In this document: positions 1 to 50,354 of the stretch, piece by piece
How positions within the stretch are numbered: position 1 is the stretch's first letter
How the letters are laid out: the number at the start of each line of letters is the position of its first letter
Sequence record: MH051911
Reading direction: 5' to 3' (one strand)
Length of the DNA stretch: 50,354 nucleotides
Source of the DNA: Enterobacteria phage vB_EcoS_IME18
Translations under genes and position numbers: made by a program
The notes under the pieces: model-generated
Database searches by the model: none
Told to the model about the DNA's origin: nothing
The model's input: only the letters and a program-made list of their open reading frames with translations

Positions 1-151
1 CTTTTACACCATCAACTATGCCGACAACCTGAACCGCCGCGCCGAACTCAATGTCACCTTGAGCCACACAAGCGCCATCAATATTGTAGGTTGAAGTATC
101 AGAAAGATTTCCCGGACACGCCGGGCGCAACATTAAATTTTCGTAAGCCAT
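1..151 (-). CDS. gpD-like head decoration protein with C-terminal Ig-like domain, 5' portion; continues at 49738..50354 across the window junction
   Basis: ATG at 149-151 with SD GGAGAAA; frame open to position 1; N-terminus paralogous to 213..689 product; joins in frame with ORF at window end. Confidence 0.55.
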   Translation of the reverse strand, partial: MAYENLMLRPACPGNLSDTSTYNIDGACVAQGDIEFGAAVQVVGIVDGVK

Positions 152-164
152 AATGATTTCTCCA

Positions 165-196
165 TAAAAAAAGGACTATCCAAAAAAGGATAGTCC
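165..196 (-). terminator. intrinsic terminator, hairpin GGACTATCC/GGATAGTCC plus U-run on minus strand
   Basis: 9-bp inverted repeat 173-181/188-196, A8 run 165-172 (U-run on minus transcript); sits between 213..689 gene and next RBS. Confidence 0.6.
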
Positions 197-212
197 CCAT
201 ATTAAACGCTAA

Positions 213-689
213 TTACAGTTGATGCAACTGAACCTCAACAAGCTGAATATCTTTGTATTTAGTCCAGCCGCCAGCGTAGGTCCAGGTTGTTTCGATCGTG
301 CCATCAGATTTCTCTTGACCATCAACATCAAGTTTAACGGCAGAGCCGAAAGTTGGTGCTTCGGTGGATTTGGAAAGCATCCATACTCGGCCTGAAGTCA
401 TCACGTTGATAGCGCCGCCATCTTCGTAAATCATCTGATTTTGAGCGTTAACAGTCTGCCAGTGAGATCGGATTGCCACGCCGTAAGGAGTGGTTCCGGT
501 AGTAAGAGCCTTAACCAACTTATGACCATCAACCGCCTGAGCTTGAACAACTTGTACGGCAGCGCCAACAAGAACATCACCTTCATTAACGACACAAGCG
601 CCGTCAATATTGTACTTTGAAGTATCCGCAACCATACCCGGAAGCGCAATCGCCATATCTCGCTGATAAGATGCATTAATTTGTGCCAT
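213..689 (-). CDS. putative head decoration protein (lambda gpD-like position), paralog of junction gene
   Basis: ORF with SD AAGGAGAAA; located between scaffold and major capsid genes as gpD is in lambda; shares TPYG...SGRVW motifs with junction ORF. Confidence 0.55.
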   Translation of the reverse strand: MAQINASYQRDMAIALPGMVADTSKYNIDGACVVNEGDVLVGAAVQVVQAQAVDGHKLVKALTTGTTPYGVAIRSHWQTVNAQNQMIYEDGGAINVMTSGRVWMLSKSTEAPTFGSAVKLDVDGQEKSDGTIETTWTYAGGWTKYKDIQLVEVQLHQL

Positions 690-700
690 GATATTTCTCC

Positions 701-1813
701 TTACATTACTTTGCTTAAACGTGAATTTGGCGTAACAGGAGCGGCGTCGTTTTTCTCTTCCGGCTTGCCACCTTCGATAGAGTCGCCTTTTACTGCTTTA
801 CGCTGAATAGCCATGATATCAGAATCTTTAGCAACATCAAACATAGCGTCGATATATGCGTCTGATTTTTCGCTAACATCTTTATCAAGCATGGCTTTAA
901 CTACGGCAATCTTGACGTCTTTGATATCAAGACCATCATGTTTGACACCTGCGGTTTCTGCTACTGCGGTAACTTCTGCGCGTGCGGCGGCATCAGCTTT
1001 TTGCTTCTCTACTTCAGCCTTCACAAGTTCCGGCAGAGAGTCAACCTTAACCTTCAGCGCGTCGCGTTCAGCTTCGAAGCCATCAGCCTTGCCCTGAATG
1101 GTGGCAATCTGTGCGGTTAATTTTTCGATGTGGTTCGCAACGTCTTCGGTTACTTCCACATCAACGGAGTCGATCTTGATTTTTTTCATTTGCTTGTCCT
1201 CGTTAGTTGATTGAACGTTATTATAATACGGAAATTCCTGTTCAGCATCAAGGTTTAATTTAGCAATTCCAGCACGACCCTTGAAAACTAGTGCGATATG
1301 GTTGACCTTGATATTAGTCTGTACCGCGTCAAATTTCACCCAGCCTTCCGGCGGCGCTTCGTCCTGTTTCATATCCTCTTCGAAGATATATTCTCCAGTC
1401 TCATTTGAACCCCAGCCGGGCTTATCAATATCTACCGACGTATACCCTACAGATAATTCCCCGGCCTCCTTCGCTTTAGCCTTGCTGATCGCGTAGTCGC
1501 TGTAAATACTCAAAGGAACTTCAACGCCAACCCCTGAAGCAATACCAGCGCCAGCACACGATCCGACAACAACGTCCTTAGCATTTTGGGGAGTCACCGT
1601 TACGTGACCGACTGTGATCGGCTTGCCTGCAAAACTTTGCAAGGATTCTTGCTTGAAAACTTCGGACGCCGGACGGAACTCAACTCTATCGCCGTGCGGC
1701 GTTTTGTAAACCTGAGCGCCGATTCGCGCCACGATTGGGCGGTCAACTAAAAAACCGTTATCATCAAAGTGCGCCTTGATTTTTACTGAATCGAATCTTT
1801 GCTTTGCCTTCAT
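701..1813 (-). CDS. putative prohead protease/scaffolding protein
   Basis: Start reassigned to ATG 1811-1813 with SD AGGAG; C-terminal coiled-coil-like Ala/Glu/Lys-rich region; position between head morphogenesis and decoration genes. Confidence 0.55.
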   Translation of the reverse strand: MKAKQRFDSVKIKAHFDDNGFLVDRPIVARIGAQVYKTPHGDRVEFRPASEVFKQESLQSFAGKPITVGHVTVTPQNAKDVVVGSCAGAGIASGVGVEVPLSIYSDYAISKAKAKEAGELSVGYTSVDIDKPGWGSNETGEYIFEEDMKQDEAPPEGWVKFDAVQTNIKVNHIALVFKGRAGIAKLNLDAEQEFPYYNNVQSTNEDKQMKKIKIDSVDVEVTEDVANHIEKLTAQIATIQGKADGFEAERDALKVKVDSLPELVKAEVEKQKADAAARAEVTAVAETAGVKHDGLDIKDVKIAVVKAMLDKDVSEKSDAYIDAMFDVAKDSDIMAIQRKAVKGDSIEGGKPEEKNDAAPVTPNSRLSKVM

Positions 1814-1815
1814 TT

Positions 1816-2577
1816 TTAATCTCCTGTAGAAAAGTCTGGAACAGCCCAACAGCGGCAATTGTATTCCTCACCCGGGAATACATGATCGGAATCTACCGCT
1901 ATGCGCTTACCTTCCCATCTTACATGTTTTTCACGTTCGCGTAAATCCATCACCCCGCGCCAGAAATAGTAAGATACACCAGCGTCTTTTATGCGCTGCC
2001 GCATCAGTCTACTGTTCCATGTTCCGACAATTCCCGACGCCCTGTTTTTGGCCCAGCTTCGGTAAATACCAAATCGCTCCTTAGCCAGTTCAACAACAAA
2101 ATCCTTGCTTTTACCCTGACCGGATGCCGCACGAAGTTTATCAGTGAAATCAGTAACCATGTTGGCGGCAAATTTCCTGATAGAAGTAGTCACCTGCGAT
2201 CGCCACAGATTATATTGTCCTGAGTACCAGCTTTCGGCGGCGGTAGGACCAATCAGGGCAAGTAGCATAACGGCTTGATTCTTCTTACCTCCAGCATTGC
2301 GAGCGATACGCAGCCACTGCTTAGAGTTGAATTTATAGATCGTGAGCGCAACGGATGATAGAGAACCAATAATCGGAGCGATGAGTGATTCAACGTAATC
2401 AAGCAATGACCTTTCTGTCTGATCTATCTCTTCGTCAGTGGCGTCAAATTTCATCGGCTTTAATTCGTCACGCATTTTTTCAGTTAGTTTGGCTGCAACA
2501 TCCTGTAGGGAGCGCGACATTGCGCGCTCGCTCATTTCAGGATAGCGCCACTGTGTTGCAACGCCATTAATTTTCAT
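1816..2577 (-). CDS. head morphogenesis protein (SPP1 gp7 / Mu F-like minor head protein)
   Basis: 253-aa ORF directly after portal gene; sequence pattern typical of Mu F family (recalled, not searched). Confidence 0.65.
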   Translation of the reverse strand: MKINGVATQWRYPEMSERAMSRSLQDVAAKLTEKMRDELKPMKFDATDEEIDQTERSLLDYVESLIAPIIGSLSSVALTIYKFNSKQWLRIARNAGGKKNQAVMLLALIGPTAAESWYSGQYNLWRSQVTTSIRKFAANMVTDFTDKLRAASGQGKSKDFVVELAKERFGIYRSWAKNRASGIVGTWNSRLMRQRIKDAGVSYYFWRGVMDLREREKHVRWEGKRIAVDSDHVFPGEEYNCRCWAVPDFSTGD

Positions 2578-3850
2578 CTTCTAACTTCTCCCCTAATCCC
2601 GGTTCCGGTTCGGTTGTTTCTTCCGGTTCGCGAATGTTGATGTTATTACCATCCTTGAGTTTGAACTCAGGGGCAATGGATCGCAGCGTGTCGCGAGCTT
2701 CTTCCAGATCGATGATTTGCTCAGTGATAGCCTTCGTGACTGACTCAACGTTATTCTTCGTGATCTCTGATTCCTCTTTCTTACTCGGAACAGACAAAGG
2801 CTCAAACTCGATCGACCACTCTTCCTCATCAACAATGAACGGCAACAAGAACTCAAGAAGCGGCCTGTAGTCTTCCTCACGCTTGCGGTCGACTAGCTTA
2901 TAGAAAGTCTCAAGCGCTGTGTTTTGACTCGCTGATACGCCGCCTACGTTCTTATTCTTAATGATAATCTCATGAATCCCGGATAGTGAGACGATGCGGT
3001 CCATCTTGCTTGATAAGAACTCAGGAACTCCGCTGATATCAGAGTTGAGAACGTCATATTCCTCAGTCTCAGCATCGATACCGATCGCACGACCTACGCC
3101 GGAGTTATCATCAACCTGAGCAAGTCGCAGGCGCGCGGCATACTGAGCATCATCATCATCACACATTTCGGCAAGACCTTTGACCTTCCATACAGCCTGT
3201 TGCTTACGTCGCAAGATCTGAGTAGCAAGAGATTCACAGTAATCATAATCACAGATTGCATCAATCAGTGACTTGTTCAATACCGAAGCTCCCCATCCTT
3301 GATTCTGCTTTCTTGCCTGTTGCGTTACTCGTTCACCATCAGCAATAAAGACTCTTGAGTGATGAATCAGATACGGCTGCATATTGTCGCCAGGGGATAC
3401 CTTGTAAATTTCAGGCTCACCATAGCGAGGGGATCTTGCATTGGTGACTCGCTTTTCAATAGTGATAGCAAATCGATCGTAAACTCGGACGCCTTCAAGT
3501 TTGGCTCCAGGCTTTGCCTGACTGGTTAACATCCGGTTGTCGTTGATGATTGCCACCATCGCCGCGCCACCGTAAAGTCTCGCCCAACAAAGAAGATCCA
3601 CCAGACTTGAATCAAGTTTGTAGCTATCCCATAAAGACTTGAACTCTTTTTCATCCTTAACGCCTGACATTTTAAAACCAGCCGTCACCATCTCTTCCGG
3701 GATAACATCCACAATTCGCTTCGCGGTTGCGTTGTCGTTGTAGAAAGAACCTACGTGATATGATGCATCAGACATAAAGAATGGCTTAGGCGACCCGTCC
3801 GCGCCGCCGTTAAAGATATCGTTATATCCATCATGCTTAACAATTTTCAT
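2567..3850 (-). CDS. portal protein
   Basis: Start reassigned to ATG 3848-3850 with SD GGAGG; about 427 aa; immediately downstream of large terminase. Confidence 0.7.
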   Translation of the reverse strand: MKIVKHDGYNDIFNGGADGSPKPFFMSDASYHVGSFYNDNATAKRIVDVIPEEMVTAGFKMSGVKDEKEFKSLWDSYKLDSSLVDLLCWARLYGGAAMVAIINDNRMLTSQAKPGAKLEGVRVYDRFAITIEKRVTNARSPRYGEPEIYKVSPGDNMQPYLIHHSRVFIADGERVTQQARKQNQGWGASVLNKSLIDAICDYDYCESLATQILRRKQQAVWKVKGLAEMCDDDDAQYAARLRLAQVDDNSGVGRAIGIDAETEEYDVLNSDISGVPEFLSSKMDRIVSLSGIHEIIIKNKNVGGVSASQNTALETFYKLVDRKREEDYRPLLEFLLPFIVDEEEWSIEFEPLSVPSKKEESEITKNNVESVTKAITEQIIDLEEARDTLRSIAPEFKLKDGNNINIREPEETTEPEPGLGEKLEDEN

Positions 3851-3860
3851 GTTTCCTCCA

Positions 3861-3887
3861 ATAAAAAGGGCCGTCAATTGACAGCCC
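3861..3887 (-). terminator. intrinsic terminator/attenuator between terminase and portal genes
   Basis: Near-palindrome GGGCCGTCAATTGACAGCCC preceded on plus by A-run (U-run on minus transcript), followed directly by portal RBS. Confidence 0.5.
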
Positions 3888-3904
3888 TGATTATATCTCA
3901 TTTA

Positions 3905-5473
3905 TTACCGCTTAACCATCCCGGCGAGTCGCTTCATTCTCTCGATAGGATCATCAATGGTCAGCAATTCGATGTTCGCCGCATCCATGAAGTTATCGAC
4001 GATATCATCATGCGGGTGGGTGTCATCGTAAGTAAAGGCGCTGTGCTCAGCGATAATTTCAGCAAGCATAGGGTGCTCTTCTGGCAGAACCACACGCCCT
4101 GCTTTAATAACTGGCTGAGCATCCATAGCTCGGGTAACTTTGTCTTTGTTACGCTGCAATGGAGTGATGGATATCGGAGTCTTTTTCCTTAGGTTCTGGA
4201 TTAAGCCCGTACCGCTTGCTTTGTCTTCCACGTAGATTTTACGAAGCACGCCCATTGATTTATTGTGTCTCCATGCCTGATTCACGAAGGCGGTAAATTG
4301 TTTCTCCATATCCGGCGCTTCCCACTTACCGCGAATGCCGTCGATAAAGTAAACCTTGTCGTTTTTCTTACCCCACAAACAAAAGACTGTGTAGTCGTTT
4401 AGCTCACCTGTCTTCTGAGCGGTATCAGCGGTGATAAAACGGTAATCATATTTACCAGGATCTGGCTCGTCAGCGTCAAGGCTGCTTCCGTAATAAGTCC
4501 ACCACTCCGAGTTAAACACGGAGCCACCAAGCGCGATCGGCTTCTGTTGATACTGAGAATCAAAGGTGTACTGGTCCGCTTCGCGCAAAGCTAATAGGTC
4601 GTGCACACTTTCCTTGCTGGGCCAGAATGAATAATGCTTAACACCATCCAATTCTACATACTCAGACGACAAAACGTCGCGCTCGAAGTAAGGCTGCAAC
4701 CAGTCAGGAAGCGTCTTTCCGTATTCTTCCGTCACCAGCGCCGGGATTGAGATCTGGTCAAACTCAATACCCATCCCGCCATTCATCATGAACCATGTTG
4801 AATCCTGAGCGTGCAGTCTTTGCTGAATTGCAATAATAGGAGTCTCGTTATGCATACGACGAGATCGGATGGTGTTTTTCAATAGCATGTGCGTACGCTC
4901 ACGCTTAACCTTTGAGAACATATCATCAGGCTTGTCGATATCATCGAGCATTACCATCCCTGAGAATCCCGGCATCATGTATCCACCACGCGAACCTGTA
5001 ATTCGACCTCCAGCCGCAGCTGATATCAACTCAAACCAAACCTTTCCGTCTTCGTTAAGAACCTGCATCTCCTCGTCTTTCGATGTACCGAACTTGCAAG
5101 GCCATAGCTCTTGAAATTCGTTGCTGCTGATAATCTCACGGACGCGCTTACTGTTACGCTTAACCAAGCTGTCAGCAAACGACACGTTAAGGTTTCGCAC
5201 CTTCTTACACTTGAGCATTGCGTACACCGGAAGGTGAATTGAGAACACTTCAGTTTTACCGGAACCTGGCGTGACGTTAAAGATTGTATTCCCTCGCCGC
5301 CCTGCAATAATTTCCTCCACTTCGTGACATAGGTAAAGGTGATGCCAGTTAGGCTGGAACTGCTGCGCCTGCATAAGCTGGAACCAGATCCGAATCATTT
5401 TTTCGAAATTGGCCTCGCTCATTTTCTTGATCGCCAGCTTCTGTGTTGCGTTAAGGTCTTCCCATTGAATCAT
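3905..5473 (-). CDS. terminase large subunit
   Basis: 522 aa; P-loop-like TPGSGKT near N-terminus; SD AGGAGAA; gene order small terminase-large terminase-portal. Confidence 0.85.
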   Translation of the reverse strand: MIQWEDLNATQKLAIKKMSEANFEKMIRIWFQLMQAQQFQPNWHHLYLCHEVEEIIAGRRGNTIFNVTPGSGKTEVFSIHLPVYAMLKCKKVRNLNVSFADSLVKRNSKRVREIISSNEFQELWPCKFGTSKDEEMQVLNEDGKVWFELISAAAGGRITGSRGGYMMPGFSGMVMLDDIDKPDDMFSKVKRERTHMLLKNTIRSRRMHNETPIIAIQQRLHAQDSTWFMMNGGMGIEFDQISIPALVTEEYGKTLPDWLQPYFERDVLSSEYVELDGVKHYSFWPSKESVHDLLALREADQYTFDSQYQQKPIALGGSVFNSEWWTYYGSSLDADEPDPGKYDYRFITADTAQKTGELNDYTVFCLWGKKNDKVYFIDGIRGKWEAPDMEKQFTAFVNQAWRHNKSMGVLRKIYVEDKASGTGLIQNLRKKTPISITPLQRNKDKVTRAMDAQPVIKAGRVVLPEEHPMLAEIIAEHSAFTYDDTHPHDDIVDNFMDAANIELLTIDDPIERMKRLAGMVKR

Positions 5474-5511
5474 ATCAATTCTCCTATGTTGGCGCTCGCG
5501 CGCCCGTAACG

Positions 5512-6036
5512 TTAAAGCATGTCAAGAATGCTATTTACTGCGTCCTTCATTGCATCCTCAGTAGTGGCTACTACTGTCGATGCGGAAGCTGACGAGTTTT
5601 CGATATTGATTGAGGCTGGCTTGTCGATTCCGAGATCCTTACCGATAAATGAGGCGTTAATAACACCGTTGGCGGCAAGCTGGAATTTTTGCTCGTTGAT
5701 TACCGATTCCACAAACTCCATAACCTCACTGTATTCTTCCTCTCGCTTCCACTTAATGATTGCGGCCTCGCTTGCACCGATGAATAGTCGGTATCCGGTC
5801 CAGGTGAAGACGCGCGGCTTATGGACAAGCGATTCATAAACGCCACCCTGAAAGCTGGCTGATTCTGACGCCTTGATTGCATTGTCCTCGGCCCATTCGA
5901 AATACTTCACTGACAGATCGAATAGTTGCTCTGGCGTCATCGCCCGGTTTTTCGCGAGTACAGTGCCAAACTTTTTCTTGTATAGCTCTTTGAAATTACC
6001 CCCCTGGACTACGGGAGCGTTCTTAGGTTCACTCAT
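5512..6036 (-). CDS. putative terminase small subunit
   Basis: Start reassigned to ATG 6034-6036 with SD GAGGA; position immediately upstream of large terminase. Confidence 0.5.
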   Translation of the reverse strand: MSEPKNAPVVQGGNFKELYKKKFGTVLAKNRAMTPEQLFDLSVKYFEWAEDNAIKASESASFQGGVYESLVHKPRVFTWTGYRLFIGASEAAIIKWKREEEYSEVMEFVESVINEQKFQLAANGVINASFIGKDLGIDKPASINIENSSASASTVVATTEDAMKDAVNSILDML

Positions 6037-6088
6037 AAATCCATCCTCTTTGTTTAACATTTAGTGCTATTTTACCATATTGCAGGCA

Positions 6089-6112
6089 TAAAAAAACCCG
6101 CCGAAGCGGGTT
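6089..6112 (-). terminator. intrinsic terminator separating early island from packaging operon
   Basis: Stem CCCGC/GCGGG with CGAA loop, A8 run on plus (U-run on minus transcript). Confidence 0.65.
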
Positions 6113-6120
6113 AGTGTTTA

Positions 6121-6348
6121 TCACGACAATCGTCGCTTAATTCCTTTAGGGTGGGTCTGAGCTTTAGAGTAGCAGTGAGCAAGGTCGCCAGTCATCTCCC
6201 ATTGGTCCTTCTTAGGTGAGTAGGTCAGCCATACACCAGTTTTATCCTTAGCGTCCATCGCAATTGCTGCCGCAACAAGTGCGAAGCCAGCAAACAAACC
6301 AGCACCAAAAATAACAACACCAGAGATAATCAATAAAAAAATTGTCAT
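6121..6348 (-). CDS. small membrane protein, hypothetical
   Basis: N-terminal hydrophobic stretch IFLLIISGVVIFGAGLFAGFALVAAAIA; SD AGGAG. Confidence 0.5.
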   Translation of the reverse strand: MTIFLLIISGVVIFGAGLFAGFALVAAAIAMDAKDKTGVWLTYSPKKDQWEMTGDLAHCYSKAQTHPKGIKRRLS

Positions 6349-6349
6349 G

Positions 6350-6535
6350 TTAAATCTCCTTGATTAATTCAATATTTATTTTGTGAGTGTCAAGGTTAGC
6401 GCCTGAAAGTTTTTTTGCTTTCGTGATGGCTTCTGCCTGACTGGTTGCTGATAATTCAGTTTCGAAAGATTGCTTGCACGACTGGCAAAACATTCCCATC
6501 TTTCGAATAATTAATTTAACTTTGAATCGCTTCAT
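6350..6535 (-). CDS. hypothetical protein
   Basis: 61-aa ORF tightly packed against neighbours. Confidence 0.4.
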   Translation of the reverse strand: MKRFKVKLIIRKMGMFCQSCKQSFETELSATSQAEAITKAKKLSGANLDTHKINIELIKEI

Positions 6536-6677
6536 CTTCCTGCGCCTTAATCATAACGCCAGCAATGCGACCAATAACAGCCTCGCCAGGATTTAATCGT
6601 TTTTTATAACGAGTGGTTTCACCGTTGCGAGTTACTTTAATTTCAATTTTGACTGATTCATCTTTAGTGTTTTGCAT
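6516..6677 (-). CDS. hypothetical small protein (53 aa)
   Basis: ATG 6675-6677 with SD AGAGGA spacer 7; not in ORF track (below size cut-off); overlaps next gene start. Confidence 0.35.
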   Translation of the reverse strand: MQNTKDESVKIEIKVTRNGETTRYKKRLNPGEAVIGRIAGVMIKAQEDEAIQS

Positions 6678-6841
6678 TATGCAATCCTCTTGAATTTTTG
6701 CCGCTTACGGGTCTGCGGCGTTGCTTAACCACTATGCAACCGAGCTTGTTAGCTGGAAGTGTGAGAATCGTCTCACGCGTTGCGCCTAATTGCGCCTCGT
6801 CTGTCTACGGGATTAATACTATCACCGCTCAGGGATTTAGG

Positions 6842-7045
6842 TCAATCATTAATTTCGAATTGCCCCTTAGTCATATCCTGCGGGTAATCAATTTCATGAA
6901 GGTTTCCATCGTCACCGTACACATATACGAGTCTATTTGCTTTACTTACCTTTTCAACATCGTACAAGCACCCCGCTGAGAAAGCATCGCTATTGCGTGA
7001 CGTGAAGCATCGAACCTGATCGCCTTTCTTCGGTAAATTAGCCAT
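6842..7045 (-). CDS. hypothetical protein
   Basis: 67-aa ORF in co-directional tightly packed block. Confidence 0.45.
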   Translation of the reverse strand: MANLPKKGDQVRCFTSRNSDAFSAGCLYDVEKVSKANRLVYVYGDDGNLHEIDYPQDMTKGQFEIND

Positions 7046-7275
7046 TATTCGTAATCCCCTTCTTTGTTACCTACGCGCCCGGCAATATACCCGGCAGTCC
7101 AGACAAACTTGTATCGGTCGATGAGTAGCTCGACCTTTTTGTGGTGAGTAGAAATCACGTCAATCATGATCTTGTCGTTTTTACGATCTTCCTTCTTCAT
7201 GCCGCTAACGAATTTATTTAATTCCTTCGCCGCGCGCTTTACTACGTTCCATTCAACTTCACTTAAACCGAACAT
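7045..7275 (-). CDS. hypothetical protein
   Basis: 76-aa ORF; start/stop overlap with neighbours. Confidence 0.5.
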   Translation of the reverse strand: MFGLSEVEWNVVKRAAKELNKFVSGMKKEDRKNDKIMIDVISTHHKKVELLIDRYKFVWTAGYIAGRVGNKEGDYE

Positions 7276-7619
7276 TATTTACCTCCACCAAATGAGAAGT
7301 TAACATCTAAAACCTGATTGCAAACCGACTCCATGTATCGCAACTGATATTGAGCAACCTTTGAAGGACTTAATTCATCGGTAAATAAATCCTCAACGTT
7401 GATTTCTTTTTTATGCTTGCGCTTCCATGCCTTGATGATATTTGGCAAGATGCGTTCGCTTTTCCATGCTGCGAACTCAGCTTGATTCGTCGATACTGGT
7501 GTAATCTGCCTGTCGATCTGGTTAAGCAATTCAGCCGTAGCACCTTTTACGTGAAGCTGTTCACCAATCGTGTCCAGGAGTTCGCGCGCTTGTTTATCTG
7601 ACAAGTTAATCGTAATCAT
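7275..7619 (-). CDS. hypothetical protein
   Basis: 114-aa ORF; start/stop overlap with neighbours. Confidence 0.5.
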   Translation of the reverse strand: MITINLSDKQARELLDTIGEQLHVKGATAELLNQIDRQITPVSTNQAEFAAWKSERILPNIIKAWKRKHKKEINVEDLFTDELSPSKVAQYQLRYMESVCNQVLDVNFSFGGGK

Positions 7620-7825
7620 GCCTCTTCTCCTTCTTCTTCGATCGGTGTAAAGAACTGAGTGTTCACTGCCGGGTTATAATAAACTCCGTCATCATAGTCG
7701 CTTTCTTTCACTTCGATAAAAACGTCGCAACCGTCATGCATGAAATCACCATTATCAGTATGAACAAGCTCGAATACTTCAGAGGTTTTAGTGCAGGTGA
7801 AAAACTTATCAGTTGATACCATCAT
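7616..7825 (-). CDS. hypothetical protein
   Basis: 69-aa ORF; first gene downstream of box at 7886..7900. Confidence 0.5.
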   Translation of the reverse strand: MMVSTDKFFTCTKTSEVFELVHTDNGDFMHDGCDVFIEVKESDYDDGVYYNPAVNTQFFTPIEEEGEEA

Positions 7826-7885
7826 TTCGATTTTCTCTCTTCGTTGTCGATGAGGTAACTATATCAAATCACCCCATCGACGTTT

Positions 7886-7900
7886 TAGCAATTCGTGCTA
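7886..7900 (-). promoter_or_regulatory. palindromic box TAGCA-N5-TGCTA (promoter-associated)
   Basis: TAGCAATTCGTGCTA; on minus strand TATAGT lies exactly 22 nt downstream (7859-7864); overlaps stop codon of kinase gene. Confidence 0.6.
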
Positions 7901-8470
7901 TTTATTGATGAACGTGGCGGCTATGTGCTGAGCGGTAATTTCTGGATGACCTTCGACAGAAAAGAAGTCACATTCCTGATAACCGTTAACCCCGATCATG
8001 TAGTCAAGATAGATATAGTCGCGGCTGTCGTTATCAAAGCTGCAACCTTTGCGATGTATGCGGCATAGCTTGACCTGGATATCACCTTCAATCATTTGCA
8101 AGATCTCATCTTTGAATCCACCATCAGTAAATACCGAAAGGGAGTGCGACTCTTTCACCTTGCTTTCCGCTCGCATACCGAAAAAGCGATTGCCGAATTG
8201 CGGCTTGATGACCTCTTCACTAATCCAGATCATAAACTGGCGTGGGCTTTTACCGTTCAGGATTGATGCTGGCTCTTCTTTATATCGACGGTCCTCATAC
8301 AAGAACATGAAATACTCGTAGTTAGCTTCACCCAGGATTGCTCGGGCAATCTCAAACATTGGCGCTTTGAAGCTGCGCAAGGCTACGTGATCGTAAGTGT
8401 CAGCAAGGATGCATCCGATAGTGTCTTTTCCCGCTCCAGGTGCGCCGTTTAAAATGATAGCTGTTTTCAT
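7898..8470 (-). CDS. P-loop kinase (polynucleotide kinase-like or dNMP kinase-like)
   Basis: Walker A GAPGAGKDT at N-terminus; LNGKSP motif; adjacent to PNK-type phosphatase gene. Confidence 0.65.
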   Translation of the reverse strand: MKTAIILNGAPGAGKDTIGCILADTYDHVALRSFKAPMFEIARAILGEANYEYFMFLYEDRRYKEEPASILNGKSPRQFMIWISEEVIKPQFGNRFFGMRAESKVKESHSLSVFTDGGFKDEILQMIEGDIQVKLCRIHRKGCSFDNDSRDYIYLDYMIGVNGYQECDFFSVEGHPEITAQHIAATFINK

Positions 8471-8578
8471 GTTAGTATCTCCCTAAAAATAATTTTGCCA
8501 CATTGATGATAGTGTGATTGATGATTAACAGGATGATAACCGTCAATACCGGATGTGCTGCAATAAATTCGTACAGGT

Positions 8579-9190
8579 TCACTTCAATAACTCCTTGCAC
8601 TTAATACATATTTTATCGCCAAATGGCGGTAGCGGCTCAGATGGTTCATGATTGCAAACCTCATCTACGCCATGAGATTTTAAATGATCGTGAATTTTAT
8701 CGCCATAGTCAACTACGGCATACGTTGTTATTCCAAGCGAGCGGAATAATGGAATAATCTGCGGTGAGTCATCCCAAGCTGCCAGGATGTTCTCAATACC
8801 GATCGCGCGCACCGCCTCTTCTTTCATTACCGTGTCTTTGCGGTTGTCGGTGTGCGGCCTCATGACCAAGTAATCATATCGAGCGCCGTGATGCTTAAGC
8901 CATAACTCAGATGCGTAACGCACCTCATCACTTCGCCCGGTTAAAATTATTACATGATATCCAGCGGCAAACATAGAGTTCATCACATCGATCGTGCTTT
9001 GGATAGGGTTGTCAAATATTGCCGAGCGGTTAAACTCGGACCAGCTTTCAGTTAAGTGCAAATCCTTTGTCGGTAGCAGGTGAAGTCGACCAGATCCATC
9101 GCTAAGTGTTCCATCAAAGTCAAAGATTGCTACGCGGCGCGTGCCGAGAAACAGATTGATTGCCTGGCCCCAAATTGTGATTTTATCCAT
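8579..9190 (-). CDS. HAD-family phosphatase resembling polynucleotide kinase 3'-phosphatase domain
   Basis: DxDGT motif FDFDGTL, ILTGRS, DNRKDTVMKEEA resembling T4 Pnk phosphatase segments (from memory). Confidence 0.65.
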   Translation of the reverse strand: MDKITIWGQAINLFLGTRRVAIFDFDGTLSDGSGRLHLLPTKDLHLTESWSEFNRSAIFDNPIQSTIDVMNSMFAAGYHVIILTGRSDEVRYASELWLKHHGARYDYLVMRPHTDNRKDTVMKEEAVRAIGIENILAAWDDSPQIIPLFRSLGITTYAVVDYGDKIHDHLKSHGVDEVCNHEPSEPLPPFGDKICIKCKELLK

Positions 9191-9258
9191 GATTTATTCC
9201 TCTGATTGGTTGCTTAACTCAATGAAGGGCATTCTATCAAATGCCCTTGAGCAAGTTT

Positions 9259-9273
9259 TAGCAATTCGTGCTA
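9259..9273 (-). promoter_or_regulatory. palindromic box TAGCA-N5-TGCTA (promoter-associated)
   Basis: TAGCAATTCGTGCTA; TAGAAT 22 nt downstream on minus strand; hairpin AAGGGCAT/ATGCCCTT in spacer. Confidence 0.6.
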
Positions 9274-9720
9274 TTACCAGCAATCGACCTCGTAGTCAGC
9301 CCAAGCGTCAAAATCACTTTGGCAGAATGTGCCGCTATAATTTTCCATCATTTCATCGATCAGGAAGTAGCACGACTCACCGTTACGATAGAAGTATGAA
9401 TCAGCAACGTTACGCGCCCAGCGCCCAGCATCTTTCTTGCTCATCTTCCAGTATTTCATTGCAATTTTCTTGAATGCGCGAACAACGCGTTTGCGGATCT
9501 TTATATGCTTGTACACAGCGTTGCAGCCGTAGGCCATATATTCGTTATCGCCAAGATTCTGCATAATGTACGGATTTACTTCTCTTGACGTAATCATCAG
9601 ATCGCCATCGCCGCGACGCTCATCATAAATACTTGCTGTCATGTAGTGACCTCTGAACATTCCGATGCCGTGAAGAGTGTATTCATCGTTAGGCGTTTCA
9701 ATGCAAATTAAGTGTTTCAT
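9274..9720 (-). CDS. hypothetical protein
   Basis: Start reassigned to ATG 9718-9720 with SD GAGGAAG; 148 aa. Confidence 0.5.
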   Translation of the reverse strand: MKHLICIETPNDEYTLHGIGMFRGHYMTASIYDERRGDGDLMITSREVNPYIMQNLGDNEYMAYGCNAVYKHIKIRKRVVRAFKKIAMKYWKMSKKDAGRWARNVADSYFYRNGESCYFLIDEMMENYSGTFCQSDFDAWADYEVDCW

Positions 9721-9777
9721 TAGTGCTTCCTCGTTTGTTGGTGTAGGGGAATCATAGCGCATTCCCCTTGATAGGTT

Positions 9778-9996
9778 TTAGCAATTCGTGCTATTCGTTT
9801 TAATAGTAATGCAAAAATAATTTTTTAAGCACGTCACCACGCGCGCTGAATCGACTTGTGGGAGCCTTAAAACCTCGCTGACCAATTGCACTGCCGACAC
9901 CTCAGATTTGTAGTAGTGGGCGATTCTGGAGCTATTTGGGCGCATTCCTTCCACTGCGTCGCGTGCTGCATCTTCTGCTGTCATGATAGTAGCCAT
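9778..9996 (-). CDS. questionable ORF, hypothetical
   Basis: 72-aa ORF whose 3' end reads through the palindromic box; weak SD; may be non-coding. Confidence 0.25.
   Translation of the reverse strand: MATIMTAEDAARDAVEGMRPNSSRIAHYYKSEVSAVQLVSEVLRLPQVDSARVVTCLKNYFCITIKTNSTNC
9779..9793 (-). promoter_or_regulatory. palindromic box TAGCA-N5-TGCTA (promoter-associated)
   Basis: TAGCAATTCGTGCTA; TATGAT 22 nt downstream on minus strand. Confidence 0.55.
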
Positions 9997-10103
9997 AAAA
10001 CACCCTTAAGAGATAATGTCAGGATCAGGAGGCAAAATAGCAACTCCTGAAATGATGGCGGCTCGTTATTCCAGTTAGAAAAGTCTGGCATAGTTCTTTC
10101 TCC

Positions 10104-10137
10104 AAAAGAAAGGGGAACCGCTCAGAGCCGATTCCCC
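10104..10137 (-). terminator. intrinsic terminator
   Basis: Stem GGGGAA/TTCCCC with A-rich run upstream on plus (U-rich on minus transcript); downstream of gene 10145..10783. Confidence 0.45.
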
Positions 10138-10144
10138 GTTAAAA

Positions 10145-10783
10145 TTACATGATGAACATCAGCGAAATCGAAGCTACCAGGAGAACAAGCGCAACAGCCA
10201 GGCCGGATAAATCCGCTTTCTCTTCAAACTTCAATGCTGGCTTGCGGTCAACTTGTGACGCCTTGACGCTGTGGATCTTGTTTGCTGCAACCTTGCCTTT
10301 AACGCAGAAAGTGCGCTTACGCTTCTTGCCGAACGTTGCAAACTTAGTGCCGCCGCTATTCCATCTCAGACCTTCGCCATTGTGCGTTACGGTAGCAATG
10401 CGGTGACGCCCCGTGTCGTCAGTAAGCGCTACAGTGTGTTTTGCGTTCTCGGTCGGCGCTTCGTAAATATTGCCAACAGTAAATTTTTTGGTGTTATCGC
10501 TGATACATTCGAATTTCATAAATTTTACCTCTTTATTATGCAGTTGGTTGATTGCTTCGATTACGTCGTTAAATTTAACACCATCCACGATTCGATGGAA
10601 GATGTATTTTGAACTATTGCCATACGGCAGGAATATCTCCTGGTATTCGTGACGACGGACAATGTTCACGTTGCAACCGTTCTCATCAGTAATGATGAAG
10701 CTGTCATCATTTACGCGAACACCTTTGTAAGTTTTTCCCCACTTAAAACCAGATCCGCTACTTGATACGCACTCAAATTTCAT
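10145..10783 (-). CDS. membrane-anchored protein with tandemly duplicated domain
   Basis: Two internal repeats each starting MKFEC(V/I)S...; C-terminal hydrophobic segment LSGLAVALVLLVASISLMFIM. Confidence 0.5.
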   Translation of the reverse strand: MKFECVSSSGSGFKWGKTYKGVRVNDDSFIITDENGCNVNIVRRHEYQEIFLPYGNSSKYIFHRIVDGVKFNDVIEAINQLHNKEVKFMKFECISDNTKKFTVGNIYEAPTENAKHTVALTDDTGRHRIATVTHNGEGLRWNSGGTKFATFGKKRKRTFCVKGKVAANKIHSVKASQVDRKPALKFEEKADLSGLAVALVLLVASISLMFIM

Positions 10784-11067
10784 GGTCTAACCTTCCTGTA
10801 AGGCTTGATTGATAACATCACGTATTGCGTGAAGTCGCATCCTTGATCGTCATACCCGCGATTGATGTATGGCGTCACGTCTGTAACATCGGACACCCTG
10901 GCGTGAACTTCCCACCCGGTAAACTCGTCACGTTCGAACTCGCGTAGCTCAAGGATATCACCAACCTGGAAGTTTCGGTCATTGACGCGGAACTCTGCCG
11001 TTTTGGTTCCGTTCATTACACCAATGAAATGTACCGGGGCGATTTTTAACTTATGAGTTTTGCTCAT
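10780..11067 (-). CDS. hypothetical protein (possible ASCH/DUF3850-like fold)
   Basis: 95-aa ORF, SD GAGGTAAAG; family assignment is tentative recollection. Confidence 0.45.
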   Translation of the reverse strand: MSKTHKLKIAPVHFIGVMNGTKTAEFRVNDRNFQVGDILELREFERDEFTGWEVHARVSDVTDVTPYINRGYDDQGCDFTQYVMLSIKPYRKVRP

Positions 11068-11257
11068 CTTTCTTTACCTCAAATGTCACGTTCCAGAATT
11101 TATTGCCGCATGAATGATAGATTACGTCCTGAGATGTTAGTTCGTGCAATGCGTGCCCGATAATCTCCATTCGGTCATTCGGCGCCAGTCCACGAAGTGA
11201 TTCGCGTAGGCGTGATGCCTTGTCGTAAATCTGCCACTGCGTGAGTCGTGTATCCAT
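11051..11257 (-). CDS. hypothetical protein
   Basis: Start reassigned to ATG 11255-11257 with SD AGAGGA in conserved CCAATCAGAGGA context. Confidence 0.45.
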   Translation of the reverse strand: MDTRLTQWQIYDKASRLRESLRGLAPNDRMEIIGHALHELTSQDVIYHSCGNKFWNVTFEVKKDEQNS

Positions 11258-11325
11258 AGCTGATTCCTCTGATTGGTTGCTCTGCTTCAATAAGGCCACT
11301 ATATCAAATGGCCTTGCGGAAGGTT

Positions 11326-11340
11326 TAGCAATTCGTGCTA
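11326..11340 (-). promoter_or_regulatory. palindromic box TAGCA-N5-TGCTA (promoter-associated)
   Basis: TAGCAATTCGTGCTA; TATAGT 22 nt downstream on minus strand. Confidence 0.6.
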
Positions 11341-11487
11341 TCGTTTAACGCACATTGTTTTAACTTCGTACCCGAACGGCTTATTCTCTGCAATTACTTC
11401 CCGCGCCTTGTTGCATGATTGCTGACTTTCCATGTATACGTGATCAGGCCCGGTACTCATCAAGATAATCAAGATCCACGCAGCCAT
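11338..11487 (-). CDS. hypothetical small protein (49 aa) with hydrophobic N-terminus
   Basis: ATG overlaps upstream stop (TAATG); stop TAG lies inside box; not in ORF track. Confidence 0.4.
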   Translation of the reverse strand: MAAWILIILMSTGPDHVYMESQQSCNKAREVIAENKPFGYEVKTMCVKR

Positions 11488-11993
11488 TATTTCACCTCAT
11501 AGCGTACAAGCGTTCCGCGCTTAATGCTGATTTCACCTGATACCGTTTTGTGCTTAAAGCTGCCGTAATGCAATAGGAGAATCACTACATCATCATGCAC
11601 CTCAATAGTTTTAGGTGTGGCGGTAATCTCGGTCCAGGATTCGCTATCAAGTTGGACGCCCTTTATCGTAGCGCTCAATGGCATGTTCTCGATCTGAGTG
11701 CATTGTAACATCGGTTTAATTTCTGGCTTTGCGGTGTTGAAGATGGATCGATCAGTTTTCCAACCATCACACTTTCCGTACACATCCTGACTACCACTAA
11801 TAATGTAATGGTAATCCTTCTTGGCTGAGTTTTCAGGATTTACTTCATTGTGCCGATTGATAAACCAATCCAACTTAAGTTGAGACACCTCATCAGTGGC
11901 ACACTTGCCTTTATCTTCACTGGTGAATGTAATTTCACCGCAACCCAGGCTGATAAATTTAATCGGGAATTTTACGTCTTCTAATTTTAACAT
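11487..11993 (-). CDS. hypothetical protein
   Basis: 168-aa ORF with SD AGAGGA. Confidence 0.55.
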   Translation of the reverse strand: MLKLEDVKFPIKFISLGCGEITFTSEDKGKCATDEVSQLKLDWFINRHNEVNPENSAKKDYHYIISGSQDVYGKCDGWKTDRSIFNTAKPEIKPMLQCTQIENMPLSATIKGVQLDSESWTEITATPKTIEVHDDVVILLLHYGSFKHKTVSGEISIKRGTLVRYEVK

Positions 11994-12051
11994 GATGCTT
12001 TCCTCTTAGTGGTTTATGCGGGGATTATACCATTCAGGACAAATCCCCTTT

Positions 12052-12067
12052 TAACAATTCGTTCTTA
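12052..12067 (-). promoter_or_regulatory. degenerate palindromic box with consensus -10
   Basis: TAACAATTCGTTCTTA; on minus strand TATAAT exactly 22 nt downstream. Confidence 0.5.
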
Positions 12068-12553
12068 GTAAACTAACTCACACTCAATATCGAACGGCTC
12101 TGGATCTCGATGGAAGAAGCAAAGTGCCTCTTTATTCATACCTCCCACAAATCCAACAGCATGAAGCTGTTCACCGTTGATATAAGCTAAGTGCGCGGTG
12201 ATTTCTTCAAAGTCAACGATAACCGGGAACGTGCGATTCTCATAACCTTGACGCATCGGGTAGCCGCCATTACTGAGAAGACGAACCTTGCGAGGCTTGA
12301 TGTTTGCCTGCACTTCCCAATCAAAAAAGAACATCGTTCCGTCCTTCTCGTTGAAGTCTGCCGGGCCGAATACAGGGCTAACAGAAAGTCCGTAGTCAAG
12401 ATCGTACACGCCAGCTTTAACAAGATCGTCAACCTTAACGCGGTAGCCTCCAGTGCTGGAATCGCACTTAACCGCATCAACCACGATATGGTCGGCTTCA
12501 AGGTCGCGGGTGAATCCCTTGTAACCACCAGTGCAAAGTAATTTGATTTTCAT
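12065..12553 (-). CDS. hypothetical protein (MKIKLLCTGG family paralog)
   Basis: 162-aa ORF, SD GAGGA; N-terminus resembles 10145 and 18760 products. Confidence 0.55.
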   Translation of the reverse strand: MKIKLLCTGGYKGFTRDLEADHIVVDAVKCDSSTGGYRVKVDDLVKAGVYDLDYGLSVSPVFGPADFNEKDGTMFFFDWEVQANIKPRKVRLLSNGGYPMRQGYENRTFPVIVDFEEITAHLAYINGEQLHAVGFVGGMNKEALCFFHRDPEPFDIECELVY

Positions 12554-12612
12554 GCTATCGTCCTCGTTCGTTGTCGATGGGGTTACTATATCGCAACCCC
12601 TGAGTTGAGTTT

Positions 12613-12627
12613 TAACAAAAAGTGCTA
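12613..12627 (-). promoter_or_regulatory. palindromic box (promoter-associated)
   Basis: TAACAAAAAGTGCTA; TATAGT 22 nt downstream on minus strand. Confidence 0.6.
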
Positions 12628-12816
12628 TTCTTTAATTTCGAAGCAATCGGTGTCTTCGTCGAATATCCAGGGGTCGCCGTTATCATCAAGTAATGAGATA
12701 TTCCCGAAGCTGGTTAGCGATGCACTATAAGGCTTGTCAACGGTAAAGCACTCTTTAACTTCCTCGTAATCACTGCCTTTGAATACTGCAATCATTTGGT
12801 GCATAAAATCAGCCAT
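12625..12816 (-). CDS. hypothetical protein
   Basis: 63-aa ORF. Confidence 0.4.
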   Translation of the reverse strand: MADFMHQMIAVFKGSDYEEVKECFTVDKPYSASLTSFGNISLLDDNGDPWIFDEDTDCFEIKE

Positions 12817-12825
12817 TGTTAAATC

Positions 12826-12999
12826 CTATTCGCAAGTGATTTCATTTGATGTGATTGGTAGCAATACGTTACCAACCATCACGAAAGTAGTAACCTGGTT
12901 CCCGGTTTCATTGCATCGCTCTTTGACCTCGTCGCAGCCGGACACTACCAGGATAGCCAGGGCGACAGCCGCCATCATGCAGATCAGAATGCGCATCAT
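12826..12999 (-). CDS. small lipoprotein, hypothetical
   Basis: Start reassigned to ATG 12997-12999 (SD GGGAG); signal MMRILICMMAAVALAILVVSGC with lipobox-like VSGC. Confidence 0.45.
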   Translation of the reverse strand: MMRILICMMAAVALAILVVSGCDEVKERCNETGNQVTTFVMVGNVLLPITSNEITCE

Positions 13000-13106
13000 T
13001 CGAACGCTCCCGCACACAGTAGTAACATGATTACGATCCCAACAATGGCATGACCCATGCAGAAGAACCAGACGGCAGACCATAGAGCTATTGTATTGAA
13101 GTTCAT
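12996..13106 (-). CDS. small hydrophobic peptide (36 aa), hypothetical
   Basis: ATG overlaps upstream stop (ATGA) and its stop overlaps lipoprotein start; predicted membrane peptide; not in ORF track. Confidence 0.3.
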   Translation of the reverse strand: MNFNTIALWSAVWFFCMGHAIVGIVIMLLLCAGAFE

Positions 13107-13330
13107 TTTAGTACCTCGATCTTGTTGTCGCCGATTGAGTTTTCTACTACCGATTGCGGGTCGTCTCCAGGGACGCGCATGTAGAAATTACTCACTGCTG
13201 TGAAGTTCCATTGACCTCGCCACTTGAAATATAATCCGTGTTTTGCGCCCTTCGCGTAATGAGTGGATTTAGCAGGGATCATGTGCCCGTTGACTCGGGT
13301 CAGTTTGGTTAGGTTACTGTAACGTGGCAT
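13103..13330 (-). CDS. hypothetical protein
   Basis: 75-aa ORF with SD GAGGA. Confidence 0.5.
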   Translation of the reverse strand: MPRYSNLTKLTRVNGHMIPAKSTHYAKGAKHGLYFKWRGQWNFTAVSNFYMRVPGDDPQSVVENSIGDNKIEVLK

Positions 13331-13336
13331 GATTAT

Positions 13337-13600
13337 TTATTCCTCAATTAAAGTGCTGATATCGTCATATCCCTGAAATTCACCATTCCAGATCAAGAAG
13401 CTCGTTACGCCCTCAATCTCAATCCACTTGCCATTCTCCTCGCGATATTCCTTGTAAATGTATGGGGAAGGCTCAATCACTGCATAGCGGCGATACTGCA
13501 AGCCACCATTGATGCTTGAGCAGTAGCGAGCAATGAAAATCGCGTGTTGCTTGTTGTGGCGAGTAGCTTCAATTGCGTTGCGATTCTTGACTATAGACAT
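13337..13600 (-). CDS. hypothetical protein
   Basis: Start reassigned to ATG 13598-13600 with SD AGAGGA in CCAATCAGAGGA context. Confidence 0.5.
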   Translation of the reverse strand: MSIVKNRNAIEATRHNKQHAIFIARYCSSINGGLQYRRYAVIEPSPYIYKEYREENGKWIEIEGVTSFLIWNGEFQGYDDISTLIEE

Positions 13601-13666
13601 GGTGATTCCTCTGATTGGCATCTCGTTTCAATGGTGTAACTATATCAAGATACCCCGATCCGGTTT

Positions 13667-13681
13667 TAACAATTCGTGCTA
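13667..13681 (-). promoter_or_regulatory. palindromic box (promoter-associated)
   Basis: TAACAATTCGTGCTA; TATAGT 22 nt downstream on minus strand. Confidence 0.6.
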
Positions 13682-14149
13682 TTTGGTGAGATATTTCACA
13701 CGGCTTCCGGCAGTCTCATTCCAGCCATCCTCAAAGAATACGCTATAGCAAGTTGTCGAACGCTGGCGAACCTTCGACACAGTGCGCCACACTTTACGGC
13801 CCGAGTAACCAGTCAGCACACGCATCCCTGGCAACAACTCACCAGACTTTCTCACCTTAATGGCAACATCAGCATCAAGCTCGAACGACTCAAGATAGAC
13901 CGGGTTAATCATATTGCACATGCGGCGCTCTTCGTGCTCATCTGCCCACTCGCAGCCATTGTTCGTCTTGATAGCTCCAATGAAGCAACCCAGTTTTTCA
14001 GTAAGTGAGCCTGCGCGGTATGAGTTGATATCGATGACCGTGTAATGGCTATACATATGCCAGTGCAATCCGGTTTTGTGCTCAAACGCGAAGAATGACA
14101 TTTCGCCATCAACCTCATCTTTAGCCAGAAATACGGTAATTGTCGTCAT
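13679..14149 (-). CDS. hypothetical protein
   Basis: 156-aa ORF; stop TAG inside box. Confidence 0.55.
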   Translation of the reverse strand: MTTITVFLAKDEVDGEMSFFAFEHKTGLHWHMYSHYTVIDINSYRAGSLTEKLGCFIGAIKTNNGCEWADEHEERRMCNMINPVYLESFELDADVAIKVRKSGELLPGMRVLTGYSGRKVWRTVSKVRQRSTTCYSVFFEDGWNETAGSRVKYLTK

Positions 14150-14151
14150 GA

Positions 14152-14346
14152 TTAAGCCTCGGAAAAATAAGTGTTAAATCCTTTGAGTTTGTAGTCGCTG
14201 CCGACGCGCACCACGTTCCAGGTAAGACCAGAGTGATACGCAACCATATCCTCAAGGTCGATCGTGATTTCGGTTCCCTTCTTGAACAGACCCTTTTCAT
14301 GAGTTGAGTCTCGCTGAACAACCACTACGTCAATTTGCGTTTCCAT
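14152..14346 (-). CDS. hypothetical protein
   Basis: Start reassigned to ATG 14344-14346 with SD AGAGGA. Confidence 0.45.
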   Translation of the reverse strand: METQIDVVVVQRDSTHEKGLFKKGTEITIDLEDMVAYHSGLTWNVVRVGSDYKLKGFNTYFSEA

Positions 14347-14406
14347 CTTTGTTTCCTCTGTATCGTGTCGATGAAAAGATAATACCCGATCCGCTCGACC
14401 GGGATT

Positions 14407-14421
14407 TAACAAAAAGTGCTA
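14407..14421 (-). promoter_or_regulatory. palindromic box (promoter-associated)
   Basis: TAACAAAAAGTGCTA; TATTAT 22 nt downstream on minus strand. Confidence 0.55.
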
Positions 14422-14679
14422 TTTCATCAAAGTGAAGCAGCGAATTTTATTTGGCTTGAATAGGAATAGCTGGATGCCTTGCACCTTACCAAGACTTATC
14501 ATCTCTACGCCAAACTGTTTACGCACATACCGAACCAGCTCATCAGCTGGCGAACTCATCTGTAGGCCGAGTCTATAGAAGCCGACGAACCCGAATGTCT
14601 CGGGGTTAAGCTGGAATGCTTCGCCTGGATTTAGTTGCATCAATACACCTTTCAGGGCGTCATGATTAATCTTGCTCAT
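14419..14679 (-). CDS. hypothetical protein
   Basis: Start chosen at ATG 14677-14679 with SD AAGGAG spacer 8. Confidence 0.45.
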   Translation of the reverse strand: MSKINHDALKGVLMQLNPGEAFQLNPETFGFVGFYRLGLQMSSPADELVRYVRKQFGVEMISLGKVQGIQLFLFKPNKIRCFTLMK

Positions 14680-14691
14680 AACCATCTCTCC

Positions 14692-15207
14692 TTACAATCC
14701 ACATTTCTCAATATGCGCTTTCATCTGGCGCACGATCTCATTTACATCACGAACCATTAACTCGCTATCGCCCAGCTTGCTAACATCAACGTCAAACGAA
14801 TCGAGGCAATCAGTCAGGCTAACTTTCTTCCGGCTGCGGCGCTTCTTCACCGGAACCTCTTCGTCTGTAACGATAACGGTTATCATCGTGATTGCCGCGT
14901 CATTCCGGCCTACCTTCACCTTTGCCACCTTGCCATACTTACAGAAGTGCCTGGTAATGATCGGAGTGATGAAAGCGGACTTGAATCGCTTCTCTACCTC
15001 CCCCTGGTTCTGGTCCACCCATCCGGCAGCGGCAGATTCAAGATCGCTATCGCTTACCTCCTGGTCACGGAAGTAGAATCGCGCGGCTTCGAGGGCCATA
15101 TCATCAGCCACGAAAGAGAACTCATTCATGCCTTTGTCGCGATACATTGCATCGCAGGTTAGTCGAATCATATCGGTGATTTTTAATTCCTGATTGGTGT
15201 TGCTCAT
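14692..15207 (-). CDS. hypothetical protein
   Basis: 171-aa ORF, SD AGAGGG; first gene of minus-strand early block. Confidence 0.55.
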   Translation of the reverse strand: MSNTNQELKITDMIRLTCDAMYRDKGMNEFSFVADDMALEAARFYFRDQEVSDSDLESAAAGWVDQNQGEVEKRFKSAFITPIITRHFCKYGKVAKVKVGRNDAAITMITVIVTDEEVPVKKRRSRKKVSLTDCLDSFDVDVSKLGDSELMVRDVNEIVRQMKAHIEKCGL

Positions 15208-15611
15208 AATATACCCTCTTTGTCTATTCGTGTGTAAATGGTGTCATAATGTGTCAACAATTGCCATTGTGACATTGCGATGTAGAGCTGTCAATGCCTG
15301 CGAGCCAATTTTAAGCCGTGTAACATTTGTCTAGCTGTCTAGAGTCACTATAGAAATATATAGCTCTCAAAAAAGTACTGTATATATAAACATGCAGATA
15401 GAAATATGCCAACAGTACGCCAGACAATGTAAGACAACTATACACAACTATTACAATATAATTATCTATATATATAAATAAAAAAAACACTATATATATT
15501 ATATAGATACATATATCTATATGTATATTTAGAGGCGTCACAGTGTGTAATTTTGTCACAAGTGCGATTCTAGACAAATATTACATCCGTGACAAGTTAA
15601 AGTGTAATCGA

Positions 15612-15626
15612 TAGCACTTTTTGCTA
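15612..15626 (+). promoter_or_regulatory. palindromic box TAGCA-N5-TGCTA
   Basis: TAGCACTTTTTGCTA inside control region; no good -10 at +22. Confidence 0.4.
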
Positions 15627-15816
15627 AAAATGGAGATGACTACCAGGCGAACTGGGCAACACCAGATCATCCCTCTCACAATCATTGCAATCTCAGCAAC
15701 AAATCAACCAACTGTTGCACACCATGCAATAATCACGTTTCATCATTTGCAATCAATCGCAATCAGAATTATTCCACCTATTCCGATATTGATGGAATAA
15801 TGAGCAATTATTGGAA

Positions 15817-15831
15817 TAGCATTTTTTGCTA
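15817..15831 (+). promoter_or_regulatory. palindromic box (promoter-associated)
   Basis: TAGCATTTTTTGCTA with TATGGT-like hexamer about 22-23 nt downstream; upstream of 15895 gene. Confidence 0.45.
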
Positions 15832-15894
15832 ATGACTCGATCAGGTTGTCGGGGTATGGTTCTGGCCATCAACCAATCAGAAGAGGAAGCAGCA

Positions 15895-16512
15895 ATGAAG
15901 TTAATTTGGTCACTATTCGACGGTTCCGGTCTTGCGGGTCATGAACTGGCAAAGCAAGGTCACAAGGTGATGTGCTTCAACTTTGACGGAGCAGATCACG
16001 GAGATTACGCAAAGTACAATGCCCGGGTTGAGCATCCGAACATTGAGTATGTGAACGTGTTCATTGATGCAACGTTTGAGCGTGATGCGATCGCGGGTGT
16101 GTATGGCAAGCCGGATTTTATTATGGCCTTCCCTCCTTGCACTGACCTGGCTGTTAGTGGTGCTCGTCACTTTGCAAGCAAGCGTGAGCGCGATCCGTTA
16201 TTCCAGGAGAAAGCTGTTGCCACCGCTAGGATTGCTGCGAATATTGGCGACGCCCTGGGAGTGACTTACATCATTGAGAATCCGGTGAGCGTCCTGTCAT
16301 CTGCCTGGAGAAAACCAGATCACTCCTTCAATCCCTGGGAGTATGGCGGCTACCTTCCTGAGAATGACGCACATCCCTGGTTCCCGATGTATATTGCGCC
16401 GCGCGATGCTTACCCGAAGAAAACTTGTCTTTGGACCTCTGACGATTTTGTCATGCCAGAGAAAAAACCTGTAACCTGCCTGACGGGTACTCTGCACAGC
16501 ACAGCAAGCTAG
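15895..16512 (+). CDS. short C5-cytosine methyltransferase-like protein
   Basis: Start reassigned to ATG 15895 (SD AGAGGAAG); motif I-like LFDGSGLAG, PC motif FPPCTD, ENV-like IIENPVSV; only about 205 aa, no obvious target-recognition domain. Confidence 0.5.
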   Translation: MKLIWSLFDGSGLAGHELAKQGHKVMCFNFDGADHGDYAKYNARVEHPNIEYVNVFIDATFERDAIAGVYGKPDFIMAFPPCTDLAVSGARHFASKRERDPLFQEKAVATARIAANIGDALGVTYIIENPVSVLSSAWRKPDHSFNPWEYGGYLPENDAHPWFPMYIAPRDAYPKKTCLWTSDDFVMPEKKPVTCLTGTLHSTAS

Positions 16513-16582
16513 GCGGCAAGTCCGCCAAAACAAAACTGATACGATCCCTGTCGCCGCGTGGATTTTTCAAAGCGATCGCAAA

Positions 16583-16597
16583 TAGCACTTTTTGTTA
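16583..16597 (+). promoter_or_regulatory. palindromic box (promoter-associated)
   Basis: TAGCACTTTTTGTTA; CATAAT 22 nt downstream. Confidence 0.6.
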
Positions 16598-16658
16598 AAA
16601 CTCGATCTGTGCGATTTGGCATAATTACCTCATCGAAACGAGATTGAGGAAAAACAAA

Positions 16659-16844
16659 ATGGCACGTCGCATCACTAAAGACCTTAAAATTCTGAACAAA
16701 GAAAACGTAGTTAAAATCCTGGCTATTTGGGGATACAGCGAAGAGTCAGCAAAGCAGAAGGTAGAGGCTGGTTATGACCTGGCTGTCAAGGCGATGCCTA
16801 ACGACGACGCAAAAGGCATTGCAAACTATGTAGCATTCTTTTAA
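16659..16844 (+). CDS. hypothetical protein
   Basis: Start reassigned to ATG 16659 with SD GAGGA. Confidence 0.45.
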   Translation: MARRITKDLKILNKENVVKILAIWGYSEESAKQKVEAGYDLAVKAMPNDDAKGIANYVAFF

Positions 16845-16859
16845 TTAACTGGCTAACAA

Positions 16860-17045
16860 ATGAAAACGAAATTAGTGCATAAATCAGAAATCAAGATCGG
16901 CGATACTGTTATTCACAACGGAGAGCTTAGAACAGTTGGTAAGGAGTCGATAACCAAAGATGAATTTATGGGGTTATTGTTGTTCGGCGACTCCTATCGC
17001 CTGGGGTACAAATTTGTCGAGCTTGTTGAAGATGTAAAATTCTAA
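16860..17045 (+). CDS. hypothetical protein
   Basis: 61-aa ORF; stop followed directly by box. Confidence 0.4.
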   Translation: MKTKLVHKSEIKIGDTVIHNGELRTVGKESITKDEFMGLLLFGDSYRLGYKFVELVEDVKF

Positions 17046-17046
17046 A

Positions 17047-17060
17047 TAGCACTTTTGTTA
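17047..17060 (+). promoter_or_regulatory. palindromic box (promoter-associated)
   Basis: TAGCACTTTTGTTA (N4 spacer); TATAGT 22 nt downstream. Confidence 0.6.
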
Positions 17061-17119
17061 AGCGCGCACACGGGGTGGCTGGTATAGTCATCACATCAAC
17101 AGCAAACGAGGAAAGAATC

Positions 17120-17491
17120 ATGTTTAAGCAGCTCACTGACCTGGACTTCTCAGCAAGCACGGCAATACAGACTGACGAAAAAGAGCGCGTTGCGATCGAG
17201 AACATCGCGCGAAAGATTTACAACAAGCAAGAGAAAGCCGTGAGAGCCGCTCTAAGCTCTTATTACGGTGTAAGTGATGCAATGGAGTGTGTTAACCGCG
17301 TAACGCGCGTGGTGGACCGTTCTGGCGCATCTCGTTTCGTCGATAACGATACTGGCGAGACAATCATTCAGCTTAATAATCCATCTATGCGTACCGAGCT
17401 TGGCAATATTGCATTATGGGGCGTGGCTAACTACTCAATCACTGTAAACTCCTGCATTGCGGATCGTGTTAAGGAGGCATTGTATGAGTGA
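17120..17491 (+). CDS. hypothetical protein (paralog of 17698..18021)
   Basis: Start reassigned to ATG 17120 with SD GAGGA; shares AAxxxYG(V/I) region with 17698 product. Confidence 0.5.
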   Translation: MFKQLTDLDFSASTAIQTDEKERVAIENIARKIYNKQEKAVRAALSSYYGVSDAMECVNRVTRVVDRSGASRFVDNDTGETIIQLNNPSMRTELGNIALWGVANYSITVNSCIADRVKEALYE

Positions 17492-17684
17492 TAATATCTA
17501 CCGCGTGGTTGCGATCTCACGCAAGACGCAAAAGAGAGTAGTTGCCTACATGGGGAATAGCGCCATTGAAGCTACAGACGCATTCGAGCTACTGAAGAAT
17601 AACGAAGGATTTATGAACACGTTCCGAGTTAGACTTGAGCGTCTCGAACCTGTTATTATTGACGAAGCGAGAAAGCTATCCTGA
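17484..17684 (+). CDS. hypothetical protein
   Basis: Start ATG 17484 with SD AAGGAGG; overlaps previous gene end. Confidence 0.45.
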   Translation: MSDNIYRVVAISRKTQKRVVAYMGNSAIEATDAFELLKNNEGFMNTFRVRLERLEPVIIDEARKLS

Positions 17685-17697
17685 CTGGTTAGGGGGA

Positions 17698-18021
17698 ATG
17701 ATGAACCACACTTACAAAATCACAACGAAATCACCGAAGATTAACGGAAGTACGGTAGTCGCACTGAATAACGCGGCAGCAATCCACGAAAAAAACATCA
17801 TGGAGCGCGTTAAGGCGGCGGTAGGCCGATTCTACGGAATCAACGCCGACATTGCTGACAGCAAGCGACTGTTCAAATACGTGCCAGGTCATCCATATAG
17901 CCGGATGATTGATATTAAGCATGATAAAGAACTGGTTCGAATAGGATCGCTTAGCATTGACGAGTTTGACCATAGCATTAACCTTGTGACGGCGTATCAA
18001 ACCTGGGACGGCAAAAAATGA
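17698..18021 (+). CDS. hypothetical protein (paralog of 17120..17491)
   Basis: Start at ATG 17698/17701 after AGGGGGA. Confidence 0.45.
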   Translation: MMNHTYKITTKSPKINGSTVVALNNAAAIHEKNIMERVKAAVGRFYGINADIADSKRLFKYVPGHPYSRMIDIKHDKELVRIGSLSIDEFDHSINLVTAYQTWDGKK

Positions 18022-18161
18022 TTTATATTCACACTTTCTATACTGGCAAATTTAACAGCGTAAAAAATGTTCGCGTTTACGATAGTCACCAAAAAGCAAT
18101 GATGCAGAAAGTAGTTCTAGGTGGAACAATCAAGGAGTGCCAAGTAATTTCCGAGTACTGA
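18018..18161 (+). CDS. hypothetical small protein (47 aa)
   Basis: ATG overlaps previous stop (ATGA); stop immediately precedes box; not in ORF track. Confidence 0.35.
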   Translation: MIYIHTFYTGKFNSVKNVRVYDSHQKAMMQKVVLGGTIKECQVISEY

Positions 18162-18176
18162 TAGCACTAATTGCTA
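18162..18176 (+). promoter_or_regulatory. palindromic box TAGCA-N5-TGCTA (promoter-associated)
   Basis: TAGCACTAATTGCTA; TATATT-like hexamer 22-23 nt downstream. Confidence 0.55.
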
Positions 18177-18238
18177 AAGACAATAAATAGTGAGTAAGGT
18201 ATATTACTCACACACCAAACAAAACAAAGGAATTAAAA

Positions 18239-18463
18239 ATGAGCATTAAAGTTGAGAATATCATCAAGCGCTTGAACGCAAAAGGCCGTGTAGTTATCAA
18301 GATGGATAAGTCTTCCGGTTTTATTTCAATGACGGTAACTAAGACGCGTAACGGAAATAGCGTTATCGGAAGTGTACCGGGATCTCGACTGATAAATGCA
18401 ACAGATGCGGATGTTCGCGCAACGCTTGAGGCTAACTCGATTTACATTAATTCATGGAGCTAA
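18239..18463 (+). CDS. hypothetical protein
   Basis: 74-aa ORF with SD AAGGA. Confidence 0.5.
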   Translation: MSIKVENIIKRLNAKGRVVIKMDKSSGFISMTVTKTRNGNSVIGSVPGSRLINATDADVRATLEANSIYINSWS

Positions 18464-18466
18464 TTA

Positions 18467-18679
18467 ATGGAACAGGATAATTTCTGGACTCGTTATTTTG
18501 CAGCGCTCGATGCCGGGCTTGGTGCGGAATGGTGTATCAAGGTTGCATATAAAGAAATTACGCTTGACGACGCGCTAGGGAATATGGATATGGACGCAGA
18601 AAGTGAATATAATCCCGACTTCGAGATGCCAGGCGATGATACTGGTGATAATGACGACGACGATTATATTCCCTGGTAA
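18467..18679 (+). CDS. small acidic protein with SSB C-terminal-tail-like ending DDDDYIPW
   Basis: 70-aa ORF; C-terminus DDTGDNDDDDYIPW resembles the SSB tip DDDIPF present in this phage's own SSB (32260..32676). Confidence 0.5.
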   Translation: MEQDNFWTRYFAALDAGLGAEWCIKVAYKEITLDDALGNMDMDAESEYNPDFEMPGDDTGDNDDDDYIPW

Positions 18680-18680
18680 A

Positions 18681-18695
18681 TAGCACGATTTGTTA
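18681..18695 (+). promoter_or_regulatory. palindromic box (promoter-associated)
   Basis: TAGCACGATTTGTTA; extended -10-like TGATAAAGT with hexamer 22 nt downstream. Confidence 0.6.
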
Positions 18696-18759
18696 ATATT
18701 GCCGTAAGGTCATTTGATAAAGTGACCTTATTCAAGATAACCAATCAGGAGCTAACGCA

Positions 18760-19176
18760 ATGAAATCCATCAAACTTAAATGTACTTCAGCAGATAAAAT
18801 CACAGGATTTGAAGTAAACAACCTGTACAAAGGTCGTGAGCGCTATGATGGCACTCGCGAAGTAAAATTAAAATGCGGAAAGTATTTAAAACTTGAAAAG
18901 CATGATGAATTACAGATTCACGGATCTGATGAAATCTTCTTCGCGAAGTTCACTGAGTTGAAAACAAAGACGCTCAAGTGCACCGGGCTTGACCATCGCA
19001 ATCCGATGAAAAAATCATTCAAACTTGGCAAACGTTACCAGGTGGAAAGCGGTCGCGCTCTCGGCGGCGTAGCTGGTTATATTTTTGATGAGGACGGTTG
19101 CCGCTGGACCTTATTTCGAGAAGATGTTGGTTTTAGTATCGCGGACGGCACAACCTTTGAGGCCAAATACTTATAA
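18760..19176 (+). CDS. hypothetical protein (MKxxKLKCT family paralog)
   Basis: 138-aa ORF; N-terminus resembles 10145 and 12065 products. Confidence 0.5.
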   Translation: MKSIKLKCTSADKITGFEVNNLYKGRERYDGTREVKLKCGKYLKLEKHDELQIHGSDEIFFAKFTELKTKTLKCTGLDHRNPMKKSFKLGKRYQVESGRALGGVAGYIFDEDGCRWTLFREDVGFSIADGTTFEAKYL

Positions 19177-19180
19177 CCAA

Positions 19181-19195
19181 TAGCACTTTTTGCAA
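19181..19195 (+). promoter_or_regulatory. palindromic box (promoter-associated)
   Basis: TAGCACTTTTTGCAA; TATCAT 22 nt downstream. Confidence 0.55.
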
Positions 19196-19252
19196 AACGC
19201 GTGTACCATTGGCGGTGTATCATTTACACCGTCAACTAAGGAGTTTATTGTG

Positions 19253-20821
19253 ATGTTTAATATTAAGCCAAAACTGAATTACCAACAGATTATTGAGATC
19301 GCCAATAGCACTGGAGTTAATCCGGTGGCGATCGCAATTCGTGAAAACAGCTATGGTGACTCAGTTTCATTTTGGCAAGATCCGATCGATATCAATAACG
19401 GCAACGATAAGTTCCCTCTGATTTCGTTAGGTGGCGATAACCTGGTATTCGAATATGCAAAAGCAAAAGCTGAATCAGTCCAGTTCCCGGTTTCATCCGC
19501 GTATGCTCATTTTATCGGTTGCATCTCAGCCGCGATGCTCGGGAAGTTTTGGGTGCAATATCACGGAGAGGAACAGCCGACCGCGCTTTACATGGTAATC
19601 AGCCAGCCACCATCAACAGGTAAGTCCGCTATTAACTCAGCGGCGATAACTCCTATGCGTGCGGAGATTCAGCGACTGAATGAAGAGCGCAAAAAGGAAC
19701 GTATTCGTTTAACCAGTCAGCTACGCCAGGTTGAGAAGGAAATCAAGAATGATCCTAAAGGAAACACGACTGCGGCACTATACGAGGACAAAGAAAAACT
19801 GGAAGAGAAGATCAAAAAGATGGCTGATATTGTTTTTGCTGTATCAGATCCTACACCTGAAGGTCTTGCGAAAGTAGCCGCTGTTCAGGGCCACTTTTCC
19901 GTAATCTCTGATGAGGCAACGGCAATCAATACATTGCTCGGCCTGACTTATGGAGGTTCAGACAAGAAGTCAAACAGTGAACTTATCCTTAAGGCGTGGG
20001 ATAAAAACCACATGGAGGTAGCGCGTTCCAACCAGGACAACAACTTGTCTCTTTGCCCGGTTGGCTCGATCTGCGTAATTGCGCAGGATGAAACAATCAA
20101 AGGTATCATGGACGCAGGCCAACGAGGTATCGGTGTATCTGAGCGCTTCCTGTTAGTTCGCGAGGAACCGCTTTTAGGTACTCGTATTCTTTGTGATGAA
20201 AATGGTGATGCATTGTATAAAGAAGTCGATCGAGGACTGGTTAGCAAATATTACAGACTCGTTCACAACATCATGAAGGAGGAAAACGTTGTTCTCTCTG
20301 TAAGCCGTAATGCTATGCGTGAATTAAACCTTGCGCGTCAGGCGATGGAGCCGGATTTCGCCGCAGGTGGGAAATACTCTCACTCAATGCTACGCGGTCA
20401 TCTCGGCAAGTTCGATAAGCACGCCTTGCGTATTGCTTCAGTTCTCCACACGATCAAGAATTGGGATGGTGAATCACCGAACCGTTCCAACCGTGAGATT
20501 GACCTTGAAACAATGCAGGAAGCAATCATGATCTTCAATGAGCTTTCCAGGACTTATCTGTCGTCTGCCAGCGCTGCCGGGTATGCTGGTGATGAAGCTG
20601 AATCTCGCAAGCTGATTGATGTTATCACTGAGATCGCAAAGAAGAACAAAGGGCGCGCTCCGATTCATAGCATTGTTGCAAAGTGCCGTAACGTTACGCC
20701 GTTCAACGGTCAACAGAAAGTAGCTGAGCGAATCGATAGCCTGCTGATCACGCTCGAAGAGATGAACTACACTTGCCGCATTGATGATATTGTTTTCATC
20801 AATCCTCGACTGATGGGTTAA
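19253..20821 (+). CDS. putative replication-associated ATPase (P-loop-like), function uncertain
   Basis: Start reassigned to ATG 19253 (SD AAGGAG); 522 aa; deviant Walker-A-like QPPSTGKS. Confidence 0.45.
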   Translation: MFNIKPKLNYQQIIEIANSTGVNPVAIAIRENSYGDSVSFWQDPIDINNGNDKFPLISLGGDNLVFEYAKAKAESVQFPVSSAYAHFIGCISAAMLGKFWVQYHGEEQPTALYMVISQPPSTGKSAINSAAITPMRAEIQRLNEERKKERIRLTSQLRQVEKEIKNDPKGNTTAALYEDKEKLEEKIKKMADIVFAVSDPTPEGLAKVAAVQGHFSVISDEATAINTLLGLTYGGSDKKSNSELILKAWDKNHMEVARSNQDNNLSLCPVGSICVIAQDETIKGIMDAGQRGIGVSERFLLVREEPLLGTRILCDENGDALYKEVDRGLVSKYYRLVHNIMKEENVVLSVSRNAMRELNLARQAMEPDFAAGGKYSHSMLRGHLGKFDKHALRIASVLHTIKNWDGESPNRSNREIDLETMQEAIMIFNELSRTYLSSASAAGYAGDEAESRKLIDVITEIAKKNKGRAPIHSIVAKCRNVTPFNGQQKVAERIDSLLITLEEMNYTCRIDDIVFINPRLMG

Positions 20822-20825
20822 TAAT

Positions 20826-21233
20826 ATGCTTCTTCTTTTAGATCTGTTCCGGTTCTGCGAAGGTTACGACAAATACACTCGGCAGCACATAGCGAAATTT
20901 ATATACGCCCACAAGGAAAGTGAGCGATTTGCTAAGGCTGCTGGAATGACTCGCCGTGAATTTACAAGCGCGCTATCTAAGGAGTTTTGCGCTCGTTGCG
21001 TGACTGATGGTTACTTGGATCGCAAGGATGGAGTTTACTGGTGCAAGGGAAAGATTAAGCGCCCGGTAATGATGAAGCTGATGTGTATTGATGGCTACAA
21101 CAATCGGTATACGTGGGAAATGATGCACATTGGAGAGATGAGTGATGAAGATTTGTTTGGCGAACGTAGAAACATTGATAGATCGGAACGTCGAATTGTG
21201 CGCAAGGCTCCAGCTTACGAAAGAAGAATTTGA
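20826..21233 (+). CDS. hypothetical protein
   Basis: 135-aa ORF; 3' end overlaps next ORF by about 90 nt. Confidence 0.4.
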   Translation: MLLLLDLFRFCEGYDKYTRQHIAKFIYAHKESERFAKAAGMTRREFTSALSKEFCARCVTDGYLDRKDGVYWCKGKIKRPVMMKLMCIDGYNNRYTWEMMHIGEMSDEDLFGERRNIDRSERRIVRKAPAYERRI

Positions 21234-21345
21234 GCAAGGGTTGTTGAGTCTGTTACTCACTTCAATGAGGGCCAACAACGACAGTGAGCACAATCTTTGC
21301 GATCAGGAAGGAGAGTTACTCCTTCACGTAAAAAGGTACAAATAG
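21145..21345 (+). CDS. hypothetical protein (overlapping, +1 frame relative to 20826..21233)
   Basis: ATG 21145 with SD GGAGAG spacer 7; stop TAG lies in box. Confidence 0.35.
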   Translation: MKICLANVETLIDRNVELCARLQLTKEEFEQGLLSLLLTSMRANNDSEHNLCDQEGELLLHVKRYK

Positions 21346-21357
21346 CACTTTTTGTTA
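21343..21357 (+). promoter_or_regulatory. palindromic box (promoter-associated)
   Basis: TAGCACTTTTTGTTA; TATATT 22 nt downstream. Confidence 0.6.
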
Positions 21358-21432
21358 AAACACCAGATCTCGTATCGGGTATATTTGTTTCATCGAAACG
21401 AAGCGACCCGAAGGAAAGCATTATGGCTAACA

Positions 21433-21638
21433 AATTTTTAGTAGTTCGCGTTTACAACCACTCTAACGGCACTAGCAGTGAGATTCCTACCCTTTACAGC
21501 AAGCATGATGGATGGACTGAAGAAACGGCGGTAGCGAACGAGAAGAGGGTCGCTGAGATGTACGGCGACACCTGCGAGATTGAAGTTCGAGAATACGCAA
21601 AACTCACGAACGAAAGTTACATGTGGGCTGATGCATAA
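21433..21638 (+). CDS. hypothetical protein
   Basis: Start reassigned to ATG 21433 with SD AAGGAAAG; 68 aa. Confidence 0.45.
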
Positions 21639-21643
21639 AAGAA

Positions 21644-21667
21644 AGGAGGCTTACGCCTCCTTTTTTT
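21644..21667. terminator. bidirectional intrinsic terminator between convergent genes
   Basis: Stem AGGAGGC/GCCTCCT, loop TTAC, T7 run on plus and U-rich on minus; overlaps last codons of spanin gene. Confidence 0.7.
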
Positions 21668-22055
21668 CGTACTTACGAATTGAAAAATAAACCATCAACA
21701 GGCCAATAAAAACGAGAGTCCACCCTACAATTGCATCGTACCAGTTCCCATGTTTTGTTACCGTGATGTTTTCAGCGTTAACCGTATTTGCCTGAATGGT
21801 TGACACCTCCACAGACTTATTGACGGATGAGTCAACCTTGCCAATATTTGAGTCACTCACCTTCACCTCTCGCTTATCCTCTGCCTTTGCTGTAACTCCT
21901 GCTAGTTGTTTCGTGTTCTCAGCGCCAACCTGCGCCGTAACATCCGGGGAGTCAGAAAGTAAACCGCTCAGAGCAGATGCCGTCGAGCAACCGGATAGAG
22001 AAATAACACCAACAGCCACTGTAATCGCAATGCACGTTTTCTTCAGTTTCATCAT
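21651..22055 (-). CDS. unimolecular spanin (lipoprotein signal plus C-terminal TM)
   Basis: N-terminal [23 protein letters not shown] lipobox and C-terminal hydrophobic [13 protein letters not shown]; last gene of lysis cassette. Confidence 0.6.
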
Positions 22056-22540
22056 AATTCCTTAACGCAATACGCGTATTCTTCAGTGCGTCGGTTCTTG
22101 AGTCCTCTAGACACTTCTCGCTTTTTGGTTTTTGGGTTGTAGTAGTATACCCATCGCCATAACTGATTGCACGCTTCCTTGTGCTTACTCTGATTTATTA
22201 GCTTAAGCATTGTAGAAGATCCGAACGCGCCAGTTCCAACGTTGAAAGTGAAGCTGTACAGTGACGCGCGCATCGTTACCGGAATATCAACATTCACCTT
22301 TTTGTCAACGTATCGCTGAGCGACGCCGATATGTTTTATCAGCAATGCATCGCATTCTCGCTTAGTGTATTTCTTACCAGGTATGACGTCCGGCCCGGTT
22401 ATTCCGCTGCATACGGTAGGGACTCCGGCTATATCGTAATACACCTCGTACTCTATACCTTCGATTCGTTCAAGTAGGGTAGGTGTCAACGTCAAAGCAG
22501 CCCCGATCGATGCGCCTATAACGTTATTTTTTAAGCTCAT
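22052..22540 (-). CDS. SAR endolysin (GH24 lysozyme)
   Basis: Lysozyme motif [17 protein letters not shown]...G; weakly hydrophobic Gly/Ala-rich N-terminal segment; ATGA overlap with holin. Confidence 0.75.
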
Positions 22541-22755
22541 TATCTCCCCCTGATCTTAAGCGCCTTATTTAGATCGCCATCGTTTAACGCTTCCTGAATT
22601 GCCTTACTATCACGATACTTCCAGTATGCACCCCAGGCACCAAAAAGCAGAAAGCAAATGAATGTAGCGCCAGCAATATAAAGTTGCCCGGTAGCGGCCC
22701 CGACTAATGAAGCACCGCCCGTGCTTGACGTAGCTGCTGTTAAAAATTCTTTCAT
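22540..22755 (-). CDS. holin (pinholin-like)
   Basis: Start chosen at ATG 22753-22755 (SD GGTGAG); two hydrophobic segments; immediately upstream of endolysin. Confidence 0.55.
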
Positions 22756-22873
22756 AATCTCACCATATATTTTTTGAACAAGTGAGTCGATTTTAACCTT
22801 CAAATTTACTTGATACAACGCAAAAAGGCCAGCATGTAAATCATGCCAGCCTGTAAGGTGATGAATGATATTG

Positions 22874-23050
22874 TTAATCTATCGCAATAAATTCCAGATA
22901 GCTACCGTTCAGAGGAGTCTGAATTGCTGAACCTCGCCCGTCGTAAATCTCAAATAATCCCCCACCGAAATCATAACCAACACTATAGATCTGATTTACG
23001 CGGAATGGAAGTGTTTTGGAGTCATTTCGGATGCACTTAACTCGCTTCAT
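22874..23050 (-). CDS. hypothetical small protein (58 aa)
   Basis: ATG 23048-23050 with SD AAGAGGA; not in ORF track. Confidence 0.4.
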   Translation of the reverse strand: MKRVKCIRNDSKTLPFRVNQIYSVGYDFGGGLFEIYDGRGSAIQTPLNGSYLEFIAID

Positions 23051-23107
23051 GATATATCCTCTTTGTTTTCGATGTGATTACTATACCCGAATCCCTTCGG
23101 GCGTTTT

Positions 23108-23122
23108 TATCAATTAGTGCGA
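23108..23122 (-). promoter_or_regulatory. degenerate palindromic box (promoter-associated)
   Basis: TATCAATTAGTGCGA; TATAGT 22 nt downstream on minus strand. Confidence 0.45.
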
Positions 23123-24265
23123 CCCTGTCATTTCTGGACGATAGATGAATCGACCGATTTCACCAAACTGCTTATCGTAAACAATTACCGCCGCCTGGCG
23201 ATATGAGCGCCACCCTCCGCGTGCTGCGTATGCATCTTTCGCGCCTAACTGACCGTGTACTTCATCAATACCTAGCGAGTGCTCAGTGATTGTCTGGTGA
23301 TGCCAGTGCCCGCTATGAGTATACACATACTTGCTCTCGCCGAAATCCGATCGGAAATCTGCTGCCATCGCTGCAAGTCGCGTGTCTGCCTTTTTCATAG
23401 TGTGCCCGTGAGTGTATCCCAACAAGGTATTTCCCCAACGAGTCTTATGCAGAATCATAGGACTGACGTCAACGAATACTCGCGGCTCGTCTTCATAGTA
23501 TGCTGCCATTGCTGCGCGTAACCAAATCATCCCGGCCTGGTCGTGGTTTCCTTCGATAACCTGAACTTCGACCTCTTTGTGTTTCGTCAGCATTTTGTCT
23601 ATAGCTCGTCGCACCGATCGAATCGCTACATGCACCAATTTAGCATATCGTGAATCCTGATCAAGAACGTGACCACTTGCCGGGGTAACTGCATCAAGTC
23701 CGTCAGAGTGAAGGAAGTCGCCGCCGATTAACAGAACAGCCTTCTCTGCGTTCGGGGCAATATCGATCGCGTAGTTAAAGAAGTCATTCAGCACTTTTTC
23801 CGCTACGTCTGTAGAGTAGTTCTCTCCGCATTCATGCTTGTGAGCAAGCGCGCCAATGTGAAGATCGAACACCGGGTATAGTGCCAGCTTGCCAATAGCG
23901 GTTGTAAGCCCTTGCGATGTGAGTAGCTCAGTTAGTTTTGCTCGCGGCAAGTCTTCACAGAATGCAATACGCGCTGCTTCCATCATTGCCGCAATCTTCT
24001 CACGGTCCTGATCGGTCTTAACCCATCGCACTACCTCGGTCCCATCTCCGCGAATCATCGTTGATGTGCCTTTTACCATGAATCCTTCCGGTACGTTCTT
24101 AGCAACATGCTCGTTGCCGTGGAAGTGTCCTTCTTTTGCCAATTTTGCGTGGCGAGCCTCAACAGTGCGAATGTGCATACCGTACTTTTCCGCGATCTCG
24201 CGAAGTGTCAGGCCTTTCATGCGTTCTTCGACAAGTTGCTCGGTAGTGATTTTAGCTTGTGACAT
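23114..24265 (-). CDS. HTH domain-containing calcineurin-like metallophosphoesterase
   Basis: N-terminal HTH-like LTLREIAEKYGMHIRTVEARH; metallophosphatase motifs DLH, GDFLHSD, GNHD, GHT, GHWH. Confidence 0.6.
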   Translation of the reverse strand: MSQAKITTEQLVEERMKGLTLREIAEKYGMHIRTVEARHAKLAKEGHFHGNEHVAKNVPEGFMVKGTSTMIRGDGTEVVRWVKTDQDREKIAAMMEAARIAFCEDLPRAKLTELLTSQGLTTAIGKLALYPVFDLHIGALAHKHECGENYSTDVAEKVLNDFFNYAIDIAPNAEKAVLLIGGDFLHSDGLDAVTPASGHVLDQDSRYAKLVHVAIRSVRRAIDKMLTKHKEVEVQVIEGNHDQAGMIWLRAAMAAYYEDEPRVFVDVSPMILHKTRWGNTLLGYTHGHTMKKADTRLAAMAADFRSDFGESKYVYTHSGHWHHQTITEHSLGIDEVHGQLGAKDAYAARGGWRSYRQAAVIVYDKQFGEIGRFIYRPEMTGSH

Positions 24266-24343
24266 ATTTTAATCCTTACATGATAATGAAATACATTACT
24301 GAAAATGAAATTAGCGGTGTTAATACTACAGCAAAATAAAGAT

Positions 24344-24745
24344 TCATGCCACAGCCTTTAACCAGAATCCGAGATCTGAAGATTTAAACTCAACAAGTTT
24401 CCCATCAACCTCAAGCATCATGCTGTTTCTACCTGGTGAGTAATAACCTATATGCAACTCCTGTTTCATACCGATGGTGCAAAGCACATTAACGAAGTCA
24501 GGAGGCAACCAATCAGAGAAAGGGATTTGCTTAACCTGCCTCTTTCCGATCCATATGGTCTGGTAGTCATCTAAGTTAATGTTTAAGCCTGGAAGACTTG
24601 TTGTTCTTTGCTGTTTTTCGTTCTCGCTCAATTCTCTTTCCTTCTTCACGATAAAATTCAAGTGATGGGGTAGCTGGCACTCTATGCATTTTTCTCGGCA
24701 TATCTTCCATAAATGAAATCTTTCCGTTTGAGATAATGCTAACAT
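24344..24745 (-). CDS. hypothetical protein (possibly 3' part of a frameshifted gene)
   Basis: 133-aa ORF overlapping 24576..24848 by 170 nt in a different frame; weak SD at own start. Confidence 0.35.
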   Translation of the reverse strand: MLALSQTERFHLWKICREKCIECQLPHHLNFIVKKERELSENEKQQRTTSLPGLNINLDDYQTIWIGKRQVKQIPFSDWLPPDFVNVLCTIGMKQELHIGYYSPGRNSMMLEVDGKLVEFKSSDLGFWLKAVA

Positions 24746-24848
24746 CCTTTATATCGAAATATTTTGCTATTAGTGCTATATCGTCTGAGATGCCACATTC
24801 CTTTGCGTGCTCCCACACCTCTCGTTTACCTTGCTTTTTTATCAGCAT
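24576..24848 (-). CDS. hypothetical protein (possibly 5' part of a frameshifted gene)
   Basis: Good SD GGAGA at 24848 start; 3' third is Lys/Arg-rich low complexity. Confidence 0.35.
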   Translation of the reverse strand: MLIKKQGKREVWEHAKECGISDDIALIAKYFDIKDVSIISNGKISFMEDMPRKMHRVPATPSLEFYREEGKRIERERKTAKNNKSSRLKH

Positions 24849-25035
24849 TAGTTAATTTCTCCACGTCAGAGATGAAGCCTTCGACTTCTTCAACCGAGCA
24901 ACGGTAATAAGACATTTTAAGGAAGTTCATAGCAATATCCCAATCGAAGTTGCCGCCTTGCTTGTCAGTGATATGAACAGCCATTTTTGCGGACTGTTGA
25001 GCGATATTGAAAAAGTTTGCGTTAATGCGTGCCAT
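24826..25035 (-). CDS. hypothetical protein
   Basis: Start reassigned to ATG 25033-25035 with SD GAGGAA. Confidence 0.45.
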   Translation of the reverse strand: MARINANFFNIAQQSAKMAVHITDKQGGNFDWDIAMNFLKMSYYRCSVEEVEGFISDVEKLTNADKKAR

Positions 25036-25095
25036 CTTTTGATTCCTCACTTCGTCTCGATGAAATAACTATACCCGACTTTCGCCGGGTATTTT

Positions 25096-25110
25096 TAGCA
25101 ATTAGTGCTG
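25096..25110 (-). promoter_or_regulatory. palindromic box (promoter-associated)
   Basis: TAGCAATTAGTGCTG; TATAGT 22 nt downstream on minus strand. Confidence 0.55.
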
Positions 25111-25350
25111 TACGATCGTATCGGCTTTAAGTTCCTCTACGTCTTTCTGGATAATTGAAGGCCAACGCTCGATATATTCATTTTTTATCTCATCGAAAGA
25201 CATATCAAGAGAACTAGTAAACTTCCACAGATCGCAACCAATAACATCCTGAGTCAATCCGTTTTGCTCCATAATTTCGCAGCACGTAGCGCGATAAAGA
25301 AGCCATAAACCTTGCTCAGTTAATTTAACAGGAACCATTTTTTCGCTCAT
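25102..25350 (-). CDS. hypothetical protein
   Basis: Start chosen at ATG overlapping Dam stop (ATGA); 82 aa. Confidence 0.45.
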   Translation of the reverse strand: MSEKMVPVKLTEQGLWLLYRATCCEIMEQNGLTQDVIGCDLWKFTSSLDMSFDEIKNEYIERWPSIIQKDVEELKADTIVQH

Positions 25351-26063
25351 CATACTTTCCTTACCTTTGCTCGTTTGTTTTTCACCGAAGGGCAAATGCT
25401 TGTGATTGGGATGTAGTGAGTCTGTTGCACCTCACCTTCTTTAAGTTCGCGCATAATAAAAATTACCGAACCTTTGTTATTGCCGTCTACGGCCTTTCCA
25501 GTTTCACCGGATATGAAAGCCAGGCGACCAGATCTGGCGTACTCGTTACCGTCGATATCTTCAGTCAAGTCAGCTTCAATCCAGATAATCTCAGCCGCAT
25601 TCTGTCGCGCCTCAGTAAACCACGCTGTGGAATTATCGGCAGGCAACAGAATATCAATCTGATTGTTGTGCTCCATTTGCTCGATCGCCTTCTTGACGAA
25701 TATATCAGGTCGACTATAAGGAGGATTTAACCATACGTGCTTATTCTTACCCCACCAACGTTTTAAGCAGTTTGTTTCTTGTGAGTAGAACTTATCGCAA
25801 ACTTTATTTTCTTCGCTTGCCGCAGCGTCGAGATCATATTTTCCGTAGCGCCCCTCAAGGTATGCAATAACCTCTCGCGGAGTTGACCATAAATCACGAA
25901 CAGCGTCAGGGGTATTCGTCCCCTTGTATCGACGCCCTGAAATCTCTTTGCAGGTTGGCGTTTTCAATGCCTGATAATAACCGCCTGATGCTATTGCTTC
26001 GCGAGTGAATGAGCAACCAGTTTCTGCAAAGTCGATAGTTTCGATATCATTAAAGTCTTTCAT
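25350..26063 (-). CDS. dam: DNA N6-adenine methyltransferase (phage Dam-type)
   Basis: NPPY catalytic motif (WLNPPYS); SD GAGAGGAA. Confidence 0.75.
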   Translation of the reverse strand: MKDFNDIETIDFAETGCSFTREAIASGGYYQALKTPTCKEISGRRYKGTNTPDAVRDLWSTPREVIAYLEGRYGKYDLDAAASEENKVCDKFYSQETNCLKRWWGKNKHVWLNPPYSRPDIFVKKAIEQMEHNNQIDILLPADNSTAWFTEARQNAAEIIWIEADLTEDIDGNEYARSGRLAFISGETGKAVDGNNKGSVIFIMRELKEGEVQQTHYIPITSICPSVKNKRAKVRKV

Positions 26064-26118
26064 TTTTATTCCTCTCGTTTTGGTGAGATAATAATGCCAG
26101 ATTCCATCCCGGCAGTTT

Positions 26119-26133
26119 TAACAAAAAGTGCTA
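26119..26133 (-). promoter_or_regulatory. palindromic box (promoter-associated)
   Basis: TAACAAAAAGTGCTA; CATTAT/TATTAT about 22-25 nt downstream on minus strand; upstream of dam. Confidence 0.5.
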
Positions 26134-26547
26134 TTTCATCATTTCGTAAATTGCGATCTTGAATTGCCCGAATCCGTATGCGACGGCAGAGAAGCCACCA
26201 CGCTCCCGGACCTTTCGGAGAAATTCCCTTTGCTTGTCGCTGACTGGTGACGCCTTTCCTTTGCCTGACTTATTAACCCGCTTGAGTTCTATTGCTGCAA
26301 ACGGGTATCGTGAGTTAACACCAATCAGGATAACGAAGTCTGACACTCCTTTAAGTAATCCGGCCTGCTCATCCCTGAGCGCCGATGTGATTGTTTTTTC
26401 ACCTTCATTGACAGTGTGCCAAAATAGAAGGTGAGGAAAATTGTATTTCAGCCAGGACACACAATCCACCTGATGAGCGTCCTCCTTTCGAGTGTCGCTG
26501 GGATCTCGCTCGTAAAACTCTAAATAATCACCTTTGTCTGTAATCAT
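26131..26547 (-). CDS. VRR-NUC domain nuclease
   Basis: PD-(D/E)XK-type segment GVSDFVILIG...AIELKR typical of VRR-NUC; ATGA overlap with helicase stop. Confidence 0.65.
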   Translation of the reverse strand: MITDKGDYLEFYERDPSDTRKEDAHQVDCVSWLKYNFPHLLFWHTVNEGEKTITSALRDEQAGLLKGVSDFVILIGVNSRYPFAAIELKRVNKSGKGKASPVSDKQREFLRKVRERGGFSAVAYGFGQFKIAIYEMMK

Positions 26548-28562
26548 TCCGGGATATCCTCCATACCGAAGTCTTTACGTGAAATAATATCTTCTTTCTT
26601 CTGGTTGCGACGATGAGTTACGCGCACCGGGTGAGCAATATGATGTGAGTATTGCAAAATCTTGATGGCGTTCTTCATTCCGATAAAGTAGCGACGCATT
26701 TTAGGATCTGACACATGAGGTAATACACCTTTCGTTTTCCATAGCGTACCGCAAATCTTAGAGTCTGACTCAGGGAAGAATTTTTCATACGCCTTGAACT
26801 CATCACCTTCATCATTAATCAGCGTGTATTTGTATATCACGCCCTTTTGGTTTTTGGTTAGCGTAACCTCAAAATTCTTGACCTCGTACCAGTCATTCTT
26901 GGTGTACGCTTTGCCGGACAACTTCAGGTTCGGATCGACAAGTGAAACATCACAGCAACGACAGACTCGCGCAACAACATCATTCTCTGCACCACACCCT
27001 TTAACAAGGATTTTTCCTGTACGCTCATCAACCTGGTCCTCGCAAATCTGAGAAGTCCAGAAGTGATCGCAGCGCTCGCCGTCGATAACGTTAACGCATC
27101 TGCGAGCATAGAAGCTATTTACGCAACCGCATTTCGGACATGTTTTCGGATCTTTGCCGTTTTCGAAACGCTTTTGGAATTGTGCCTGCTCAAGTATCGG
27201 ATCGAAATAAAGCTGACCCAACTCATCCATCGTACCTGCGAAATCCCATACCAGATGGTCCTGCTTAACCATTCCCTCAGCAACCTGCCAGGATTTAAGC
27301 AGACGCATACCCCTACCCAAAAGTTGAATCAACAGTGTGAGCGACCCTATCTTGCGGAGTATGACACTGAAATCCCAATTTGGAACGTTAACGCCAGTAG
27401 TGAGCGCCATTACCTGAAAGGTGTATTTAATTTTTCCGGCCCTTACATCGTCCAGAATCTTTTTGCGCGCTTTGTTGTCTGTGTCGCCAGTAATAATTGC
27501 ATAGGTGCTTCCCGGAGGAAGTGCTGCCGCTGCCTCTTTGCAGTGGCGCACACCAGCACATGTAATCAGAACCGCGTTACGCTCTTCGGCCTTTTTGGCG
27601 ACCATTTGCATGATTCGCTGAGTCAGAGATTTATCATGAAGGATCTCATCTTCCATAGCCTTCATATCTTTCTCTGTAAAGTCCTGCACTCCGTCCTCGC
27701 TCGACGCCTTGAACTTATCCAGATCGTAATGAACTCCGTCTGTTGATCCGAATATAGTCGGAACGACAGAGCCGAACTCAATCAGATAGTTTGTGTCGAT
27801 ATCGGTTACTCGCTCACGCCAGAATCCCAGCGCTTTAGGATTCTCTACCAGAATAGGAACTACGCCACGAAATTCAGATCCCGTCATACCAAATATTCTG
27901 AGATCGTGACCGTGAACCTTTTTACAGCGCCGCATCATTTCCACGATTACGATCGTGTACTGACTACGCTTAGTTCCAAGCAAAGGTTTTCCATCATTAC
28001 CAATCAGGGGAATATCTCCGTCCATGATAATTTTCCCTTTCTCGCCCCTCATCTGTTCCATTGTTTCCTTGCCCTCGATGGCTTGCGCAAGGTCTTCCCA
28101 ATCCACCTGATGACATTCATCGATCCCGATTACGTGCGGGACAAAATCAGCCAACTCATTGTTTAAGCCATTTGCAACAGTACCCTCTGAGCCTACCACG
28201 ATAGGAAAATAGCAGGACTTAATACCTAATGAGGCTGAGAAGATGGAGTTAGTTACCCCGAAGTTGTCAATCTCCTCGCTATCCTGATCGACAATCTCAC
28301 CCTGACGAGCCAGAACGAGCATTTTTAATCCCATTTTCTGACACTGCTTTGCAACCATAGCAAAAATGATGGTTTTACCCGCAGATACTGACGCTTTAAC
28401 AAAGAATGGATGCTCGTAATTTGACAGGCGTTTCGCGATCTCAGCATAAGCAACAACCTGGTACGGATAAGGAACAACCTCACCGACAGTGAATCGCTCC
28501 TGAGTTCGCTTTATGTAGTCCTCGCCAAGTAATGCAATCTGTTTTTTAATGTTCATTGTCAC
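26544..28562 (-). CDS. SF2 ATP-dependent DNA helicase (DEAH-type) with C-terminal Cys-rich region
   Basis: Walker A SAGKT, DECH box (IGIDECHQV), C-terminal CxxC clusters; 672 aa. Confidence 0.75.
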   Translation of the reverse strand: MTMNIKKQIALLGEDYIKRTQERFTVGEVVPYPYQVVAYAEIAKRLSNYEHPFFVKASVSAGKTIIFAMVAKQCQKMGLKMLVLARQGEIVDQDSEEIDNFGVTNSIFSASLGIKSCYFPIVVGSEGTVANGLNNELADFVPHVIGIDECHQVDWEDLAQAIEGKETMEQMRGEKGKIIMDGDIPLIGNDGKPLLGTKRSQYTIVIVEMMRRCKKVHGHDLRIFGMTGSEFRGVVPILVENPKALGFWRERVTDIDTNYLIEFGSVVPTIFGSTDGVHYDLDKFKASSEDGVQDFTEKDMKAMEDEILHDKSLTQRIMQMVAKKAEERNAVLITCAGVRHCKEAAAALPPGSTYAIITGDTDNKARKKILDDVRAGKIKYTFQVMALTTGVNVPNWDFSVILRKIGSLTLLIQLLGRGMRLLKSWQVAEGMVKQDHLVWDFAGTMDELGQLYFDPILEQAQFQKRFENGKDPKTCPKCGCVNSFYARRCVNVIDGERCDHFWTSQICEDQVDERTGKILVKGCGAENDVVARVCRCCDVSLVDPNLKLSGKAYTKNDWYEVKNFEVTLTKNQKGVIYKYTLINDEGDEFKAYEKFFPESDSKICGTLWKTKGVLPHVSDPKMRRYFIGMKNAIKILQYSHHIAHPVRVTHRRNQKKEDIISRKDFGMEDIPE

Positions 28563-28575
28563 GGCTATTAATCCT

Positions 28576-28604
28576 TTGAATCGTTGTAGCGTTTACGCTA
28601 TAAT
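28576..28604 (+). promoter_or_regulatory. sigma70-type promoter (-35 TTGAAT, 17-bp spacer, -10 TATAAT)
   Basis: TTGAAT 28576-28581 and TATAAT 28599-28604; upstream of HTH gene 28656; its -10 overlaps the -10 of the divergent box promoter. Confidence 0.55.
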
Positions 28605-28627
28605 ACACGGCATACAGTAAACGTTTT

Positions 28628-28642
28628 TAGCAAAAAGTGCTA
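28628..28642 (-). promoter_or_regulatory. palindromic box (promoter-associated, divergent)
   Basis: TAGCAAAAAGTGCTA; on minus strand TATTAT 22 nt downstream, upstream of helicase; also sits about 10 bp from RBS of plus gene 28656. Confidence 0.55.
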
Positions 28643-28655
28643 TAGGAGAATTAAG

Positions 28656-29108
28656 ATGAGTATTCAACGCATCGCGGAGTCAACTGGTGAAATCGATAAA
28701 CGTCACATCAATGGTAACAACGGAACTCGACGCGGTAAAGACAAAAAGCCACGACAGCGCTGCGGGTTCTATATTCATAAGGAAGAAACACGCGCCGGAT
28801 TGCGAGCACGACTTGATGCGCTTATCGAATATTATGGTGGCCCTGCGGCATGCGCAAAGGCACTAAAAGTAACAAATCAGACGGTGCAAGGCTGGAAAGA
28901 ACGCAACATGATTTCGTGGCAAGGCGCTGAGGCTGCACATCGCGCTTACCGCCGACAGGGGTGTAAAGGATACCGCGCATCATGGCTGAGATTCGACCTC
29001 AAGTTTGATGGTAACGGCAAGTGCCTTGAGAAGCGATGCAAGAACAAGAAATTCATGCGGGTTGTGAAGAAGGAAGATATCGGAACGACCAATAGCATTT
29101 TTAGTTAA
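28656..29108 (+). CDS. putative HTH DNA-binding regulator (Cro/YdaS-like)
   Basis: Segment GGPAACAKALKVTNQTVQGWKERNMISWQGAEAAH resembles Cro-type HTH; SD AGGAG. Confidence 0.5.
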   Translation: MSIQRIAESTGEIDKRHINGNNGTRRGKDKKPRQRCGFYIHKEETRAGLRARLDALIEYYGGPAACAKALKVTNQTVQGWKERNMISWQGAEAAHRAYRRQGCKGYRASWLRFDLKFDGNGKCLEKRCKNKKFMRVVKKEDIGTTNSIFS

Positions 29109-29169
29109 AACAAACTACGCGTAGCGGGTTAACATCCTTCTACGCGTTTTTTATTTTGGAGATCTGGAA

Positions 29170-30105
29170 GTGAACGAAGAATTTATGATGTTTCAGAAAG
29201 AGGACGTTTTACCGTACATGAAGGGGTTATGGCGCGAGGCTTTCCAATCAATCTGCGGATTGCCGAATGATGTTTTTAATAAGAAGCACCAACCCTGCCC
29301 AAACTGCGGCGGTAAAGACCGATTTCGCTGGACTGACAATCTTAACACTCCAGGCGACGGCGGCGCGATCTGTAACTCATGCGGCAACGACTCAGGGATC
29401 GGTTGGTTGATGAAGTTAACTGGTATGCCGTATAGCGAATGCATAAACATCCTGGGGAGATTTCTCGGAAAGGTTCCGCAGGAATACATTGTCAAGGCCA
29501 ATAAAAAAGCGCGAAGAACTCCGGTGTCTGGCGTCAATGTTATGATGGCAGACCATGAAGCAGTGATGAAAGTTATGGAGCGCACAGAGAAGCGCGTAAA
29601 CACGCCTCTAAGCATGTTTGAGTCGCTACCAACTGAATCATTCGACGTTGGCGTAAAACGTCGAGAGGATGGCGGTGAATCGGTATTTCACACTATCCCG
29701 TGTCAACTTGTGCATGAGGACGGGCTTGATGACGAGTTTTGCAATATTTTGATTATTGATGAGGAAGGAAGGGAGTCATTTTACGCGAAGAAATACACGA
29801 GTTGCTCGGTTGCCGTGACTGGTAAAACAGAAAAGGCGATCTACTTATGCCTGAACTGGATTGATGCTCAGCATATTGCATTTCATACAAAGCAAGAAGT
29901 ATGGGCCTGCTTCACTCCTGAAAATATCGAAATGGTTGCGTACAGGTATAAAGGTGATCGAGAAGTAAGGGTGGCGTGCGAACCTTCAGACAAGGATACC
30001 TTGTACATGGCAGACGACCGACAATTAAAAATAATCATCCCGAATCTTGGAGGGTACCGTTCAGGAATGCAATCCAAATTATTCTCAGCAAGCGATCTAC
30101 TCTAA
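29170..30105 (+). CDS. DNA primase (zinc-ribbon type)
   Basis: CPNCGG...CNSCGN zinc-binding primase N-terminal motif; 311 aa; followed by terminator. Confidence 0.6.
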   Translation: MNEEFMMFQKEDVLPYMKGLWREAFQSICGLPNDVFNKKHQPCPNCGGKDRFRWTDNLNTPGDGGAICNSCGNDSGIGWLMKLTGMPYSECINILGRFLGKVPQEYIVKANKKARRTPVSGVNVMMADHEAVMKVMERTEKRVNTPLSMFESLPTESFDVGVKRREDGGESVFHTIPCQLVHEDGLDDEFCNILIIDEEGRESFYAKKYTSCSVAVTGKTEKAIYLCLNWIDAQHIAFHTKQEVWACFTPENIEMVAYRYKGDREVRVACEPSDKDTLYMADDRQLKIIIPNLGGYRSGMQSKLFSASDLL

Positions 30106-30128
30106 CCGCCTTCGGGCGGTTTTTTGTT
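30104..30128 (+). terminator. intrinsic terminator after primase gene
   Basis: Stem AACCGCC/GGCGGTT, loop TTCG, T-run TTTTTTGTT. Confidence 0.7.
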
Positions 30129-30169
30129 GGCCATTGCAAGACTCATAGCACAATGATAAAATCAGTGCT

Positions 30170-30184
30170 TAGCAATTCGTGCTA
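30170..30184 (-). promoter_or_regulatory. palindromic box adjacent to tail fibre RBS
   Basis: TAGCAATTCGTGCTA about 20 bp upstream of tail fibre ATG; oriented opposite to that gene; a degenerate forward copy lies at 30146-30160. Confidence 0.4.
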
Positions 30185-30205
30185 TTTACTTAAGGAGTTT
30201 ATACT

Positions 30206-32230
30206 ATGGCTTTATATAGACGCGGTACAGCATCAATGGATGCAGACGGAACGGTTCACGGAACCGACACAAAATGGAAAGACCAACTTGCTCTGATTCG
30301 AGTCGGTGCAACTATCGTATTCCTGGAGCAACCGATCAAGCTGGCGGTAATCAGCGACATCGTGAGCGACACAGAGTTAAAGGCTATCTCTACGGATGGT
30401 CAGACTGCCGCTGACGGAAAGTATGTGATCCTGCTTAACGACTCATTGACCGTTAACGGGCTTGCGCAAAACGTCGCTGAGACGCTTCGATACTATCAAA
30501 GCAAAGAGACTGAGATTGCTGGAGCATTGGATATTATTGCCGATCTTGATATGGATAACCTTAACCGCATCGTTGAAGAAATTAAGGCGAACAAATCAGC
30601 CGCTGAATCTGCACAGAATCAAGCGGAACTTGCTCGCGACTCAGCGAATGCAGCACGCGACGAAGCTAACGCCACTAAAGGTCAGGTACAGCAAATTGTT
30701 GACGGGGCGGTCGGTAGCATCAATTCAGCAAAAGACCAGGCTGTAACAGCTGTTAACTCCACGAAAGATTCAGCAGTAACCACAATCAATCAGGAAGAAG
30801 CTAGCGCGATCTCTGCTATCAACGCGGCGAAGGGAGATTTATCAGGTTACGTTAATGACGCTCAAGCGGCTGCTTCTACTGCAACATCTGCTAAAAACGA
30901 CGCTCAGAATGCAAGAAATCAAGCAGTAAGCGCAAAAGATGCAGCGGCGGCGTCTGCTCAGGAAGCTAAGGATGCAGCAAGTAGTGTTAATGCCTCAAAC
31001 CTGTTAACAAAAGATGGAAATCTTTCTGGATTAACAAATACACAAGCAGCAAGGAATAACTTGCAGGTTTTATATGCATCAAATTCTAATTTGGGATCTA
31101 CCGATCTTAACACGCTTAACAGCACTAAGGAGGGTAGGTACTATCAAACAACATCGGCTAATGCTACATCAGAGCGTAACTACCCATTTCAGGAGGCTGG
31201 TTGTCTTACAGTATTTAAAACGGGCGCTGGAAGCGTAGAGGCGTGTATACAGGAGTACACCACGTTTTCAAGCATGCGTAGATTCGTTAGATCTCTTGCT
31301 GGGACGGTATGGAAGGAGTGGAAGGAGATCTACCTGCAAGGGTCATTCCCGACTTACGGCGATATTAACGCTAAAGGCCGCGTGAGATCTGAGAAGGAGT
31401 ACCCTTCGTTCGAGTGGGTAACGACGAAAGTCGGAGACGATTTCATTGGCAAACGAGTCAGCATAGAGAATGACTCTGGTGTTAATATGTTCATGTTCTT
31501 CATGCAGAAAGAGACAACAGCAAATAGACGTGTCGTATCGTTCGCAAGACCTAACTCTACCGTATTCCACTTCGTCGGCTACAACGGTGGACTGCCTACA
31601 GATGGCAACAGTGCGCCATCAAATAACATAAACTTTAACACTCAGCCACAAGGCTGGAGGTTGGTATCAGGTGGGTGGCAAAATGCTCCTCTTGCTGGTA
31701 ATAGCTACGGGACTTTATTCACGCAGTGTATGCAAGGTGTTGCGCAGGGTGATTCGAAAAACACGGGTGATTCAGGATTATGGTATTCGCAGCGATATAC
31801 TAACACCGAATCACGCATGTTTATCAGAAATCAAACTAACAACGCAAACTGGTCCAACTGGTTCGAGTTCACTAAAACAGCGGTATCAGACGAACGCCTG
31901 AAGAATGTAAAAGGTAATTTGAATGTTGAAGGTGCGCTTGATAACATCAATCGCATGGAGTTTAAAGTATTCTCATTTAAGGACGATAAAAAAGGGAAGG
32001 GATATAGACGCGGTGTTATCTCTCAGCAGATTCGACAGATTGACAAAGAGTATACAAAGGAGATAGGCGGTTACTATCATCTAGATCAAACACCTATGCT
32101 TCTTGATGGATTGGCGGCAATAAAGGCACTTCGCGCTCGTGACGAAGAGAGCAAAAAAAGAATTTCAGATCTTGAATCAAGAATTTCCTCACTTGAGGAT
32201 ATGATCAAAAAACTAATAGAAAACAAGTAA
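30206..32230 (+). CDS. tail fibre protein with C-terminal intramolecular chaperone domain
   Basis: 674 aa; N-terminal coiled/Ala-rich region; C-terminal SDERLKNVKG motif typical of autoproteolytic chaperone domains; SD TAAGGAG. Confidence 0.65.
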   Translation: MALYRRGTASMDADGTVHGTDTKWKDQLALIRVGATIVFLEQPIKLAVISDIVSDTELKAISTDGQTAADGKYVILLNDSLTVNGLAQNVAETLRYYQSKETEIAGALDIIADLDMDNLNRIVEEIKANKSAAESAQNQAELARDSANAARDEANATKGQVQQIVDGAVGSINSAKDQAVTAVNSTKDSAVTTINQEEASAISAINAAKGDLSGYVNDAQAAASTATSAKNDAQNARNQAVSAKDAAAASAQEAKDAASSVNASNLLTKDGNLSGLTNTQAARNNLQVLYASNSNLGSTDLNTLNSTKEGRYYQTTSANATSERNYPFQEAGCLTVFKTGAGSVEACIQEYTTFSSMRRFVRSLAGTVWKEWKEIYLQGSFPTYGDINAKGRVRSEKEYPSFEWVTTKVGDDFIGKRVSIENDSGVNMFMFFMQKETTANRRVVSFARPNSTVFHFVGYNGGLPTDGNSAPSNNINFNTQPQGWRLVSGGWQNAPLAGNSYGTLFTQCMQGVAQGDSKNTGDSGLWYSQRYTNTESRMFIRNQTNNANWSNWFEFTKTAVSDERLKNVKGNLNVEGALDNINRMEFKVFSFKDDKKGKGYRRGVISQQIRQIDKEYTKEIGGYYHLDQTPMLLDGLAAIKALRARDEESKKRISDLESRISSLEDMIKKLIENK

Positions 32231-32260
32231 AAATAAGCCCCGCAATGCGGGGCTTTTTAT
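32231..32260. terminator. bidirectional intrinsic terminator between tail fibre and ssb
   Basis: Stem AAGCCCCGC/GCGGGGCTT, loop AAT, flanked by A-run and T-run. Confidence 0.75.
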
Positions 32261-32676
32261 TAGAACGGGATATCATCATCAAATGTTGACTGAGGATTTG
32301 GCTGTGGCTGTGATTGCGTTCGCTGTTGTTGCTGAGGTGCTCGTTGTTGCTGGTTGCTTTGTCCTCTCTGACTGAATACCAGCTTAGGAAAATCAGCAGC
32401 CTGCAATGAATTGTAAATAGTTCCGTTGTGCTCACGTGATGAGATCTTCAACGTCTCGCACGATACTGAGATCACTCTACCAACCTGGAACGCATCACGA
32501 TACCAGTCAGCAAGTCCGGGCTTTCCACCGTCACTAAAAAAGAACGTGTAGTTTGTGTATTCGCGATCGCCATCGCGCGGTTTGTAGCTTTCTGCCAGTT
32601 CGATGATGTAAGTATTGCCGCCGTTACGTTCCAGAATCTTCGGTTCTTTGCGGATCTCTCCAGTGATAATATGCAT
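32260..32676 (-). CDS. ssb: single-stranded DNA-binding protein
   Basis: OB-fold-like N-terminus, Gln/Pro-rich linker, canonical acidic tail DDDIPF. Confidence 0.85.
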   Translation of the reverse strand: MHIITGEIRKEPKILERNGGNTYIIELAESYKPRDGDREYTNYTFFFSDGGKPGLADWYRDAFQVGRVISVSCETLKISSREHNGTIYNSLQAADFPKLVFSQRGQSNQQQRAPQQQQRTQSQPQPNPQSTFDDDIPF

Positions 32677-32723
32677 GATTTTCTCTCCTAAAATTTATGG
32701 GCGACCGAAGCCGCCCGAAATGA

Positions 32724-33371
32724 TTATTCGAAGTTGGTTATTGATTGAGATTGTACAGGTTTCGCGCTCGTTGCTTCAACCTGTTTTTTCTGTTCCGGCT
32801 GAGCCGGGCGAATGCCGCGAGCTTTTCCGATCTCAAACTTAGCCTTAAGTGCGTTGTAGTGATCCTGAATGATTGACTTGCTCGCCGTGTCCGTCTGTCG
32901 GTAAGCGTTGGCCCACACCTCTTTCAGTGATTCGATATCTTCACACGCATCAAGTTCTTTTTTCCAGTCCTTGACTGATTTCACCGCAAGCTGAGCGTCG
33001 TCATCACTCTGACTAATCCCCAGCGCCGCAGCGAGTGAGTAACGTCGCGCATAAGTCATCGCTGAGCCTACACCTTGAGGATCGCGTTTTGCAATCGGCA
33101 TCATCATGAAGAATTTGGCCCACTGCCCGGATTTGTGAATCAGCATAGTTTCAAGGTGGAAGGTCGTTTCCGTGCTTGTATCCAGCATTGATTGCAGGAT
33201 CATGATATCGTTGTCGGTTAGAGCCGGACTAACCGCTGCCATCATTGCGTCAAGAGTTGCGTATGAGTTTTTCAGGTGATTGTTTTTAGCGTCCTTCTTT
33301 GCTTTCGCGAATTTGTTGCGAGCATTAAACAGCGCCGGGAGGATTTCGTTGGTTTCTGGTGATAATTGCAT
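32724..33371 (-). CDS. ERF-family single-strand annealing protein
   Basis: Start reassigned to ATG 33369-33371 (SD AGGAGA); motif GSAMTYARRYSL typical of ERF. Confidence 0.7.
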   Translation of the reverse strand: MQLSPETNEILPALFNARNKFAKAKKDAKNNHLKNSYATLDAMMAAVSPALTDNDIMILQSMLDTSTETTFHLETMLIHKSGQWAKFFMMMPIAKRDPQGVGSAMTYARRYSLAAALGISQSDDDAQLAVKSVKDWKKELDACEDIESLKEVWANAYRQTDTASKSIIQDHYNALKAKFEIGKARGIRPAQPEQKKQVEATSAKPVQSQSITNFE

Positions 33372-33445
33372 TTTAACTTCTCCTGATTGGTTTATGAGGT
33401 GCATTATAACACCTCATTAGTTACTTGTTTAGCTATTTGTGCCGT

Positions 33446-34510
33446 TTACTTGTTTTGGTATCGTACCCATGAAGGCGTTTCAAGTTCAATCTCGCTTGCG
33501 TCGCCAGCGTACCCAGGCCAAACATCCATTTCAGAGCAAGCCTTGTAAGTGTGGACTACGCTAATGTACTGGTTACGACCGATCCTGATTTGCTCCATAG
33601 TCATACGGTAAGCCAGTGCGATATAAGGCTCTTTTTTCTCCTGCGCCAGCAATCGAACTACGATCGGGATATCTTCCGGGAAGTTGCCTTCAAAAGCGCC
33701 AGCCTGGATTGCGCGTCGTAGCAGATCATGCTGCAAGGCCATTTTCAGATAATACCCGTGATTGTATGCCAGTCTAGGGAACTCTAACGGGTTGGCGCTC
33801 ATTGTTGTTTTGAAGTCAGTGATAATCAGTGCTTCAGGAAAAATAACATCTTCGAATACAGGATCGCCATTCTCATCATAACCAGTCAGGACACGACCTG
33901 GAACATTCTCCTTGTAATCAAGATGGTCAAGTCGAACCTTAACCTTGACGCCGGATATCTCACCGAAGATTGAAATCTCACGCTGAGCCGTTTCGCTGTT
34001 AATGCACGCTTCGTGATCCGGGTTTTGCTCAAGTATAGCTCTCATCTTCATGCAGGCGTCGTATTTATCAGCGTCAACGAGTTTCTTTCCTTCAGCGCGC
34101 GCCTCAGCTTCTGCGATCAGTTCAGTCAGGTATTGAACGTTGAGTTCTTCACCACAATCAACCATCATTTTGATGAGGTCAGGGTACTGTTTACCGGATG
34201 TACCTTTCAGGCCAAAAGATTTTAACTTTGCCGCCAGCGCCGTTTGAGAAGTAATGAGATCTTTAAACTCTGATGGAGCAGGACAACGCGCATACGATGC
34301 AGTAAACAGATCTCGGCTCTCAAAGTTGGTATGCGACTGAGTACCGAACTCAAGCGCTTTCGTTGTCTCATTCTTCTTGAATCGCCAGTTAGCCGGGCAA
34401 GTTTGATAGATTTCTGCAAGGCTCGATCCGCTTACATACTCTGCCGCCCAACCTTCGTTGCTATGATACTCGTCGTTAGAAAGCTGGCTTGATGTGAATA
34501 CCTGGAACAT
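33446..34510 (-). CDS. PD-(D/E)XK recombination exonuclease
   Basis: 354 aa; motif IITDFKTT consistent with D-E-K nuclease core; SD AAGGAG; upstream of ERF and SSB. Confidence 0.6.
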   Translation of the reverse strand: MFQVFTSSQLSNDEYHSNEGWAAEYVSGSSLAEIYQTCPANWRFKKNETTKALEFGTQSHTNFESRDLFTASYARCPAPSEFKDLITSQTALAAKLKSFGLKGTSGKQYPDLIKMMVDCGEELNVQYLTELIAEAEARAEGKKLVDADKYDACMKMRAILEQNPDHEACINSETAQREISIFGEISGVKVKVRLDHLDYKENVPGRVLTGYDENGDPVFEDVIFPEALIITDFKTTMSANPLEFPRLAYNHGYYLKMALQHDLLRRAIQAGAFEGNFPEDIPIVVRLLAQEKKEPYIALAYRMTMEQIRIGRNQYISVVHTYKACSEMDVWPGYAGDASEIELETPSWVRYQNK

Positions 34511-35037
34511 TGCGTTTATCTCCTTCGTTTACGATGAATCCATTATAGCCATTAACAGCGTTTAGTCAATCGAATACATGTAATTGGTGTGTAATTGCGT
34601 GTCTATATTGCTCAAGTTACAACCAGCATCAGCAGAATCAATGTCTTAAGTCGATTTTTATGCGATGTCTATTGCGTAACACTTGTAACCGCTTTTTCTT
34701 AGAAATACACAGATATCCATGAATAGAATCCCGATCGATTAAATTTTGAACATATATGATAGAAATTTGACGAATCAATCAAATCACCTGTTACACGATA
34801 GACAACTGTTACACAACAATAATTATATATATAAAGCTAAAATTAAATATTATCTATCTATATATATTATATAGAGTTTTTATCATATCTCCCTGCGGTC
34901 GGATGGGATCGATTTTGTAACGCCATCTCAAGTTACAAAAATAGACACCTGTTACACGAAAAAAATTGTAATCGAGCTATTGCAATAAAAGTAAACGCGA
35001 CATACAATGCAATCACACTAACGACGAGGACATGCAA
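34511..35037. promoter_or_regulatory. second AT-rich divergent control region, partly homologous to 15208..15894
   Basis: No ORF; shares exact 18-bp CTATATATATTATATAGA and a GACAACT(G/A)T(T/A)ACACAAC segment with region 1; repeated CACCTGTTACACGA and CTCAAGTTACAA. Confidence 0.5.
34980..35008 (+). promoter_or_regulatory. sigma70-type promoter for lipoprotein gene (-35 TTGCAA, 17 bp, -10 TACAAT)
   Basis: TTGCAA 34980-34985 and TACAAT 35003-35008, about 30 bp upstream of ATG 35038. Confidence 0.5.
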
Positions 35038-35265
35038 ATGAAAAAGTTAATCACCATTATCGCTGCGGCATTCATCCTGACTGGTTGCTCATCGATGCCT
35101 GAGCGCACTTGCACGGCAATTTATGAATCAGGCGGCGCGGAGTACTCGGTTTACGTTTTTGGATCTAAGATGCGCGGAAAGGAGATGGTATTGCGTGCTG
35201 GATACCCATTCTCCTTCAACTATGTATCAGAGAAAAACTTCAAATCTCACGATTGCTCGATATAA
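35038..35265 (+). CDS. Cor-like superinfection-exclusion lipoprotein (putative)
   Basis: 75 aa with signal MKKLITIIAAAFILTGC (lipobox LTGC); SD GAGGA; next to tail fibre/J genes where cor sits in T1/phi80-like phages. Confidence 0.45.
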   Translation: MKKLITIIAAAFILTGCSSMPERTCTAIYESGGAEYSVYVFGSKMRGKEMVLRAGYPFSFNYVSEKNFKSHDCSI

Positions 35266-35288
35266 AAGAAAAGCCCCGCAAGGGGCTT
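35262..35288 (-). terminator. intrinsic terminator after distal tail genes
   Basis: Stem AAGCCCC/GGGGCTT, loop GCAA, A-rich run on plus side (U-run on minus transcript). Confidence 0.6.
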
Positions 35289-35976
35289 AGTCGTACGCTG
35301 TCGTTTTGATTGCTGTTATAATATTTCCATTATTTGTGGTGTTCATTATCTGACCCGCCGCAGTGGTTGCTGCTGCGTTTATTCTCGTTGTGCTCCCATT
35401 GTACCTGCATGAACTGCCTGCTGTTGAGTTTCCTATTATGGGTTGCCCAGTTGGCAGCCTGCCAATAACAACTTGATAGTTGCCAAGTATAGTTGGAACA
35501 ACTGCGTAGCTTCCGCTGAGTGTTGTGTCTATGTTTAATCCGCCGCCAGCGTATCCAGGAGTGCCAATTGTAACCAAATCACTAAGAACTTTTGTCTCAT
35601 TTGTCAGCACTAGCTTTCCTGACGCATCCCATATCGCCATACCCCAGCTCGGTAGTGACTGCTCAAATATGGCAAATATGTAATATGTTAGTGTGTATGA
35701 TTGGTTTGCTGGATTTGTCCCCCTTATATAAACAGTTCCAACATTGGGTCCGCTTCTGAAAGTAAAGGCTGAAAGCGCGGTCCCCTGTTGCGTACTTGTT
35801 GTTTTGCAAAAAGCTATAACCGGAACACCTGTAGGTATCCGAACATATCTCTCCGCAACCTGTGAACCACTAACATTTACTGATTTAATTTCCCCTCTCG
35901 CATATAAAGCGAATGGCGTGGATAACGGGGTTATGAATGGGTTTCCGTTTACATCTATAAAAGCACCGTATGACAT
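35287..35976 (-). CDS. putative tail fibre / receptor-binding protein
   Basis: 229-aa Gly/Thr/Asn-rich ORF immediately downstream of J-like gene. Confidence 0.45.
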   Translation of the reverse strand: MSYGAFIDVNGNPFITPLSTPFALYARGEIKSVNVSGSQVAERYVRIPTGVPVIAFCKTTSTQQGTALSAFTFRSGPNVGTVYIRGTNPANQSYTLTYYIFAIFEQSLPSWGMAIWDASGKLVLTNETKVLSDLVTIGTPGYAGGGLNIDTTLSGSYAVVPTILGNYQVVIGRLPTGQPIIGNSTAGSSCRYNGSTTRINAAATTAAGQIMNTTNNGNIITAIKTTAYD

Positions 35977-36308
35977 TAATCATTCTCCAGATATGCTATT
36001 AAGTAACAGTTTGATGATGGGTGCACGTTTGGCCCAGGTGAGTTTGCTGGCGTTACTGTTATCGTATTGCCGCTAGCAATAATTTTCCTGCCAGGTCCGC
36101 TAATGGCGCCATCGTCAAGGCTTATAACGTAGTTCACACGCATACCAGGTGGTACTTGATAGCTGAACGATGCTGAATTCTGGCCTGCTGACAAAAAGCT
36201 CCAACCAACAACCGTGACAGGCTTAATTCCATAGTTATTATAAACGCCATTTGCGTCCCAAGTTGATATACCGTACGCCATAATAAATCCTCCAAAAGAA
36301 AAGGGCAT
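35976..36308 (-). CDS. putative tail protein
   Basis: 110-aa ORF between J-like gene and distal fibre gene; start/stop overlap. Confidence 0.4.
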   Translation of the reverse strand: MPFSFGGFIMAYGISTWDANGVYNNYGIKPVTVVGWSFLSAGQNSASFSYQVPPGMRVNYVISLDDGAISGPGRKIIASGNTITVTPANSPGPNVHPSSNCYLIAYLEND

Positions 36309-36326
36309 CTCTCGATGCCCTTGATA

Positions 36327-39300
36327 TTACCATGAACCAGTCAACCTGCCAATCTGAACCCTCAGGCGACCACTCGCATCCCTAACAGATATTGTGGTAT
36401 TAGTTTGCTTCATTGCACCCTCACCGTCACTTCCGTAGTTTTCGAATGTTCCACCCTTGTCAAGTCTCCAGCCAGCCTTGTTAACGACATAGTTATTCGA
36501 TTGAATAACATTACCAATCATCGCATTCGTGATGAATCCGTTCTTAATAATGGCGCTATTAAGAATCACCTGATTACCTTCAACAACGAAAGGATACTGA
36601 GTCTGACCGTTCATCCCTGTCATGATTGCAAATCGCGACGCCTCGAATAGAATTTGCGCCTTAACAGCTGCGCCGGAACCAATCAGAGACATAGCCATGC
36701 CTGCGCTATATTCCTGTCCGTTGTATTTCAGACCCAGCTTGACGCCGTACATTGCACCAGTCGAATCTGCATTGCTCCACGAATCAAGTTTTTGAGAAAG
36801 TGCTGCCTCATTATCCCCAAGCCTCGCGCTTAATGACAAGTCAGCTTGCGTTCTCGCCTCAGTCTCGTTTGCTATAGCCTCTCTGATATCAGTCAAACTT
36901 GCCTGAATATCATCACCAATCTCTGCCCTGAGTTGGTCAATTTCACGCGATAGCGCTCCAGTCTCAGTTGCGATAACTTCACGCAATTCGCTATTGCTTG
37001 CACTAATCTGATCACCAAAACTTGCCCTTAACTGCTCAACTGCTGTTACTCGCGCCTGAGTCTCATCAGCAATAAGTTGCAGTGATTTGGTGTACTCTGC
37101 TTTTCGTTTTCCGTTCTCCTTCTTCATGTAGATCGCGTCTTTGTCATTAGCTAGAGCGTTCTCAATTGCTGCCTCTGCGTTCGCTGCGTTCTGCGCCGCG
37201 TTGTCGGTTGCGTTATCAACAAGCCACTCGTAACCCGGCGAGTTTTCGATATCGACAGAAATCTCCCCAATGATATCGTCAACGTTTGTTGATGCCATAC
37301 CTCTGACAAAATCAGTCCACTGAGACACGTTACCGATCCTGTCAACCGTCCTTACCCGATACCACACAATATTCCCTCCAGGCATCGGTGAGTGATAATA
37401 CTCATGCTGCGGATACGGAATCAAAGAAAGCAAACTTGCGTTATCCACTGTTCCATCCGGTGACTGCTGCAACTCCGTATAGGCCGTATCTCCAGAACCA
37501 TCAGAGAACCCCCATTTTGTACGGATACCAAAAACAACATCATCCGTAGCTGTAAGGTTAATCGGTCGGCCCGGTTCACCCTGTTTACCCGTCAACGTTG
37601 CCGCGACGATATTTGACCAGCCTGAAGTTGTGCCAGAACCAGCGACGGAGCGCACGCGAACCTGATAGTTGCCAGCGTAAATCCCTTCAACATAAACCTC
37701 CTTGTTTGCCGTCTGCGGGACGTTCTGCCAGTTGCCATTATCCTTTCGCCACTGGACGTCATAGAAAACTGCGTACGGCACTTTATCCCAGCTAACAATC
37801 ATCGTTTCTACGCTCATCCCCTGGACGATTCGTGACTCTGAGGACACTTGCACGTTTTCCGGTCTAGGGATCTGATCTGGTTCAACGATGCTCGTCGGTC
37901 GGTCGTCGATATTAACTCCGTAATCAATCTCATCGTACTTGTTAGGATCGTACTCCACCGCCGTTATTTTGTAGGTAAATTCCTCATCATCATCGCCCTT
38001 ATCGATTTTTGTCACGACGTACTGCTGTAACGCAATGTCGGTGCGGTCGATAGCGAATACCGTGTTAGGCTTCACAGGAAAGCCAAAGCCAATGTTAACC
38101 TCTATAGTCTTACCATCCGCACTAACACTTGATATTGTGCGCTTCACGGGCTTGCCATCTGGCTTATTTACGATAATGAAGTCACCCGCGCGTGCATCCA
38201 CCCGGAACGGCAAGAAAATCTGACTACCGGATACTTCGAGCAAGCGCCCTGATAGGTTCATCGTCAAGTTACTTGACCAGAAGTTATCAGCTATTGCCAC
38301 AACATCTCCGATTGTCGGGATCATACCCTCAAGTCCGGTAGCGAAGTTTACCGTAGTGCTGCGGAGGTTAGTTTTCAGAATCCATCTCCCGCGTCGGTTG
38401 GCCTCGCTTCGACGTGTGCAGCCGATCGCTGTAATGCTCGTTACGTTGTTCCCGAACCGTAGAGTAGCCTCACGATCGAATACTGGCTCAACGTCCTGCT
38501 GATACATGTTTTGCTCGTCGTCAAACATCACATTACACGTCGTGTACATGCTCTTTTCGCTTGCAAACGTGTAGGAGAAGTCACCATTAACCACGTTGTC
38601 GTTAGTGAAGATGTACGCAGGCTCACGCGGCCTATCGATGATTACCGAAATGCTTTCGCCATTCCAAAAGCTCATACCTCGAAAGATTGAGCAAATATCT
38701 CGAATAACCTTGTAAGCGTCAGTCTGAGACTGGATTATCACGTCGCAAAGGTATCGAGGTTCCGTCCCGCCCTTCCCATCAGGAACCATCTGATCGCAAT
38801 ATTGCGCAGCCTCGTAGAGCGCCCATTTATCGACAGCGATACCAAGCTCTTTCTGATCCAAGCCGTAACGCTGATTAATCATCAGGTCATAAAGAACCCA
38901 CGCCGGATTATTCGTCCATGCTTTTTTGAAAGTGCCATCCCAATTGCCGTTGTATGTTCGCGATTCTGTGTCGTAGTTCGACGGAACGCTTACAATCTTC
39001 CAGCGCTTACGAATTGAGATCGTAGGTAACTGGTTTGGGAACATCTTCGAATCGAACTCTACGAAAAGAAGACCAGTCAGAGGATATCGGAATTTGGCAT
39101 CAATGACCTCGGCATAGCTTCTTACCTGGATTGCATCAACGACATTCGAGTCATTGGAATCAGGCGTCTTTCGAACAACTCTGAATATTACCTGATTGTT
39201 GAAGTTAGGCAGGTTTACGCGACGGCTTCGATCATAACCTGACATTGTTTTACCTTCGATTACGTCAGTAAGAACAGTCTCAAACGAACCGCCATCAACC

Positions 39301-39746
39301 GCTTGCTGCACCTCGTACTCAACTCGAACGCCGTTTTTATCACCATTGCTTTCAATTCGTACACCTCGAGGCATAAACATTTTGATGCGTATTGCCGATA
39401 GTGTTTTATTGGTTACTGAGATCGTGTATGGGTTATCGGTAGTAACCTCACGATTTACAGTTACCTCACTTGAGCTATCTTCCATGCCCTTGATGTATTC
39501 CTGCGTCTGAGTTCCCGGCCTGAACTCAGCCCTTACCCCTTCGAAGTTGAATGATCCATCCTCGTTTTGCACCGGAACTGAGTTAAACATCAACTGCTTT
39601 AGGCTGAATGTTTCGTCAATTTCACCATCAGATACAGCTAACAGGATCTTGATTTTGTTGATTGAGATTAGATTGTCCTCCATCTCAACTGGGTTATGAG
39701 GCTTCTGTGACCCACCTTTAGATCCGCTTATCACTTTTTGAATCAT
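36327..39746 (-). CDS. tail tip / host specificity protein (lambda gpJ-like)
   Basis: 1139 aa; follows I/K/L/M-like genes in lambda order. Confidence 0.75.
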   Translation of the reverse strand: MIQKVISGSKGGSQKPHNPVEMEDNLISINKIKILLAVSDGEIDETFSLKQLMFNSVPVQNEDGSFNFEGVRAEFRPGTQTQEYIKGMEDSSSEVTVNREVTTDNPYTISVTNKTLSAIRIKMFMPRGVRIESNGDKNGVRVEYEVQQAVDGGSFETVLTDVIEGKTMSGYDRSRRVNLPNFNNQVIFRVVRKTPDSNDSNVVDAIQVRSYAEVIDAKFRYPLTGLLFVEFDSKMFPNQLPTISIRKRWKIVSVPSNYDTESRTYNGNWDGTFKKAWTNNPAWVLYDLMINQRYGLDQKELGIAVDKWALYEAAQYCDQMVPDGKGGTEPRYLCDVIIQSQTDAYKVIRDICSIFRGMSFWNGESISVIIDRPREPAYIFTNDNVVNGDFSYTFASEKSMYTTCNVMFDDEQNMYQQDVEPVFDREATLRFGNNVTSITAIGCTRRSEANRRGRWILKTNLRSTTVNFATGLEGMIPTIGDVVAIADNFWSSNLTMNLSGRLLEVSGSQIFLPFRVDARAGDFIIVNKPDGKPVKRTISSVSADGKTIEVNIGFGFPVKPNTVFAIDRTDIALQQYVVTKIDKGDDDEEFTYKITAVEYDPNKYDEIDYGVNIDDRPTSIVEPDQIPRPENVQVSSESRIVQGMSVETMIVSWDKVPYAVFYDVQWRKDNGNWQNVPQTANKEVYVEGIYAGNYQVRVRSVAGSGTTSGWSNIVAATLTGKQGEPGRPINLTATDDVVFGIRTKWGFSDGSGDTAYTELQQSPDGTVDNASLLSLIPYPQHEYYHSPMPGGNIVWYRVRTVDRIGNVSQWTDFVRGMASTNVDDIIGEISVDIENSPGYEWLVDNATDNAAQNAANAEAAIENALANDKDAIYMKKENGKRKAEYTKSLQLIADETQARVTAVEQLRASFGDQISASNSELREVIATETGALSREIDQLRAEIGDDIQASLTDIREAIANETEARTQADLSLSARLGDNEAALSQKLDSWSNADSTGAMYGVKLGLKYNGQEYSAGMAMSLIGSGAAVKAQILFEASRFAIMTGMNGQTQYPFVVEGNQVILNSAIIKNGFITNAMIGNVIQSNNYVVNKAGWRLDKGGTFENYGSDGEGAMKQTNTTISVRDASGRLRVQIGRLTGSW

Positions 39747-39782
39747 GATGTTTACCTTTTTGTGCTATTTATCAGTGGACTC

Positions 39783-39809
39783 ATTATACAGGCGAAAAAA
39801 AACCCGCGC
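39783..39809 (-). terminator. intrinsic terminator/attenuator between I-like and J-like genes
   Basis: Stem AACCCGC/GCGGGTT preceded by A8 on plus (U-run on minus transcript). Confidence 0.55.
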
Positions 39810-39823
39810 AAGGCGGGTTAATT

Positions 39824-40423
39824 TTAACTCATATCCTCGGCATAAGAACCTGCTGAGAAAGTTGCGCCACCTCCTGCGCGATATCCATACGGGACCGGGA
39901 GAGGGTATCCCGCCGCCGTCGTATTGACAGCACCGCCGAACGCGTACGAAGGTTTATTCTTGCTTGATTGAACTTCAAAGTTTGCGCCACCCGGCTGCGG
40001 TGAAATCATCTGCATCACGCCGCCCAGCACCATAGCGCCGCCCATCATAAACAGAGACGAGGACATTGTGCCCATTAAAGCCAGAGACGCGCCGCCAGTA
40101 TAGAATGCTGCAACCATTATTGCCGCGCCCAATACAACCTGAAATAGACCTCCTGTCTTAGAGCCAGTAGGGATCGGTACGATTCTTATCTCTTTCGCGC
40201 ACTTGAATTTTTCCTCTTCATGGTGTCCCACGTTAACGCCATCCACAAATATTGCAAACTTGCTACGAGATCCTACCTCGCTTTGCATGTATTCTTTAAA
40301 TCCGTCCACCTGACTGGATAGCGCCCGTATGGCTTCCGGGTAAGAGTCAACAGCGTAACGGTGAAAGACGCCGAAGCGTCTCCCAAGTGAACCTGACAAT
40401 TTAATTACTTTTACATCATTCAT
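39824..40423 (-). CDS. tail assembly protein (lambda gpI-like)
   Basis: 199 aa with Gly/Met-rich hydrophobic C-terminal half; ATGA overlap with K-like gene. Confidence 0.65.
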   Translation of the reverse strand: MNDVKVIKLSGSLGRRFGVFHRYAVDSYPEAIRALSSQVDGFKEYMQSEVGSRSKFAIFVDGVNVGHHEEEKFKCAKEIRIVPIPTGSKTGGLFQVVLGAAIMVAAFYTGGASLALMGTMSSSLFMMGGAMVLGGVMQMISPQPGGANFEVQSSKNKPSYAFGGAVNTTAAGYPLPVPYGYRAGGGATFSAGSYAEDMS

Positions 40424-41154
40424 AATTTAAGATCCTTATGGCGAACGATTAAAACAGTATGATCCTGATACCATCCGGAATAAATATCACGACGAGATAG
40501 CTTGCCGAAGGCATGATGCAAGATCTGATTATCTCCCAGGTAAATCCCTGCATGGTTCCATACCGGAACGTTTTGCCCTATCTGCATGATTACCATATCA
40601 CCGAATGACGGATTATTCTGATCTGGAATCTCAACGAAGCCATCCTTCTTGTAATAATCCTGATAGAGATTAATTCCGTACTCAGGTTTCCACCATTCAA
40701 AATTCAATCGGCGATCGCGCAATTCTACGCCGTGCTCTTTGTGCCATGCAATAACAAGACCGTAACAGTCGAATGATCCTAATGACCACGGACGACCAAT
40801 CAGAGGCAATTTCTCCGGCTTCACAAATCGCATATCCCCTTCCGGCACGCTAACAATAATCCAGGTAACTTCCATCTCGTTGCACATGCACGTATCGTGA
40901 GCGCTTGGTAGAGTTGTAGCCCCGTCTCCTGTGTGGCTGTGAACAATTGCTATTGTTGTTGATTCCGCATCGTCCTCAATGCAAGCGTATTGTACAGCAT
41001 CCATCATGAAATGATTCTCGGGATCGCGGTGTACATTATCAACGCGATGGTATTTTTGTACGCGGCCCTTTTGGGTGACTACCCCACAGCATTCGCGAGG
41101 ATATTCTTCTTGAGCGTGAGTCATAATTTCAAGTTTAATTTTTGCACTAATCAT
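40420..41154 (-). CDS. tail assembly protein (lambda gpK-like, JAB/MPN plus NlpC/P60)
   Basis: JAMM-like motif IVHSHTGDGATTLPSAHD; Cys/His-containing C-terminal domain; start chosen at ATGA overlap. Confidence 0.7.
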   Translation of the reverse strand: MISAKIKLEIMTHAQEEYPRECCGVVTQKGRVQKYHRVDNVHRDPENHFMMDAVQYACIEDDAESTTIAIVHSHTGDGATTLPSAHDTCMCNEMEVTWIIVSVPEGDMRFVKPEKLPLIGRPWSLGSFDCYGLVIAWHKEHGVELRDRRLNFEWWKPEYGINLYQDYYKKDGFVEIPDQNNPSFGDMVIMQIGQNVPVWNHAGIYLGDNQILHHAFGKLSRRDIYSGWYQDHTVLIVRHKDLKL

Positions 41155-41933
41155 TGATTTTTCCTCTGTAGTGAAGCGACTGCGCAACCGCCAAAATCCA
41201 ATTCATTGTTTGCGCCGAATCTCAGGCGGCAGGCCGTTACCGTTCCCGGGCAAAAATCCAGCGAAGGATCGTCTACCGGATTATTGTCTTTATCGAAGTA
41301 ACCATTTTGCCCGTTGTATCCGCACCCCTTCCCGGTTTTATACCATCCCCTCTGCGCCCAATAGCAAACGCTTTGAGTTAGTCGTGACGGTATCATGATT
41401 CCATCCATATCATAAGGAGACGTTAGATCGAACCTGGCGACACTCTTATCAACATAGTTCGGACGCTCGATATAGTATACCAGTTTACGGTAAGCTCCGT
41501 CAGCGATTGAGCCGTTAGGTTGAATTAAGTCCTTTTGAGTGATCCAGATAGTCACCTTAGCTTGCATTAGTCCGTTATATGCACGAATCATCGCAGATAC
41601 GCGACTATCGATGTTTGCCACCGTTAATTGTGGCTTTGTGGCCTTGCCGGAACTGTCGAACGAGATCCCGGATATACCGAAAGGTCGCGCGCCGTATTGC
41701 TCGCCACGGAAGGTGATTTCTTTCGGCGGTAGCGTTCCGGTTTGCTGTGCCTGCATGATTTCTTCTGGAGTGTACTGGATATTTTCCCCGTGGAAACGGT
41801 ACACCTGAGCGCCGAACTTGCTGCCATCAACTTCAATCAGAGTGATTATCTCTCCAGGGTATAGTGATTGAAGGCAGTTGTGAAACAGGCTCTTCCCGCT
41901 TTCTTCATCATAAAGTTTTTTGTTTTCGCTCAT
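41151..41933 (-). CDS. minor tail protein (lambda gpL-like)
   Basis: Start reassigned to ATG 41931-41933 (SD AGAGGA); position between M-like and K-like genes. Confidence 0.65.
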   Translation of the reverse strand: MSENKKLYDEESGKSLFHNCLQSLYPGEIITLIEVDGSKFGAQVYRFHGENIQYTPEEIMQAQQTGTLPPKEITFRGEQYGARPFGISGISFDSSGKATKPQLTVANIDSRVSAMIRAYNGLMQAKVTIWITQKDLIQPNGSIADGAYRKLVYYIERPNYVDKSVARFDLTSPYDMDGIMIPSRLTQSVCYWAQRGWYKTGKGCGYNGQNGYFDKDNNPVDDPSLDFCPGTVTACRLRFGANNELDFGGCAVASLQRKNQ

Positions 41934-41973
41934 TGTCTTTTCCTCTTGTTTAGTTGCAACCATTCTACAGCTA

Positions 41974-41996
41974 CAAAAAAACCCGCGCAAGGCGGG
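41974..41996 (-). terminator. intrinsic terminator/attenuator between M-like and L-like genes
   Basis: Stem CCCGC/GCGGG, A8 run on plus (U-run on minus transcript). Confidence 0.5.
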
Positions 41997-42012
41997 CTTT
42001 TGTCATGAAGTG

Positions 42013-42366
42013 CTATTCCATAGATGTAAACTGCTCCATAAACGTGACATTAATTTCCATCACGTCGCGTGATACTGGCTTCGCACCCAGGCTGTTAGGC
42101 TTAACAACCCATATTCCGATCTTCCCGTCCGGCGGCGTCCATGCGAAAGGTTTAATGCGGTGAGAATCACAGAAGTCGTAAACAGCCATGAAATCTTCCC
42201 CAGCATAGACAACTGAATACTCGCGTCGCGTGGTGTTAAATCCAGAAGATGCAAGCTGCATGTAGCCGTTTCCAAACTGTATGGATCTGTCATTGTTGGT
42301 AGTTGTAAGGGAGCCGCCGCCCCCTTGAACCTGCGTACACCAACTGAAAGTGTCAAGTGTCGCCAT
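42013..42366 (-). CDS. minor tail protein (lambda gpM-like)
   Basis: 117 aa; immediately downstream of tape measure gene. Confidence 0.65.
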   Translation of the reverse strand: MATLDTFSWCTQVQGGGGSLTTTNNDRSIQFGNGYMQLASSGFNTTRREYSVVYAGEDFMAVYDFCDSHRIKPFAWTPPDGKIGIWVVKPNSLGAKPVSRDVMEINVTFMEQFTSME

Positions 42367-42368
42367 TA

Positions 42369-45242
42369 TTAGCCTCCTGTTTTTTCCTGAATGTAATTGT
42401 AAACCTCACCGCCCTGTGAACAAGACTCTCGAATCATTTTTTTGAACATCATTTCTACGCCCTGAGAAATTCCTCTCGGATCTGAACCGTTGTCAACTTT
42501 AACCTCCATACCCCTAACATCAACGACCGTCCCGCCTGCTGATTGGTTCACTGCCTTCGGTGCGGATTTAGATGCGTTAAATCCAGATGTTGCAACACTA
42601 CCCGCAGCGGCAGCAAGCGAGGTAACAGCGACGCCTGAAGATAAAGACCTAAAACCAGAGACGGCAGGCGTAGGAGTTGCCTGTGATACCGCAGAAGCAC
42701 CAGGCGACACCCCTCCAGCAAAGCTCCACGTCTTACCGCCCATCATGCCTGAGATCGTATTGAAGATTACCATTTGAGCAATCATCTTGATAATCATGCT
42801 AATGATGTTTTTCGCAAAGTCCTCAAAATTTGCCTTACCTGTAGTCAGGAATTGGGTCATCATGTCACTCATTCCGTTAAGTGAACTTGACGCGATATCA
42901 TACACGTTGCCGTACATATCCATTGCAGAATCGCCGTAATCTGCAAATGCACTTTCAGCACCTGCTAACCAGTCAGAACGCTTGGCATCTTCCGCAGCAT
43001 AGTAATCATTTTGTGCCTTGATCATGTTCTGGAGTTTTTCATCTCCTTCGCTGCCACCTGCATTAATATAATCAGTAGTGATCTTAGCCAACTCAGCTTG
43101 CCTTTCCATTTCTCGGGTGCTCATCCCTCGAGACGCGTTTAGCTGTTCTGTAGCTGCCGTCAAATCATTGACAAATTTCAGTGATTTATCGGTAAGAGCG
43201 TTCAACTGCTGCTGCTTAACAATCTGATCGCCAATCTCAGCCTTTTGTTTCGCAAGCTCTAAAACCTTCTCTTGGTTTGCAAGTAGTGCTTTTTCTTCCG
43301 CAGATAGCTGACGCTTAGAACTAGCTTCTCGAAGAACAGCAATTGTAGCCTCAGTCGTAAACAGCGCCTTTCTCTGTGCTGATATTTTTTGCCCGATCTC
43401 CTTGTGCTCCTGCAAAACCTTAAGCTGCGCTTTGAGTGAAATTAACTCCTTATCGAATTGCTCTGTAGGTGAGCGTAAAATTTTCGACTGCTTATTTCGT
43501 TCACGGTTTCGCTTTTCGATCTCTTCCGCTTCTTCCTTGATAGCGTCCTTAGTTTCCTGGCTATACTGCTTTTCAAGAGTACGGCGCTGCTTCATTGCTT
43601 CAATGTATCCCATCTCACCTTTTTCAACACGGGCGTTAATGGCATCAAGCTCTGAAGCTAACTGATCGTAGTTGTCACGAGAACTTTTTACAATATTCTC
43701 CTGTTCCTTTAGTACATCAGCACCAAAATCACTCATGCCAGGCAGGGACTGTGTAGCCTTAATTGCAGATGCGATAAAGTTTGAGATGTACTCATCACCC
43801 TTAGCAAGAATCATTTTCACCTGAATTACTGTACCTTGAACTACGTCAATAATCAGGTTTAACGCTCCGAGCGTATGATCCCCAACCCATCCCCACGCAT
43901 CAGAGGCCCACTGCTTAATATCGTTCCACATTTTTTCAAGAGGTGTGGCATTGTCTGCGATCGACTTCATTCGTTTTTCCATTACATCGGCGAATAATTT
44001 CGTGGCTTCAGACACTGCCTCCGTTTCACCCTTAGTACGGCTTAGAGTATCGATGTATGTCAGCTGTCCTTTTTCTAAAAAATTGTATTGCTCGTTAAGT
44101 TTAGCTAAACCCTTTACAGGATCGCTTGCGATTTTATCGAACTCAGCGATGATTTTACTTGCTGATTTTCCGGTTGCTGTCGACCACTCAGCGGTAGCTT
44201 TTGTGATGTTCTGAATCTGCTCTCGAGTATACTTCCCCGTACTGGCAAGTTCAGTAACAATATCACGAATACTTCCAACGGTTGAGTTACTTGTCTGCGC
44301 AACCTTTTTAGCAACCAAATCAAGATCATCAGCCGTAACTCCAGCATAACCTCCAGTCTCAATAAGTGCATTCTGCATATCAGTTATTGACTTGTAAGAG
44401 TCATAACCAGCTTTCGCAAGAAGACCTAAAGAACCGACAAGAACACCAACGCCAACTGTGACAGGATTAATATAGCTTAGCAATACCTTAAACGTATTCC
44501 CGATCCCGCCGAACGAGTCCTTGATTTGACCGCCTTGCTGGATGGCAACCATCCAAACTGGCATACCGGACGCAAGAGATGTAACGACGTCGGTAATCTG
44601 TGCAGGAAGCATTCGCATTGCCTGCCTATATTGCCCTGCGCTAATACCTGCGGCATTCATGGCTCTACCCTGTTCTTTCAGTTTTGCGATCAGGGGCGCT
44701 GCTTCATTTGATAGTCCAAGCTGAGCCGCTTTCAGTTCCATTAACTCTGCGTGAGTTTTGCCAATGGCGTTAACCTGACTGTTCAGGGAATCCATGAACG
44801 CTTTGTTTTTCGCTGCCGCCTGCTCTTTTGCTTTCGCCTCCTGCAATGCTGCCTGACCTTCTTCTGTAAGCATGGCCCGGCTGCGAGCAAGTTTTGCGTT
44901 TTGCATATCCAGCATTTCACCTAACCGGAAAAATGTTTCATCTGGAACGACGCCCTTTTGCCAGAGCTTGTCAAGCTGCTGAGATGCAATCTTCAGCCTT
45001 TCCATTTTTGATACTGTAGGATCGATTGCCTTTTCTACAGCCTCGTACTCTTTTCGCTGGCGCTTAAGTTGCTCAGCGTGTTCTTTAGCCTTCTGTTTTG
45101 CAACCTCAGCCTCATTGATTAAAGACCCCATAGAGTCAGCGGCTTGGTCGTTAGCTTTTGAAAACTCTTTCAATGACTTGACGGCGCGCTGCACTGTCGA
45201 CACATCAACGTCAAGCGATAGACCTGCTACCTTATCAACCAT
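42369..45242 (-). CDS. tail tape measure protein
   Basis: 957 aa, long Ala/Gln/Lys-rich coiled-coil regions, Gly/Met-rich hydrophobic segment; follows G/G-T chaperones. Confidence 0.85.
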
Positions 45243-45258
45243 ATAACCCCCTTATATA

Positions 45259-45281
45259 CAAAAAAACCGCCAAACGGCGGC
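45259..45281 (-). terminator. hairpin plus U-run between chaperone and tape measure genes
   Basis: Stem CCGCC/GGCGG with A-run on plus (U-run on minus transcript). Confidence 0.45.
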
Positions 45282-45916
45282 TTAGTTATTCTGCTTAGCA
45301 ATCATTTCGAGCGCTTTCGCTTCCATGATCCTAACGTCCTGCAATGCCAGTTCTTCATCCTCTATTTTATAGATTTTAAACAACATAGGCAAAACATTAT
45401 AATCAAGACCGTAAGCGCCAGCGCCTGAACTTCTCCACTGAGTGAGCATTGATGTAAAAACATTCCAAGCCTTCAACATTTCAGCGTCGCCAATTATCGT
45501 TTCCGGTTCCTCGTCTTCATAGTCAGAAAGACTTAAACCAACCGATCGCAATTGTTCCTCTGTTGGCGGCTTCTGATATAACAGATAGACCGCCTTTTTT
45601 AGTTTTTTGCGCGGTGTCCGGCAAGCGCCTTGATGTAAGTCGCTGTCAGGTTGTACGCTGCGGAAGGATAATACTGAACCAGTTTTCGTGAATTTTCTTC
45701 GTTAAATTCTTCTTCAAGGTTCCATCCTGACGCGATCTTGGTAATGAACTCGCTGTCGTTCATTTCTCCCTGGTTAGCATACATGTCCTGAACTTCTTTA
45801 CTGGAAAGGTGGCGCACAGTGAAAATGATCGTTGCATCTTCACCGTTAGGCATGGTGAAGGTAACTGGAAGTTTGAAGTCTGGAAGTTGACCAAGAACGA
45901 AATTAAATTTAGCCAT
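45282..45916 (-). CDS. tail assembly chaperone G-T fusion (via programmed -1 frameshift)
   Basis: T-frame ORF is open upstream of its annotated start and overlaps G; slippery heptamer A_AAA_AAC at G stop. Confidence 0.6.
45599..45916 (-). CDS. tail assembly chaperone (lambda gpG-like)
   Basis: 105 aa; SD AGGAGAA; ends in slippery site AAAAAAC followed by TAA. Confidence 0.65.
   Translation of the reverse strand: MAKFNFVLGQLPDFKLPVTFTMPNGEDATIIFTVRHLSSKEVQDMYANQGEMNDSEFITKIASGWNLEEEFNEENSRKLVQYYPSAAYNLTATYIKALAGHRAKN
45602..45608 (-). other. -1 programmed ribosomal frameshift slippery site AAAAAAC
   Basis: mRNA reads GCA AAA AAC TAA; -1 slip gives AAA AAA CUA and continues into 45282..45598 frame. 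Confidence 0.6.
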
Positions 45917-45938
45917 GATATTTCTCCTGATTGGTTAA

Positions 45939-45953
45939 TAGCACTTTTTGTTA
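45939..45953 (+). promoter_or_regulatory. palindromic box adjacent to chaperone G RBS
   Basis: TAGCACTTTTTGTTA about 20 bp upstream of G start on opposite strand; TACGAT 22 nt downstream on plus. Confidence 0.4.
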
Positions 45954-45989
45954 AAAGCAAAGAGTGCAAAGTTGATACGATGATTTTAC

Positions 45990-46017
45990 AGAAATGAAGA
46001 AGGGGGCGCAAGCCCCC
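45990..46017 (-). terminator. intrinsic terminator after major tail gene
   Basis: Stem GGGGGC/GCCCCC, loop GCAA, U-rich tract on minus transcript. Confidence 0.6.
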
Positions 46018-46029
46018 TGTGGATATGAT

Positions 46030-46698
46030 TTAGGCACCTGGAGATGCCAGAGTTGATGAGACGAAAGTAAAGTCACCTTTCAGGGATACGGCGAGTTCCA
46101 CCGTTTCCATTTCGTTAACCTGCGTGGATGGGATATCGTTAAACGACAAGATGCCAGCCCACATACGCATTTCGCTCGCTTTCGGCACGTACATTCGAAC
46201 CGCTGTTACCTGGCCAGACGAATCCAGCTTGCGCAGAATCGGGTAGATCGGGTTATCAAATTCGTGCGCGAAAGTGTACGTTAGCGATACCGCAGATTTA
46301 AACGTTGGGATCTGCTGCTCTTTATCGTCGGACAAACACTGATAAGTGTAATACTGCTGCTCGCCGCCGTCCTGACCAATCTCCTGTACGCAAGGAATCT
46401 CAGTCCAGCCAGTAATTTTTGCAAAGCTCATTGTACCGCCAGTCGGGAAAACAAGAGTATCAGAGGTGTCAATTCCAGCAAGAGTGATGCTTGTTTCTTG
46501 AGCGTCAGTAACAATTAGCACTCGACTAACCATCTTAGCCCAAGTTGACTGAGTTACAATAACGTAATCGCCTTTTACTAAGTCACCTTTAGATGCAACT
46601 GTAGCAACAGGATTATCTGCATTAGTGATAGCGGTCGCCTCAATCTCTACTCCGCGAGAGGTTTCCACGAAAATTTGCGCGCCATTTGGTAAGTGCAT
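46030..46698 (-). CDS. major tail protein (lambda gpV-like)
   Basis: 222 aa; position upstream of chaperone pair; followed by strong terminator. Confidence 0.65.
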   Translation of the reverse strand: MHLPNGAQIFVETSRGVEIEATAITNADNPVATVASKGDLVKGDYVIVTQSTWAKMVSRVLIVTDAQETSITLAGIDTSDTLVFPTGGTMSFAKITGWTEIPCVQEIGQDGGEQQYYTYQCLSDDKEQQIPTFKSAVSLTYTFAHEFDNPIYPILRKLDSSGQVTAVRMYVPKASEMRMWAGILSFNDIPSTQVNEMETVELAVSLKGDFTFVSSTLASPGA

Positions 46699-46699
46699 A

Positions 46700-47098
46700 T
46701 TAAGTCTCCTTTGTGTCTACTCGTACTGTAAAGCGAACCGGAATCATCCACCCGCTTTCATGTTTAACAATTTGATGCACGATTGCACCCTCGAAAATAT
46801 AACCAACGTTAAGCATTTTACCATCTTTGAAAAAATCAGCAATCTCTTTTGCTTTCAATCTTGCCTCGTCAACGCCGGAACCTGGAGGGAACACTACGCC
46901 GATCTGAACGATTGCGATGTAAGATTTACACTTTCTGTCAATGGATAGATAAAGCGTATCCCCTTCAATGTAGTTGAACCTCAGCCACATCCCGCCATCC
47001 TTCGGCGGTGTGAAATTTCTGTTTTCCATGTAGTGAGGAAAGTCTCTGTACTTTGATAGAAAAGCGGCTCGCGCCGCCGCTGATAACTCATAGTGCAT
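46700..47098 (-). CDS. putative tail terminator (gpU-like position)
   Basis: 132 aa, immediately upstream of major tail gene. Confidence 0.4.
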   Translation of the reverse strand: MHYELSAAARAAFLSKYRDFPHYMENRNFTPPKDGGMWLRFNYIEGDTLYLSIDRKCKSYIAIVQIGVVFPPGSGVDEARLKAKEIADFFKDGKMLNVGYIFEGAIVHQIVKHESGWMIPVRFTVRVDTKET

Positions 47099-47624
47099 TT
47101 TGCTGTCTCCTTGCCTGCTTGATTGCGTCAGCCATATATGATCTAAGCCTTAACGCCACAAGACCGACAACGCCGCTCGGTGCTTGCTGTGAATGACCGT
47201 ACTCAAGAGCGTTTGCATAAATCAACATGTTTGAAAAGTGAACTGATGTTATCGCGCCGCCACGGCTGAACATGCCATAAGTTTTGGCCTGCTCCTCACC
47301 TCTGACGACACCGCCAGTTTTATCGTATCGGTTTAATGCGTGGTTAGGTATTTCGTTAAAAGTTATCTGCCAGTTACCCTTGAATCGACCTGTATCAACA
47401 GGGGAGCGGCTAACAAGAGCGTCGTGAACATCCCTTACGAATATCTCAATGGCATGTTCTAACGTGCTTTCAGCTGCCTTAATCCACGCATCAATCTCGC
47501 CTTGAAATCTACGAATCTGATAATTAGCCACCGACTGATACCCTCCGTAATACTGGACGATAGGCGACTGGTTCCAGTGACGCCTGAACCGGGCGAGCAT
47601 CAACGACAACATGACGAATGCCAT
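47088..47624 (-). CDS. putative tail completion protein (HK97 gp10 / gpZ-like)
   Basis: Segment ANALEYGHS resembles gp10-family motif; start uncertain (ATG candidates 47600-47624). Confidence 0.4.
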   Translation of the reverse strand: MAFVMLSLMLARFRRHWNQSPIVQYYGGYQSVANYQIRRFQGEIDAWIKAAESTLEHAIEIFVRDVHDALVSRSPVDTGRFKGNWQITFNEIPNHALNRYDKTGGVVRGEEQAKTYGMFSRGGAITSVHFSNMLIYANALEYGHSQQAPSGVVGLVALRLRSYMADAIKQARRQQNAL

Positions 47625-47904
47625 CAATCTCTATATAGTCACCTTCGTTTATTTCATGATCATTATTGAAGATCCCCAAAATATCTGAGGCGCGGATAGT
47701 TTCCCCGTCAATCTCACGCGCGTTCGGTCTTCTCGTCGCGCCGGATATTGGAATAACCTGTTCCATCGGTGGGATCTCGAATCCGTTTTCATCATATCCG
47801 TATTCAACTTGTTTTATCAGGTTCATAGGTCTTGACGGATCGGTGAAGAAAGCCACGCCTTTGCGAGCCATTCTTTCAATCTGTGAGTAGTTCATTAGTG
47901 GCAT
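47524..47904 (-). CDS. putative head-tail joining protein
   Basis: 126-aa ORF in connector gene block. Confidence 0.4.
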   Translation of the reverse strand: MPLMNYSQIERMARKGVAFFTDPSRPMNLIKQVEYGYDENGFEIPPMEQVIPISGATRRPNAREIDGETIRASDILGIFNNDHEINEGDYIEIDGIRHVVVDARPVQASLEPVAYRPVLRRVSVGG

Positions 47905-48305
47905 CCTCCACGGAGTCCTGTCATTAATGCGAATCTACCACGGCGTCTCGCTTTAAGCTGTTCGAACATCTTACCCCACGGCGTCGAAAGCATCATGTTC
48001 CCTGACTGGTTCTTCGTAACCTCTCCGAAAGTCTGGCTAAATTCACCGCTCAGGGAGAATGACGTAACGCGTCGTGAGTACGATTCCAGATCCTCATCTT
48101 CACCTTTTAGCGCCCCGTCAAGGAAAGCAAGGTGCAATGCATAAAGAGCGAGCGCTTTGACGTATGCGTCTTTAAAGGTCTTCTGGCATACAAAAAGCTC
48201 AGCCATTTCTACCCACGCATAAAGCGTTTCGTCTGGAACCTTACGAAGTGCCGGAACCAGCTTTCGCATTTGCTCAACAACTGCAATTAAAGTTTCTTGA
48301 TTCAT
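47895..48305 (-). CDS. putative head-tail connector/adaptor protein
   Basis: 136-aa ORF; LALYALHLAF-type segment reminiscent of gp6-like connectors. Confidence 0.4.
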   Translation of the reverse strand: MNQETLIAVVEQMRKLVPALRKVPDETLYAWVEMAELFVCQKTFKDAYVKALALYALHLAFLDGALKGEDEDLESYSRRVTSFSLSGEFSQTFGEVTKNQSGNMMLSTPWGKMFEQLKARRRGRFALMTGLRGGCH

Positions 48306-48349
48306 AATTTACCCCCATAAAAAAAGGCGCTACATGAGCGCCTTGATGA

Positions 48350-48637
48350 TTAATATTCGCCGCCGTCCTCAAGCTCTTTAACGCTTTTGCTATCCCACGG
48401 ATCTGGCTTCGTGATCTTTGCCATTTCAGCGCGGATTTTGCGGTTGGTTGCACTGTCGTCTTTAACTTCGATTTCTTCGCGAGCAATTAAGCAACGCAGG
48501 CCGGGCAAATCAAGAACGGACGCCGGAAGCGTGACCTCTTCATCTGGAAGAACTTTAGCAAAGGAGCCATCTTCAAGACGGAACATCTGAAGAGCTACAC
48601 CAACATTTACGATAACAACAGTTTTTTCTTTAGCCAT
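48350..48637 (-). CDS. hypothetical head-associated protein
   Basis: 95-aa ORF with SD GGAGAAA directly after capsid-gene terminator. Confidence 0.45.
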   Translation of the reverse strand: MAKEKTVVIVNVGVALQMFRLEDGSFAKVLPDEEVTLPASVLDLPGLRCLIAREEIEVKDDSATNRKIRAEMAKITKPDPWDSKSVKELEDGGEY

Positions 48638-48650
48638 TTTGATTTCTCCA

Positions 48651-48679
48651 ATAAAAAAGGGACTAACTAAGTTAGCCCC
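48651..48679 (-). terminator. intrinsic terminator after major capsid gene
   Basis: Stem GGGACTAACT/AGTTAGCCCC with A7 on plus (U-run on minus transcript), immediately followed by next RBS. Confidence 0.6.
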
Positions 48680-48686
48680 TATAATA

Positions 48687-49646
48687 TTACACGCCAGTGA
48701 TTAAGACAATAGTCATCGGGCGATAAATTGTAAGACCAGTACATTTAGAGGTGCAAGGCACTTTAAAGTGCAAGTCTTTCGGCTGTGCTGGCAGCATGTT
48801 AAATGCTTCCGGGATCTCGATGGACATATTCATCGGATTCTTTTCGTACACCAGCACACCTTTAGTTCCAGCGCCGTCGATATCTTCAAGTTCTGCGATA
48901 GAGTCGATTTCGATACCTGAGTTCTGAGACTTGAAATAGTCCAGATAAGACATGGTAGTCTCAGGCATACGAATCGCCAGCACCTTACGCATGGACGGCG
49001 GGATCAGAATGTTGGTAGCTCGGTGCTGGCCTCGAGTAATCGTCTCGATGGTTTCGATCGCCTGAGTCAATTCCGCTTCAGCCGTTTCCGGTTTCTGAGT
49101 TGCGCCATCCATCCACTTACCGGAGGTAATTTTGGTGATGTTCGGATGATTGAACACGGACACAATCTTGTGCGGCGCGGAACCTTTGAACACCAGGCGG
49201 TTAACAAGCTGATCATGAGCCAACTGGCACGCACTTGCCTTACGGGTTGACAGTGGGCGACCAGTTGCCTGACCTGCTTTGATTTCGTCGATTGAGATCA
49301 GATACGCGTTACCCAGACGGAACACCTTGCCAAACTCAGAAGTACCCAGGGCGTCAACCAGCGGAAGATCGTCGGTGTAGTCTGCGATAATCTGAGCCGT
49401 ACCAACCTTGTCAAAGGTCATGTATTCAAACGTCTTATCAGTCGGAGAAAGATCGGTTGTAACCGGGAATACGCGTAAAGCTGAGCCGACCGGGTAGTCT
49501 TCTTCATAGGACTGGCTTTTGATGCGGTGTAGTTCCTGAGCGGTCCAGATACCCATCGTTGCGGCTGCATCCTGTTTTACGCCAGCCTGGATCAGATACA
49601 TTTCAACATTGCTTTTATCTGCTTCATCAAATTTTTTAGTAGTCAT
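48687..49646 (-). CDS. major capsid protein (lambda gpE-like position)
   Basis: 319 aa; SD GGAGAAG; flanked by terminator hairpins on both sides. Confidence 0.7.
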   Translation of the reverse strand: MTTKKFDEADKSNVEMYLIQAGVKQDAAATMGIWTAQELHRIKSQSYEEDYPVGSALRVFPVTTDLSPTDKTFEYMTFDKVGTAQIIADYTDDLPLVDALGTSEFGKVFRLGNAYLISIDEIKAGQATGRPLSTRKASACQLAHDQLVNRLVFKGSAPHKIVSVFNHPNITKITSGKWMDGATQKPETAEAELTQAIETIETITRGQHRATNILIPPSMRKVLAIRMPETTMSYLDYFKSQNSGIEIDSIAELEDIDGAGTKGVLVYEKNPMNMSIEIPEAFNMLPAQPKDLHFKVPCTSKCTGLTIYRPMTIVLITGV

Positions 49647-49664
49647 GATTACTTCTCCGTAGTT

Positions 49665-49695
49665 AATAAAAAAGCCGTGATTATGTTCACGGCTT
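49665..49695 (-). terminator. intrinsic terminator between junction gene and capsid gene
   Basis: Stem AAGCCGTGA/TCACGGCTT, loop TTATGT, A-run on plus (U-run on minus transcript). Confidence 0.6.
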
Positions 49696-49701
49696 CAATA
49701 A

Positions 49702-49716
49702 TAGCACTTTTTGTTA
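49702..49716 (+). promoter_or_regulatory. palindromic box between decoration-like and capsid genes
   Basis: TAGCACTTTTTGTTA; plus orientation inside minus-strand operon; TATGCA-like hexamer 22 nt downstream. Confidence 0.4.
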
Positions 49717-49737
49717 AAGCGTCAAAGTGTTTTTATG

Positions 49738-50354
49738 TTATGCATCAACCTCTGGCGTTGGCACTGCTTCTACGCGATAAGCAATGGTTGCCGTCGTCTT
49801 GCTGGCATCGTTAGCCGTCCAGGTAATATTGAAATCACCGACTACCTCTCCACCAACAGGAGTTACAAGACCCGAGTCCGGATCGACAGTGGCGATATTG
49901 GTAGCGTCGATTGACCATTTGCCAGTCTTATCGGTTGCATTAGCCGGAAGAGCATTAGCTACACACTGGATCGTAACATTGTTTGGCTGAGGACTTTCCT
50001 TGTTAGTGGTGATTGTAGCGGATTCAACAAGAACGACAGGGGGCGGCGGCGGTGGAGCGATGAAAGCATTTTGTTTCACCTGAACTTCAATAATGTGCCC
50101 GTCTTCGTGCTTAACAAAGCCGCCAGCAAAGGTCCATCCTGCGGAACCAGATCCACCAGTAACAACTCCACCAGATCCAAACTGCAACTTTGAGAACAAG
50201 CTGGGAACCTCATCAAGAGAAGTAAGCGCCCATACTCGACCATGAGAAACGACGTTGCAAACTTCACCGTCTAGGATTTTACCGCTCAGGTGTTCATATT
50301 GTGAGCGGAAAGCGATTCCGTAAGGAGTCCCGCCATCAGAAAGTACTTTGACTA
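49738..50354 (-). CDS. gpD-like head decoration protein with C-terminal Ig-like domain, 3' portion (gene begins at 1..151)
   Basis: Frame open from stop at 49738 to window end; poly-Pro linker PPPPPP then Ig-like C-terminal domain; upstream part paralogous to 213..689. Confidence 0.55.
   Translation of the reverse strand, partial: VKVLSDGGTPYGIAFRSQYEHLSGKILDGEVCNVVSHGRVWALTSLDEVPSLFSKLQFGSGGVVTGGSGSAGWTFAGGFVKHEDGHIIEVQVKQNAFIAPPPPPPVVLVESATITTNKESPQPNNVTIQCVANALPANATDKTGKWSIDATNIATVDPDSGLVTPVGGEVVGDFNITWTANDASKTTATIAYRVEAVPTPEVDA

Follow-up and report, generated by a model that had tools for sequence, protein, structure and literature searches.

A small accessory gene of a T1-like phage with two predicted SH3-like barrels, a C-terminal membrane anchor and a probable internal start

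The locus and its surroundings

The window analysed here is the whole of sequence record MH051911 (50,354 nucleotides), from Enterobacteria phage vB_EcoS_IME18, a T1-like phage of the Drexlerviridae, and the gene under study (hereafter gene A) lies on its minus strand (Table 1), a strand that the sequence-only reading had not given when it correctly assigned a 212-aa protein to this open reading frame. The first ATG of gene A overlaps the stop codon of the upstream ASCH gene (ATGA), to which gene A is translationally coupled, and its downstream side is closed by an intrinsic terminator, also annotated in the T1 record at the equivalent place downstream of the T1 ortholog. Beyond it follows a gene for a membrane peptide of ~36 aa (9981..10091), a pairing that is found as well in T1 and in one distant T1-like phage. 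Gene A is presumably a non-structural accessory gene of a leftward operon of small genes, and its presumed "early" expression is derived from gene order and from promoter-like matches that are no commoner than chance.

Table 1. Coordinates of gene A, its elements and the related genes in the window
Feature	Coordinates	Strand	Remarks
Gene A, open reading frame	10145..10783	minus	complete, 212 aa, stop codon included
Shine-Dalgarno (SD) AGGAAGG of gene A	10791..10797	minus	7 nt before first ATG (10783..10781); sequence reading and SD scan
Module 1	10520..10783	minus	aa 1-88; AF2 strands 2-8, 18-23, 28-32, 38-45, 50-53, 60-66, plus helix 71-82
Zone of suppressed synonymous change	10520..10585	minus	codons 67-88, immediately upstream of internal start
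Internal SD AAAGAGGT	10527..10534	minus	7-nt AT-rich spacer, then ATG 10519..10517 (codon 89)
Module 2	10325..10519	minus	aa 89-153; AF2 strands 89-96, 106-109, 117-121, 127-133, 138-141, 146-150
Basic linker	10211..10324	minus	aa 154-191 (38 aa); predicted disordered, pLDDT below 50
C-terminal transmembrane (TM) helix, tail anchor	10148..10210	minus	aa 192-212, ends at stop codon; AF2 helix 192-211
Intrinsic terminator hairpin, then TTTCTTTT	10112..10137	minus	8 nt past gene A stop; 9-bp stem, 6 GC pairs
Single-module candidate	12625..12816	minus	63 aa; pooled module profile 84.5%, P 6.9e-6
Gp54 ortholog	14152..14346	minus	64 aa; fold-level relation only to gene A modules
Paralog C	18760..19176	plus	138 aa, two tandem modules (C1, C2), no anchor or hydrophobic segment
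Standalone DUF7244 gene (PF23896, SH3 clan)	22874..23050	minus	between exonuclease and holin; PF23896 E 4.6e-28, 97.5 bits

T1-like phages are common laboratory coliphages, relevant also for therapy, and almost all of their small accessory genes are "hypothetical". Gene A is a case in point: its product matches PHROG 10580 over positions 1-212 of 212 (E 6.7e-132) and has 44 homologs with 58-92% identity and the same synteny as in T1, and the orthologs in that family are labelled "hypothetical protein" in all annotated relatives, including the curated RefSeq records. Pfam and NCBIfam provide no function above threshold, the PHROGs provide families of unknown function and one weak virion match, and a PDB sequence search with the gene A family profile gave no match at E <= 10. 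The protein is not mentioned in the literature searched by accession, by locus tag or by topic. The genomic contexts of the distant homologs give synteny but no functional neighbour, the sole viral-contig matches being other T1-like phages.

The weak virion match (PHROG 14592, "virion structural protein") has an E of 2e-7 for the whole protein, with no single stretch significant, and some GenBank records use "putative morphogenetic protein" for a neighbouring gene within the 4-kb region, which could suggest a virion-associated or morphogenetic protein. However, gene A lies upstream of PNK among other small accessory genes, is closed by a terminator and is apart from the head and tail modules, its product carries a membrane anchor and is the one that the curated records leave as hypothetical, and its architecture is variable, being half-deleted in T1, with the gene absent from most Drexlerviridae. 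A structural role is, in our view, very improbable.

Two tandem barrels and their ancestry

The product of gene A had been described as two tandem copies of a module of roughly 90 aa. Both halves indeed start with MKFEC(V/I)S (MKFECVS at aa 1 and MKFECIS at aa 89), and the tandem duplication holds, since the halves are related both in Smith-Waterman alignments (z of 7.2, none of 1000 shuffles reaching the score) and in the hhalign comparison of the family profiles of modules 1 and 2 (94.5%, E 8e-8). The size of the unit, on the other hand, needs correction: the detectable similarity between the halves extends over 37-48 residues and the hhalign relation over a six-stranded β-barrel of ~50-65 aa, which leaves a repeated unit of ~65 aa. 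Both barrels are modelled with confidence by AF2 (pLDDT 80-94 for module 1 and 85-94 for module 2), and helix 71-82 is an extra of the first copy relative to the second. The architecture, in part shown and for the rest strongly predicted, is thereby that of two tandem ~65-aa barrels of DUF7244/SH3-clan type followed by a linker and a TM helix. A recent duplication of the modules at the DNA level was considered and rejected, given that their first 25 codons share 36 of 75 nt and that the identical MKFEC residues are written with different synonymous codons.

The two copies are not equally conserved. All the columns that are invariant in 39 aligned sequences fall within module 2, except for K181 in the linker, and module 2 is found in all distant homologs; module 1 is an accessory copy that neither T1 and IME347 nor the more distant relatives have. 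Module 2 is the conserved core of the gene A family. One barrel plus the anchor constitutes the ancestral unit, which occupies a conserved slot (ASCH gene, gene A, membrane peptide of ~36-40 aa, onward to PNK); the Tunavirus lineage gained barrel 1 through tandem duplication, and T1 later lost it. The latter was a secondary deletion because the T1 5' leader still holds, in the alignment, a relic of codons 67-88, the last ones of barrel 1. The T1 protein (ORF 68/CPTT1_010, AAP49932) is a direct ortholog with 82% identity across barrel 2, the linker and the anchor, and its gene shares with gene A the genomic slot, the SD and ATG and the downstream terminator. Unlike gene A, it encodes only 124 aa, without barrel 1, and neither of the two genes upstream (ASCH and one of 82 aa) is present in T1. 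More generally, the architecture in the family is variable, with one, two or four modules and with or without an anchor, and gene A is carried by 66 phage records vs 213 for Gp54 (see below).

An internal start and two probable isoforms

Within gene A, the internal SD is the only other one that precedes a start codon, and it is predicted to be accessible in the mRNA (probability of being unpaired 0.64, 93rd percentile; SD scan). Together with its ATG it is kept in eight of eight orthologs, plus T1 and IME347, and the equivalent of this codon-89 ATG is where the 124-126-aa orthologs actually begin in the latter two phages, the T1 authors having annotated a ribosome-binding site at the same place. 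Just upstream of it, codons 67-88 show a dS of 0.064 vs ~0.5 elsewhere in the gene, measured on eight closely related orthologs, with variable third positions in 4 of these 22 codons vs 61% elsewhere (scan permutation P of 0.01). This low-dS zone could instead stem from recent recombination or from another RNA element. From these signals, gene A probably makes two isoforms, one of 212 aa (barrel 1, barrel 2 and anchor) and one of 124 aa (barrel 2 and anchor), the use of the internal start being known from phages in which barrel 1 is absent. In broader terms, a conserved nucleotide zone and an SD inside a coding region illustrate how a tandem duplication can yield nested phage genes.

These same data could be read in the sense that only the short product is functional and that the 212-aa frame is an in-frame fusion of the duplicated copies after the loss of a stop codon, with barrel 1 as a passenger heading for loss. 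T1, IME347 and all the distant relatives have the short form only, a strong and accessible SD is conserved at the internal start, and the sequence upstream of it is conserved at the nucleotide level. Nonetheless, at least 56 phage records carry barrel 1 intact, full-length and in frame. It folds confidently in AF2, has a good SD of its own besides the coupling to the upstream gene, and is clearly under purifying selection (dN/dS of 0.14 for the module 1 core) in spite of saturating divergence at synonymous sites (dS ~0.48). An intact, constrained, confidently folded barrel with its own SD does not fit a decaying passenger, which makes the short-product reading unlikely.

The selection values also bear on the notion of a "diversifying" family, which does not apply within the genus: across the eight orthologs dN/dS is 0.04 in module 2 and reaches at most 0.31, in the linker and the TM segment, so that purifying selection operates everywhere in gene A. 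Divergence between genera is fast, as only 8 matches to the gene A family were retrieved among 1.84 billion representative proteins.

Linker, anchor and membrane topology

The hydrophobic C-terminal anchor that had been claimed for gene A is evident from its profile, since residues 194-212, the best 19-residue window, have a Kyte-Doolittle score of 2.66 vs a maximum of 0.56 elsewhere, with no residue after them; over the first 20 aa the score is -0.61. The same single terminal hydrophobic window with nothing behind it was seen in the seven other family members checked, and the anchor is kept in all gene A family members, down to distant forms of 104-145 aa. The linker in front of it is basic (12 K/R vs 4 D/E), and in most family members the 15 residues before the helix carry 4-6 K/R. 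The lack of an N-terminal signal, the positive charge ahead of the helix and the absence of anything after it lead us to infer a tail-anchored protein, whose helix would span the inner membrane with both barrels on the cytoplasmic side. This agrees with the note on the ortholog in the T1 record ("single transmembrane domain predicted N-in and C-out"); the single TM segment and its orientation had already been noted by the T1 annotators. The DUF7244 relationship, the internal start, the ancestral module 2 core and the purifying selection are new here. Gene A thereby gets a concrete predicted anatomy, in which a tail anchor carries two barrels on the cytoplasmic side and the protein is probably made in two nested isoforms.

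There are host proteins with a comparable layout. ElaB, YqjD and YgaM from E. coli are C-tail-anchored inner-membrane proteins, associated with host stress or with ribosomes. As predicted for gene A, their N-terminal domain lies in the cytoplasm, the chain ends in a lone TM helix and there is no signal peptide, but their domains are helical and have no sequence or fold relation to gene A.

Relatives in the genome and the DUF7244 domain

Similar N-termini had been quoted for two further genes of the window, 12065..12553 and 18760..19176, and both exist as quoted. The second one (hereafter C, with modules C1 and C2) is a genuine remote paralog, as hhalign matches it to gene A with 91.7% (E 7.6e-7), colinearly over both modules. 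The profile built from the gene A family only matches C1 with 95% (P 4e-8), the A-C matches lie overall at about 92-95% (P 1e-7 to 1e-6) vs P >= 7e-4 for all 15 control ORFs, and leave-one-out profiles retain C1 (93-95%) and C2 (84%). The first one, by contrast, is not supported as a family member by the sequence comparisons: its Smith-Waterman z is -0.5, hhalign gives 0.0-0.7%, the pooled profile gives P values of 0.17 and 0.42, and the module HMM scan gives no match to it; its AF2 model (pLDDT 51) is too poor to bear on the fold. In exchange, a single-module ORF (12625..12816) probably belongs to the family according to the pooled module profile. Removing either the A or the C sequences from that profile still leaves it at P 1e-4 to 4e-4, vs P >= 0.06 for all 13 control ORFs, and 6842..7045 possibly belongs to it too, its P of 0.001-0.02 against the module profiles overlapping the control range. 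The idea of a multi-copy module family scattered across the small-gene region is supported, with an altered membership.

Based on profile comparisons, the modules of gene A are best described as putative divergent DUF7244/SH3-clan domains. A pool of modules from which the DUF7244 sequences had been removed matches the DUF7244 family with 87.8-88.2% in hhalign (P 3e-6, vs P >= 0.06 for the 13 control ORFs), with 36-38 columns in register. A transitive link points in the same direction: the gene A profile reaches P0222 with an E of 1.5e-4 (among 1.84 billion proteins), and P0222 in turn reaches DUF6501 (1.3e-10) and DUF7244 (8.9e-6). Direct Pfam matches to the SH3 clan/DUF7244 occur in A, C and P0219 below threshold, the scores of A (18.6 bits, E 0.0019, aa 90-111) and C (13.4 bits) being under the gathering threshold of PF23896 (27 bits), and the isolated modules giving either no match or 13.3 bits. 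Both types of module share a small-barrel pattern (K-h-K-C-h ... F-x-h-G/N-x-x-Y ... D-x-x-G), but those of gene A have two extra strands past the DUF7244 core, are arranged in tandem and fused to a linker and a membrane anchor, and are encoded in a small-gene operon instead of beside the lysis genes. This would place A, C, probably 12625..12816 and the DUF7244 gene of the lysis cassette in one SH3-clan domain family.

For the DUF7244 "SH3" protein encoded by the lysis cassette of Drexlerviridae, a cell-wall-binding role has been proposed (Eremina et al. 2026, PMC13164509). Such a role is ill-suited to the modules of gene A, because they are predicted to face the cytoplasm, and this calls for some caution about the cell-wall role of DUF7244 itself.

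A membrane-tethered adaptor and its alternatives

SH3-like barrels are protein-binding modules. Taken as a whole, the best explanation for gene A, to which we would give about an even chance, is a tail-anchored, cytoplasm-facing double-barrel adaptor, made in two isoforms, that binds a host or phage protein at the membrane. Barrel 2 would bind that partner and keep it on the cytoplasmic side of the membrane, which would either sequester the partner or block a host factor associated with the membrane (e.g., a defence component), and barrel 1 might add avidity or a second specificity. The tandem-SH3 adaptors Grb2 and Nck offer a functional analogy only, being eukaryotic proteins with five-stranded domains that bind proline motifs.

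Alternatively, the helix itself could be the active part, perturbing the inner membrane, keeping out the DNA of competing phages (superinfection exclusion) or tuning the timing of lysis, while the barrels would only regulate or oligomerise it; it might even act jointly with the syntenic ~36-aa membrane peptide encoded downstream. Exclusion by early phage membrane proteins is common (e.g., T4 Imm and HK97 gp15), the anchor is kept in every gene A family member, and the positional coupling to the membrane-peptide gene recurs in the window, in T1 and in the distant T1-like phage. Against this, the TM segment is the fastest evolving part of the protein (dN/dS of 0.31) and barrel 2 is nearly frozen (0.04), which suggests that the specific function resides in the barrel and that the helix is a generic anchor. 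Furthermore, the helix cannot touch incoming phage components because no periplasmic residues follow it, a terminator separates gene A from the peptide gene, and the lysis cassette lies elsewhere (21651..22818). We consider the membrane-effector reading rather unlikely.

Fold-level resemblance to Gp54

Gp54 of phage Bas11 (PF25180; PDB 9AXB/9ERV) binds and activates CapRelSJ46 (Zhang et al. 2024, PMC11578894). It is a non-essential protein that interacts with host immunity, and its crystal structure (9AXB) is a six-stranded β-barrel with a conspicuous loop linking strand 1 to strand 2, whose topology was reported as a near-orphan, nearly unique one (PMC11578894). An ortholog of Gp54 is encoded in the operon of gene A (Table 1). 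This raises the question of whether gene A encodes a Gp54-like immune-interface protein, in a sense that its barrels would be very divergent Gp54 homologs that act on, or are sensed by, a defence protein and are localised at the membrane. AF2 models each barrel of gene A with six strands and a long loop after the first of them, a layout that resembles Gp54, and an F-x-x-G-x-x-[YI] motif is equally placed in all the modules and in Gp54, its glycine being Gp54 G24, the CapRel-escape position. Nevertheless, the fold comparison uses a predicted model and small barrels converge easily, and the motif is short and was spotted by eye and with a regular expression. The sequence signal is absent: PF25180 has no match in A or C at E <= 1-5, hhalign against a 12-sequence Gp54 alignment gives 0.1-4.6%, and the pooled module profile gives a P of 0.04-0.1, within the control range. 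In the structure search, 9AXB is not among the top 50 Foldseek matches in the PDB. Gp54 differs moreover in being a single soluble domain of 64 aa, with no detectable sequence homology to gene A. This reading is rated as quite unlikely, slightly below the short-product one. Another apparent resemblance to Gp54, a GL(R/T)WN match, was discarded, as it falls on different strands (according to the predicted strand positions as read here).

The earlier proposal of a host-interaction protein stays a plausible inference for gene A, to which the resemblance in fold to the defence trigger Gp54 adds a little. If the link to Gp54 at the fold level holds, the modules would be natural candidates for new triggers of defence or for factors that counter it, and they would put a structure reported as nearly unique into an evolutionary context. 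A wider, unlikely version of it is that Gp54 may belong, as a single branch, to a large superfamily of SH3-like modules in phages that has gone unrecognised, along with DUF7244, DUF6501, PHROG 10580 and PHROG 2684, and gene A a two-isoform, nested-start effector acting on a membrane-associated target of host immunity or takeover. Were this true, each T1-like phage genome would deploy at least six copies of the module, in forms that are soluble, arranged in tandem or anchored in the membrane, and the gene A protein, like Gp54, could itself trigger bacterial sensors.

Tandem barrels on a C-terminal anchor

The ORF under study (A), the same protein as that quoted in the sequence-only reading, encodes tandem SH3-clan/DUF7244-like barrels on a membrane anchor, that is, a new architecture for a small phage domain of a known kind. 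Over the surrounding 4 kb, the DNA shares ~92% identity with Tunavirus phages (JMPW1, EC22.5-2, SH6 and others; Drexlerviridae), so that the window is a T1-like coliphage genome. A falls into PHROG 10580 (E 6.7e-132), a family of unknown function, and is labelled 'hypothetical protein' in every annotated relative. Its start ATG shares bases with the stop codon of the ASCH-domain gene that lies upstream, and in T1 a terminator is annotated at the position matching that found 3' of A.

The tandem duplication, originally read as two ~90-aa modules beginning with MKFEC(V/I)S, is well founded: MKFECVS occupies residues 1-7 and MKFECIS residues 89-95, the two halves align with a Smith-Waterman z of 7.2 (as high a score was found in 0/1000 shuffles, although the aligned stretch covers only 37 residues), and the family profiles of modules 1 and 2 match with 94.5% probability (E 8e-8, 48 columns). 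The module size, however, has to be reduced. In an AlphaFold2 model built on a 39-sequence alignment, both modules are modelled confidently (pLDDT ~90), each as a six-stranded beta-barrel with a strand 1-2 loop of 9 residues, plus an extra helix (71-82) in module 1, and the barrel boundaries set the repeated unit at ~65 aa. Since the first 25 codons of the modules are identical at 36/75 nt and write the same amino acids with different synonymous codons, the duplication is old and the motif has been maintained by protein-level selection. Residues 154-191 are predicted to be disordered and 192-211 to form a helix. The hydrophobic end proposed earlier holds: it is the only such segment (Kyte-Doolittle 2.66 at 194-212 vs at most 0.56 elsewhere), it is preceded by a basic linker (12 K/R vs 4 D/E) and no residues follow it.

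Features of the A locus and of related or neighbouring genes in the window
Feature	Coordinates	Strand	Description
A	10145..10783	-	212-aa ORF
SD of A		-	AGGAAGG, 7 nt, then ATG; good SD
Internal ATG	10519..10517	-	codon 89; AAAGAGGT and a 7-nt AT-rich spacer before the ATG
Codons 67-88 of A	10520..10585	-	low-dS zone
Intrinsic terminator	10137..10112	-	strong; 8 nt past the stop of A
Membrane-peptide gene	9981..10091	-	36 aa, MPDFSNWNNEPPSFQELLFCLLILTLSLKGVLWLLS; just beyond the terminator of A; below the default ORF-list length
B	12065..12553	-	proposed paralog
C	18760..19176		proposed paralog
63-aa ORF	12625..12816	-	directly upstream of B
67-aa ORF	6842..7045	-	module motif pattern; marginal support
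Standalone DUF7244 gene	22874..23050	-	PF23896, E 4.6e-28; SH3-clan
61-aa ORF	16860..17045	+	MKTKLVHKSEIKIGDTVIHNGELRTVGK...
Gp54 ortholog	14152..14346	-	PF25180, 1.7e-35; E 1.2e-13 to PDB 9AXB
DUF7274 ORF	13103..13330	-	small early ORF

An SH3-clan module family

Similar N-termini had suggested B and C as paralogs of A, and only C is borne out. It is the best non-self match of the module HMM among 881 ORFs (E 0.013), the full-length hhalign comparison with A gives 91.7% (E 7.6e-7) with both modules colinear, the profile of the A family alone matches the first module of C at 95% (P 4e-8), and a profile built without C still recovers its two modules (93% and 84%, respectively). For calibration, 15 unrelated small window ORFs gave P of at least 7e-4 against single-module profiles, and 13 gave P of at least 0.06 against the pooled profile of several members. 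A hydrophobic segment was looked for in C and none was found. B as a paralog is unsupported by Smith-Waterman against A (z -0.5), hhalign (0.0-0.7%), the module HMM (no match) and the pooled profile (P 0.17 and 0.42); its AF2 model is poor (pLDDT 51). B seems weakly duplicated within itself: K(I/V)(K/R)LL..GGY stands at aa 2-11 and recurs at 89-98 (Smith-Waterman z 3.1, hhalign P 0.001), and the PHROG 13367 match falls into two stretches.

Sub-threshold Pfam matches to DUF7244, a member of the SH3 clan, come from several independent members: module 2 of A (E 0.0019), C (0.084), P0219 (0.0029) and P0222 (8.9e-6). When 1.84 billion representative proteins were searched exhaustively by profile, 8 matches only were returned, half of them (4/8) single-module proteins of 104-145 aa, each with a C-terminal hydrophobic helix; another, P0222, carries four modules in tandem and no anchor, and matches DUF6501 (1.3e-10) in addition to DUF7244. 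DUF7244 has recently been reported as a standalone 'SH3' protein adjoining the Drexlerviridae lysis cassette (PMC13164509), and the standalone gene of the window is flanked by the DNA-repair exonuclease (23114..24265) on one side and by holin, endolysin and spanin genes (21651..22818) on the other, in line with that account of T1-like phages. Its N-terminus, MKRVKCIRNDSKTLPFRVNQIY, resembles the modules of A. When the DUF7244 sequences were left out, the pooled profile still matched that family in register (88%, P 3e-6). The 63-aa ORF (...CFTVDKPY...ISLLDDNGDPW...), absent from the sequence-only reading, matches the pooled profile at 84.5% (P 6.9e-6) and is probably a further member. The 67-aa ORF carries the module motif pattern (VRCFTS...FSAGCLYDV...VYVYGDDGN) at a marginal P of 0.001-0.02, and its Pfam search gave no match. 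Common to all copies is the pattern K-h-K/E-C-h, loop, F-x-h-G/N-x-x-Y, h-x-h-D-D/E-x-G, and BFVD holds many phage proteins of 60-80 aa with the same fold, one of them a DUF7244 protein. For the 61-aa ORF the module 2 profile gives P 0.006 and the pooled one 0.2; it may encode a further small beta-barrel protein that is unrelated.

Origin of the two-module form and selection on it

T1 CPTT1_010 (124 aa) and its IME347 ortholog (Badaguanvirus, 126 aa) consist of module 2, linker and anchor only, beginning exactly at the internal MKFECIS/MKFKC, and in the distant T1-like phage L057 a 104-aa single-module protein with an anchor occupies the same slot as A. The L057 order (ASCH gene, anchored gene, ~40-aa membrane peptide, 72-aa gene and onward to PNK) is identical to that of the window; the membrane-peptide gene, a homolog of T1 CPTT1_011, adjoins the anchored protein even there (4368..4490). 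These single-module forms make one module plus anchor the ancestral state, and module 1 is the product of a tandem duplication within the Tunavirus lineage. The T1 short form is a secondary deletion, given that ~20 nt homologous to module 1 codons 75-81 remain just upstream of its SD and that the ASCH gene (window 10780..11067), an 82-aa gene (11051..11299) and module 1 are missing as one block (T1, AY216660, 1469..1548 vs window 10780..11299). The leader upstream of the short gene (CGATAGCACGAATTGCTAAA) and a hairpin are conserved between T1 and IME347.

The annotation of vB_EcoS_SH2 (KY985004.1 4695..5498) gives the ortholog as a 267-aa CDS that extends ~168 nt beyond the usual stop, which could be a stop-codon loss with fusion toward the membrane-peptide gene that follows. 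The vB_SsoS_008 copy (MK335533.1, 1501..2112; 48.6% identity) is split into several small CDSs, by frameshifts or sequencing errors.

Across 8 distinct full-length orthologs, Nei-Gojobori dN/dS is 0.04 in module 2, 0.14 in the module 1 core and 0.31 in both the linker and the TM helix. Selection within the genus is thus purifying (0.04-0.31), not diversifying as had been proposed; between genera, the family has diverged so far that few relatives can be detected. The earlier observation is largely real, and what changes is the module size, the family membership and the mode of selection.

A probable internal start

A second start inside A, at ATG89, is probable. It is the sole other SD-bearing start codon within the ORF, its initiation region lies at the 93rd percentile of predicted accessibility, and the internal SD is kept in 8/8 orthologs, in IME347 and in T1 (GGAGGT, an RBS in the T1 authors' annotation). 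In codons 67-88, dS drops to 0.064 vs ~0.5 elsewhere, and third positions vary in 4/22 codons vs 61% elsewhere (scan-statistic permutation P 0.01); immediately upstream there is a weak hairpin (10598..10581). Either an embedded translation-initiation element, a different RNA signal or a recombination boundary could account for this zone. Judging from these signals, the ORF would yield 212-aa and 124-aa products also in phages with module 1, and a rival reading takes the short isoform alone to be functional.

Possible function at the membrane

What is shown or confidently predicted, namely a pair of SH3-clan barrels, a flexible basic linker, a conserved TM helix at the extreme C-terminus and the lack of a signal peptide, leads us to infer a tail-anchored inner-membrane protein, whose barrels would face the cytoplasm. 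The alternatives are that A is a virion protein or, with the helix itself in play, a membrane-active or exclusion effector; selection is focused on barrel 2 and the helix evolves freely, which argues for a generic anchor and a barrel with the specific function. For the tail-anchored protein, analogy to SH3-type domains suggests that the barrel most likely serves to bind a partner protein at the membrane: a host factor might be sequestered or inhibited, a membrane-associated defence system disturbed or a phage component recruited.

Gp54 of phage Bas11, a small protein, is a direct trigger of CapRelSJ46 defence (PMC11578894), and its ortholog shares the leftward small-gene operon with A (the mechanical ORF reaches a TTG at 14412). 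A structural tie to this trigger, under which A could be a Gp54-like immune interface, is interesting and unconfirmed: the A modules reach <5% in hhalign against a Gp54 alignment assembled here, Gp54 gives P 0.04-0.1 against the pooled profile, and in Foldseek against the PDB 9AXB is not among the best 50 matches, with none at E <= 1e-3. Gp54 is therefore taken as the closest solved fold and not as a demonstrated relative. An F-x-x-G motif is common to the modules and Gp54, its glycine being Gp54 G24, the CapRel-escape residue, which is a soft observation only.

The DUF7274 ORF is a full-length member (E 1.7e-39) of that Pfam family, which is uncharacterised and from Drexlerviridae as well. 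The AT-rich stretch ~15200..15830, without convincing genes, divides the leftward operon from a rightward one beginning with a DNA methyltransferase-like ORF (15826..16512); its minus strand has several matches to sigma-70-like promoters (e.g., TTGACA-17-CACAAT with extended TG, 15294..15266) and it is likely the divergent early promoter region.

Follow-up and report, generated by a model that had tools for sequence, protein, structure and literature searches.

What might two tiny overlapping genes contribute to a phage that keeps a complete lysis cassette elsewhere in its genome? We addressed this question in Enterobacteria phage vB_EcoS_IME18 (MH051911), whose sequence of 50,354 nucleotides is referred to here as the window. 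The original prediction, made from the letters alone, had described a 36-amino acid hydrophobic peptide and a 57-amino acid lipoprotein in an early island of small genes, and had suggested that they might form a superinfection-exclusion or receptor-masking module. Both ORFs, here called g36 and g57, are indeed present on the minus strand, as a hydrophobic peptide and a lipoprotein precursor whose reading frames overlap in an ATGA sequence (Table 1).

The g36-g57 locus of T1-like phages and its conservation

The 2-kb stretch around g36 and g57 is matched by 71 phage records, which are named after Escherichia, Shigella and, in a few cases, Citrobacter. Those records that we opened belong to Tunavirus (Drexlerviridae), and the window represents a T1-like phage. 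The early location that had been proposed for the pair is supported: both genes belong to the early small-gene region, and their counterparts in phage T1, ORF73 (1992..2102) and ORF72 (2099..2272), both lie within the annotated 2.8-kb terminal repeat of that phage. Both T1 ORFs are annotated as 'hypothetical protein', and our literature search found no functional study of either. The equivalents in the T1-like phage KanT1 (111 and 171 bp) are still hypothetical in a structure-informed annotation of 2026 (PMC13164509, Table S1).

Table 1 Positions of the features discussed in the text, numbered along the window
Feature	Position	Strand	Description
g36 (T1 ORF73 homologue)	12996..13106	-	36 aa, MNFNTIALWSAVWFFCMGHAIVGIVIMLLLCAGAFE; phrog_25570, E 3.6e-27
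g57 (T1 ORF72 homologue)	12826..12999	-	57 aa, MMRILICMMAAVALAILVVSGCDEVKERCNETGNQVTTFVMVGNVLLPITSNEITCE; phrog_8628, E 4e-28
g75 (T1 ORF74 homologue, DUF7274)	13103..13330	-	soluble basic 75-aa protein; PF23939, E 1.7e-39
Lipobox codons 19-22 of g57, Val-Ser-Gly-Cys	12934..12945	-	from alignment and codon comparison
Predicted beta-hairpin of g57, residues 29-56	12832..12915	-	AlphaFold2
Shine-Dalgarno-like GGGAG	13007..13011	-	8 nt 5' of the g57 ATG, within the last g36 codons
Shine-Dalgarno-like GAGGT	13113..13117	-	upstream of the g36 ATG
ATGA overlap, g36 stop/g57 start	12996..12999	-	from sequence
ATGA overlap, g75 stop/g36 start	13103..13106	-	from sequence
Holin	22540..22818	-	listed start TTG, 92 aa
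SAR-type endolysin	22052..22540		lysis cassette
u-spanin	21651..22055		phrog_1819-type 'Rz-like spanin' match, phrog_1804, E 4e-44
Cor lipoprotein	35032..35265	+	phrog_1119, E 3.6e-30; lipobox LTGC, Ser at +2
'Membrane associated' cor-cassette protein	35287..35976	-	downstream of 1139-aa gpJ
'Outer membrane' cor-cassette protein	35976..36308	-	downstream of 1139-aa gpJ

The lipobox rule that we used calls for a positive n-region, an uncharged h-region, a lipobox of the form [LVI][ASTVI][GAS]C and a cysteine at position 15-35. It matched eight distinct ORFs of the window, five of them in non-coding frames, and mononucleotide shuffles gave 2-9 matches; the pattern by itself is not above chance. 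It is because of their conservation, not because of the lipobox, that we regard g36 and g57 as real genes. Pairwise dN/dS in the annotated frames was 0.07 for g36 and 0.12 for g57. Four of the other five frames gave values above 1; the fifth, an antisense frame that shares its third codon positions with the gene itself, gave 0.27-0.28. A 516-nt block that spans g75, g36 and g57 has zero indels across 15 related loci with 83-91% nucleotide identity. Gene lengths do not vary among these loci, and none of the 15 has lost either ATGA junction or either Shine-Dalgarno motif, the motif of g57 at the junction reading GGAG or GGGG in each of them. Together with the PHROG families that the two proteins match (Table 1), this comparison of related loci shows that g36 and g57 are real and under purifying selection. 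A longer version of g57, an 85-amino acid ORF starting at 13083, was rejected, as its N-terminal extension falls in a g36 frame with dN/dS above 1.

By tblastn, g57 was present in 53 phage records and g36 in 54, all of them from T1-like phages of Escherichia or Shigella (Tunavirus), in which the two genes always occur together with the ATGA overlap. The module is narrow in distribution. Among the apparent exceptions, SA32RD carries an intact pair that is partly hidden by the low-complexity filter, EF3-1 has a frameshift in a G-run, and the copy in vB_SsoS_008 is degraded; frameshifted or truncated copies also occur among metagenomic variants.

The two genes are probably translationally coupled, g36 appears to be part of an operon and to be translationally coupled within it, and the pair would be expressed early. 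A promoter and terminator scan found no promoter-like site near g36 or g57 on either strand, the nearest one on the plus strand being at 13666. Rfam matched no RNA element at the pair. In a type I toxin-like reading, g36 would have its own promoter and an antisense RNA regulator, possibly an sRNA of a kind that the Rfam and promoter scans do not detect. Farther along the window, an intergenic region of ~600 bp (15208..15826), at which genes diverge on both strands, holds five clustered minus-strand promoter-like sites. It is likely the control region for the leftward early operon that includes g36 and g57; the overall number of promoter-like sites in the window is not above shuffled expectation.

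The lysis cassette was found where it had been predicted, at 21651..22818, and consists of a holin, a SAR-type endolysin and a unimolecular spanin (u-spanin). Two further observations concern this cassette. The PHROG holin profile covers only residues 22-92 of the holin ORF, whose true start is, judging from this coverage, probably the internal Met22. Directly upstream of the holin gene, a minus-strand ORF (22874..23050) encodes a 58-amino acid DUF7244 protein, which is probably the stand-alone SH3-like component of the lysis module discussed in PMC13164509.

Lipoprotein signal, predicted hairpin and relatives of g57

The lipobox-like VSGC that had been pointed out in g57 agrees with a PS51257-type rule, with Arg3, uncharged residues 4-21 and Cys22, and a g57 homologue is already named 'Lipoprotein' in UniRef. 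Residues 1-21 make up the predicted signal peptide, with Cys22 as the putative lipid acceptor, and the mature part has 36 amino acids and a net charge of -4. The lipobox cysteine is kept in 20 of the 23 family sequences and in all aligned distant homologues, and we infer that g57 is lipidated at Cys22. Variant lipoboxes were also seen: VSGF in DELF2 (Cys22 to Phe), VSVC in SH6, VSCC in a sequence designated P0017, and ILSY in the metagenomic variant P0020, which is without a lipobox. They may be either sequencing errors or a sign that lipidation is not strictly required.

The residue at position +2 of the mature protein bears on sorting in E. coli. Most relatives have Gly there and some have Ser or Val, while Asp is seen in this window only. 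The codon is GAC here and GGA, GGC or GTG elsewhere, a single change of the GGC-to-GAC type. In E. coli, Asp at +2 is a Lol-avoidance signal, and Glu at +3 strengthens retention in the inner membrane (PMC5727369). Given its mature Cys-Asp-Glu, g57 of this isolate should stay on the inner membrane, a location that may be limited to this isolate; relatives with Ser or Val at +2 should, by the same rules, be sorted to the outer membrane in E. coli. With the +2 residue varying among relatives, the location may differ across the family.

The AlphaFold2 models of g57 from two runs both begin with a signal helix and continue into a single long beta-hairpin, whose strands comprise residues 29-42 and 45-56. 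The mean pLDDT was 70 with the Tunavirus alignment and 74 after the addition of three distant homologues, and the block of residues 41-50 reached 90; as the alignment is shallow, the hairpin is a prediction of moderate confidence. Its open end holds Cys29 and Cys56, so a disulfide between these two residues is probable in the modelled structure. Gly43, Pro48, Ile49 and Cys56 are invariant in 23 sequences, the three distant homologues included, and Cys29 is nearly invariant. The distal half of the hairpin is hydrophobic (VTTFVMVGNVLLPI) and the proximal half is polar. A profile search of solved structures with g57 gave one chance-level match, and Foldseek against PDB and BFVD returned nothing at E <=0.001, the best match among solved structures having an E of 3.9. 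Lipoproteins of Streptomyces phages were among the top BFVD rows of the Foldseek search, with E 0.2-0.6.

An exhaustive profile search of 1.84 billion representatives gave only seven matches to g57. One of them (P0026) is repetitive and was set aside as spurious, and three were borderline, with E about 6e-4. These three are lipoproteins of 58-65 residues, encoded on contigs of 57-69% G+C, and share a layout of lipobox Cys, short acidic tether, Cys, the motif TTYVMVGKVMVPI and a C-terminal Cys. All three match both phrog_8628 (E 2e-9 to 7e-5), the family of g57, and its sister family phrog_15073. The match of P0024 to phrog_8628 is confined to the mature part (E 1.3e-6), and when P0024 was used for a reciprocal tblastn search against all phages, the Tunavirus genes came first. 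Consistent with this, hhalign of the Tunavirus alignment against that of the high-GC and Streptomyces-phage proteins gave a probability of 97.6% and an E of 3.6e-12, with the three Cys positions in register. The sequence P0023 led to 20 Streptomyces phage records, including those of Rowa (gp47), Conan (gp68), Vanseggelen and Endor1/2; in the three Streptomyces phages that we inspected, the homologue lies amid small genes beside nucleotide-metabolism genes. A scan of genome contigs with the high-GC homologues found no relative. By these alignments, g57 is a member of a superfamily of small phage lipoproteins that comprises phrog_8628 and phrog_15073. Streptomyces are monoderm and have neither an outer membrane nor FhuA; whatever part of the function is common to the whole family would therefore be exerted on the outer side of the cytoplasmic membrane or within the wall.

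We also observed, on a low-GC viral contig of IMG/VR (L025, 3899..4225, plus strand), a 108-amino acid lipoprotein (phrog_6716) that has the hairpin motif shared by g57 and its high-GC relatives, TTYVMAGKVMVPIT, without the bracketing cysteines and with an extra C-terminal domain. The motif may be a module that is reused in larger phage lipoproteins.

The membrane peptide g36 and the neighbouring genes

g36 has a GRAVY of 1.62 and no basic residue, its sole charged residue being the C-terminal Glu. It is predicted to be a single-pass membrane peptide, long enough for one span and with an orientation that is not predictable. All 15 loci share Trp9, Trp13, Cys16, Gly18, His19, Cys31 and a CAGAFE at the C-terminus, so that g36 is under more constraint than a generic anchor would require. 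Pfam and NCBIfam gave no match for g36. When g36, g57 and four neighbours were scanned against Pfam, NCBIfam and PHROGs, the matches were limited to unnamed PHROGs and to DUF7274. No paralogue or mimic was found when mature g57 and g36 were searched against the window by tblastn.

Is g36 tied to g57, or to the gene upstream? DUF7274, the family of g75, occurs in 358 phage records, mostly of Klebsiella phages, and in the two relatives outside Tunavirus that we inspected, KarlJaspers and KLPN1, g36 and g57 do not lie downstream of it. By this distribution, g75 is context and not an obligate partner of the pair. The absence of the pair beside DUF7274 outside Tunavirus thus points to a Tunavirus-specific insertion, with g36 as a lineage-specific companion. 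Taken together with the broken copies mentioned above, the absence of the pair from other Drexlerviridae that keep g75 indicates that g57 is dispensable, which would fit an accessory, competition-type function. One of the high-GC contigs (L020) encodes a 41-residue membrane peptide directly upstream of its g57 homologue, with a 4-nt overlap, and this peptide has no similarity to g36. In the two other high-GC contigs and in the three inspected Streptomyces phages, the upstream neighbour is without a membrane-spanning stretch. That g36 and g57 interact is a guess.

Other genes of the region deserve mention. An 86-amino acid ORF (14152..14412, minus strand) matches PF25180, 'Phage antiviral trigger protein Gp54' (E 1.7e-35), and is homologous to Gp54 of Bas11, which belongs to a set of two phage proteins that an immunity protein recognizes (PMC11578894). 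In KarlJaspers, a Gp54 homologue lies directly upstream of the DUF7274 gene. Just downstream of g57, the minus strand encodes a very acidic 63-amino acid protein (12625..12816) that is under strong purifying selection (dN/dS 0.07) and is missing from T1, where homology ends at the g57 stop codon. In Conan and Vanseggelen, the second gene after the g57 homologue likewise encodes a small, very acidic protein. The 63-amino acid protein could be an anti-restriction protein of the DNA-mimic type, or the parallel with the Streptomyces phages could be coincidental. In EF3-1, the homologue (461..928) of the window ORF at 13679..14149 is annotated as 'tail assembly chaperone'. Given that this homologue is one of the early small genes and that PHROGs give a single strong match for it, to a family without an assigned function, the label is probably a mis-annotation.

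Candidate functions of the pair and comparison with known systems

We suggest that the two genes form an accessory envelope module that is specific to Tunavirus and belongs to the early small-gene region. g36 would be a 36-residue peptide embedded in the membrane. After export, g57 would receive a lipid at Cys22, and cleavage by signal peptidase II would yield a 36-residue lipopeptide, consisting of a 6-residue charged tether and a 28-residue beta-hairpin with a hydrophobic tip, the hairpin probably being closed by the Cys29-Cys56 disulfide. In this window, Cys-Asp-Glu would hold the lipopeptide at the inner membrane, on its periplasmic side. There the hairpin on its tether, which g36 might hold or position, would bind some component exposed on the outside of the cytoplasmic membrane, and this binding would block the passage of DNA from a second infection across the inner membrane, complementing the action of Cor at FhuA. 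The conserved lipobox, the homologues in phages of monoderm hosts, the Asp at +2 and the separate Cor point to the outer face of the cytoplasmic membrane as the site of action, and not to the masking of FhuA. Blockers of DNA entry at the cytoplasmic membrane have precedents in the Ltp lipoprotein of phage TP-J34 and in gp15 of HK97, and the Ocr-like antirestriction gene near the g57 homologue of Conan also speaks for this reading. Points against it are the Gly, Ser or Val at +2 in most relatives, the altered lipoboxes of DELF2 and P0020, and the lack of an upstream membrane peptide beside most of the homologues inspected outside Tunavirus. Post-adsorption exclusion at the cytoplasmic membrane is our first choice among the readings considered here, which we rank in the order in which they follow; it is a tentative choice, and the exclusion function in particular is guessed.

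The same location would also suit a takeover of the host envelope, in which the hairpin, with or without g36, inhibits or redirects a host machine exposed on the outside of the cytoplasmic membrane, for example one for wall synthesis, division or transport. The benefit would go directly to the infecting phage, and other phages would not be excluded. The early position and the presence of homologues across diderm and monoderm hosts suggest a common target, for instance the peptidoglycan or division machinery, and the dN/dS of g36 suggests a specific interaction and not a generic anchor. There is a precedent in gp56 of SPO1, an early product that is a small membrane protein and blocks division. 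However, the g57 gene is dispensable and patchy, and our Pfam, NCBIfam, profile and structure searches found no similarity to any known effector; we consider a takeover rather unlikely.

A more general proposal, to which we also give little credence, spans these two readings. g57 and its relatives in Streptomyces phages might represent an undescribed class of minimal effectors, in which a disulfide-closed hairpin of ~30 residues, anchored by lipid at the outer face of the cytoplasmic membrane, binds by strand addition to a beta-sheet of its target and so blocks DNA entry or disables a conserved envelope machine, in diderm and monoderm hosts alike. In this proposal, the T1-like phages would have recruited a dedicated membrane partner of 36 residues.

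Counter-defence, in which the module would neutralize a membrane-anchored abortive-infection or exclusion system of the host, strikes us as improbable. The accessory region also holds the homologue of Gp54, a trigger of CapRel (PMC11578894), and the g57 homologue of Conan lies three genes downstream of an Ocr-like antirestriction gene; however, what these points describe is the gene neighbourhood and not the module itself.

Receptor masking, the other function originally suggested, would require a lipoprotein that is sorted to the outer membrane and there blocks FhuA or another receptor in the manner of Cor or T5 Llp. The pair is limited to Tunavirus within the phage collection, and the Tunavirus phages T1 and KanT1 use FhuA (PMC13164509). 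The cysteine layout of g57 is also the same as that of the window's Cor, and most relatives have a residue other than Asp at +2. The suggestion was nevertheless not borne out, as the genome already has a full Cor cassette of its own (Table 1). That cassette lies beside the tail-tip genes, an arrangement reported for T1-like phages (PMC13164509). Cor itself adjoins gpJ, whereas g57 lies ~22 kb from Cor in the early small-gene region, away from the tail-tip genes and in this respect unlike cor (PMC13164509). BLASTP gave no alignment between g57 and Cor, g57 has no match to phrog_1119, and hhalign aligned the 15 lipobox columns alone, with a probability of 42%. The absence of a significant fold match among solved structures, the Asp+2/Glu+3 of this window and the homologues in phages of Streptomyces, hosts without FhuA and without an outer membrane, likewise argue against receptor masking, which we regard as highly improbable.

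We place equally low the idea of an auxiliary role in lysis or its timing, with g57 as a lipoprotein like the colicin lysis proteins, g36 as an antiholin-like peptide, or the pair as a spanin remnant: the 36 amino acids of mature g57 are within the size range of colicin lysis lipoproteins, g36 is small and hydrophobic as some holin or antiholin fragments are, and g57 matches NCBIfam 'spanin2' weakly (E 0.06, residues 5-37, largely signal peptide), but the pair lies ~8.6 kb from a complete holin-endolysin-u-spanin cassette and is grouped by gene order with the early genes, g57 has no match of any kind in Pfam (E up to 1) and, apart from the weak one to 'spanin2', none in NCBIfam to the spanin, colicin-lysis, entericidin or superinfection-immunity families, and g36, hydrophobic nearly throughout its 36 residues and without a periplasmic domain, cannot be an i-spanin. 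The pair therefore fails as a two-component spanin, in agreement with the original view that it is not the spanin of this phage. As far as sequence and profile comparisons reach, g57 is shown to be unrelated to Cor and to spanins.

The ORFs had been annotated as hypothetical and a lipoprotein call exists in UniRef, so the observation itself is not new. What is new is the predicted architecture of a hairpin lipopeptide, the homology of T1 ORF72 to lipoproteins of Streptomyces phages, the Asp+2 variant of this isolate and the case against receptor masking. The link between T1 and Streptomyces phages offers a comparative handle on a family that has been 'hypothetical' since the T1 genome record. 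If the post-adsorption block is true, T1-like phages would carry two layers of exclusion, with Cor at the receptor and the pair at the inner membrane. Whether an exclusion or a takeover effector, g57 would share neither fold nor family with Cor, Llp or Rz1, and its hairpin lipopeptide would be among the smallest phage envelope effectors, easily synthesized and studied. If there is no phenotype, the locus is one more conserved pair of small accessory genes.

How does the pair compare with known systems? Cor (of T1, phi80, N15 and HK022) and T5 Llp are, like g57, small phage lipoproteins encoded by accessory genes of FhuA-using phages, and their cysteines are placed alike, one of them close behind the lipid Cys and one near the C-terminus. 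They have no sequence relation to g57 past the lipobox, and mature g57, with its single predicted hairpin, has 36 amino acids as compared with 59 for the window's Cor. Unlike Cor, which is encoded separately, g57 belongs to the early region, carries Asp at +2 in this window and has homologues in phages of monoderm hosts. The pair resembles the Rz/Rz1 spanins in that a small lipoprotein gene overlaps a membrane-protein gene, and the T1 u-spanin gp11 in its SGC lipobox, but it differs from spanins in its position outside the lysis cassette, in the lack of a periplasmic domain in g36 and in the lack of a spanin family match.

Ltp of the Streptococcus thermophilus phage TP-J34 and gp15 of HK97 are anchored in the cytoplasmic membrane and act after adsorption, as we propose for g57. 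Compared with g57, Ltp is far larger, helical and produced by a prophage, and the resemblance of Ltp and gp15 to g57 concerns the proposed mechanism alone. By contrast, the phrog_15073/phrog_8628 lipoproteins of Rowa (gp47), Conan (gp68) and Vanseggelen are, by the alignments described above, true homologues of g57. They differ from it in having 24-43% identity, no adjacent membrane peptide (in the three phages inspected) and monoderm hosts, and they have in common with it a layout of lipobox Cys, short acidic tether, Cys, a hairpin of ~26 residues, Cys and a short tail.

Follow-up and report, generated by a model that had tools for sequence, protein, structure and literature searches.

Phages of the T1 family are notorious as laboratory contaminants and as generalised transducers. 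Within the P22 gp3 family of small terminases the known pac lies inside the terS gene, and the pac of SPP1 is interleaved with promoters. For TLS, pac was mapped as a submolar 5,882-bp pac-HindIII fragment containing a 2.7-kb EcoRV piece, and its exact base was chosen by resemblance to the pac of P22; a 21-nt repeat is known from TLS, T1, Rtp and Rogue1, and its role was in 2024 an unanswered question for T1-like phages (PMC11447400). The end of SU57 was set from an abrupt step in read coverage (PMC7718038), and PhageTerm often fails on T1-like phages. The host system to which we compare this 21-nt repeat (the "box") is the mar/sox/rob regulon of Enterobacteriaceae, for which the marbox consensus is 5'-GCANNWWNTGNNAAA-3' (PMC12052159), with an alternative form CAC(T/G)-7N-AAA (PMC8811837). 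Class II marboxes are forward, overlap the -35 region and are centred at -36 to -55, and class I marboxes are reversed, lie upstream of the -35 and are centred at -56 to -85 (PMC12052159, PMC8811837).

We examined the largest gap between genes in Enterobacteria phage vB_EcoS_IME18 (MH051911), the whole 50,354-nt stretch of which is called the window here. This genome of 50,354 bp is that of a complete or near-complete T1-like siphovirus (Drexlerviridae, Tunavirus-type), and its segment 14000-17500 matched 146 phage records at 80-95% identity. The gene layout was taken from ORF calls, Pfam/PHROG scans and the BASEL annotation of LeonhardEuler. With the leftward gene for a 171-aa product beginning at 15207 and the ATG of the methyltransferase at 15895, the gap is 15208-15894; the earlier note on this DNA was right in calling it the largest intergenic region (687 nt, given there as 690 bp), the runner-up being 34511-35031 (521 nt). 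It was also right that a minus-strand block lies on one side of the gap and a plus-strand block on the other. Leftward there follow about 9 kb of small ORFs, then terS, terL, the portal and head genes, and past these the tail genes, which wrap around the window. The stretch at 26.5-34.5 kb holds the main helicase, a Cro-like regulator, the primase, SSB and recombination genes. The neighbours of the gap correspond to T1p75 on one side and to T1p02/T1p03 on the other. The features are listed below, with all start sites in the gap predicted from hexamers.

3905-5473, minus strand: large terminase TerL (PF17289 / phrog_38).
5512-6060, minus strand: small terminase TerS (PF16677 GP3_package / phrog_606, P22 gp3 type).
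14692-15207, minus strand: first leftward gene, 171-aa product.
15208-15894: non-coding gap of 687 nt between the 171-aa gene and the C5-methyltransferase.
15251-15273: near-palindrome TGTCAACAATTGCCATTGTGACA, overlapping the -10 and start of P_L1; operator-like.
15266-15294, minus strand: P_L1, predicted sigma70-like promoter (TTGACA-17-(TG)CACAAT).
15340-15530: AT-rich (TA)n/A8 tract, up to 86% AT.
15555-15563 and 15589-15597: direct repeats GTCACAAGT and GTGACAAGT, bracketing the start site and -35 of P_L2.
15567-15595, minus strand: P_L2, predicted sigma70-like promoter (TTGTCA-17-TAGAAT, 10/12).
15611-15630, plus strand: box 1, with its 15-mer at 15614-15628 matching the marbox consensus 15/15.
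15628-15655: stretch AAAATGGAGATGACTACCAGGCGAAC, 95-98% conserved, T1 included.
15680-15766, plus strand: AATCA/GCAATC cluster, candidate pac recognition and cleavage zone.
15768-15818: array of TATTCC (15770, 15779) and GGAATA (15794, 15813), including a 9-bp inverted repeat.
15816-15835, plus strand: box 2, with its 15-mer at 15819-15833 (14/15 match), centred at -41 of the predicted promoter P_R.
15855-15860, plus strand: putative -10 hexamer of P_R, TATGGT, 21 nt past the box-2 15-mer.
15871-15894, plus strand: predicted 5' leader of P_R, with the recurrent AACCAATCAGAAGAGGAA motif and a Shine-Dalgarno sequence, preceding the ATG at 15895.
15895-16512, plus strand: Dcm-type C5-methyltransferase, first rightward gene.
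19190-20821, in the rightward operon beyond small ORFs: DUF3987-type helicase.

The gap is the expected homologue of the known left-end untranslated region of T1 and TLS, with which it has in common the flanking genes, an AT-rich tract, an AATCA cluster and a box promoter; the T1 left end is 78% identical to it over 376 nt. T1 differs in that the methyltransferase is absent at this position and in that the leftward hexamers and the operator-like motifs are others (TGTGAC-type in IME18, TTAATCG three times in T1), whereas in TLS a tandem palindrome, TAGACCAATCGGTCTA x2, replaces the TATTCC/GGAATA array. We read the gap, with a probability of about 0.68, as a non-coding control region at the left end of a T1-family phage genome, made up of four elements. 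P_L1 and P_L2 would drive the small early-gene block leading to terS and terL, and P_R, of the box type, would drive the operon from the methyltransferase to the DUF3987 helicase. A TerS of the P22 gp3 type would recognise pac at about 15650-15770, between P_L2 and P_R, with the first headful cut made there; packaging would run leftward and so place the early genes within the terminal redundancy. The fourth element is an operator-like TATTCC/GGAATA array that abuts box 2, taken together with the conserved AT-rich tract. An activator similar in specificity to MarA, SoxS or Rob, bound to the boxes, would turn on both outward promoters; that one activator may serve both follows from the positions of box 2 (class II, at -41) and of box 1 (class I, at -61).

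P_L1, with a predicted start at about 15259, lies 59-87 nt upstream of the 171-aa gene, its hexamers agree at 10 of 12 positions with a TG upstream, and the SA32RD and SA30RD records mark this element as a promoter. The near-palindrome reported earlier is present at 15251-15273, and 3 of the 11 genomic copies of TGTGAC/GTCACA fall within the left 400 nt of the gap. Transcription from P_L2, with a predicted start at about 15560, would traverse the AT-rich tract. Both elements have sigma70-type -35 and -10 hexamers at a spacing of 16-18 nt; a sigma70 scan gave 7 hits in the region compared to 4.4 +/- 2.4, which is not above chance, so the support for P_L1 and P_L2 is their position and conservation. 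Divergent early promoters had been proposed for the gap: promoter-like elements facing outward are predicted on both sides, but the word "early" is only partly right, because P_R is of the box type, which would drive most of the genome. A literature search for transcript maps of T1-like phages found none.

The first leftward gene was considered as the source of the cognate regulator. The AlphaFold model of its 171-aa product has a pLDDT of 84, and no fold neighbour was found for it (best E 0.12, TM about 0.2); homologues in its family include T1-type proteins of 191 aa, contrary to a note in one record.

The AT-rich character of the gap was confirmed, the tract reaching 86% AT per 100 nt at 15434, the maximum of the genome, and its core (15450-15525) is 95-97% conserved among Tunavirus relatives. 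The tract has a paralogue at about 34790-34880, within the recE gap (34511-35031), where the same motifs recur in the same order, with one exact match of 18 nt. These two homologous gaps hold the two most AT-rich spots in IME18, TLS and Webervirus; the twin tracts resemble each other within a genome (in Webervirus, 51 nt at 96%), and the orthologous tracts of different genera have no mutual resemblance. On these comparisons the twin tracts show concerted evolution, which argues against the tract as a unique pac signal and is compatible with paired origins, with paired elements upstream of promoters, or with sites for a single factor.

The gap could instead be chiefly a replication origin, with the AT-rich tract as the DNA-unwinding element, activated either when P_L2 is transcribed, in the manner of the T7 primary origin and T4 oriF, or when an initiator binds the neighbouring short repeats. 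We regard this as unlikely for the main role of the gap, although an origin could operate alongside promoters and pac. The lambda ori, the T7 primary origin and T4 oriF/oriG likewise have an AT-rich melting tract by repeats and downstream of a promoter, and here the most AT-rich DNA of the genome, itself well conserved, is a tract into which P_L2 is predicted to read directly, with repeat clusters nearby; the adjacent AT-rich DNA looked for in an unwinding element is about 150 nt from the repeat cluster. The DUF3987-type helicase of the adjoining rightward operon and the co-evolving twin tract in the recE gap, as paired origins might be, would also suit an origin, and none has been assigned for the T1 family (PMC11447400). 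The cumulative GC skew turns at the gap, but this is uninformative because the coding strand switches at the same place. Unlike the lambda, T7 and T4 origins, the IME18 gap is without phased long iterons or a recognisable adjacent initiator gene, and its tract is duplicated elsewhere. The earlier note had called the repeats iteron-like, a term that does not hold: the direct repeats are motifs of 5-9 nt at irregular spacings (22, 29, 20 and 10 nt), some 150 nt off the tract, and the gap was found to hold no set of at least three direct repeats in phase and about 17-22 bp long. No recognisable initiator gene abuts the tract; the candidate nearest to the repeats, the DUF3987 helicase, is 3.3 kb away, and the primase, main helicase and SSB are 11-17 kb away, the first two of them at 11-14 kb.

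The repeats listed in the earlier note were otherwise all present and are non-random. The pair GTCACAAGT/GTGACAAGT has one further copy in 50 kb, and the 9-bp inverted repeat was found as ATTATTCCA (15768-15776) and TGGAATAAT (15793-15801), with one other copy in the genome. A GCAATC cluster exists, but only three of the four copies claimed for it are exact (15687, 15749 and 15759), the fourth being GCAATA at 15725; GCAATC nevertheless attains 3 per 100 nt in the gap against a mean of 0.05, the genome maximum. AATCA occurs at 15680, 15702, 15731, 15751 and 15761, in a region with eight ATC and no GAT, and reaches 5 per 100 nt on one strand only, compared to a mean of 0.28, again the genome maximum. 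The densities of AATCA, CAATC and GCAATC at 15662-15775 are all maxima of the genome, giving the zone the unique signature looked for in a pac. Tandem Repeats Finder, run on the region, reported (TA)n and no other tandem repeat. Readings of AATCA and TTATTCCAC as IHF sites (WATCARNNNNTTR) or as DnaA boxes were dropped, no full-consensus copy of either being seen by eye.

IME18 encodes both TerS and TerL, as a pac-type phage does, and the ends of its relatives fall in the homologous zone. The records of T1, JMPW1 and JMPW2 begin at the position homologous to 15730/15731, and that of Shfl1 at about 15676; the T1 record annotates repeat_region 1..2800, a terminal repeat of 2.8 kb which runs leftward in the orientation of the window. 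The TLS record opens within the homologous gap and has its only nearby HindIII site at 5876 and an EcoRV site at 2733; in the opposite direction HindIII sites are absent for 12 kb. These sites reproduce the published fragments, and they place the TLS end in the homologous gap, to the accuracy of about 100 bp that gel mapping gives, with packaging toward the small ORFs and terS. The SU57 terminus also falls in this zone, with the AT-rich tract on one side of it and the first rightward box promoter on the other, and SU57 shares AATCATTGCAAT..C.GCAACAA and GCAATAATCA.G with the IME18 gap. The record junction lies inside an AATCA-type cluster in T1 and TLS, and in SU57 the cluster begins immediately to the right of the terminus. 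The mapping of the first cut to this zone comes from relatives only, namely the TLS restriction sites, the SU57 coverage step and the T1 2.8-kb repeat. By homology to them, the first cut and its recognition zone in IME18 are probably at about 15650-15770, with packaging leftward. The earlier suggestion of a packaging signal stands in so far as the T1, TLS and SU57 ends are in the homologous zone; what supports it is homology, not IME18 itself. A literature search for the base-level position of the T1 pac found region-level statements only.

Compared to the headful pac sites of P22/Sf6, SPP1 (pacL-pacC-pacR) and P1, the gap shares short repeats flanking a first-cut zone and a direction of packaging toward terminase and structural genes, and TerS is of the gp3 type. 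It differs in that the IME18 zone is about 9.6 kb upstream of terS, neither inside nor next to it, and it has no similarity to the 22-bp pac of P22 beyond the AAATC-like core invoked by the TLS authors. The conserved GATC hexamers of the P1 pac are absent, and a P1-like, Dam-regulated pac was rejected since the GATC motifs of relatives (GAGATC) are GCAATC in IME18. Contigs of about 1.1 kb in the 171-aa family were also set aside as a sign of pac ends; repeated boxes lie around the 171-aa gene about 1.19 kb apart, and assembly breaks at these would explain such contigs equally.

It could be argued that the gap is purely transcriptional and that pac has another location, such as the terS gene that holds it in P22 and Sf6, the records of relatives opening in the gap by convention because it is the largest one between divergent blocks. 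TerS does belong to the P22 gp3 family, and later authors orient their genomes on the T1 record (PMC13164509). Record starts are indeed scattered within the gap (at 15647, 15676, 15700 and 15730 of the window), one Webervirus series opens at the AT tract, and PhageTerm was inconclusive in several studies. Against this, the TLS restriction sites put the end in the gap, about 8.8 kb upstream of terS, the SU57 end came from a read-coverage step, and the 2.8-kb terminal repeat of T1 is annotated from the same point; we consider a pac outside the gap improbable, somewhat more so than a gap that is chiefly an origin.

Between the candidate pac zone and P_R of the proposed control region lies the TATTCC/GGAATA array. 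Two TATTCC and two GGAATA within 60 nt, of 40 copies genome-wide, make this the densest such cluster in the genome; it occupies -97 to -49 of P_R, and the last GGAATA overlaps box 2. More than 200 Klebsiella Webervirus records match 15747-15832 at about 80%, and the block conserved across genera consists of the two TATTCC, the two GGAATA and box 2. This is found in phages whose proteins are 40-65% and coding DNA 63-70% identical to those of IME18, and which are at least as distant from IME18 as is TLS. TLS has at the array position the tandem perfect palindrome AGACCAATCGGTCT x2. The abutment of TATTCC/GGAATA on the box, together with the TLS palindrome in the same place, suggests that the array is an operator to which a dimeric regulator specific to the lineage would bind, and not a site for the terminase.

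The view of the gap as non-coding, for which the earlier note had cited the lack of a convincing ORF, was borne out. An 88-aa ORF with a TTG start (15311-15577, minus strand), the product of which is of I/Y/F/L low complexity, is missing from ISF002 and T1 despite conserved DNA, and a 59-aa ORF (15621-15800, plus strand) is interrupted in SA30RD and EF3-1 by a TAA in frame at codon 10 and has 1-nt indels over its region in Weberviruses. Rfam, searched at a permissive E-value over 14900-16200, returned chance-level snoRNA-type matches only (E above 3). The gap is nonetheless conserved at least as well as the flanking genes in an alignment of 8 Tunavirus-type sequences, with peaks at 15450-15525, 15600-15650, 15675-15750 and 15800-15825. 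This pattern persists in the comparison with T1, where identity along the 2.2-kb alignment is only about 55%, and the elements of the gap are therefore sequence-specific and not filler. That a hidden small protein gene or structured non-coding RNA explains this conservation is most improbable: although both ORFs are present, a hypothetical protein is annotated over the conserved block in some Klebsiella phage records and a short stretch 3' of box 1 could form a hairpin, neither ORF keeps its frame or extent in relatives, the Rfam matches are noise, and what is conserved takes the form of short DNA motifs separated by indels.

The two copies of the box which had been noted in the gap are there, near 15611 and 15816. 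Throughout the genome the box (ATAGCAYNNNTTGNTAA) has 29 copies with at most 2 mismatches, compared to 3.2 expected, always in the same orientation as the local genes. When all copies were lined up they gave one module: the box, 21 nt, TAnnnT, CATCGA..ACGA, a Shine-Dalgarno sequence and ATG, the TAnnnT being TATAGT, TATGAT or TAGAAT and often preceded by TG. The box agrees with the marbox consensus at every specified position and also fits the alternative form. Perfect marbox 15-mers number 21 in IME18 (0.5-0.9 expected), 19 in TLS (1.5 expected) and 13 in Webervirus RCIP0001 (0.7 expected), with TAnnnT at exactly +20 for 13, 9 and 11 of these, respectively. This fixed spacing would place the sites at about -47 to -33 and forward, which is the definition of class II. 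The box was dropped as an extended -10 (TGnTAAAAT) since a separate TAnnnT is fixed 20-21 nt downstream in all copies, and as a sigma54 site (TGGCAC-N5-TTGC) since, by eye, the spacer is 3 and not 5 nt and AG stands in place of GG.

Within the gap, box 2 is forward, at -41 of P_R and followed by a -10 hexamer, which is the class II arrangement on the predicted start of about 15867; P_R would be the promoter of the methyltransferase operon. Box 1 has no -10 downstream and is reversed relative to P_L2, with its centre at -61, the class I arrangement, again on a predicted start. Seven relatives retain the placement at -61, among them T1 and ISF002, in which the leftward hexamers that face box 1 differ (TTGACC/TACAAT in ISF002, TTGATT/TATGAT in T1). 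Two E. coli K-12 promoters, micF and marRAB, were measured by the same rule as positive controls. At micF the marbox points forward, its centre at -41 when counted from the annotated 5' end of the RNA, and TAGAAT begins exactly 20 nt past the 15-mer; box 2 is likewise forward and at -41, and the class II phage sites have their -10 at 20-21 nt. The marRAB marbox (atgCCACGTTTTGCTAAAtc) is reversed and centred at -62, compared to -61 for box 1, to which it is identical at 15 of 20 positions. The phage sites differ from the regulon in belonging to a virulent phage, where about 20 near-identical copies would drive most operons, and in being far closer to consensus, the micF and marRAB sites having one mismatch each. 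In sequence and in both promoter geometries the boxes match marbox-type sites.

What binds the boxes may be host Rob, MarA or SoxS, or a phage factor not recognised as such. A search for a MarA-like activator encoded by the phage found no AraC/MarA-type domain among 40 phage ORFs, and the two conserved helix-turn-helix candidates at 28656-29108 (Cro/YdaS-like) and 20826-21233 had no sequence relatives in the PDB. In a Keio screen of a TLS-like phage rob, marA and soxS were not required (PMC7229145); this is a weak test because single knock-outs were used and the three activators are redundant. We put forward tentatively, at rather less than even odds, that the box is a genuine marbox and that about 20 promoters per genome are wired to host MarA, SoxS or Rob, or to a phage mimic of them; the same modest odds are for this taken jointly with a class I and class II pair flanking the pac zone and with RamA as the activator in Klebsiella.

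What is new here is the base-level anatomy of the gap and the marbox reading of its boxes. For annotation, the anatomy indicates where to open the genome, where pac and the terminal redundancy start, and which genes are first in line, and the base-level map of the pac zone supplies defined fragments for transduction and packaging assays. The marbox reading is a new hypothesis for a repeat flagged by specialists, our literature search having found no paper that ties marboxes to T1-family phages. If it is true, the status of host stress regulators would gate the post-early programme of the phage. Activation of the box promoters by host Rob, MarA or SoxS, or by a phage mimic, would account for the way in which a phage that lacks an RNA polymerase and a sigma factor and has very few sigma70 promoters runs its programme, and phage development would be linked to the regulators of the host antibiotic and stress responses.

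The window has another divergent gap that is rich in AT (82%), at 34511-35031, with recE leftward on one side and the gene for a 77-aa lipobox protein, possibly Cor-like, rightward on the other. It has ordered motifs in common with the non-coding gap at 15208-15894, and the AT-rich tracts of the two gaps show co-evolution within genomes in three genera. The features of the recE-side gap are as follows:
34569..34542, predicted strong sigma70-like promoter (TTGACT-16-TATAAT)
34980-35008, predicted strong sigma70-like promoter (TTGCAA-17-TACAAT)
35032-35265, rightward, 77-aa lipobox protein

Six records of Weberviruses, that of Klebsiella phage mtp28 (OX335385.1) and five sisters from the same project, were found to open at an identical point inside the repeated AT-rich element, between ...catatacttact and ATCTATATATGGGC. 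This shared point may represent mapped termini, an assembly break at an internal repeat, or a convention.

Two genes near the gap 15208-15894 were noted:
14152-14412, minus strand, 86-aa ORF two genes to the left of the gap, with a match at E 1.7e-35 to 'Phage antiviral trigger protein Gp54' (Pfam PF25180)
19190-20821, plus strand, DUF3987-type helicase (phrog_2373), last gene of the rightward operon that starts at the gap
The latter, named 'putative ATPase/yfiJ' in some records, is a second helicase in the window, besides the 672-aa helicase adjoining the primase. The gap measures 845-892 nt in some close relatives because an extra small gene of about 70 aa (EF3-1, 3138-3350; SA30RD, about 3100-3420) sits there between the box-2 promoter, i.e., the predicted rightward promoter, and the methyltransferase; the latter has 205 aa in the window versus 234 aa in most relatives. 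Directly 5' of several start codons, a recurrent leader motif, ACCAATCAGAGGA(A), was seen at 15871-15887 and in other 5' leaders at about 9210, 11275, 13615 and 18745; it shares an AATCA core with the repeat cluster of the gap.

In many modules of the box, the family-wide 21-nt repeat, a short inverted repeat holds the -10 hexamer in its loop, so that a terminator-like hairpin and the promoter -10 overlap. Examples, all on the minus strand, are:
7830-7885, box module
9200-9260, box module
11270-11325, box module
12560-12612, box module
The arms vary in sequence from copy to copy while complementarity is kept (e.g., AAGGGCAT..ATGCCCTT and AGGGGAAT..ATTCCCCT), some copies requiring G-T pairs, and in the annotation of relatives these inverted repeats are rho-independent terminators.

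One perfect box stands beside a regulator gene:
28627-28643, minus strand, perfect box within 28563-28655, predicted to drive the main helicase leftward
28656-29108, Cro/YdaS-like regulator
The box is upstream of the regulator ATG and only 13 nt from it, an arrangement that would suit autoregulation if the regulator binds the box.

Follow-up and report, generated by a model that had tools for sequence, protein, structure and literature searches.

Phage K42 carries a 711-bp dcm gene that was identified as the trigger of retron Ec86 (Retron-Eco1; bioRxiv 10.1101/2023.08.16.553469, later published as Wang et al., Cell Rep 2024;43:114857). Expression of the K42 Dcm raised 5-methylcytosine (5mC) on the msDNA of Ec86, as measured by LC-MS, a C82A/E128A/K175A/K176A mutant lost its activity and gave no such rise in 5mC, and defence was abolished by mutating CCTGG in the msDNA stem (bioRxiv 10.1101/2023.08.16.553469). 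In all four escaper phages, dcm itself or the sequence immediately ahead of it was hit, by changes that include a frameshift through a 1-bp deletion, a deletion and, in two escapers, a point mutation 9 bp before the dcm start codon, and the native Ec86 operon was noted in BL21(DE3) (bioRxiv 10.1101/2023.08.16.553469). The K42 genome is 95.4% identical to that of the BASEL phage KarlJaspers (bioRxiv 10.1101/2023.08.16.553469).

KarlJaspers (Bas06; Hanrivervirus, Drexlerviridae) has a 711-bp gene annotated as a “Dcm-like C5 cytosine methyltransferase”, the product of which is 55–57% identical to a Tunavirus protein that carries C82, E128, K175 and K176 under the same numbers. MG1655, the host in the Ec86 preprint, encodes a Dcm itself. 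Here we analyse such a Tunavirus gene in Enterobacteria phage vB_EcoS_IME18 (sequence record MH051911), the whole 50,354-nucleotide sequence of which is hereafter called the window. Its product is 57% identical to the KarlJaspers Dcm over residues 3–193 (BLASTP, E = 2e-77), where the likeness stops, and an identity of 55–57% makes the window gene a member of an experimentally studied family. The K42/KarlJaspers Dcm, at 236 aa, belongs to the same family and size class as the window protein would if its frame were repaired (234 aa). In both cases the phage is a member of the Drexlerviridae that carries a Dam gene as well, and in both the dcm-like gene is found with frameshifts of the loss-of-function kind (presumed so for the window); those of K42 arose under laboratory selection on a host that carried the retron. 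Our main reading, to which we assign a probability of roughly 0.8, is that the locus is a recently frameshifted and most likely inactive copy of a compact phage Dcm-like C5-cytosine methyltransferase.

Genomic context and features of the locus

The 1.5 kb around positions 15895..16512 match 143 phage records, almost all from Escherichia/Shigella Tunavirus (Drexlerviridae), with ~86–93% identity in the full-length phage matches, and the window is a T1-like phage of the genus Tunavirus in the Drexlerviridae. It appears to represent the whole circular assembly, since assembled contigs of 50,384 bases equal the window plus a 30-base overlap. The features used below are as follows (positions in the window):

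15816..15832, + strand: 17-nt promoter-associated box ATAGCAYTTTTTGYTAA, with the dcm-like start codon 63 nt downstream
15883..15887, + strand: Shine-Dalgarno-like GAGGA, 7 nt before the ATG, as read from the sequence
15895..16512, + strand: zero-frame ORF, from ATG at 15895 to TAG at 16510-16512, 205 aa
15895..16473, + strand: native part of the Dcm-like C5-cytosine methyltransferase gene, codons 1–193
15916-15930, + strand: motif I, FDGSG (LFDGSGLAG = residues 7–15)
16132-16140, + strand: PPC motif with the predicted catalytic Cys82 (FPPCTD = residues 79–84)
16276-16284, + strand: ENP with Glu128 (IIENPVSV = residues 126–133)
16417-16422, + strand: Lys175-Lys176, within codons 1–193
16462..16467, + strand: candidate slippery A6 run (GAG AAA AAA CCT), 6 nt upstream of the deletion and the only candidate for a -1 rescue
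16473..16474, + strand: 1-nt deletion, AA here against AAA in relatives, frameshift after codon 193
16474..16512, + strand: out-of-frame tail TCLTGTLHSTAS with its TAG stop, 12 unrelated residues after Val193 in the 205-aa product
16473..16598, + strand: stranded C-terminal coding segment NLPDGYSAQHSKLGGKSAKTKLIRSLSPRGFFKAIANSTFC in the -1 frame, 41 codons and TAA
16582..16598, + strand: second copy of the 17-nt box, overlapping the final codons of the dcm frame as restored; the next gene (ATG 16659) starts 61 nt downstream
25350..26063, - strand: T1-type Dam N6-adenine DNA methyltransferase, 237 aa, intact, LNPPYS
26118-26134, - strand: 17-nt box of the Dam gene, 55 nt upstream of it

The box ATAGCAYTTTTTGYTAA occurs in 14 copies in the window, against 0.03 expected, and these boxes are always co-oriented with the downstream gene, with a -10-like hexamer ~22 nt after the box. 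An earlier note, made from the letters of the window alone, had picked out an ORF of roughly 205 aa at 15895-16512 with three methyltransferase-like motifs in canonical order, and all three (LFDGSGLAG, FPPCTD and IIENPVSV) are indeed present. The profile search that it proposed returned the PHROG family phrog_757 (“DNA methyltransferase”) at E = 3.7e-72, so that the ORF cannot be a chance one, and left the Pfam family PF00145 below threshold. The phrog_757 match spans only positions 14–176 of the 247 in the profile, and this early end was a first hint that the 205-aa protein is incomplete. Cys82, Glu128, Lys175, Lys176 and the glycines of motif I are all kept in the window product, at the positions they have in the family.

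A one-base deletion strands the C-terminus

The closest comparison is with the intact Tunavirus orthologues (pSf-2 gp71, SH6, Shfl1 and LeonhardEuler from BASEL), which are 90–93% identical to the window gene in nucleotides and 94–97% in protein, share its locus and neighbours, and are annotated as “DNA methyltransferase”, “putative site specific DNA methylase” or “Dcm-like C5 cytosine methyltransferase”. These orthologues are uninterrupted 705-nt genes, whereas the window gene lacks one A at gene nt 581, which a MAFFT multiple alignment places between window positions 16473 and 16474. Aligned, the relatives read CTGTAAACCTG where the window reads CTGTAACCTG; this single A is absent relative to all intact relatives checked, and a 726-nt query from the window gives 727-nt alignments in related records. 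When an intact relative was searched against the window (tblastn), its residues 1–198 were found in frame 1 and residues 185–234 in frame 3.

The stranded -1 segment (16473..16598) encodes half of the mini target-recognition segment described below and the terminal helices, and holds the invariant residues G207, K209, T213, I216, R217, S218, L219, R222, G223 and A227. The 41 residues missing from the product thus include the nearly invariant LGGKSxKTKxIRSLSPRGF block, and the window gene has no uninterrupted frame of 225–250 aa ending in the invariant LGGKSxKTKxIRSL(T/S)PRGF block. The short, tail-less look of the 205-aa protein is therefore due to the loss of one A (AAA to AA): the lack of C-terminal motifs, which the earlier note had remarked on, is no trait of the enzyme family but results from a 1-nt deletion in this one phage that leaves the C-terminus encoded in the -1 frame. 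Separate expression of the C-terminal piece, in the style of a split methyltransferase, was considered and rejected: there is no ATG, GTG or TTG between the upstream stop and 16598, and no ORF was listed there. We propose to annotate the gene as a frameshifted (pseudo)gene that belongs to the Dcm-like C5-methyltransferases of phages.

A compact and widespread family

With the 205-aa product as query, 4204 homologous protein clusters were found; nearly all of the best 120 of these 4204 matches are 225–250 aa long, and close relatives have 234 aa. The phrog_757 family is present in 1520 of 50,697 phage records, which include Drexlerviridae of Escherichia and Klebsiella, Dhillonvirus, RB49-like and rV5-like myoviruses, as well as Salmonella, Vibrio, Shewanella and Roseobacter phages, and its members are usually annotated as C-5 cytosine or “Dcm-like” methyltransferases. 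An alignment of 35 members contains 44 invariant columns, among them G10, S11 and G12, P80, C82 and T83, E128, N129 and P130, and K175; 10 of these 44 (residues 207–227) are absent from the window product.

Likeness to the general C5-methyltransferase profile is faint at the sequence level. PF00145 scored 12.4 bits against the window product and 13.2 bits against its pSf-2 orthologue, for a gathering cut-off of 22 and over motifs I–IV only, and six of the 35 family members reached it at E ≤ 0.01 (best 1.3e-6). NCBIfam holds no model for the phrog_757 family, and a search of the family profile against all PDB sequences gave no meaningful match, only a kinase at E = 1.9, such that the relatedness to solved methyltransferases is visible at the fold level only. 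Judged by these sequence comparisons, the window gene is a member of a known compact phage Dcm-like C5-methyltransferase family rather than a novel minimal enzyme. A family without a full recognition domain is a reasonable subject for enzymology, but one that is already annotated in ~1,500 phage genome records.

Predicted fold and putative mechanism

Structure prediction, another check put forward with the original observation, was carried out on an intact 234-aa relative (P0001) to which the 205-aa product is 94% identical (AlphaFold2, mean pLDDT 89.8, pTM 0.88). The model has a C5-methyltransferase fold, structurally closest to DNMT3A/B, with motifs I, IV (PC) and VI (ENV) in order, and it is on this account that the description “C5-methyltransferase-like” was right. 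An alternating strand-helix core (strands at residues 3–7, 24–29, 50–54, 75–78, 124–130, 143–145 and 177–181) is followed by coil at 182–200 and by terminal helices at 201–205, 211–217 and 222–230. The product had also been described as far shorter than typical enzymes and devoid of an obvious target-recognition domain, and this is borne out by the model: a separate domain is absent, and its usual place, between strand 177–181 and the terminal helices, is taken by ~35 mostly coil residues (182–216, pLDDT 68–83).

Compared with the catalytic domains of DNMT3A and DNMT3B and with M.HhaI and M.HaeIII (PF00145), the family has only 13–17% identity, is ~100 residues shorter than M.HhaI, has Lys-Lys in place of the classical arginine-containing motif VIII, and shows no recognisable GN-type motif X in its sequence. 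Recognition by a catalytic loop and a ~35-residue segment would be closer to DNMT3 than to bacterial enzymes with large recognition domains. The three conserved C-terminal helices of the intact family sit topologically where motifs IX/X do; a match to IX/X at the sequence level was not obtained. In classical C5-methyltransferases, these motifs, which follow the target-recognition domain, are part of the folded core and of the AdoMet pocket.

Taken with the conserved residues and the published homologue, this fold suggests that the intact enzyme would be a single Rossmann-type SAM-dependent domain. In such an enzyme, motif I (FDGSG) would bind AdoMet, Cys82 of the PPC motif would attack C6 of the flipped-out cytosine, and Glu128 of the ENP motif would hold and protonate the base, with Lys175 and Lys176 on strand beta-7 probably standing in for motif VIII. 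The ~35-residue segment (182–216) and the catalytic loop would replace a full target-recognition domain, and the three terminal helices (201–230, RSLSPRGF...) would close the core as motifs IX/X do in classical enzymes, a role that we infer from conservation, the topology of the model and general knowledge of C5-methyltransferases. The intact enzyme would presumably be expressed early in infection from its own promoter, and the 5mC that it is predicted to put on DNA may shield the phage from some restriction systems and may also be sensed by retron Ec86/Eco1.

In this phage, the last 41 residues would be swapped for 12 unrelated ones after codon 193. The truncated product would keep strands beta-1 to beta-7 and the putative catalytic Cys, and would lose half of the recognition segment and all terminal helices, on which grounds we expect it to be misfolded or inactive. 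The truncation is a late one (residue 194 of 234) and all the residues mutated in the K42 study are retained, so that some residual activity is conceivable.

The 205-aa product had been presented as a minimal or degenerate methyltransferase, and of these two options degenerate is the better one. A functional minimal enzyme, in which a core of motifs I, IV and VI and KK175/176 suffices and the phage still methylates cytosine, could draw on the retention of the four residues mutated in K42 and of strands beta-1 to beta-7, as well as on a good ribosome-binding site and a promoter-like box of its own. We nevertheless consider it unlikely: the lost residues hold 10 of the 44 positions that do not vary across over 4000 clusters of the family, almost all of its listed members have 225–250 aa, the PHROG profile runs 70 positions past the end of the match, the 12-residue tail is out-of-frame sequence, and the established place of motifs IX/X in the core and AdoMet pocket of classical enzymes speaks against dispensing with the C-terminus.

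Target specificity and the host Dcm

The recognition segment comes in two subtypes within the family, “GYSxQHxKLGGKS”, to which the window belongs, and “NPGWAK(L/T)GGKS”, found in KarlJaspers; at this place the window has “GYSAQHSKLGGKS” and K42/KarlJaspers “DNPGWAKTGGKS”. Given these different subtypes, sequence specificity may differ between the window and K42/KarlJaspers proteins, and the behaviour of the tested homologue, with its NPGWAK subtype, may not transfer fully to a protein with GYSAQHSK.

For K42 itself, the CCWGG target was assumed by analogy with the host Dcm, with support coming solely through the msDNA motif mutants (bioRxiv 10.1101/2023.08.16.553469). Orthology to the host Dcm (b1961, 472 aa, CCWGG) was considered and rejected, as an hhalign comparison of the family profile with the Dcm of E. 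coli MG1655 aligned the PC motif only (22 columns around it, E = 0.08, probability 0.7%). The two share a common name and the PC catalytic motif, whereas the phage protein, at half the size, lacks anything that corresponds to the recognition domain of Dcm. With no detectable homology beyond the PC motif, CCWGG specificity cannot be inferred from relatedness. CCWGG counts were likewise uninformative as a clue to specificity: the 95 sites observed in the window compare with 51 in dinucleotide shuffles and with 101 by a maximal-order Markov estimate, i.e., neither avoidance nor enrichment once higher-order composition is considered. In the literature that we consulted, we found no experimentally determined genome-wide target motif for the family.

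Recoding, authenticity and age of the lesion

A full-length enzyme could in principle still be made if the ribosome shifted by -1, or the transcript slipped, at the A6 run: a shift at GAG AAA AAA C would read ...PEKKTCNLPDGYSAQHSKLGG... and give a product of family length (234 aa), changed only from PV to TC, and the downstream segment is still perfectly coding in the -1 frame. A recent mutation would account for that open frame just as well. Read in the zero frame, G AAA AAA C does not fit the canonical X XXY YYZ heptamer, and we identified no stimulatory structure. We rejected the hairpin GGCGGCAAGTCCGCC as a stimulator of frameshifting, given its place beyond the zero-frame stop and a pSf-2 substitution within it. 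Furthermore, the same 1-nt deletion was seen in none of the 38 other related phages, and every intact relative examined has the protein in a single frame, so that the arrangement does not represent a conserved signal for recoding. We regard such a rescue as very unlikely.

The loss of an A could also be a sequencing or assembly artefact that hides an intact gene of 234 aa, since a short homopolymer has changed in length by one base (A3 to A2) and the downstream frame is intact. A run of three bases, however, is not a typical error site in short-read data. We found the 205-aa protein, identical in every residue, in 73 indexed blocks of public runs that were each assembled separately (e.g., SRR15040755 and SRR15040484), 63 of them with contigs of at least 50 kb, i.e., of full length, and the two run-assembly loci that we fetched are exact substrings of the window. 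Looking up the run accessions in the literature gave no match. Assembly of the same truncated protein from 73 runs makes a random sequencing or assembly error unlikely, with the reservation that these assemblies may stem from one phage stock and that their number bears on random error rather than on how widely the allele has spread. The repaired 234-aa sequence, which would represent the intact ancestor, does not occur among the roughly 15 billion proteins of the collection searched. The allele thus appears to be real, its frameshift is reproducible across assemblies, and the chance that an artefact underlies it appears slim.

Finally, the suggestion that the enzyme acts on another substrate or with another cofactor, such as RNA as for DNMT2 or carboxy-SAM as for a C5-carboxymethyltransferase, finds no support and is highly improbable, given that a 55–57% identical homologue from K42 raises 5mC on retron msDNA by LC-MS and its active-site mutant does not, that the best structural matches are DNA enzymes, and that six of 35 members reach PF00145 with E-values down to 1.3e-6.

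Frameshifting of a compact C5-methyltransferase gene thus remains our preferred reading, and the sequence 3′ of the deletion bears on its age. In the restored frame, most differences from relatives in this part affect third codon positions, and over codons 194–234 the synonymous to non-synonymous changes number 8:0 against DELF2, 8:2 against IME167 and 4:3 against pSf-2. These mostly synonymous changes suggest that the lesion is recent, and that the segment was under protein-level selection until recently.

Recurrent disruption among Tunavirus phages

For comparison we used the 38 named Tunavirus phages in which the encoded protein has an identity of 80% or more, which makes 39 with the window. 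Other copies with lesions in this set are:

ADB-2: -1 at nt 360
LHE71: +2 at nt 269
phiD2-2 and FCWL1: +1 at nt 538, with further rearrangement in FCWL1
vB_SsoS_008: four deletions
DELF2: nonsense at codon 62
SH2: +1, only the last residues altered

Overall, about seven of the 39 copies are disrupted, the window included, through at least six independent events, a pattern that points to frequent loss of the gene in T1-like phages. For the Warwickvirus allele, a rough comparison gave, among the first 40 matches listed, one that was not a single uninterrupted 705-nt match.

Adaptive loss in Tunavirus is plausible. More specifically, the frameshift may be an adaptive escape allele rather than neutral decay, with the Dcm-like enzyme a liability that is knocked out time and again because its product is sensed by host defences such as retron Eco1 or 5mC-dependent nucleases, a proposal that we make tentatively and hold to be possible rather than probable; the Tunavirus subtype may have a target of its own, which need not be CCWGG. 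A link between dcm loss and BL21 hosts was looked at and rejected as anecdotal: the recorded host is BL21(DE3)pLysS for FCWL1, which is disrupted, and BL21(DE3) for IME167, which is intact.

Implications for DNA modification in this phage

The Dam-type NPPY enzyme that the earlier note had placed at 25350..26063 is there and intact, with matches to PF05869 (2.4e-69, 232.8 bits against a cut-off of 28.1) and TIGR01712 (5.1e-71, 237.5 bits against 97.05). It is a full-length member of the T1-type phage Dam group, above the curated cut-offs and with nothing notably different from it. The accompanying idea of two distinct base-modification activities fares less well: without 10 of the 44 invariant positions in the cytosine enzyme, two working activities are improbable, and the phage carries two kinds of methyltransferase gene with, probably, one working enzyme only. 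An anti-restriction role, the one usually assumed for the methyltransferase genes, is plausible; in the BASEL study, resistance of Drexlerviridae to restriction did not follow in any simple way from the presence of these genes.

With the cytosine enzyme inactive, the phage would depend on Dam alone, and its infection should not set off methylation-sensing defences. Cytosine methylation should accordingly not be assumed for vB_EcoS_IME18, and the locus may be set, as a natural example, alongside the laboratory finding that loss of Dcm lets Drexlerviridae escape retron Eco1.

Genome completeness

The window seems to represent an entire, circularly assembled Tunavirus genome, because the public 50,384-bp contigs that encode the identical 205-aa protein correspond to it (50,354 nt) plus a 30-base terminal overlap, and because two loci taken from these contigs are exact substrings of it. 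Within the phage collection, and for the 1.5-kb region examined around the dcm-like gene, no full-length match was more than about 93% identical.

Target specificity of the Dcm-like enzymes

Across the 35-member protein alignment of the Dcm-like family, the ~35-residue segment that replaces the target-recognition domain occurs as two conserved subtypes (alignment columns about 219–240, residues about 193–210). The window, Tunavirus and many others have the first, GYSxQ(H/Y)xKLGGKS. The second, NPGWAK(L/T)GGKS, occurs in KarlJaspers, a phage with 95.4% genome identity to the experimentally tested phage K42. The two subtypes may differ in target sequence.

The CCWGG specificity of the phage enzyme was assigned by analogy with host Dcm (10.1101/2023.08.16.553469), and we detected no homology between host Dcm and the phage family beyond the PC motif. 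The host used in that retron Ec86 study, MG1655, has its own dcm gene, yet 5mC was low in control msDNA (10.1101/2023.08.16.553469). CCWGG is only a putative target motif of the phage Dcm-like enzymes. When whole-window site counts were compared with maximal-order Markov estimates, CCWGG was as frequent as expected (95 observed vs. 101), GATC was mildly under-represented (248 vs. 318), and GGCC was under-represented (68 vs. 115).

A 17-nt box upstream of phage genes

With up to two mismatches allowed, the window contains 14 copies of a 17-nt box, ATAGCAYTTTTTGYTAA (0.03 copies expected), and every copy has the same orientation as the gene downstream.

Copies of the 17-nt box in the window (17 nt each)
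+ strand: 15611, 15816, 16582, 18161, 18680, 19180, 21342, 29092, 45938, 49701
− strand: 12612, 14406, 26118, 28627

Most copies lie ~55–80 nt upstream of a start codon and are followed, ~22 nt further on, by a −10-like hexamer (TATTAT, CATAAT or TATATT). The box looks like a conserved upstream element, either UP-element-like or regulator-binding, of a phage promoter family. The dcm-like and Dam genes each have their own copy, which for dcm lies 63 nt upstream of the start codon, and the restored dcm frame ends with another copy, which makes up its final 17 nt.

The ~690 bp upstream of the dcm-like gene (15208–15894), flanked by divergent gene blocks, hold no convincing gene. This interval contains a very AT-rich core (15440–15535) with direct and inverted TATATA-type repeats, and seven promoter-like sites over both strands (3.9 expected).

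Disruption and patchy presence of the dcm-like gene

The dcm-like gene is disrupted in about 7 of 39 phages, the window included. Among close Tunavirus relatives, altered copies were found in DELF2, ADB-2, FCWL1, LHE71, phiD2-2, vB_SsoS_008 and SH2.

Lesions in the dcm-like gene of Tunavirus relatives
DELF2: nonsense, codon 62
ADB-2: −1 at nt 360
LHE71: +2 at nt 269
phiD2-2 and FCWL1: +1 at nt 538, common to both
vB_SsoS_008: multiple deletions
SH2: +1 that changes only the final residues

On sequence comparison, the lesions in close relatives are independent events. FCWL1 has BL21(DE3)pLysS as its recorded host, and retron Ec86 is native to BL21(DE3) (10.1101/2023.08.16.553469).

The 1.5-kb region 15500–17000 was matched by 143 records, but the gene itself (15895–16620), at megablast sensitivity, by only 54. 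In Shigella phage S2_02, the match is limited to the 43-nt 3′ junction of the gene region (query 684–726), a segment that includes one copy of the 17-nt box and that S2_02 has inside an annotated HNH endonuclease feature. Among phages of this group, the dcm-like gene is an accessory one.

Follow-up and report, generated by a model that had tools for sequence, protein, structure and literature searches.

The stretch of DNA analysed here (the window, 50,354 nt) is a complete T1-like genome (Tunavirus, Drexlerviridae), to which phage vB_EcoS_SH2 is 96% identical over the region tested. On its plus strand, at 18467..18679, lies a coding sequence with an ATG start and a TAA stop for a 70-aa acidic protein, MEQDNFWTRYFAALDAGLGAEWCIKVAYKEITLDDALGNMDMDAESEYNPDFEMPGDDTGDNDDDDYIPW, which we call the tip protein and whose C-terminus is DDDDYIPW. 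The original prediction of this ORF, including its length and its ending, was borne out exactly. Its acidic character also holds, with a net charge of -17 and a pI of ~4; residues 37-70 alone contribute -13. A Shine-Dalgarno-like GGAG can be read directly from the sequence 7 nt 5' of the ATG (18456..18459, plus strand). The stop codon of the preceding gene (18461-18463) ends only 3 nt 5' of the ATG, and this spacing suggests that translation of the tip gene is coupled to that of the upstream gene. The gene sits among small genes that form a block and are transcribed in the direction opposite to that of the structural genes, and the label of an early protein refers to this position only; a literature search on expression timing in Drexlerviridae gave nothing usable. 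Our own promoter scan marked a sigma-70-like site with 10/12 matches inside the coding sequence (18585..18613). The 80-nt gap 3' of the gene contains a 7-bp inverted repeat, AAGGTCA ... TGACCTT, with a 10-nt loop (18706..18729, plus strand), which lacks a T-run and is therefore not a canonical terminator.

The tip protein can be divided into three parts. Residues 1-46 (18467..18604, plus strand) form a conserved helical module, delineated by alignments, AlphaFold2 helices, a profile search and tblastn, with the consensus FWxRxxxAxDAGLxxEWxxKVAYxExTLxxALGxMDMDxES. Residues 47-66 (18605..18664, plus strand) form a hypervariable acidic linker, EYNPDFEMPGDDTGDNDDDD, modelled as coil and predicted to be disordered, and residues 67-70 (18665..18676, plus strand) form the YIPW-COOH tip, a putative docking motif resembling the C-terminus of bacterial SSB (SSB-Ct), with a Phi-P-aromatic sequence at a free C-terminus. 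AlphaFold2, run on a 43-sequence alignment, placed three short helices at residues 6-15, 20-27 and 33-36 (pLDDT ~76) and coil throughout after residue 37 (pLDDT ~56), so that the tail is predicted to be disordered. The tip protein had no significant match in Pfam or NCBIfam, and the family profile gave 0 matches at E<=10 against PDB sequences. A Foldseek comparison of the model with the PDB returned nothing with E<5, a fold comparison made uninformative by the whole-model pLDDT of 64. The protein matches PHROG 9085 over its full length (E 3.7e-45, residues 1-70 against profile positions 1-69 of 69), and its N-terminal module also matches PHROG 9323 and the middle of PHROG 4823; all of these are families of unknown function.

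The gene directly 5' of the tip gene (18239..18463, plus strand; PHROG 4344) encodes p74, a basic 74-aa protein with a pI of ~10. We examined 70 IMG/VR loci, all of them on ~50-kb Drexlerviridae-like contigs, and in ~67 of the 70 p74 lies 5' of the tip gene in the order p74, tip gene, (dcm), tandem-barrel protein, (small ORF), DUF3987 ATPase. The p74-to-DUF3987 gene order is identical in a remote metagenomic phage. In the genera other than Webervirus p74 is directly adjacent to the tip gene, and in Webervirus the gene directly 5' encodes a different basic protein, of 113 aa and Cys-rich. Measured in 44 loci, the distance from the upstream stop to the tip-gene start ranges from -11 to +18 nt and is mostly between -8 and +3. 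This arrangement suggests that p74 and the tip protein are a co-translated basic/acidic pair, and p74 is a candidate partner of the tip protein.

On the 3' side, a 138-aa protein (18760..19176, plus strand; PHROG 2684) occupies a conserved position in this synteny. It is confidently predicted to form two small SH3-like beta-barrels, with Gp54 of phage Bas11 as the closest solved structure, and is a second candidate partner of the tip protein. Gp54 of Bas11 is a CapRel trigger; a search of the small genes nearby for a sequence homolog of it found none. The conserved end of the syntenic block is a DUF3987/YfjI-like ATPase (19190..20821, plus strand; Pfam PF13148, E 3e-42; PHROG 2373 'DNA helicase'; also annotated in phage SA32RD), whose true start may be at 19253. 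A dcm-homologous methyltransferase gene (PHROG 757, without a Pfam match, 64% identical to Tls Dcm) lies directly 3' of the tip gene in most other Drexlerviridae and has been relocated ~2 kb upstream in Tunavirus (15826..16512, plus strand, in the window). Several homologs of the tip protein (in U136B, KingDDD, Motto and STSR3) are labelled 'putative cytosine DNA methylase' or 'Dcm'. We reject this label as a carry-over from the adjacent dcm, because the tip protein is always a separate ORF without a methyltransferase domain.

Elsewhere the window encodes an SF2 helicase, a primase, a RecE-like PDDEXK nuclease, an Erf protein and an SSB, together with a VRR-NUC nuclease, Dam and the Dcm-like methyltransferase. 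The curated record of phage Tls annotates no DNA polymerase, and T1-like phages therefore presumably use the host replisome and polymerase. The phage SSB (32260..32676, minus strand; PHROG 44 'single strand DNA binding protein') ends in ...STFDDDIPF and so does carry the DDDIPF-type tip that had been ascribed to it. Adjoining it is an Erf-family single-strand annealing protein (32724..33404, minus strand; Pfam ERF, E 1e-23; PHROG 155), a possible phage-encoded reader of SSB-type tips.

Conservation of the tip across a phage-only family

The tip protein belongs to an uncharacterised, phage-only family of three-part proteins (PHROG 9085/9323). A conserved helical module of ~45 aa (AGLNxEWxxKVAYxxxTLxxALGxMDMDxES) is followed by a hypervariable linker, which is either acidic or a CxC...CxxC knuckle, and by an almost invariant C-terminal [I/F/L/M/V]-P-[F/W]. 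Close homologs of the tip protein fall into 63 clusters. YIPW is present in at least 90% of 27 aligned close homologs, with a truncated protein (P0063) as the sole exception, and the acidic stretch preceding it differs in both sequence and length. By tblastn, 454 phage records, spread over the Drexlerviridae genera, match the N-terminal ~46 residues. The C-termini of these proteins are unlike that of Tunavirus upstream of the tip, yet they have the same ending, as in Tls (...DCGCNFDPSCKRCFPF), KOX1 (...SCGCTGEEGCRECIPFW), NBD2 (...CTCTIDAVCNNCINEIPF) and ESP2949-1 (...DCGCRGGDACCECMPF).

To extend the family, we searched 5.8 billion proteins with a profile and ran HMMER exhaustively over 1.84 billion cluster representatives. 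The distant short members found in this way have unrelated linkers and end in FDDGIPF, FMGIPF, DYDDFIPW, WGDEIPW, FDFDQLPF, FDNNHLPF or MEHVPF. Four of these endings (FDDGIPF, DYDDFIPW, FDFDQLPF and FDNNHLPF) are near-canonical SSB tips, phage SSBs ending in FDDDIPF (in the window) or DFDDDIPF. The tip is retained in 138 of the 144 short family members, and the six members without it comprise fragments, one read-through and three CxxC...CxC variants. Among the 132 members that end strictly in P-[F/W], all have Pro at -2 and F or W at -1, and 127 have I or F at -3. For 37 representatives sharing less than 70% identity, the core has a mean column identity of 0.56 and the three C-terminal residues one of 0.74, against 0.13-0.18 for the 16 residues that precede the tip. 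As these alignments present it, the architecture is one of a conserved head, a freely evolving linker and a fixed C-terminal tip, a layout that parallels the C-terminus of SSB. The initial description of a small protein bearing an SSB-type tip on an acidic flexible tail stands up to this comparison, the tip being found family-wide and the tail being predicted to be disordered.

The residues next to the tip are less uniform. In the majority of the family they are non-acidic (KRCFPF, RECIPF, KDEIPF) and belong to a Cys4 knuckle with K/R; an acidic run at this place is a peculiarity of Tunavirus and of several distant members (FDDGIPF, DYDDFIPW). The terminal residue in Tunavirus is W rather than F. 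In Webervirus (Klebsiella phages) one residue is added after the tip, giving CIPFW or CVPFL. Net charge varies by type as well, from -17 in Tunavirus to -8 in the Tls type and -6 in the NBD2 type.

An ending of this kind is rare. When all six-frame ORFs of at least 40 aa in the window were scanned for [ILVMFY]-P-[FW] ends, only the tip protein and the SSB were found (2 of 322 ORFs), and in the distantly related phage Tls 2 of 328 ORFs end in this way, the same two genes. The amino-acid composition of the window gives a chance frequency of ~5e-4 per protein, or ~0.04 per phage of 80 genes. By this count of endings the tip is beyond chance. Substitution rates in 14 distinct Tunavirus coding sequences gave a dN/dS of 0.09 for the core and of 0.17, the highest value, for the linker; the tip codons had changed only synonymously, with a dN of 0 despite a dS of 0.33. 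Judged by these rates, the tip gene is real and under purifying selection.

The gene is naturally broken in some phages. In SA32RD, codon 2 of the corresponding ORF (4469..4681, equivalent to 18467..18679 of the window) has changed from GAA to TAA (E2stop), a natural knockout, and further copies of the gene are truncated or frameshifted; one copy has a P->Q change in the tip. Given the knockout and the broken copies, the tip gene is, as read from the deposited genomes, accessory, phage-only and dispensable in nature. The SA32RD record has both a 'terminator' and a 'promoter', annotated by its depositors, within the dead ORF. Of 185,579 scanned genomes of bacteria and archaea, none was found to contain a relative of the family. 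About 20 records labelled 'Campylobacter phage' (host C. jejuni; for example MG065641, MG065636 and MG065681) carry the gene with ~60% identity over the module. T1-like phages of enterobacteria would not be expected under this name, and the isolates may have been mislabelled or be contaminants.

Head and tail can be found in other combinations. Two metagenomic mosaics join the Tunavirus tail ...DDDDYIPW to another module, one of the Webervirus type and one of the NBD2 type (P0082 and P0102, one each), which implies that head and tail recombine as cassettes. Because the tail cassettes swap between lineages in these proteins, it appears that the tail works independently of the lineage-specific N-terminus. 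Conversely, the helical module (here AGLNxEWxxKVAxGxxTLxxALGDMDMDxES) is also found inside longer proteins that have no tip, and therefore most likely has a function of its own, probably protein binding. Among these longer proteins are ~180-aa Ackermannviridae proteins of the PHROG 4823 type (253 phage records by tblastn), with the module in mid-protein, no Phi-P-F tip, and a conserved C-terminus ...PPLEVLMAGGWxxWEYQNEKNAWLDSR. Long module proteins of 133-181 aa include P0145, P0149, P0157 and P0159-P0162; another example is encoded by phage Maynard (NC_022768, 14476..15033). In P0151 and P0155 the module is combined with a zinc-finger-like CPAC...CPAC end and a precomputed Pfam match to PF26833 (Phage_Mu_gp6), and module proteins with such zinc fingers occur on Mu/myovirus-like contigs. 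The long tip-less variants are all hypothetical proteins, and their contexts gave no hint to the function of the module.

Candidate targets of the tip

Proteins that read the SSB-Ct do so through a hydrophobic pocket that takes the side chain of the C-terminal Phe, a basic residue that binds the alpha-carboxylate, and a basic ridge that binds the Asp residues; crystal structures resolve just the (D)IPF of the SSB-Ct (PMC3159472, PMC10143822). The features kept by the tip family match these determinants: a free C-terminus, a terminal aromatic residue, Pro at -2 and a hydrophobic residue at -3, to which Tunavirus and several distant members add the upstream acidic/aromatic signature. Because the conserved features of the family correspond to what SSB-Ct partners recognise, we favour the reading that the tip docks as an SSB-Ct does. 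The comparative evidence strengthens this reading and makes mimicry credible, with a host or a phage protein equally possible as the target.

Tentatively, we propose that the tip protein is a host-directed, DNA-free decoy or adaptor of the SSB interaction network. The protein would be soluble, a "tail without a DNA-binding body", and would not bind DNA itself. Its free C-terminal Y-I-P-W would imitate the I-P-F tip of SSB and dock into the SSB-Ct pockets of SSB-interacting proteins, the Asp/Glu run upstream of the tip would touch the basic ridge of these targets, and the N-terminal module would supply a second contact or a partner and thereby selectivity. One or more SSB-dependent enzymes might in this way be uncoupled from SSB-coated ssDNA, or redirected, while the phage's own SSB continued to work on DNA. 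The most plausible targets would be host nucleases and helicases that threaten the recombination and replication intermediates of the phage. The original prediction named exonuclease I, RecQ, PriA and uracil-DNA glycosylase (Ung) as examples of host SSB partners for which the protein could compete, in a takeover or anti-defence role. Pocket binding, the identity of the targets and an inhibitory outcome are all steps that we infer.

Several observations weigh against mimicry of SSB. Tunavirus ends in W where SSB has F, and in some phages the gene is naturally broken. The Cys4-knuckle majority of the family has no acidic residues by the tip, so that the general likeness to SSB comes down to the last three residues, and the extra residue in Webervirus shifts Pro-Phe relative to the carboxylate that SSB-Ct partners read. 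Moreover, the phage SSB carries the same host-type tip. Since it uses the same interface, and since the phage appears to rely on the host polymerase, an indiscriminate competitor would harm the phage; a competitor would have to be selective.

The original prediction knew of no described phage protein of this type, and the claim survives our literature searches, which turned up neither a natural protein that mimics the SSB-Ct or acts as its decoy, nor one that inhibits the SSB interface, nor a Drexlerviridae anti-defence small protein of this type. A more far-reaching form of the decoy proposal, possible though rather doubtful, is that the family represents the first case in nature of a protein inhibiting or hijacking the bacterial SSB hub, by means of a free "SSB tail" that plugs the pockets of selected host enzymes. 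The plugged enzymes would then be ones of host genome maintenance or defence, and the plug would be deployed by virulent T1-like phages and their Drexlerviridae relatives. Either the helical module or the co-translated p74 would give target selectivity, and the acidic and Zn-knuckle tails would be alternative scaffolds presenting one Phi-P-[F/W] warhead.

Against a target in the host, the synteny and coupling with other phage genes fit a phage-internal partner equally well. The tip protein could then be an adaptor, a "tail in trans" that regulates or recruits the replication and recombination proteins of the phage rather than inhibiting the host. Its tip might dock on a phage reader (Erf, the primase, the SF2 helicase or the DUF3987 ATPase), or the helical module might pair it with p74 to form an SSB-like hub. 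The gene order kept in ~67 of the 70 IMG/VR loci and in the remote metagenomic phage would fit such a role, as would the overlap or close apposition of the p74 stop and the tip-gene start, the opposite charges of the two products (pI ~10 and ~4), and the presence in the phage genome of its own SSB, Erf, RecE-like nuclease, primase and helicases. Annealing proteins of phages are known to recognise the SSB-Ct, an example being the C-terminal domain of Red-beta (PMC6393309). However, the gene can be lost, as the E2stop in SA32RD and the truncations elsewhere illustrate; Webervirus has the other, 113-aa protein directly 5' of it; and no SSB-Ct-binding domain is known in any of the neighbours. Tail-cassette swaps would also be easier if the target were a conserved host protein. 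We consider a phage-internal role unlikely.

More doubtful still is a target outside the SSB network, either the tandem SH3-like barrel protein or an unrelated host protein, in which case the likeness to SSB-Ct would be convergent. In favour of this, Pro-containing peptides are common ligands of the fold class to which the two predicted barrels of the adjacent 138-aa protein belong, acidic residues are missing beside the tip in the Cys4-knuckle relatives, and the IPFW and VPFL variants depart from a strict C-terminal register. Yet distant members have an extended SSB signature that goes beyond Phi-P-F (F-D-D-x-I-P-F or D-Y-D-D-F-I-P-W), the near-absolute need for a free C-terminus matches SSB-Ct recognition, and SH3-like domains are themselves documented as SSB-Ct sites (ExoI site B, PMC10143822). 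Since such sites are known, this alternative partly merges with mimicry of SSB. It is very improbable that the tip protein is a generic acidic nucleic-acid mimic of the Ocr, Gp5.9 or Arn type, with charge as the active feature and the tip incidental or kept for stability: many small acidic phage proteins are DNA mimics, and -17 in 70 aa at a pI of ~4 would suit one, but charge and linker are the least conserved features of the family (the net charge being only -6 in the NBD2 type and -8 in the Tls type), what is conserved is the uncharged tip and the helical module, and the acidic part is not predicted to adopt a rigid fold.

Two further readings of the C-terminus were tried and rejected. A beta-clamp-binding motif of the QL[SD]LF type does not fit, as Gln is absent from the common residues at -5/-6 (DDYIPW, KRCFPF, RECIPF, KDEIPF). 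A periplasmic C-terminal signal of the OMP/DegS type does not fit a protein that has no signal peptide and is, by inference, acidic and cytoplasmic.

Relation to known systems

About 17-20 bacterial genome-maintenance proteins dock on the SSB-Ct, which is an active antibacterial target (PMC10143822, PMC5872125). If a large set of E. coli, Klebsiella and Salmonella phages does carry a selective natural plug for this interface, it would reveal the SSB partner or partners that matter most to the phage. It would also provide evolved high-affinity scaffolds, in acidic and Cys4-knuckle designs, for inhibitor design, and would add the mimicry of a short linear motif of a host hub to the known phage takeover strategies. 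If the target is instead encoded by the phage, the family would exemplify a novel wiring of a phage replisome or recombination machinery.

Ocr, Gp5.9, Ugi and p56 are small, very acidic, non-essential proteins that neutralise host proteins of DNA metabolism by mimicry. These are DNA mimics with rigid folds, whereas the tip protein has a short linear C-terminal motif on a disordered tail; searches of Pfam, of the PDB by profile and with Foldseek found no relationship in sequence or fold to proteins of this type. What is proposed here is that a small acidic phage protein mimics a short linear motif of a hub, and not DNA. In phage T7, the SSB (gp2.5) and the helicase-primase (gp4) have acidic C-terminal tails with a terminal aromatic residue, and the gp4 tail, which competes for the same basic patches of T7 DNA polymerase, is a phage precedent for an SSB-like acidic tail on a protein other than SSB. 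The T7 tails are carried by large enzymes within the phage replisome, whereas the tip protein has 70 aa, no enzymatic domain and a motif of the bacterial IPF type. The PHROG 4823-type proteins of Ackermannviridae (~180 aa) differ from the tip protein in having no tip.

The closest likeness is to the SSB-Ct itself (...DFDDDIPF). Both have a free C-terminal Phi-Pro-aromatic sequence after acidic residues on a disordered linker, with Pro and the terminal aromatic as the constrained positions, and in the tip protein residues 37-70 are predicted as coil, with a net charge of -13, up to the terminal DDDDYIPW. The differences lie in the W that is terminal in Tunavirus, in the Cys4 knuckle of most relatives and in the extra residue after F in some. 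The body also differs from that of SSB, the tip protein having no OB-fold and no homology to SSB, and three short predicted helices in place of a beta-barrel. Synthetic SSB-Ct peptides and small-molecule mimetics have been developed as antibacterials; they share with the tip protein the proposed principle of filling the IPF pocket and disconnecting partners from SSB, and differ from it in being man-made (PMC10143822, PMC5872125).

Follow-up and report, generated by a model that had tools for sequence, protein, structure and literature searches.

An HTH-metallophosphoesterase of T1-like phages, a candidate Mre11-like nuclease

The direct orthologue of the gene described here is gp16, or ST16, of phage T1 (YP_003929; NC_005833 40822..41955), a member of protein family PHROG 704 that has equal length, the same combination of an HTH domain with a metallophosphoesterase (MPE) domain, and the same location, after Dam and before the lysis genes. 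RefSeq labels this protein 'DNA repair exonuclease', GenBank and RefSeq entries use either that name or 'phosphoesterase', and members of PHROG 704 are also annotated as 'phosphoesterase' or 'metallophosphoesterase'. The family name 'DNA repair exonuclease' is a homology-based label, and no functional study of any family member was found in the literature. Other described systems with which the protein can be compared are Mre11/SbcD, which works with Rad50/SbcC and includes T4 gp47 and T5 D13, the small subunit DP1 of archaeal PolD, a 3'-5' proofreading exonuclease, and the stand-alone phosphatase NinI (ORF221) of phage lambda. The Mre11 pattern is DxHxG / GDxxH / GNHD, whereas the signatures of the PPP phosphatases are GDxHG / GDxVDRG / GNHE. 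Phage T5 encodes a further protein, A1, a putative metallophosphatase with Mre11/DP1-like structural features, likened to nucleases of double-strand-break repair and of proofreading, that is both necessary and sufficient for host DNA degradation, also dampens pre-early transcription and is mostly associated with Demerecviridae (bioRxiv 10.64898/2026.04.02.716235).

The window analyzed here, the 50,354-nucleotide stretch of Enterobacteria phage vB_EcoS_IME18 in record MH051911, comes from the genome of a T1-like phage (Drexlerviridae, Tunavirus). On its minus strand, 23114..24265 is one long ORF with an ATG start, encoding a 383-aa protein that is designated HTH-MPE below. The features recognized in the gene, its product and its flanks are as follows.

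24273..24277, minus strand: Shine-Dalgarno-like AAGGA, 8 nt before the ATG (upstream sequence GTAAGGATTAAAAT, then ATG)
23114..24265, minus strand: HTH-metallophosphoesterase coding sequence, 383 aa, stop codon included, orthologue of T1 gp16/ST16
24134..24244, minus strand: predicted N-terminal three-helix HTH DNA-binding domain, aa 8-44 (helices 8-16, 21-27 and 32-44), from the AlphaFold2 (AF2) fold and family Pfam matches
23957..24082, minus strand: family-specific linker module, aa 62-103, a beta-hairpin with VKGTST...WVKT followed by a long helix
23141..23899, minus strand: calcineurin-like metallophosphoesterase domain, aa 123-375
23858..23866, minus strand: motif I, D134-L-H136 (metal ligands), then G138, invariant in 69 sequences
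23702..23722, minus strand: motif II, G182-D183-F-L-H186-S-D, with G182, D183 and H186 invariant, aligned with SbcD motif II by hhalign
23669..23680, minus strand: loop A-S-G-H199, then LDxDxR, a family-specific insert after motif II, with H199 invariant
23540..23551, minus strand: motif III, G239-N240-H241-D242, with G, N and H invariant, aligned with SbcD GNHD
23408..23410, minus strand: motif IV histidine H286 (in YTH), invariant
23300..23311, minus strand: motif V, G319-H320-W-H322, with G319, H320 and H322 invariant
23086..23101, no strand assigned: GC-rich hairpin CCCGAAGGGATTCGGG (minus-strand reading), directly past the HTH-MPE stop codon

The gene has 96.4% nucleotide identity to gp59 of Escherichia phage FCWL1 and 92-94% DNA identity to its counterparts in many Shigella and Escherichia Tunavirus genomes, and deposited phage proteins are 97-99% identical to the 383-aa product. 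The 42 nucleotide differences from the FCWL1 orthologue fall into 38 synonymous and 4 non-synonymous codons, leaving 4 amino-acid differences between the two proteins. The PHROG 704 HMM is matched with an E value of 5.2e-156, residues 4-380 corresponding to profile positions 2-389 of 390. Given this full-length match and the ratio of 38 synonymous to 4 non-synonymous changes, the sequence is not a chance ORF. It is, as judged from sequence comparison, an expressed gene under strong purifying selection, and one that is already known, being a near-identical copy of a catalogued T1-like phage core gene.

Conservation was evaluated in an alignment of 69 homologues, made up of a T1-like clade (66-89% identity) and a Vibrio/marine clade (25-34%). 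All five metallophosphoesterase motifs (I-V; DxH, GD, GNH(D/E), H and GHxH) are present in the 383-aa protein. The residues invariant in the alignment are D134, H136, G138, G182, D183, H186, H199, G239, N240, H241, H286, G319, H320 and H322, and these include the seven canonical metal ligands (D134, H136, D183, N240, H286, H320 and H322) and the catalytic H241. Motif II (aa 182-188) contains both the bridging Asp and, as H186, the histidine of an Mre11-style GDxxH. In the linker, W81 is invariant and S68 and K83 are at least 90% conserved, as are S197, G198, D202, D204 and R206 in the ASGH-LDxDxR loop, which is modelled at low confidence (pLDDT ~55-62 at residues 191-210, <50 at 202-204). Further family-specific motifs, GGWRS and YGExGR, are located near the C-terminus. 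AlphaFold2, run on the 69-sequence alignment, returned a confident model (pLDDT 84.3, pTM 0.71) in which the N-terminal helices 8-16, 21-27 and 32-44 are followed first by a beta-hairpin (62-86) and a long helix (88-103), and then by the beta-sandwich core (123-375), with the double beta-sheet sandwich fold of the calcineurin-like superfamily.

With the single sequence as query, the Pfam match to PF00149 (Metallophos) is sub-threshold (E 0.018; 16.0 bits versus a cut-off of 21.5), as are those to HTH_23 and Sigma70_r4_2 (E ~0.013), and neither PF00149 nor PF12850 reaches its gathering threshold; among the 69 relatives, only 3-4 score E <=0.01. The Pfam model does not reach a family this divergent, and superfamily membership therefore rests on the motifs and the fold. 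The HTH is supported by the predicted fold together with Pfam matches among relatives, and is of the LuxR/GerE, sigma-70 region 4 or resolvase type. A PDB search with the single sequence gave no real match and one with the family profile only weak matches, to GerE/LuxR (E 0.04-1) and Mre11/SbcD (E 0.6-1.1); scans of NCBIfam and PADLOC gave no usable match. An earlier note, made from the DNA letters and ORF translations, had read 23114-24265, with no strand given, as a calcineurin-like metallophosphoesterase that carries a fused N-terminal HTH, and the fold, the family Pfam matches and the 69-sequence alignment all agree with this call, which a simple Pfam scan could not have confirmed, as the single sequence is sub-threshold for both domains. 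The note had named an N-terminus that is not an HTH, or missing metal-binding residues, as findings that would tell against the call. Neither was encountered: a three-helix HTH is present in the model and matched in Pfam among relatives, and every ligand is invariant in the 69 sequences. Of the motifs listed at that stage, DLH (134-136), GDFLHSD (182-188), GNHD (239-242) and GHWH (319-322) stand; 'GHT' (287-289) does not, as its H288 falls outside the columns that are invariant or nearly so and motif IV is H286.

A fusion of this type to a DNA-binding domain, initially thought unusual, proves to be standard in PHROG 704. Using tblastn, homologues were detected in 2020 of 50,697 phage records (~4%), with 1943 covering at least 80% of the query, and an exhaustive HMMER search returned 4609 clusters (50% identity) at E <=1e-3 and 951 at <=1e-30. 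The carriers include Drexlerviridae, Dhillonvirus, Kagunavirus, Jersey-like, Proteus, Vibrio, Rhizobium 16-3 and Rhodobacter phages, and family members are usually 370-420 aa long. Because PHROG 704 is matched end to end, the HTH belongs to the family model, and it is also kept in distant members whose N-termini escape BLAST alignment. With the match to PHROG 704, the 2020 records, the 4609 clusters and these distant HTHs, the fusion is the rule and not an oddity.

Within the superfamily, the best structural and profile matches of HTH-MPE are SbcD, DP1 and Mre11. The check suggested in the earlier note, domain and structure prediction to separate Mre11/SbcD-like from PP-like proteins, came out on the Mre11-like side: the top Foldseek match is Mre11 (E 8.5e-9), whereas hhalign of the family profile with the lambda NinI phosphatase gives E 0.37 and a probability of 0.16%. 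The motifs DLHIG, GDFLH and GNHD are of the nuclease type, and the closest structural similarity is to Mre11/SbcD. In the hhalign comparison with E. coli SbcD, motifs II-III align (E 2.9e-4); the sequence similarity is marginal, and the probability of only 41% counts against a nuclease reading. So do two differences from Mre11/SbcD. The capping domain is absent, the chain ending 8 residues past the last core strand (358-364 and 368-375 of 383) and only 190 of the 319 SbcD residues being alignable, and there is no Rad50/SbcC gene, as no such ORF is present in the window, where the large non-structural proteins are DUF3987, SF2 helicase, primase, PDDEXK exonuclease and ERF, or beside the relatives examined. 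HTH-MPE has, instead, the N-terminal HTH and hairpin-helix module, the ASGH-LDxDxR loop and the GGWRS and YGExGR motifs. DP1 is a polymerase subunit with an OB fold where HTH-MPE has an HTH, and no DNA polymerase gene is encoded in the window. Sequence patterns and the structural model thus favour placing the protein in the Mre11-like nuclease branch, although it would not be a canonical Mre11/SbcD.

HTH-MPE is the last sizeable gene of a minus-strand operon that reads SF2 helicase (26544..28562), VRR-NUC (26131..26547), Dam (25350..26063), three small ORFs and then HTH-MPE. Downstream are a gene encoding a 58-aa stand-alone SH3 protein (DUF7244, E 4.6e-28), a strong terminator-like hairpin at 22852..22826, and the holin, endolysin and spanin genes. 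The earlier description of the gene as lying just upstream of the lysis cassette is correct as to position, but the SH3 gene and the terminator-like hairpin intervene before the holin gene, and in relatives this stretch is filled by genes for an HNH protein, polynucleotide kinase and dNMP kinase. T1 carries its HNH gene between ST16 and the SH3 gene, and a terminator is annotated after ST16 at the place equivalent to the hairpin 23086..23101. In Webervirus TAH8 the order is MPE, polynucleotide kinase, dNMP kinase, and these two kinase genes are the commonest immediately after HTH-MPE, as documented in the KanT1 genome paper, which also reports an exonuclease-holin-endolysin-spanin module in 508 of 522 Drexlerviridae (PMC13164509). 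In metagenomic phages, HTH-MPE adjoins genes for the DNA pol III beta clamp, ThyX and ribonucleotide reductase, and in a Rhodobacter phage it closes a late operon. The context is not uniform, which counts against a nuclease reading: one metagenomic relative has HTH-MPE amid tail genes, and in Dhillonvirus it is between the lysis genes and terminase. A lambdoid-type Microbulbifer prophage, L009, has YqaJ and ERF in a leftward early operon and, elsewhere, the order NinG, HTH-MPE, a dATP/dGTP-diphosphohydrolase-like gene, a Q-like ORF (PHROG 79, E 6e-4; uncalled in the annotation) and holin. From this order, HTH-MPE is a nin-region gene in L009, with a separate late regulator. Overall, HTH-MPE is associated in most of the genomes examined with DNA replication, recombination and nucleotide metabolism, and its adjacency to lysis genes is positional only.

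We propose, with a probability of about 0.5, that HTH-MPE is a stand-alone, Rad50-independent DNA phosphodiesterase, a nuclease, that belongs to the phage DNA-metabolism module and is tethered by its HTH. With its HTH on duplex DNA, the enzyme would need neither the Rad50/SbcC clamp nor the capping domain to stay in place, and a two-metal centre (Mn2+ or Mg2+) would then hydrolyse phosphodiester bonds of the DNA at an end, a nick or a hairpin. Such an activity could serve two roles that are not mutually exclusive. It may process DNA ends for RecE-like/Erf recombination-dependent replication, generating concatemers for headful packaging; RecE-like and Erf genes are both present in the window. 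It may also degrade the host chromosome as far as dNMPs, which would then be salvaged. The genes for dNMP kinase and polynucleotide kinase that directly follow HTH-MPE in Webervirus and other Drexlerviridae fit this second role, which would match T5 A1 and T4 gp46/47.

The neighboring genes also lend themselves to a different reading, in which the substrates are small nucleotides or nucleic-acid termini and DNA is not degraded. Such a phosphodiesterase or phosphatase might act on the cyclic (oligo)nucleotides of immune signalling, on ends bearing a 2',3'-cyclic phosphate or a 3'-phosphate, or on Ap4A-type dinucleotides. The polynucleotide kinase gene directly after HTH-MPE in Webervirus, a frequent adjacency (PMC13164509), is consistent with an end-healing version in which HTH-MPE and that kinase jointly heal ends with a 2',3'-cyclic phosphate or a 3'-phosphate, and the dATP/dGTP diphosphohydrolase-like gene that follows HTH-MPE in L009 points in the same direction. 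We consider such an activity unlikely, however, as a universally kept DNA-binding HTH is hard to explain with small substrates, GDxxH with DxHxG is the Mre11 pattern, the best matches are SbcD, DP1 and Mre11, and no PADLOC defence model matched. Far less probable is a serine/threonine protein phosphatase like lambda NinI, fused to an HTH. The earlier note had compared the protein with the stand-alone phosphatases of lambdoid phages, and that comparison holds for position only: in L009 the gene has a nin-region place after NinG, near that of NinI in lambda. The superfamily fold is shared, but there is no homology at the family level. NinI has no HTH and belongs to another branch of the superfamily, its profile match to HTH-MPE is negligible, DLHIG / GDFLH / GNHD differ from the PPP signatures, and Rhizobium phage 16-3 encodes both an HTH-MPE family member (p044) and a NinI-like phosphatase (p047). 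With neither the PPP signatures nor profile or fold similarity to that branch found, identity as a lambda-type (PPP Ser/Thr) phosphatase was rejected.

HTH-MPE could, alternatively, regulate transcription, either at the switch from middle to late genes or in shutting off early genes; the HTH would bind phage promoters, and the MPE domain would act as sensor or accessory enzyme. The type of its HTH (LuxR, sigma-70 region 4 or resolvase) is compatible with this, in several unrelated phages the gene borders early/middle genes on one side and lysis or packaging genes on the other, and for T5 A1, likewise a metallophosphatase of a phage, a dampening effect on pre-early transcription is described (bioRxiv 10.64898/2026.04.02.716235). 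There is, furthermore, a repeated sequence in T1-like genomes that a regulator might recognize, the box ATAGCAC-N3-TTGYTAAA, taken here as the palindromic box mentioned in the earlier note. We know of no protein that binds it. The box is strongly over-represented in the genome, with 32 matches (<=3 mismatches) where 3.1 are expected, T1 has 13 exact copies, and Webervirus TAH8 has 16 copies (<=2 mismatches; 0.11 expected) with the consensus unchanged. Copies stand ahead of early and replication genes and point the way these are read; ~22 nt downstream follows a -10-like TATAGT or TATTAT, usually separated from the box by a GC-rich hairpin. Neither HTH-MPE nor holin has a copy immediately upstream. 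A degenerate box (23106-23123) does overlap the HTH-MPE stop codon, ahead of the SH3 gene, and with the hairpin 23086..23101 and a -10-like TATAGT downstream forms a box-hairpin-TATAGT cassette at the 3' end of HTH-MPE.

HTH-MPE as the protein that binds this box is, however, unsupported. The box precedes the earliest genes, whose transcription by the host RNA polymerase has to begin before any HTH-MPE is made, and no exact box was found in the partial loci of HTH-MPE carriers other than Drexlerviridae. The consensus is, moreover, the same in Webervirus although the window protein and a Webervirus-type homologue, compared by eye, differ at 5 of the 13 positions of aa 32-44, the third and presumed recognition helix of the HTH. 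The phage also encodes a second HTH regulator, a Cro-like protein (PHROG 2856), and the catalytic residues of HTH-MPE, needless in a pure regulator, are all invariant. A role as a late-gene regulator equivalent to Q was downgraded, given the separate Q-like ORF between HTH-MPE and holin in L009 and the relatives found among tail or nucleotide-metabolism genes. Regulation as the function of HTH-MPE therefore seems improbable, and the HTH-tethered nuclease is the reading preferred here.

As a phage-encoded, Rad50-independent metallophosphatase fold, T5 A1 provides the best functional analogy for HTH-MPE, although A1 is longer (556 aa), has a different architecture and is expressed pre-early. Homology between the two was not detected by hhalign (E 0.094, probability 0.6%) or BLASTP (E 0.2), the alignments being confined to the xNHD...W stretch, so A1 is an analogy only; the undetected sequence relation counts against a nuclease reading. 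By this analogy, HTH-MPE could be the factor through which T1 degrades the chromosome of its host and helps to shut off early transcription, a Rad50-independent, HTH-anchored, Mre11-like nuclease equivalent to T5 A1. We advance this only tentatively and regard it as doubtful in this full form. A host-degrading HTH-MPE might be targeted through sequence recognition by the HTH, and the host-DNA-degradation function assigned to 'gene 2.5' in the older genetics of T1 could, we assume, correspond to this gene.

The copy in the window adds nothing new in itself, as it is a gene of a catalogued T1-like core family. The database label 'DNA repair exonuclease' could be improved, since it gives no hint of the HTH and claims more than has been established. 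A family that is present in ~4% of phage records and persistent in Drexlerviridae, with a complete catalytic centre and a DNA-binding domain, merits study at the bench. If HTH-MPE is indeed a stand-alone, HTH-tethered, Mre11-like nuclease, it would show how phages manage without Rad50, and it could account for host-DNA breakdown or for the onset of recombination-dependent replication in phages that depend on the host polymerase. Should it prove to be the equivalent of T5 A1, PHROG 704 would constitute a second, far wider family of phage nucleases for 'host-genome demolition', present in >2000 sequenced phages.

The 18-nt element ATAGCAC-N3-TTGYTAAA is strongly over-represented in the window, with 32 matches at three or fewer mismatches versus 3.1 expected. 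Example sites are:

7884-7901, 9257-9274, 12611-12628, 26117-26134 and 28626-28643, minus strand, copies of the element
16582-16599, 21342-21359, 45938-45955 and 49701-49718, plus strand, copies of the element

The box is positioned in front of early and replication genes, in the same orientation as those genes, although the copies at 45938 and 49701 are within the structural region and are oriented opposite to the genes there. A GC-rich hairpin is usually located 3′ of the box, a -10-like TATAGT/TATTAT sequence follows ~22 nt downstream of the box, and after this comes a conserved leader, CATCGA(A/C)ACGA. Together, box, hairpin, -10-like sequence and leader look like a phage-specific promoter cassette, the upstream box of which, as counted on the sequences, would extend roughly from -36 to -53. 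The T1 genome has 13 exact copies of the box, and 16 copies (two or fewer mismatches; 0.11 expected) are present in Webervirus TAH8. One further candidate for a protein that binds the box is encoded divergently from the helicase operon:

28656-29108, plus strand, 150-aa Cro-like HTH protein (Pfam P22_Cro, E 2.5e-5; PHROG 2856 'transcriptional regulator', E 1.7e-76)

Two features separate the gene encoding the HTH-metallophosphoesterase (HTH-MPE) protein from the holin gene:

22874-23050, minus strand, 58-aa ORF with a match to Pfam DUF7244 (E 4.6e-28), encoding a stand-alone SH3-like protein
22826-22852, minus strand, strong terminator-like hairpin with an 11-bp stem, followed by TTTTGCGTTG

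A recent study (PMC13164509) counts the DUF7244 SH3-like protein among the shell components of the lysis module in Drexlerviridae. The terminator-like hairpin follows the SH3 ORF and precedes the holin gene, a position that suggests that the lysis cassette is a transcription unit apart from the HTH-MPE and SH3 genes. In the Microbulbifer sp. prophage (CP174300), an ORF that was not called in the source annotation is located within a 727-bp 'gap' between nin-like genes and the lysis genes:

9583-9972 of the prophage locus, plus strand, 129-aa Q-like ORF (PHROG 79 'anti-termination protein Q-like', E 6e-4; weak Sigma70_r4 match)

In Escherichia phage FCWL1 (PP558327), every gene of the stretch is annotated on one strand. 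The strand annotation of this record looks unreliable: both the T1 RefSeq record and the window place the primase and the Cro-like regulator, together with the genes past the spanin, on the strand opposite to that of the helicase, MPE and lysis genes. In several Jersey-like/Kagunavirus records, exemplified by Salmonella phages SHWT1, RA114, SLMP1 and ZCEC5 and Shigella phage vB_SsoS_008, the single tblastn match spans two or three CDSs annotated as 'hypothetical protein'; these genomes may carry a split, frameshifted or mis-annotated HTH-MPE gene. PHROG 20703 corresponds to the N-terminal part (residues 1-198) and PHROG 20762 to the C-terminal part (residues 263-379) of the HTH-MPE protein.

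The C-terminal columns of the homologue alignments reveal a conserved tail in the Vibrio/marine clade, ...EEVKD...PGT..A..RRxVYTV-COOH, which may act as a peptide for binding a partner. This tail is absent from T1-like members, the window protein among them. Four unrelated genomes have a free-standing HNH endonuclease gene directly 3′ of the HTH-MPE gene:

42028-42510, T1, HNH endonuclease gene
3472-3972, Jersey-like Salmonella phage locus, HNH endonuclease gene
7064-7573, Vibrio phage locus, HNH endonuclease gene
9292-9909, metagenomic phage locus, HNH endonuclease gene

This recurrence at the same location suggests that homing endonucleases have been inserted repeatedly beside the conserved HTH-MPE gene.
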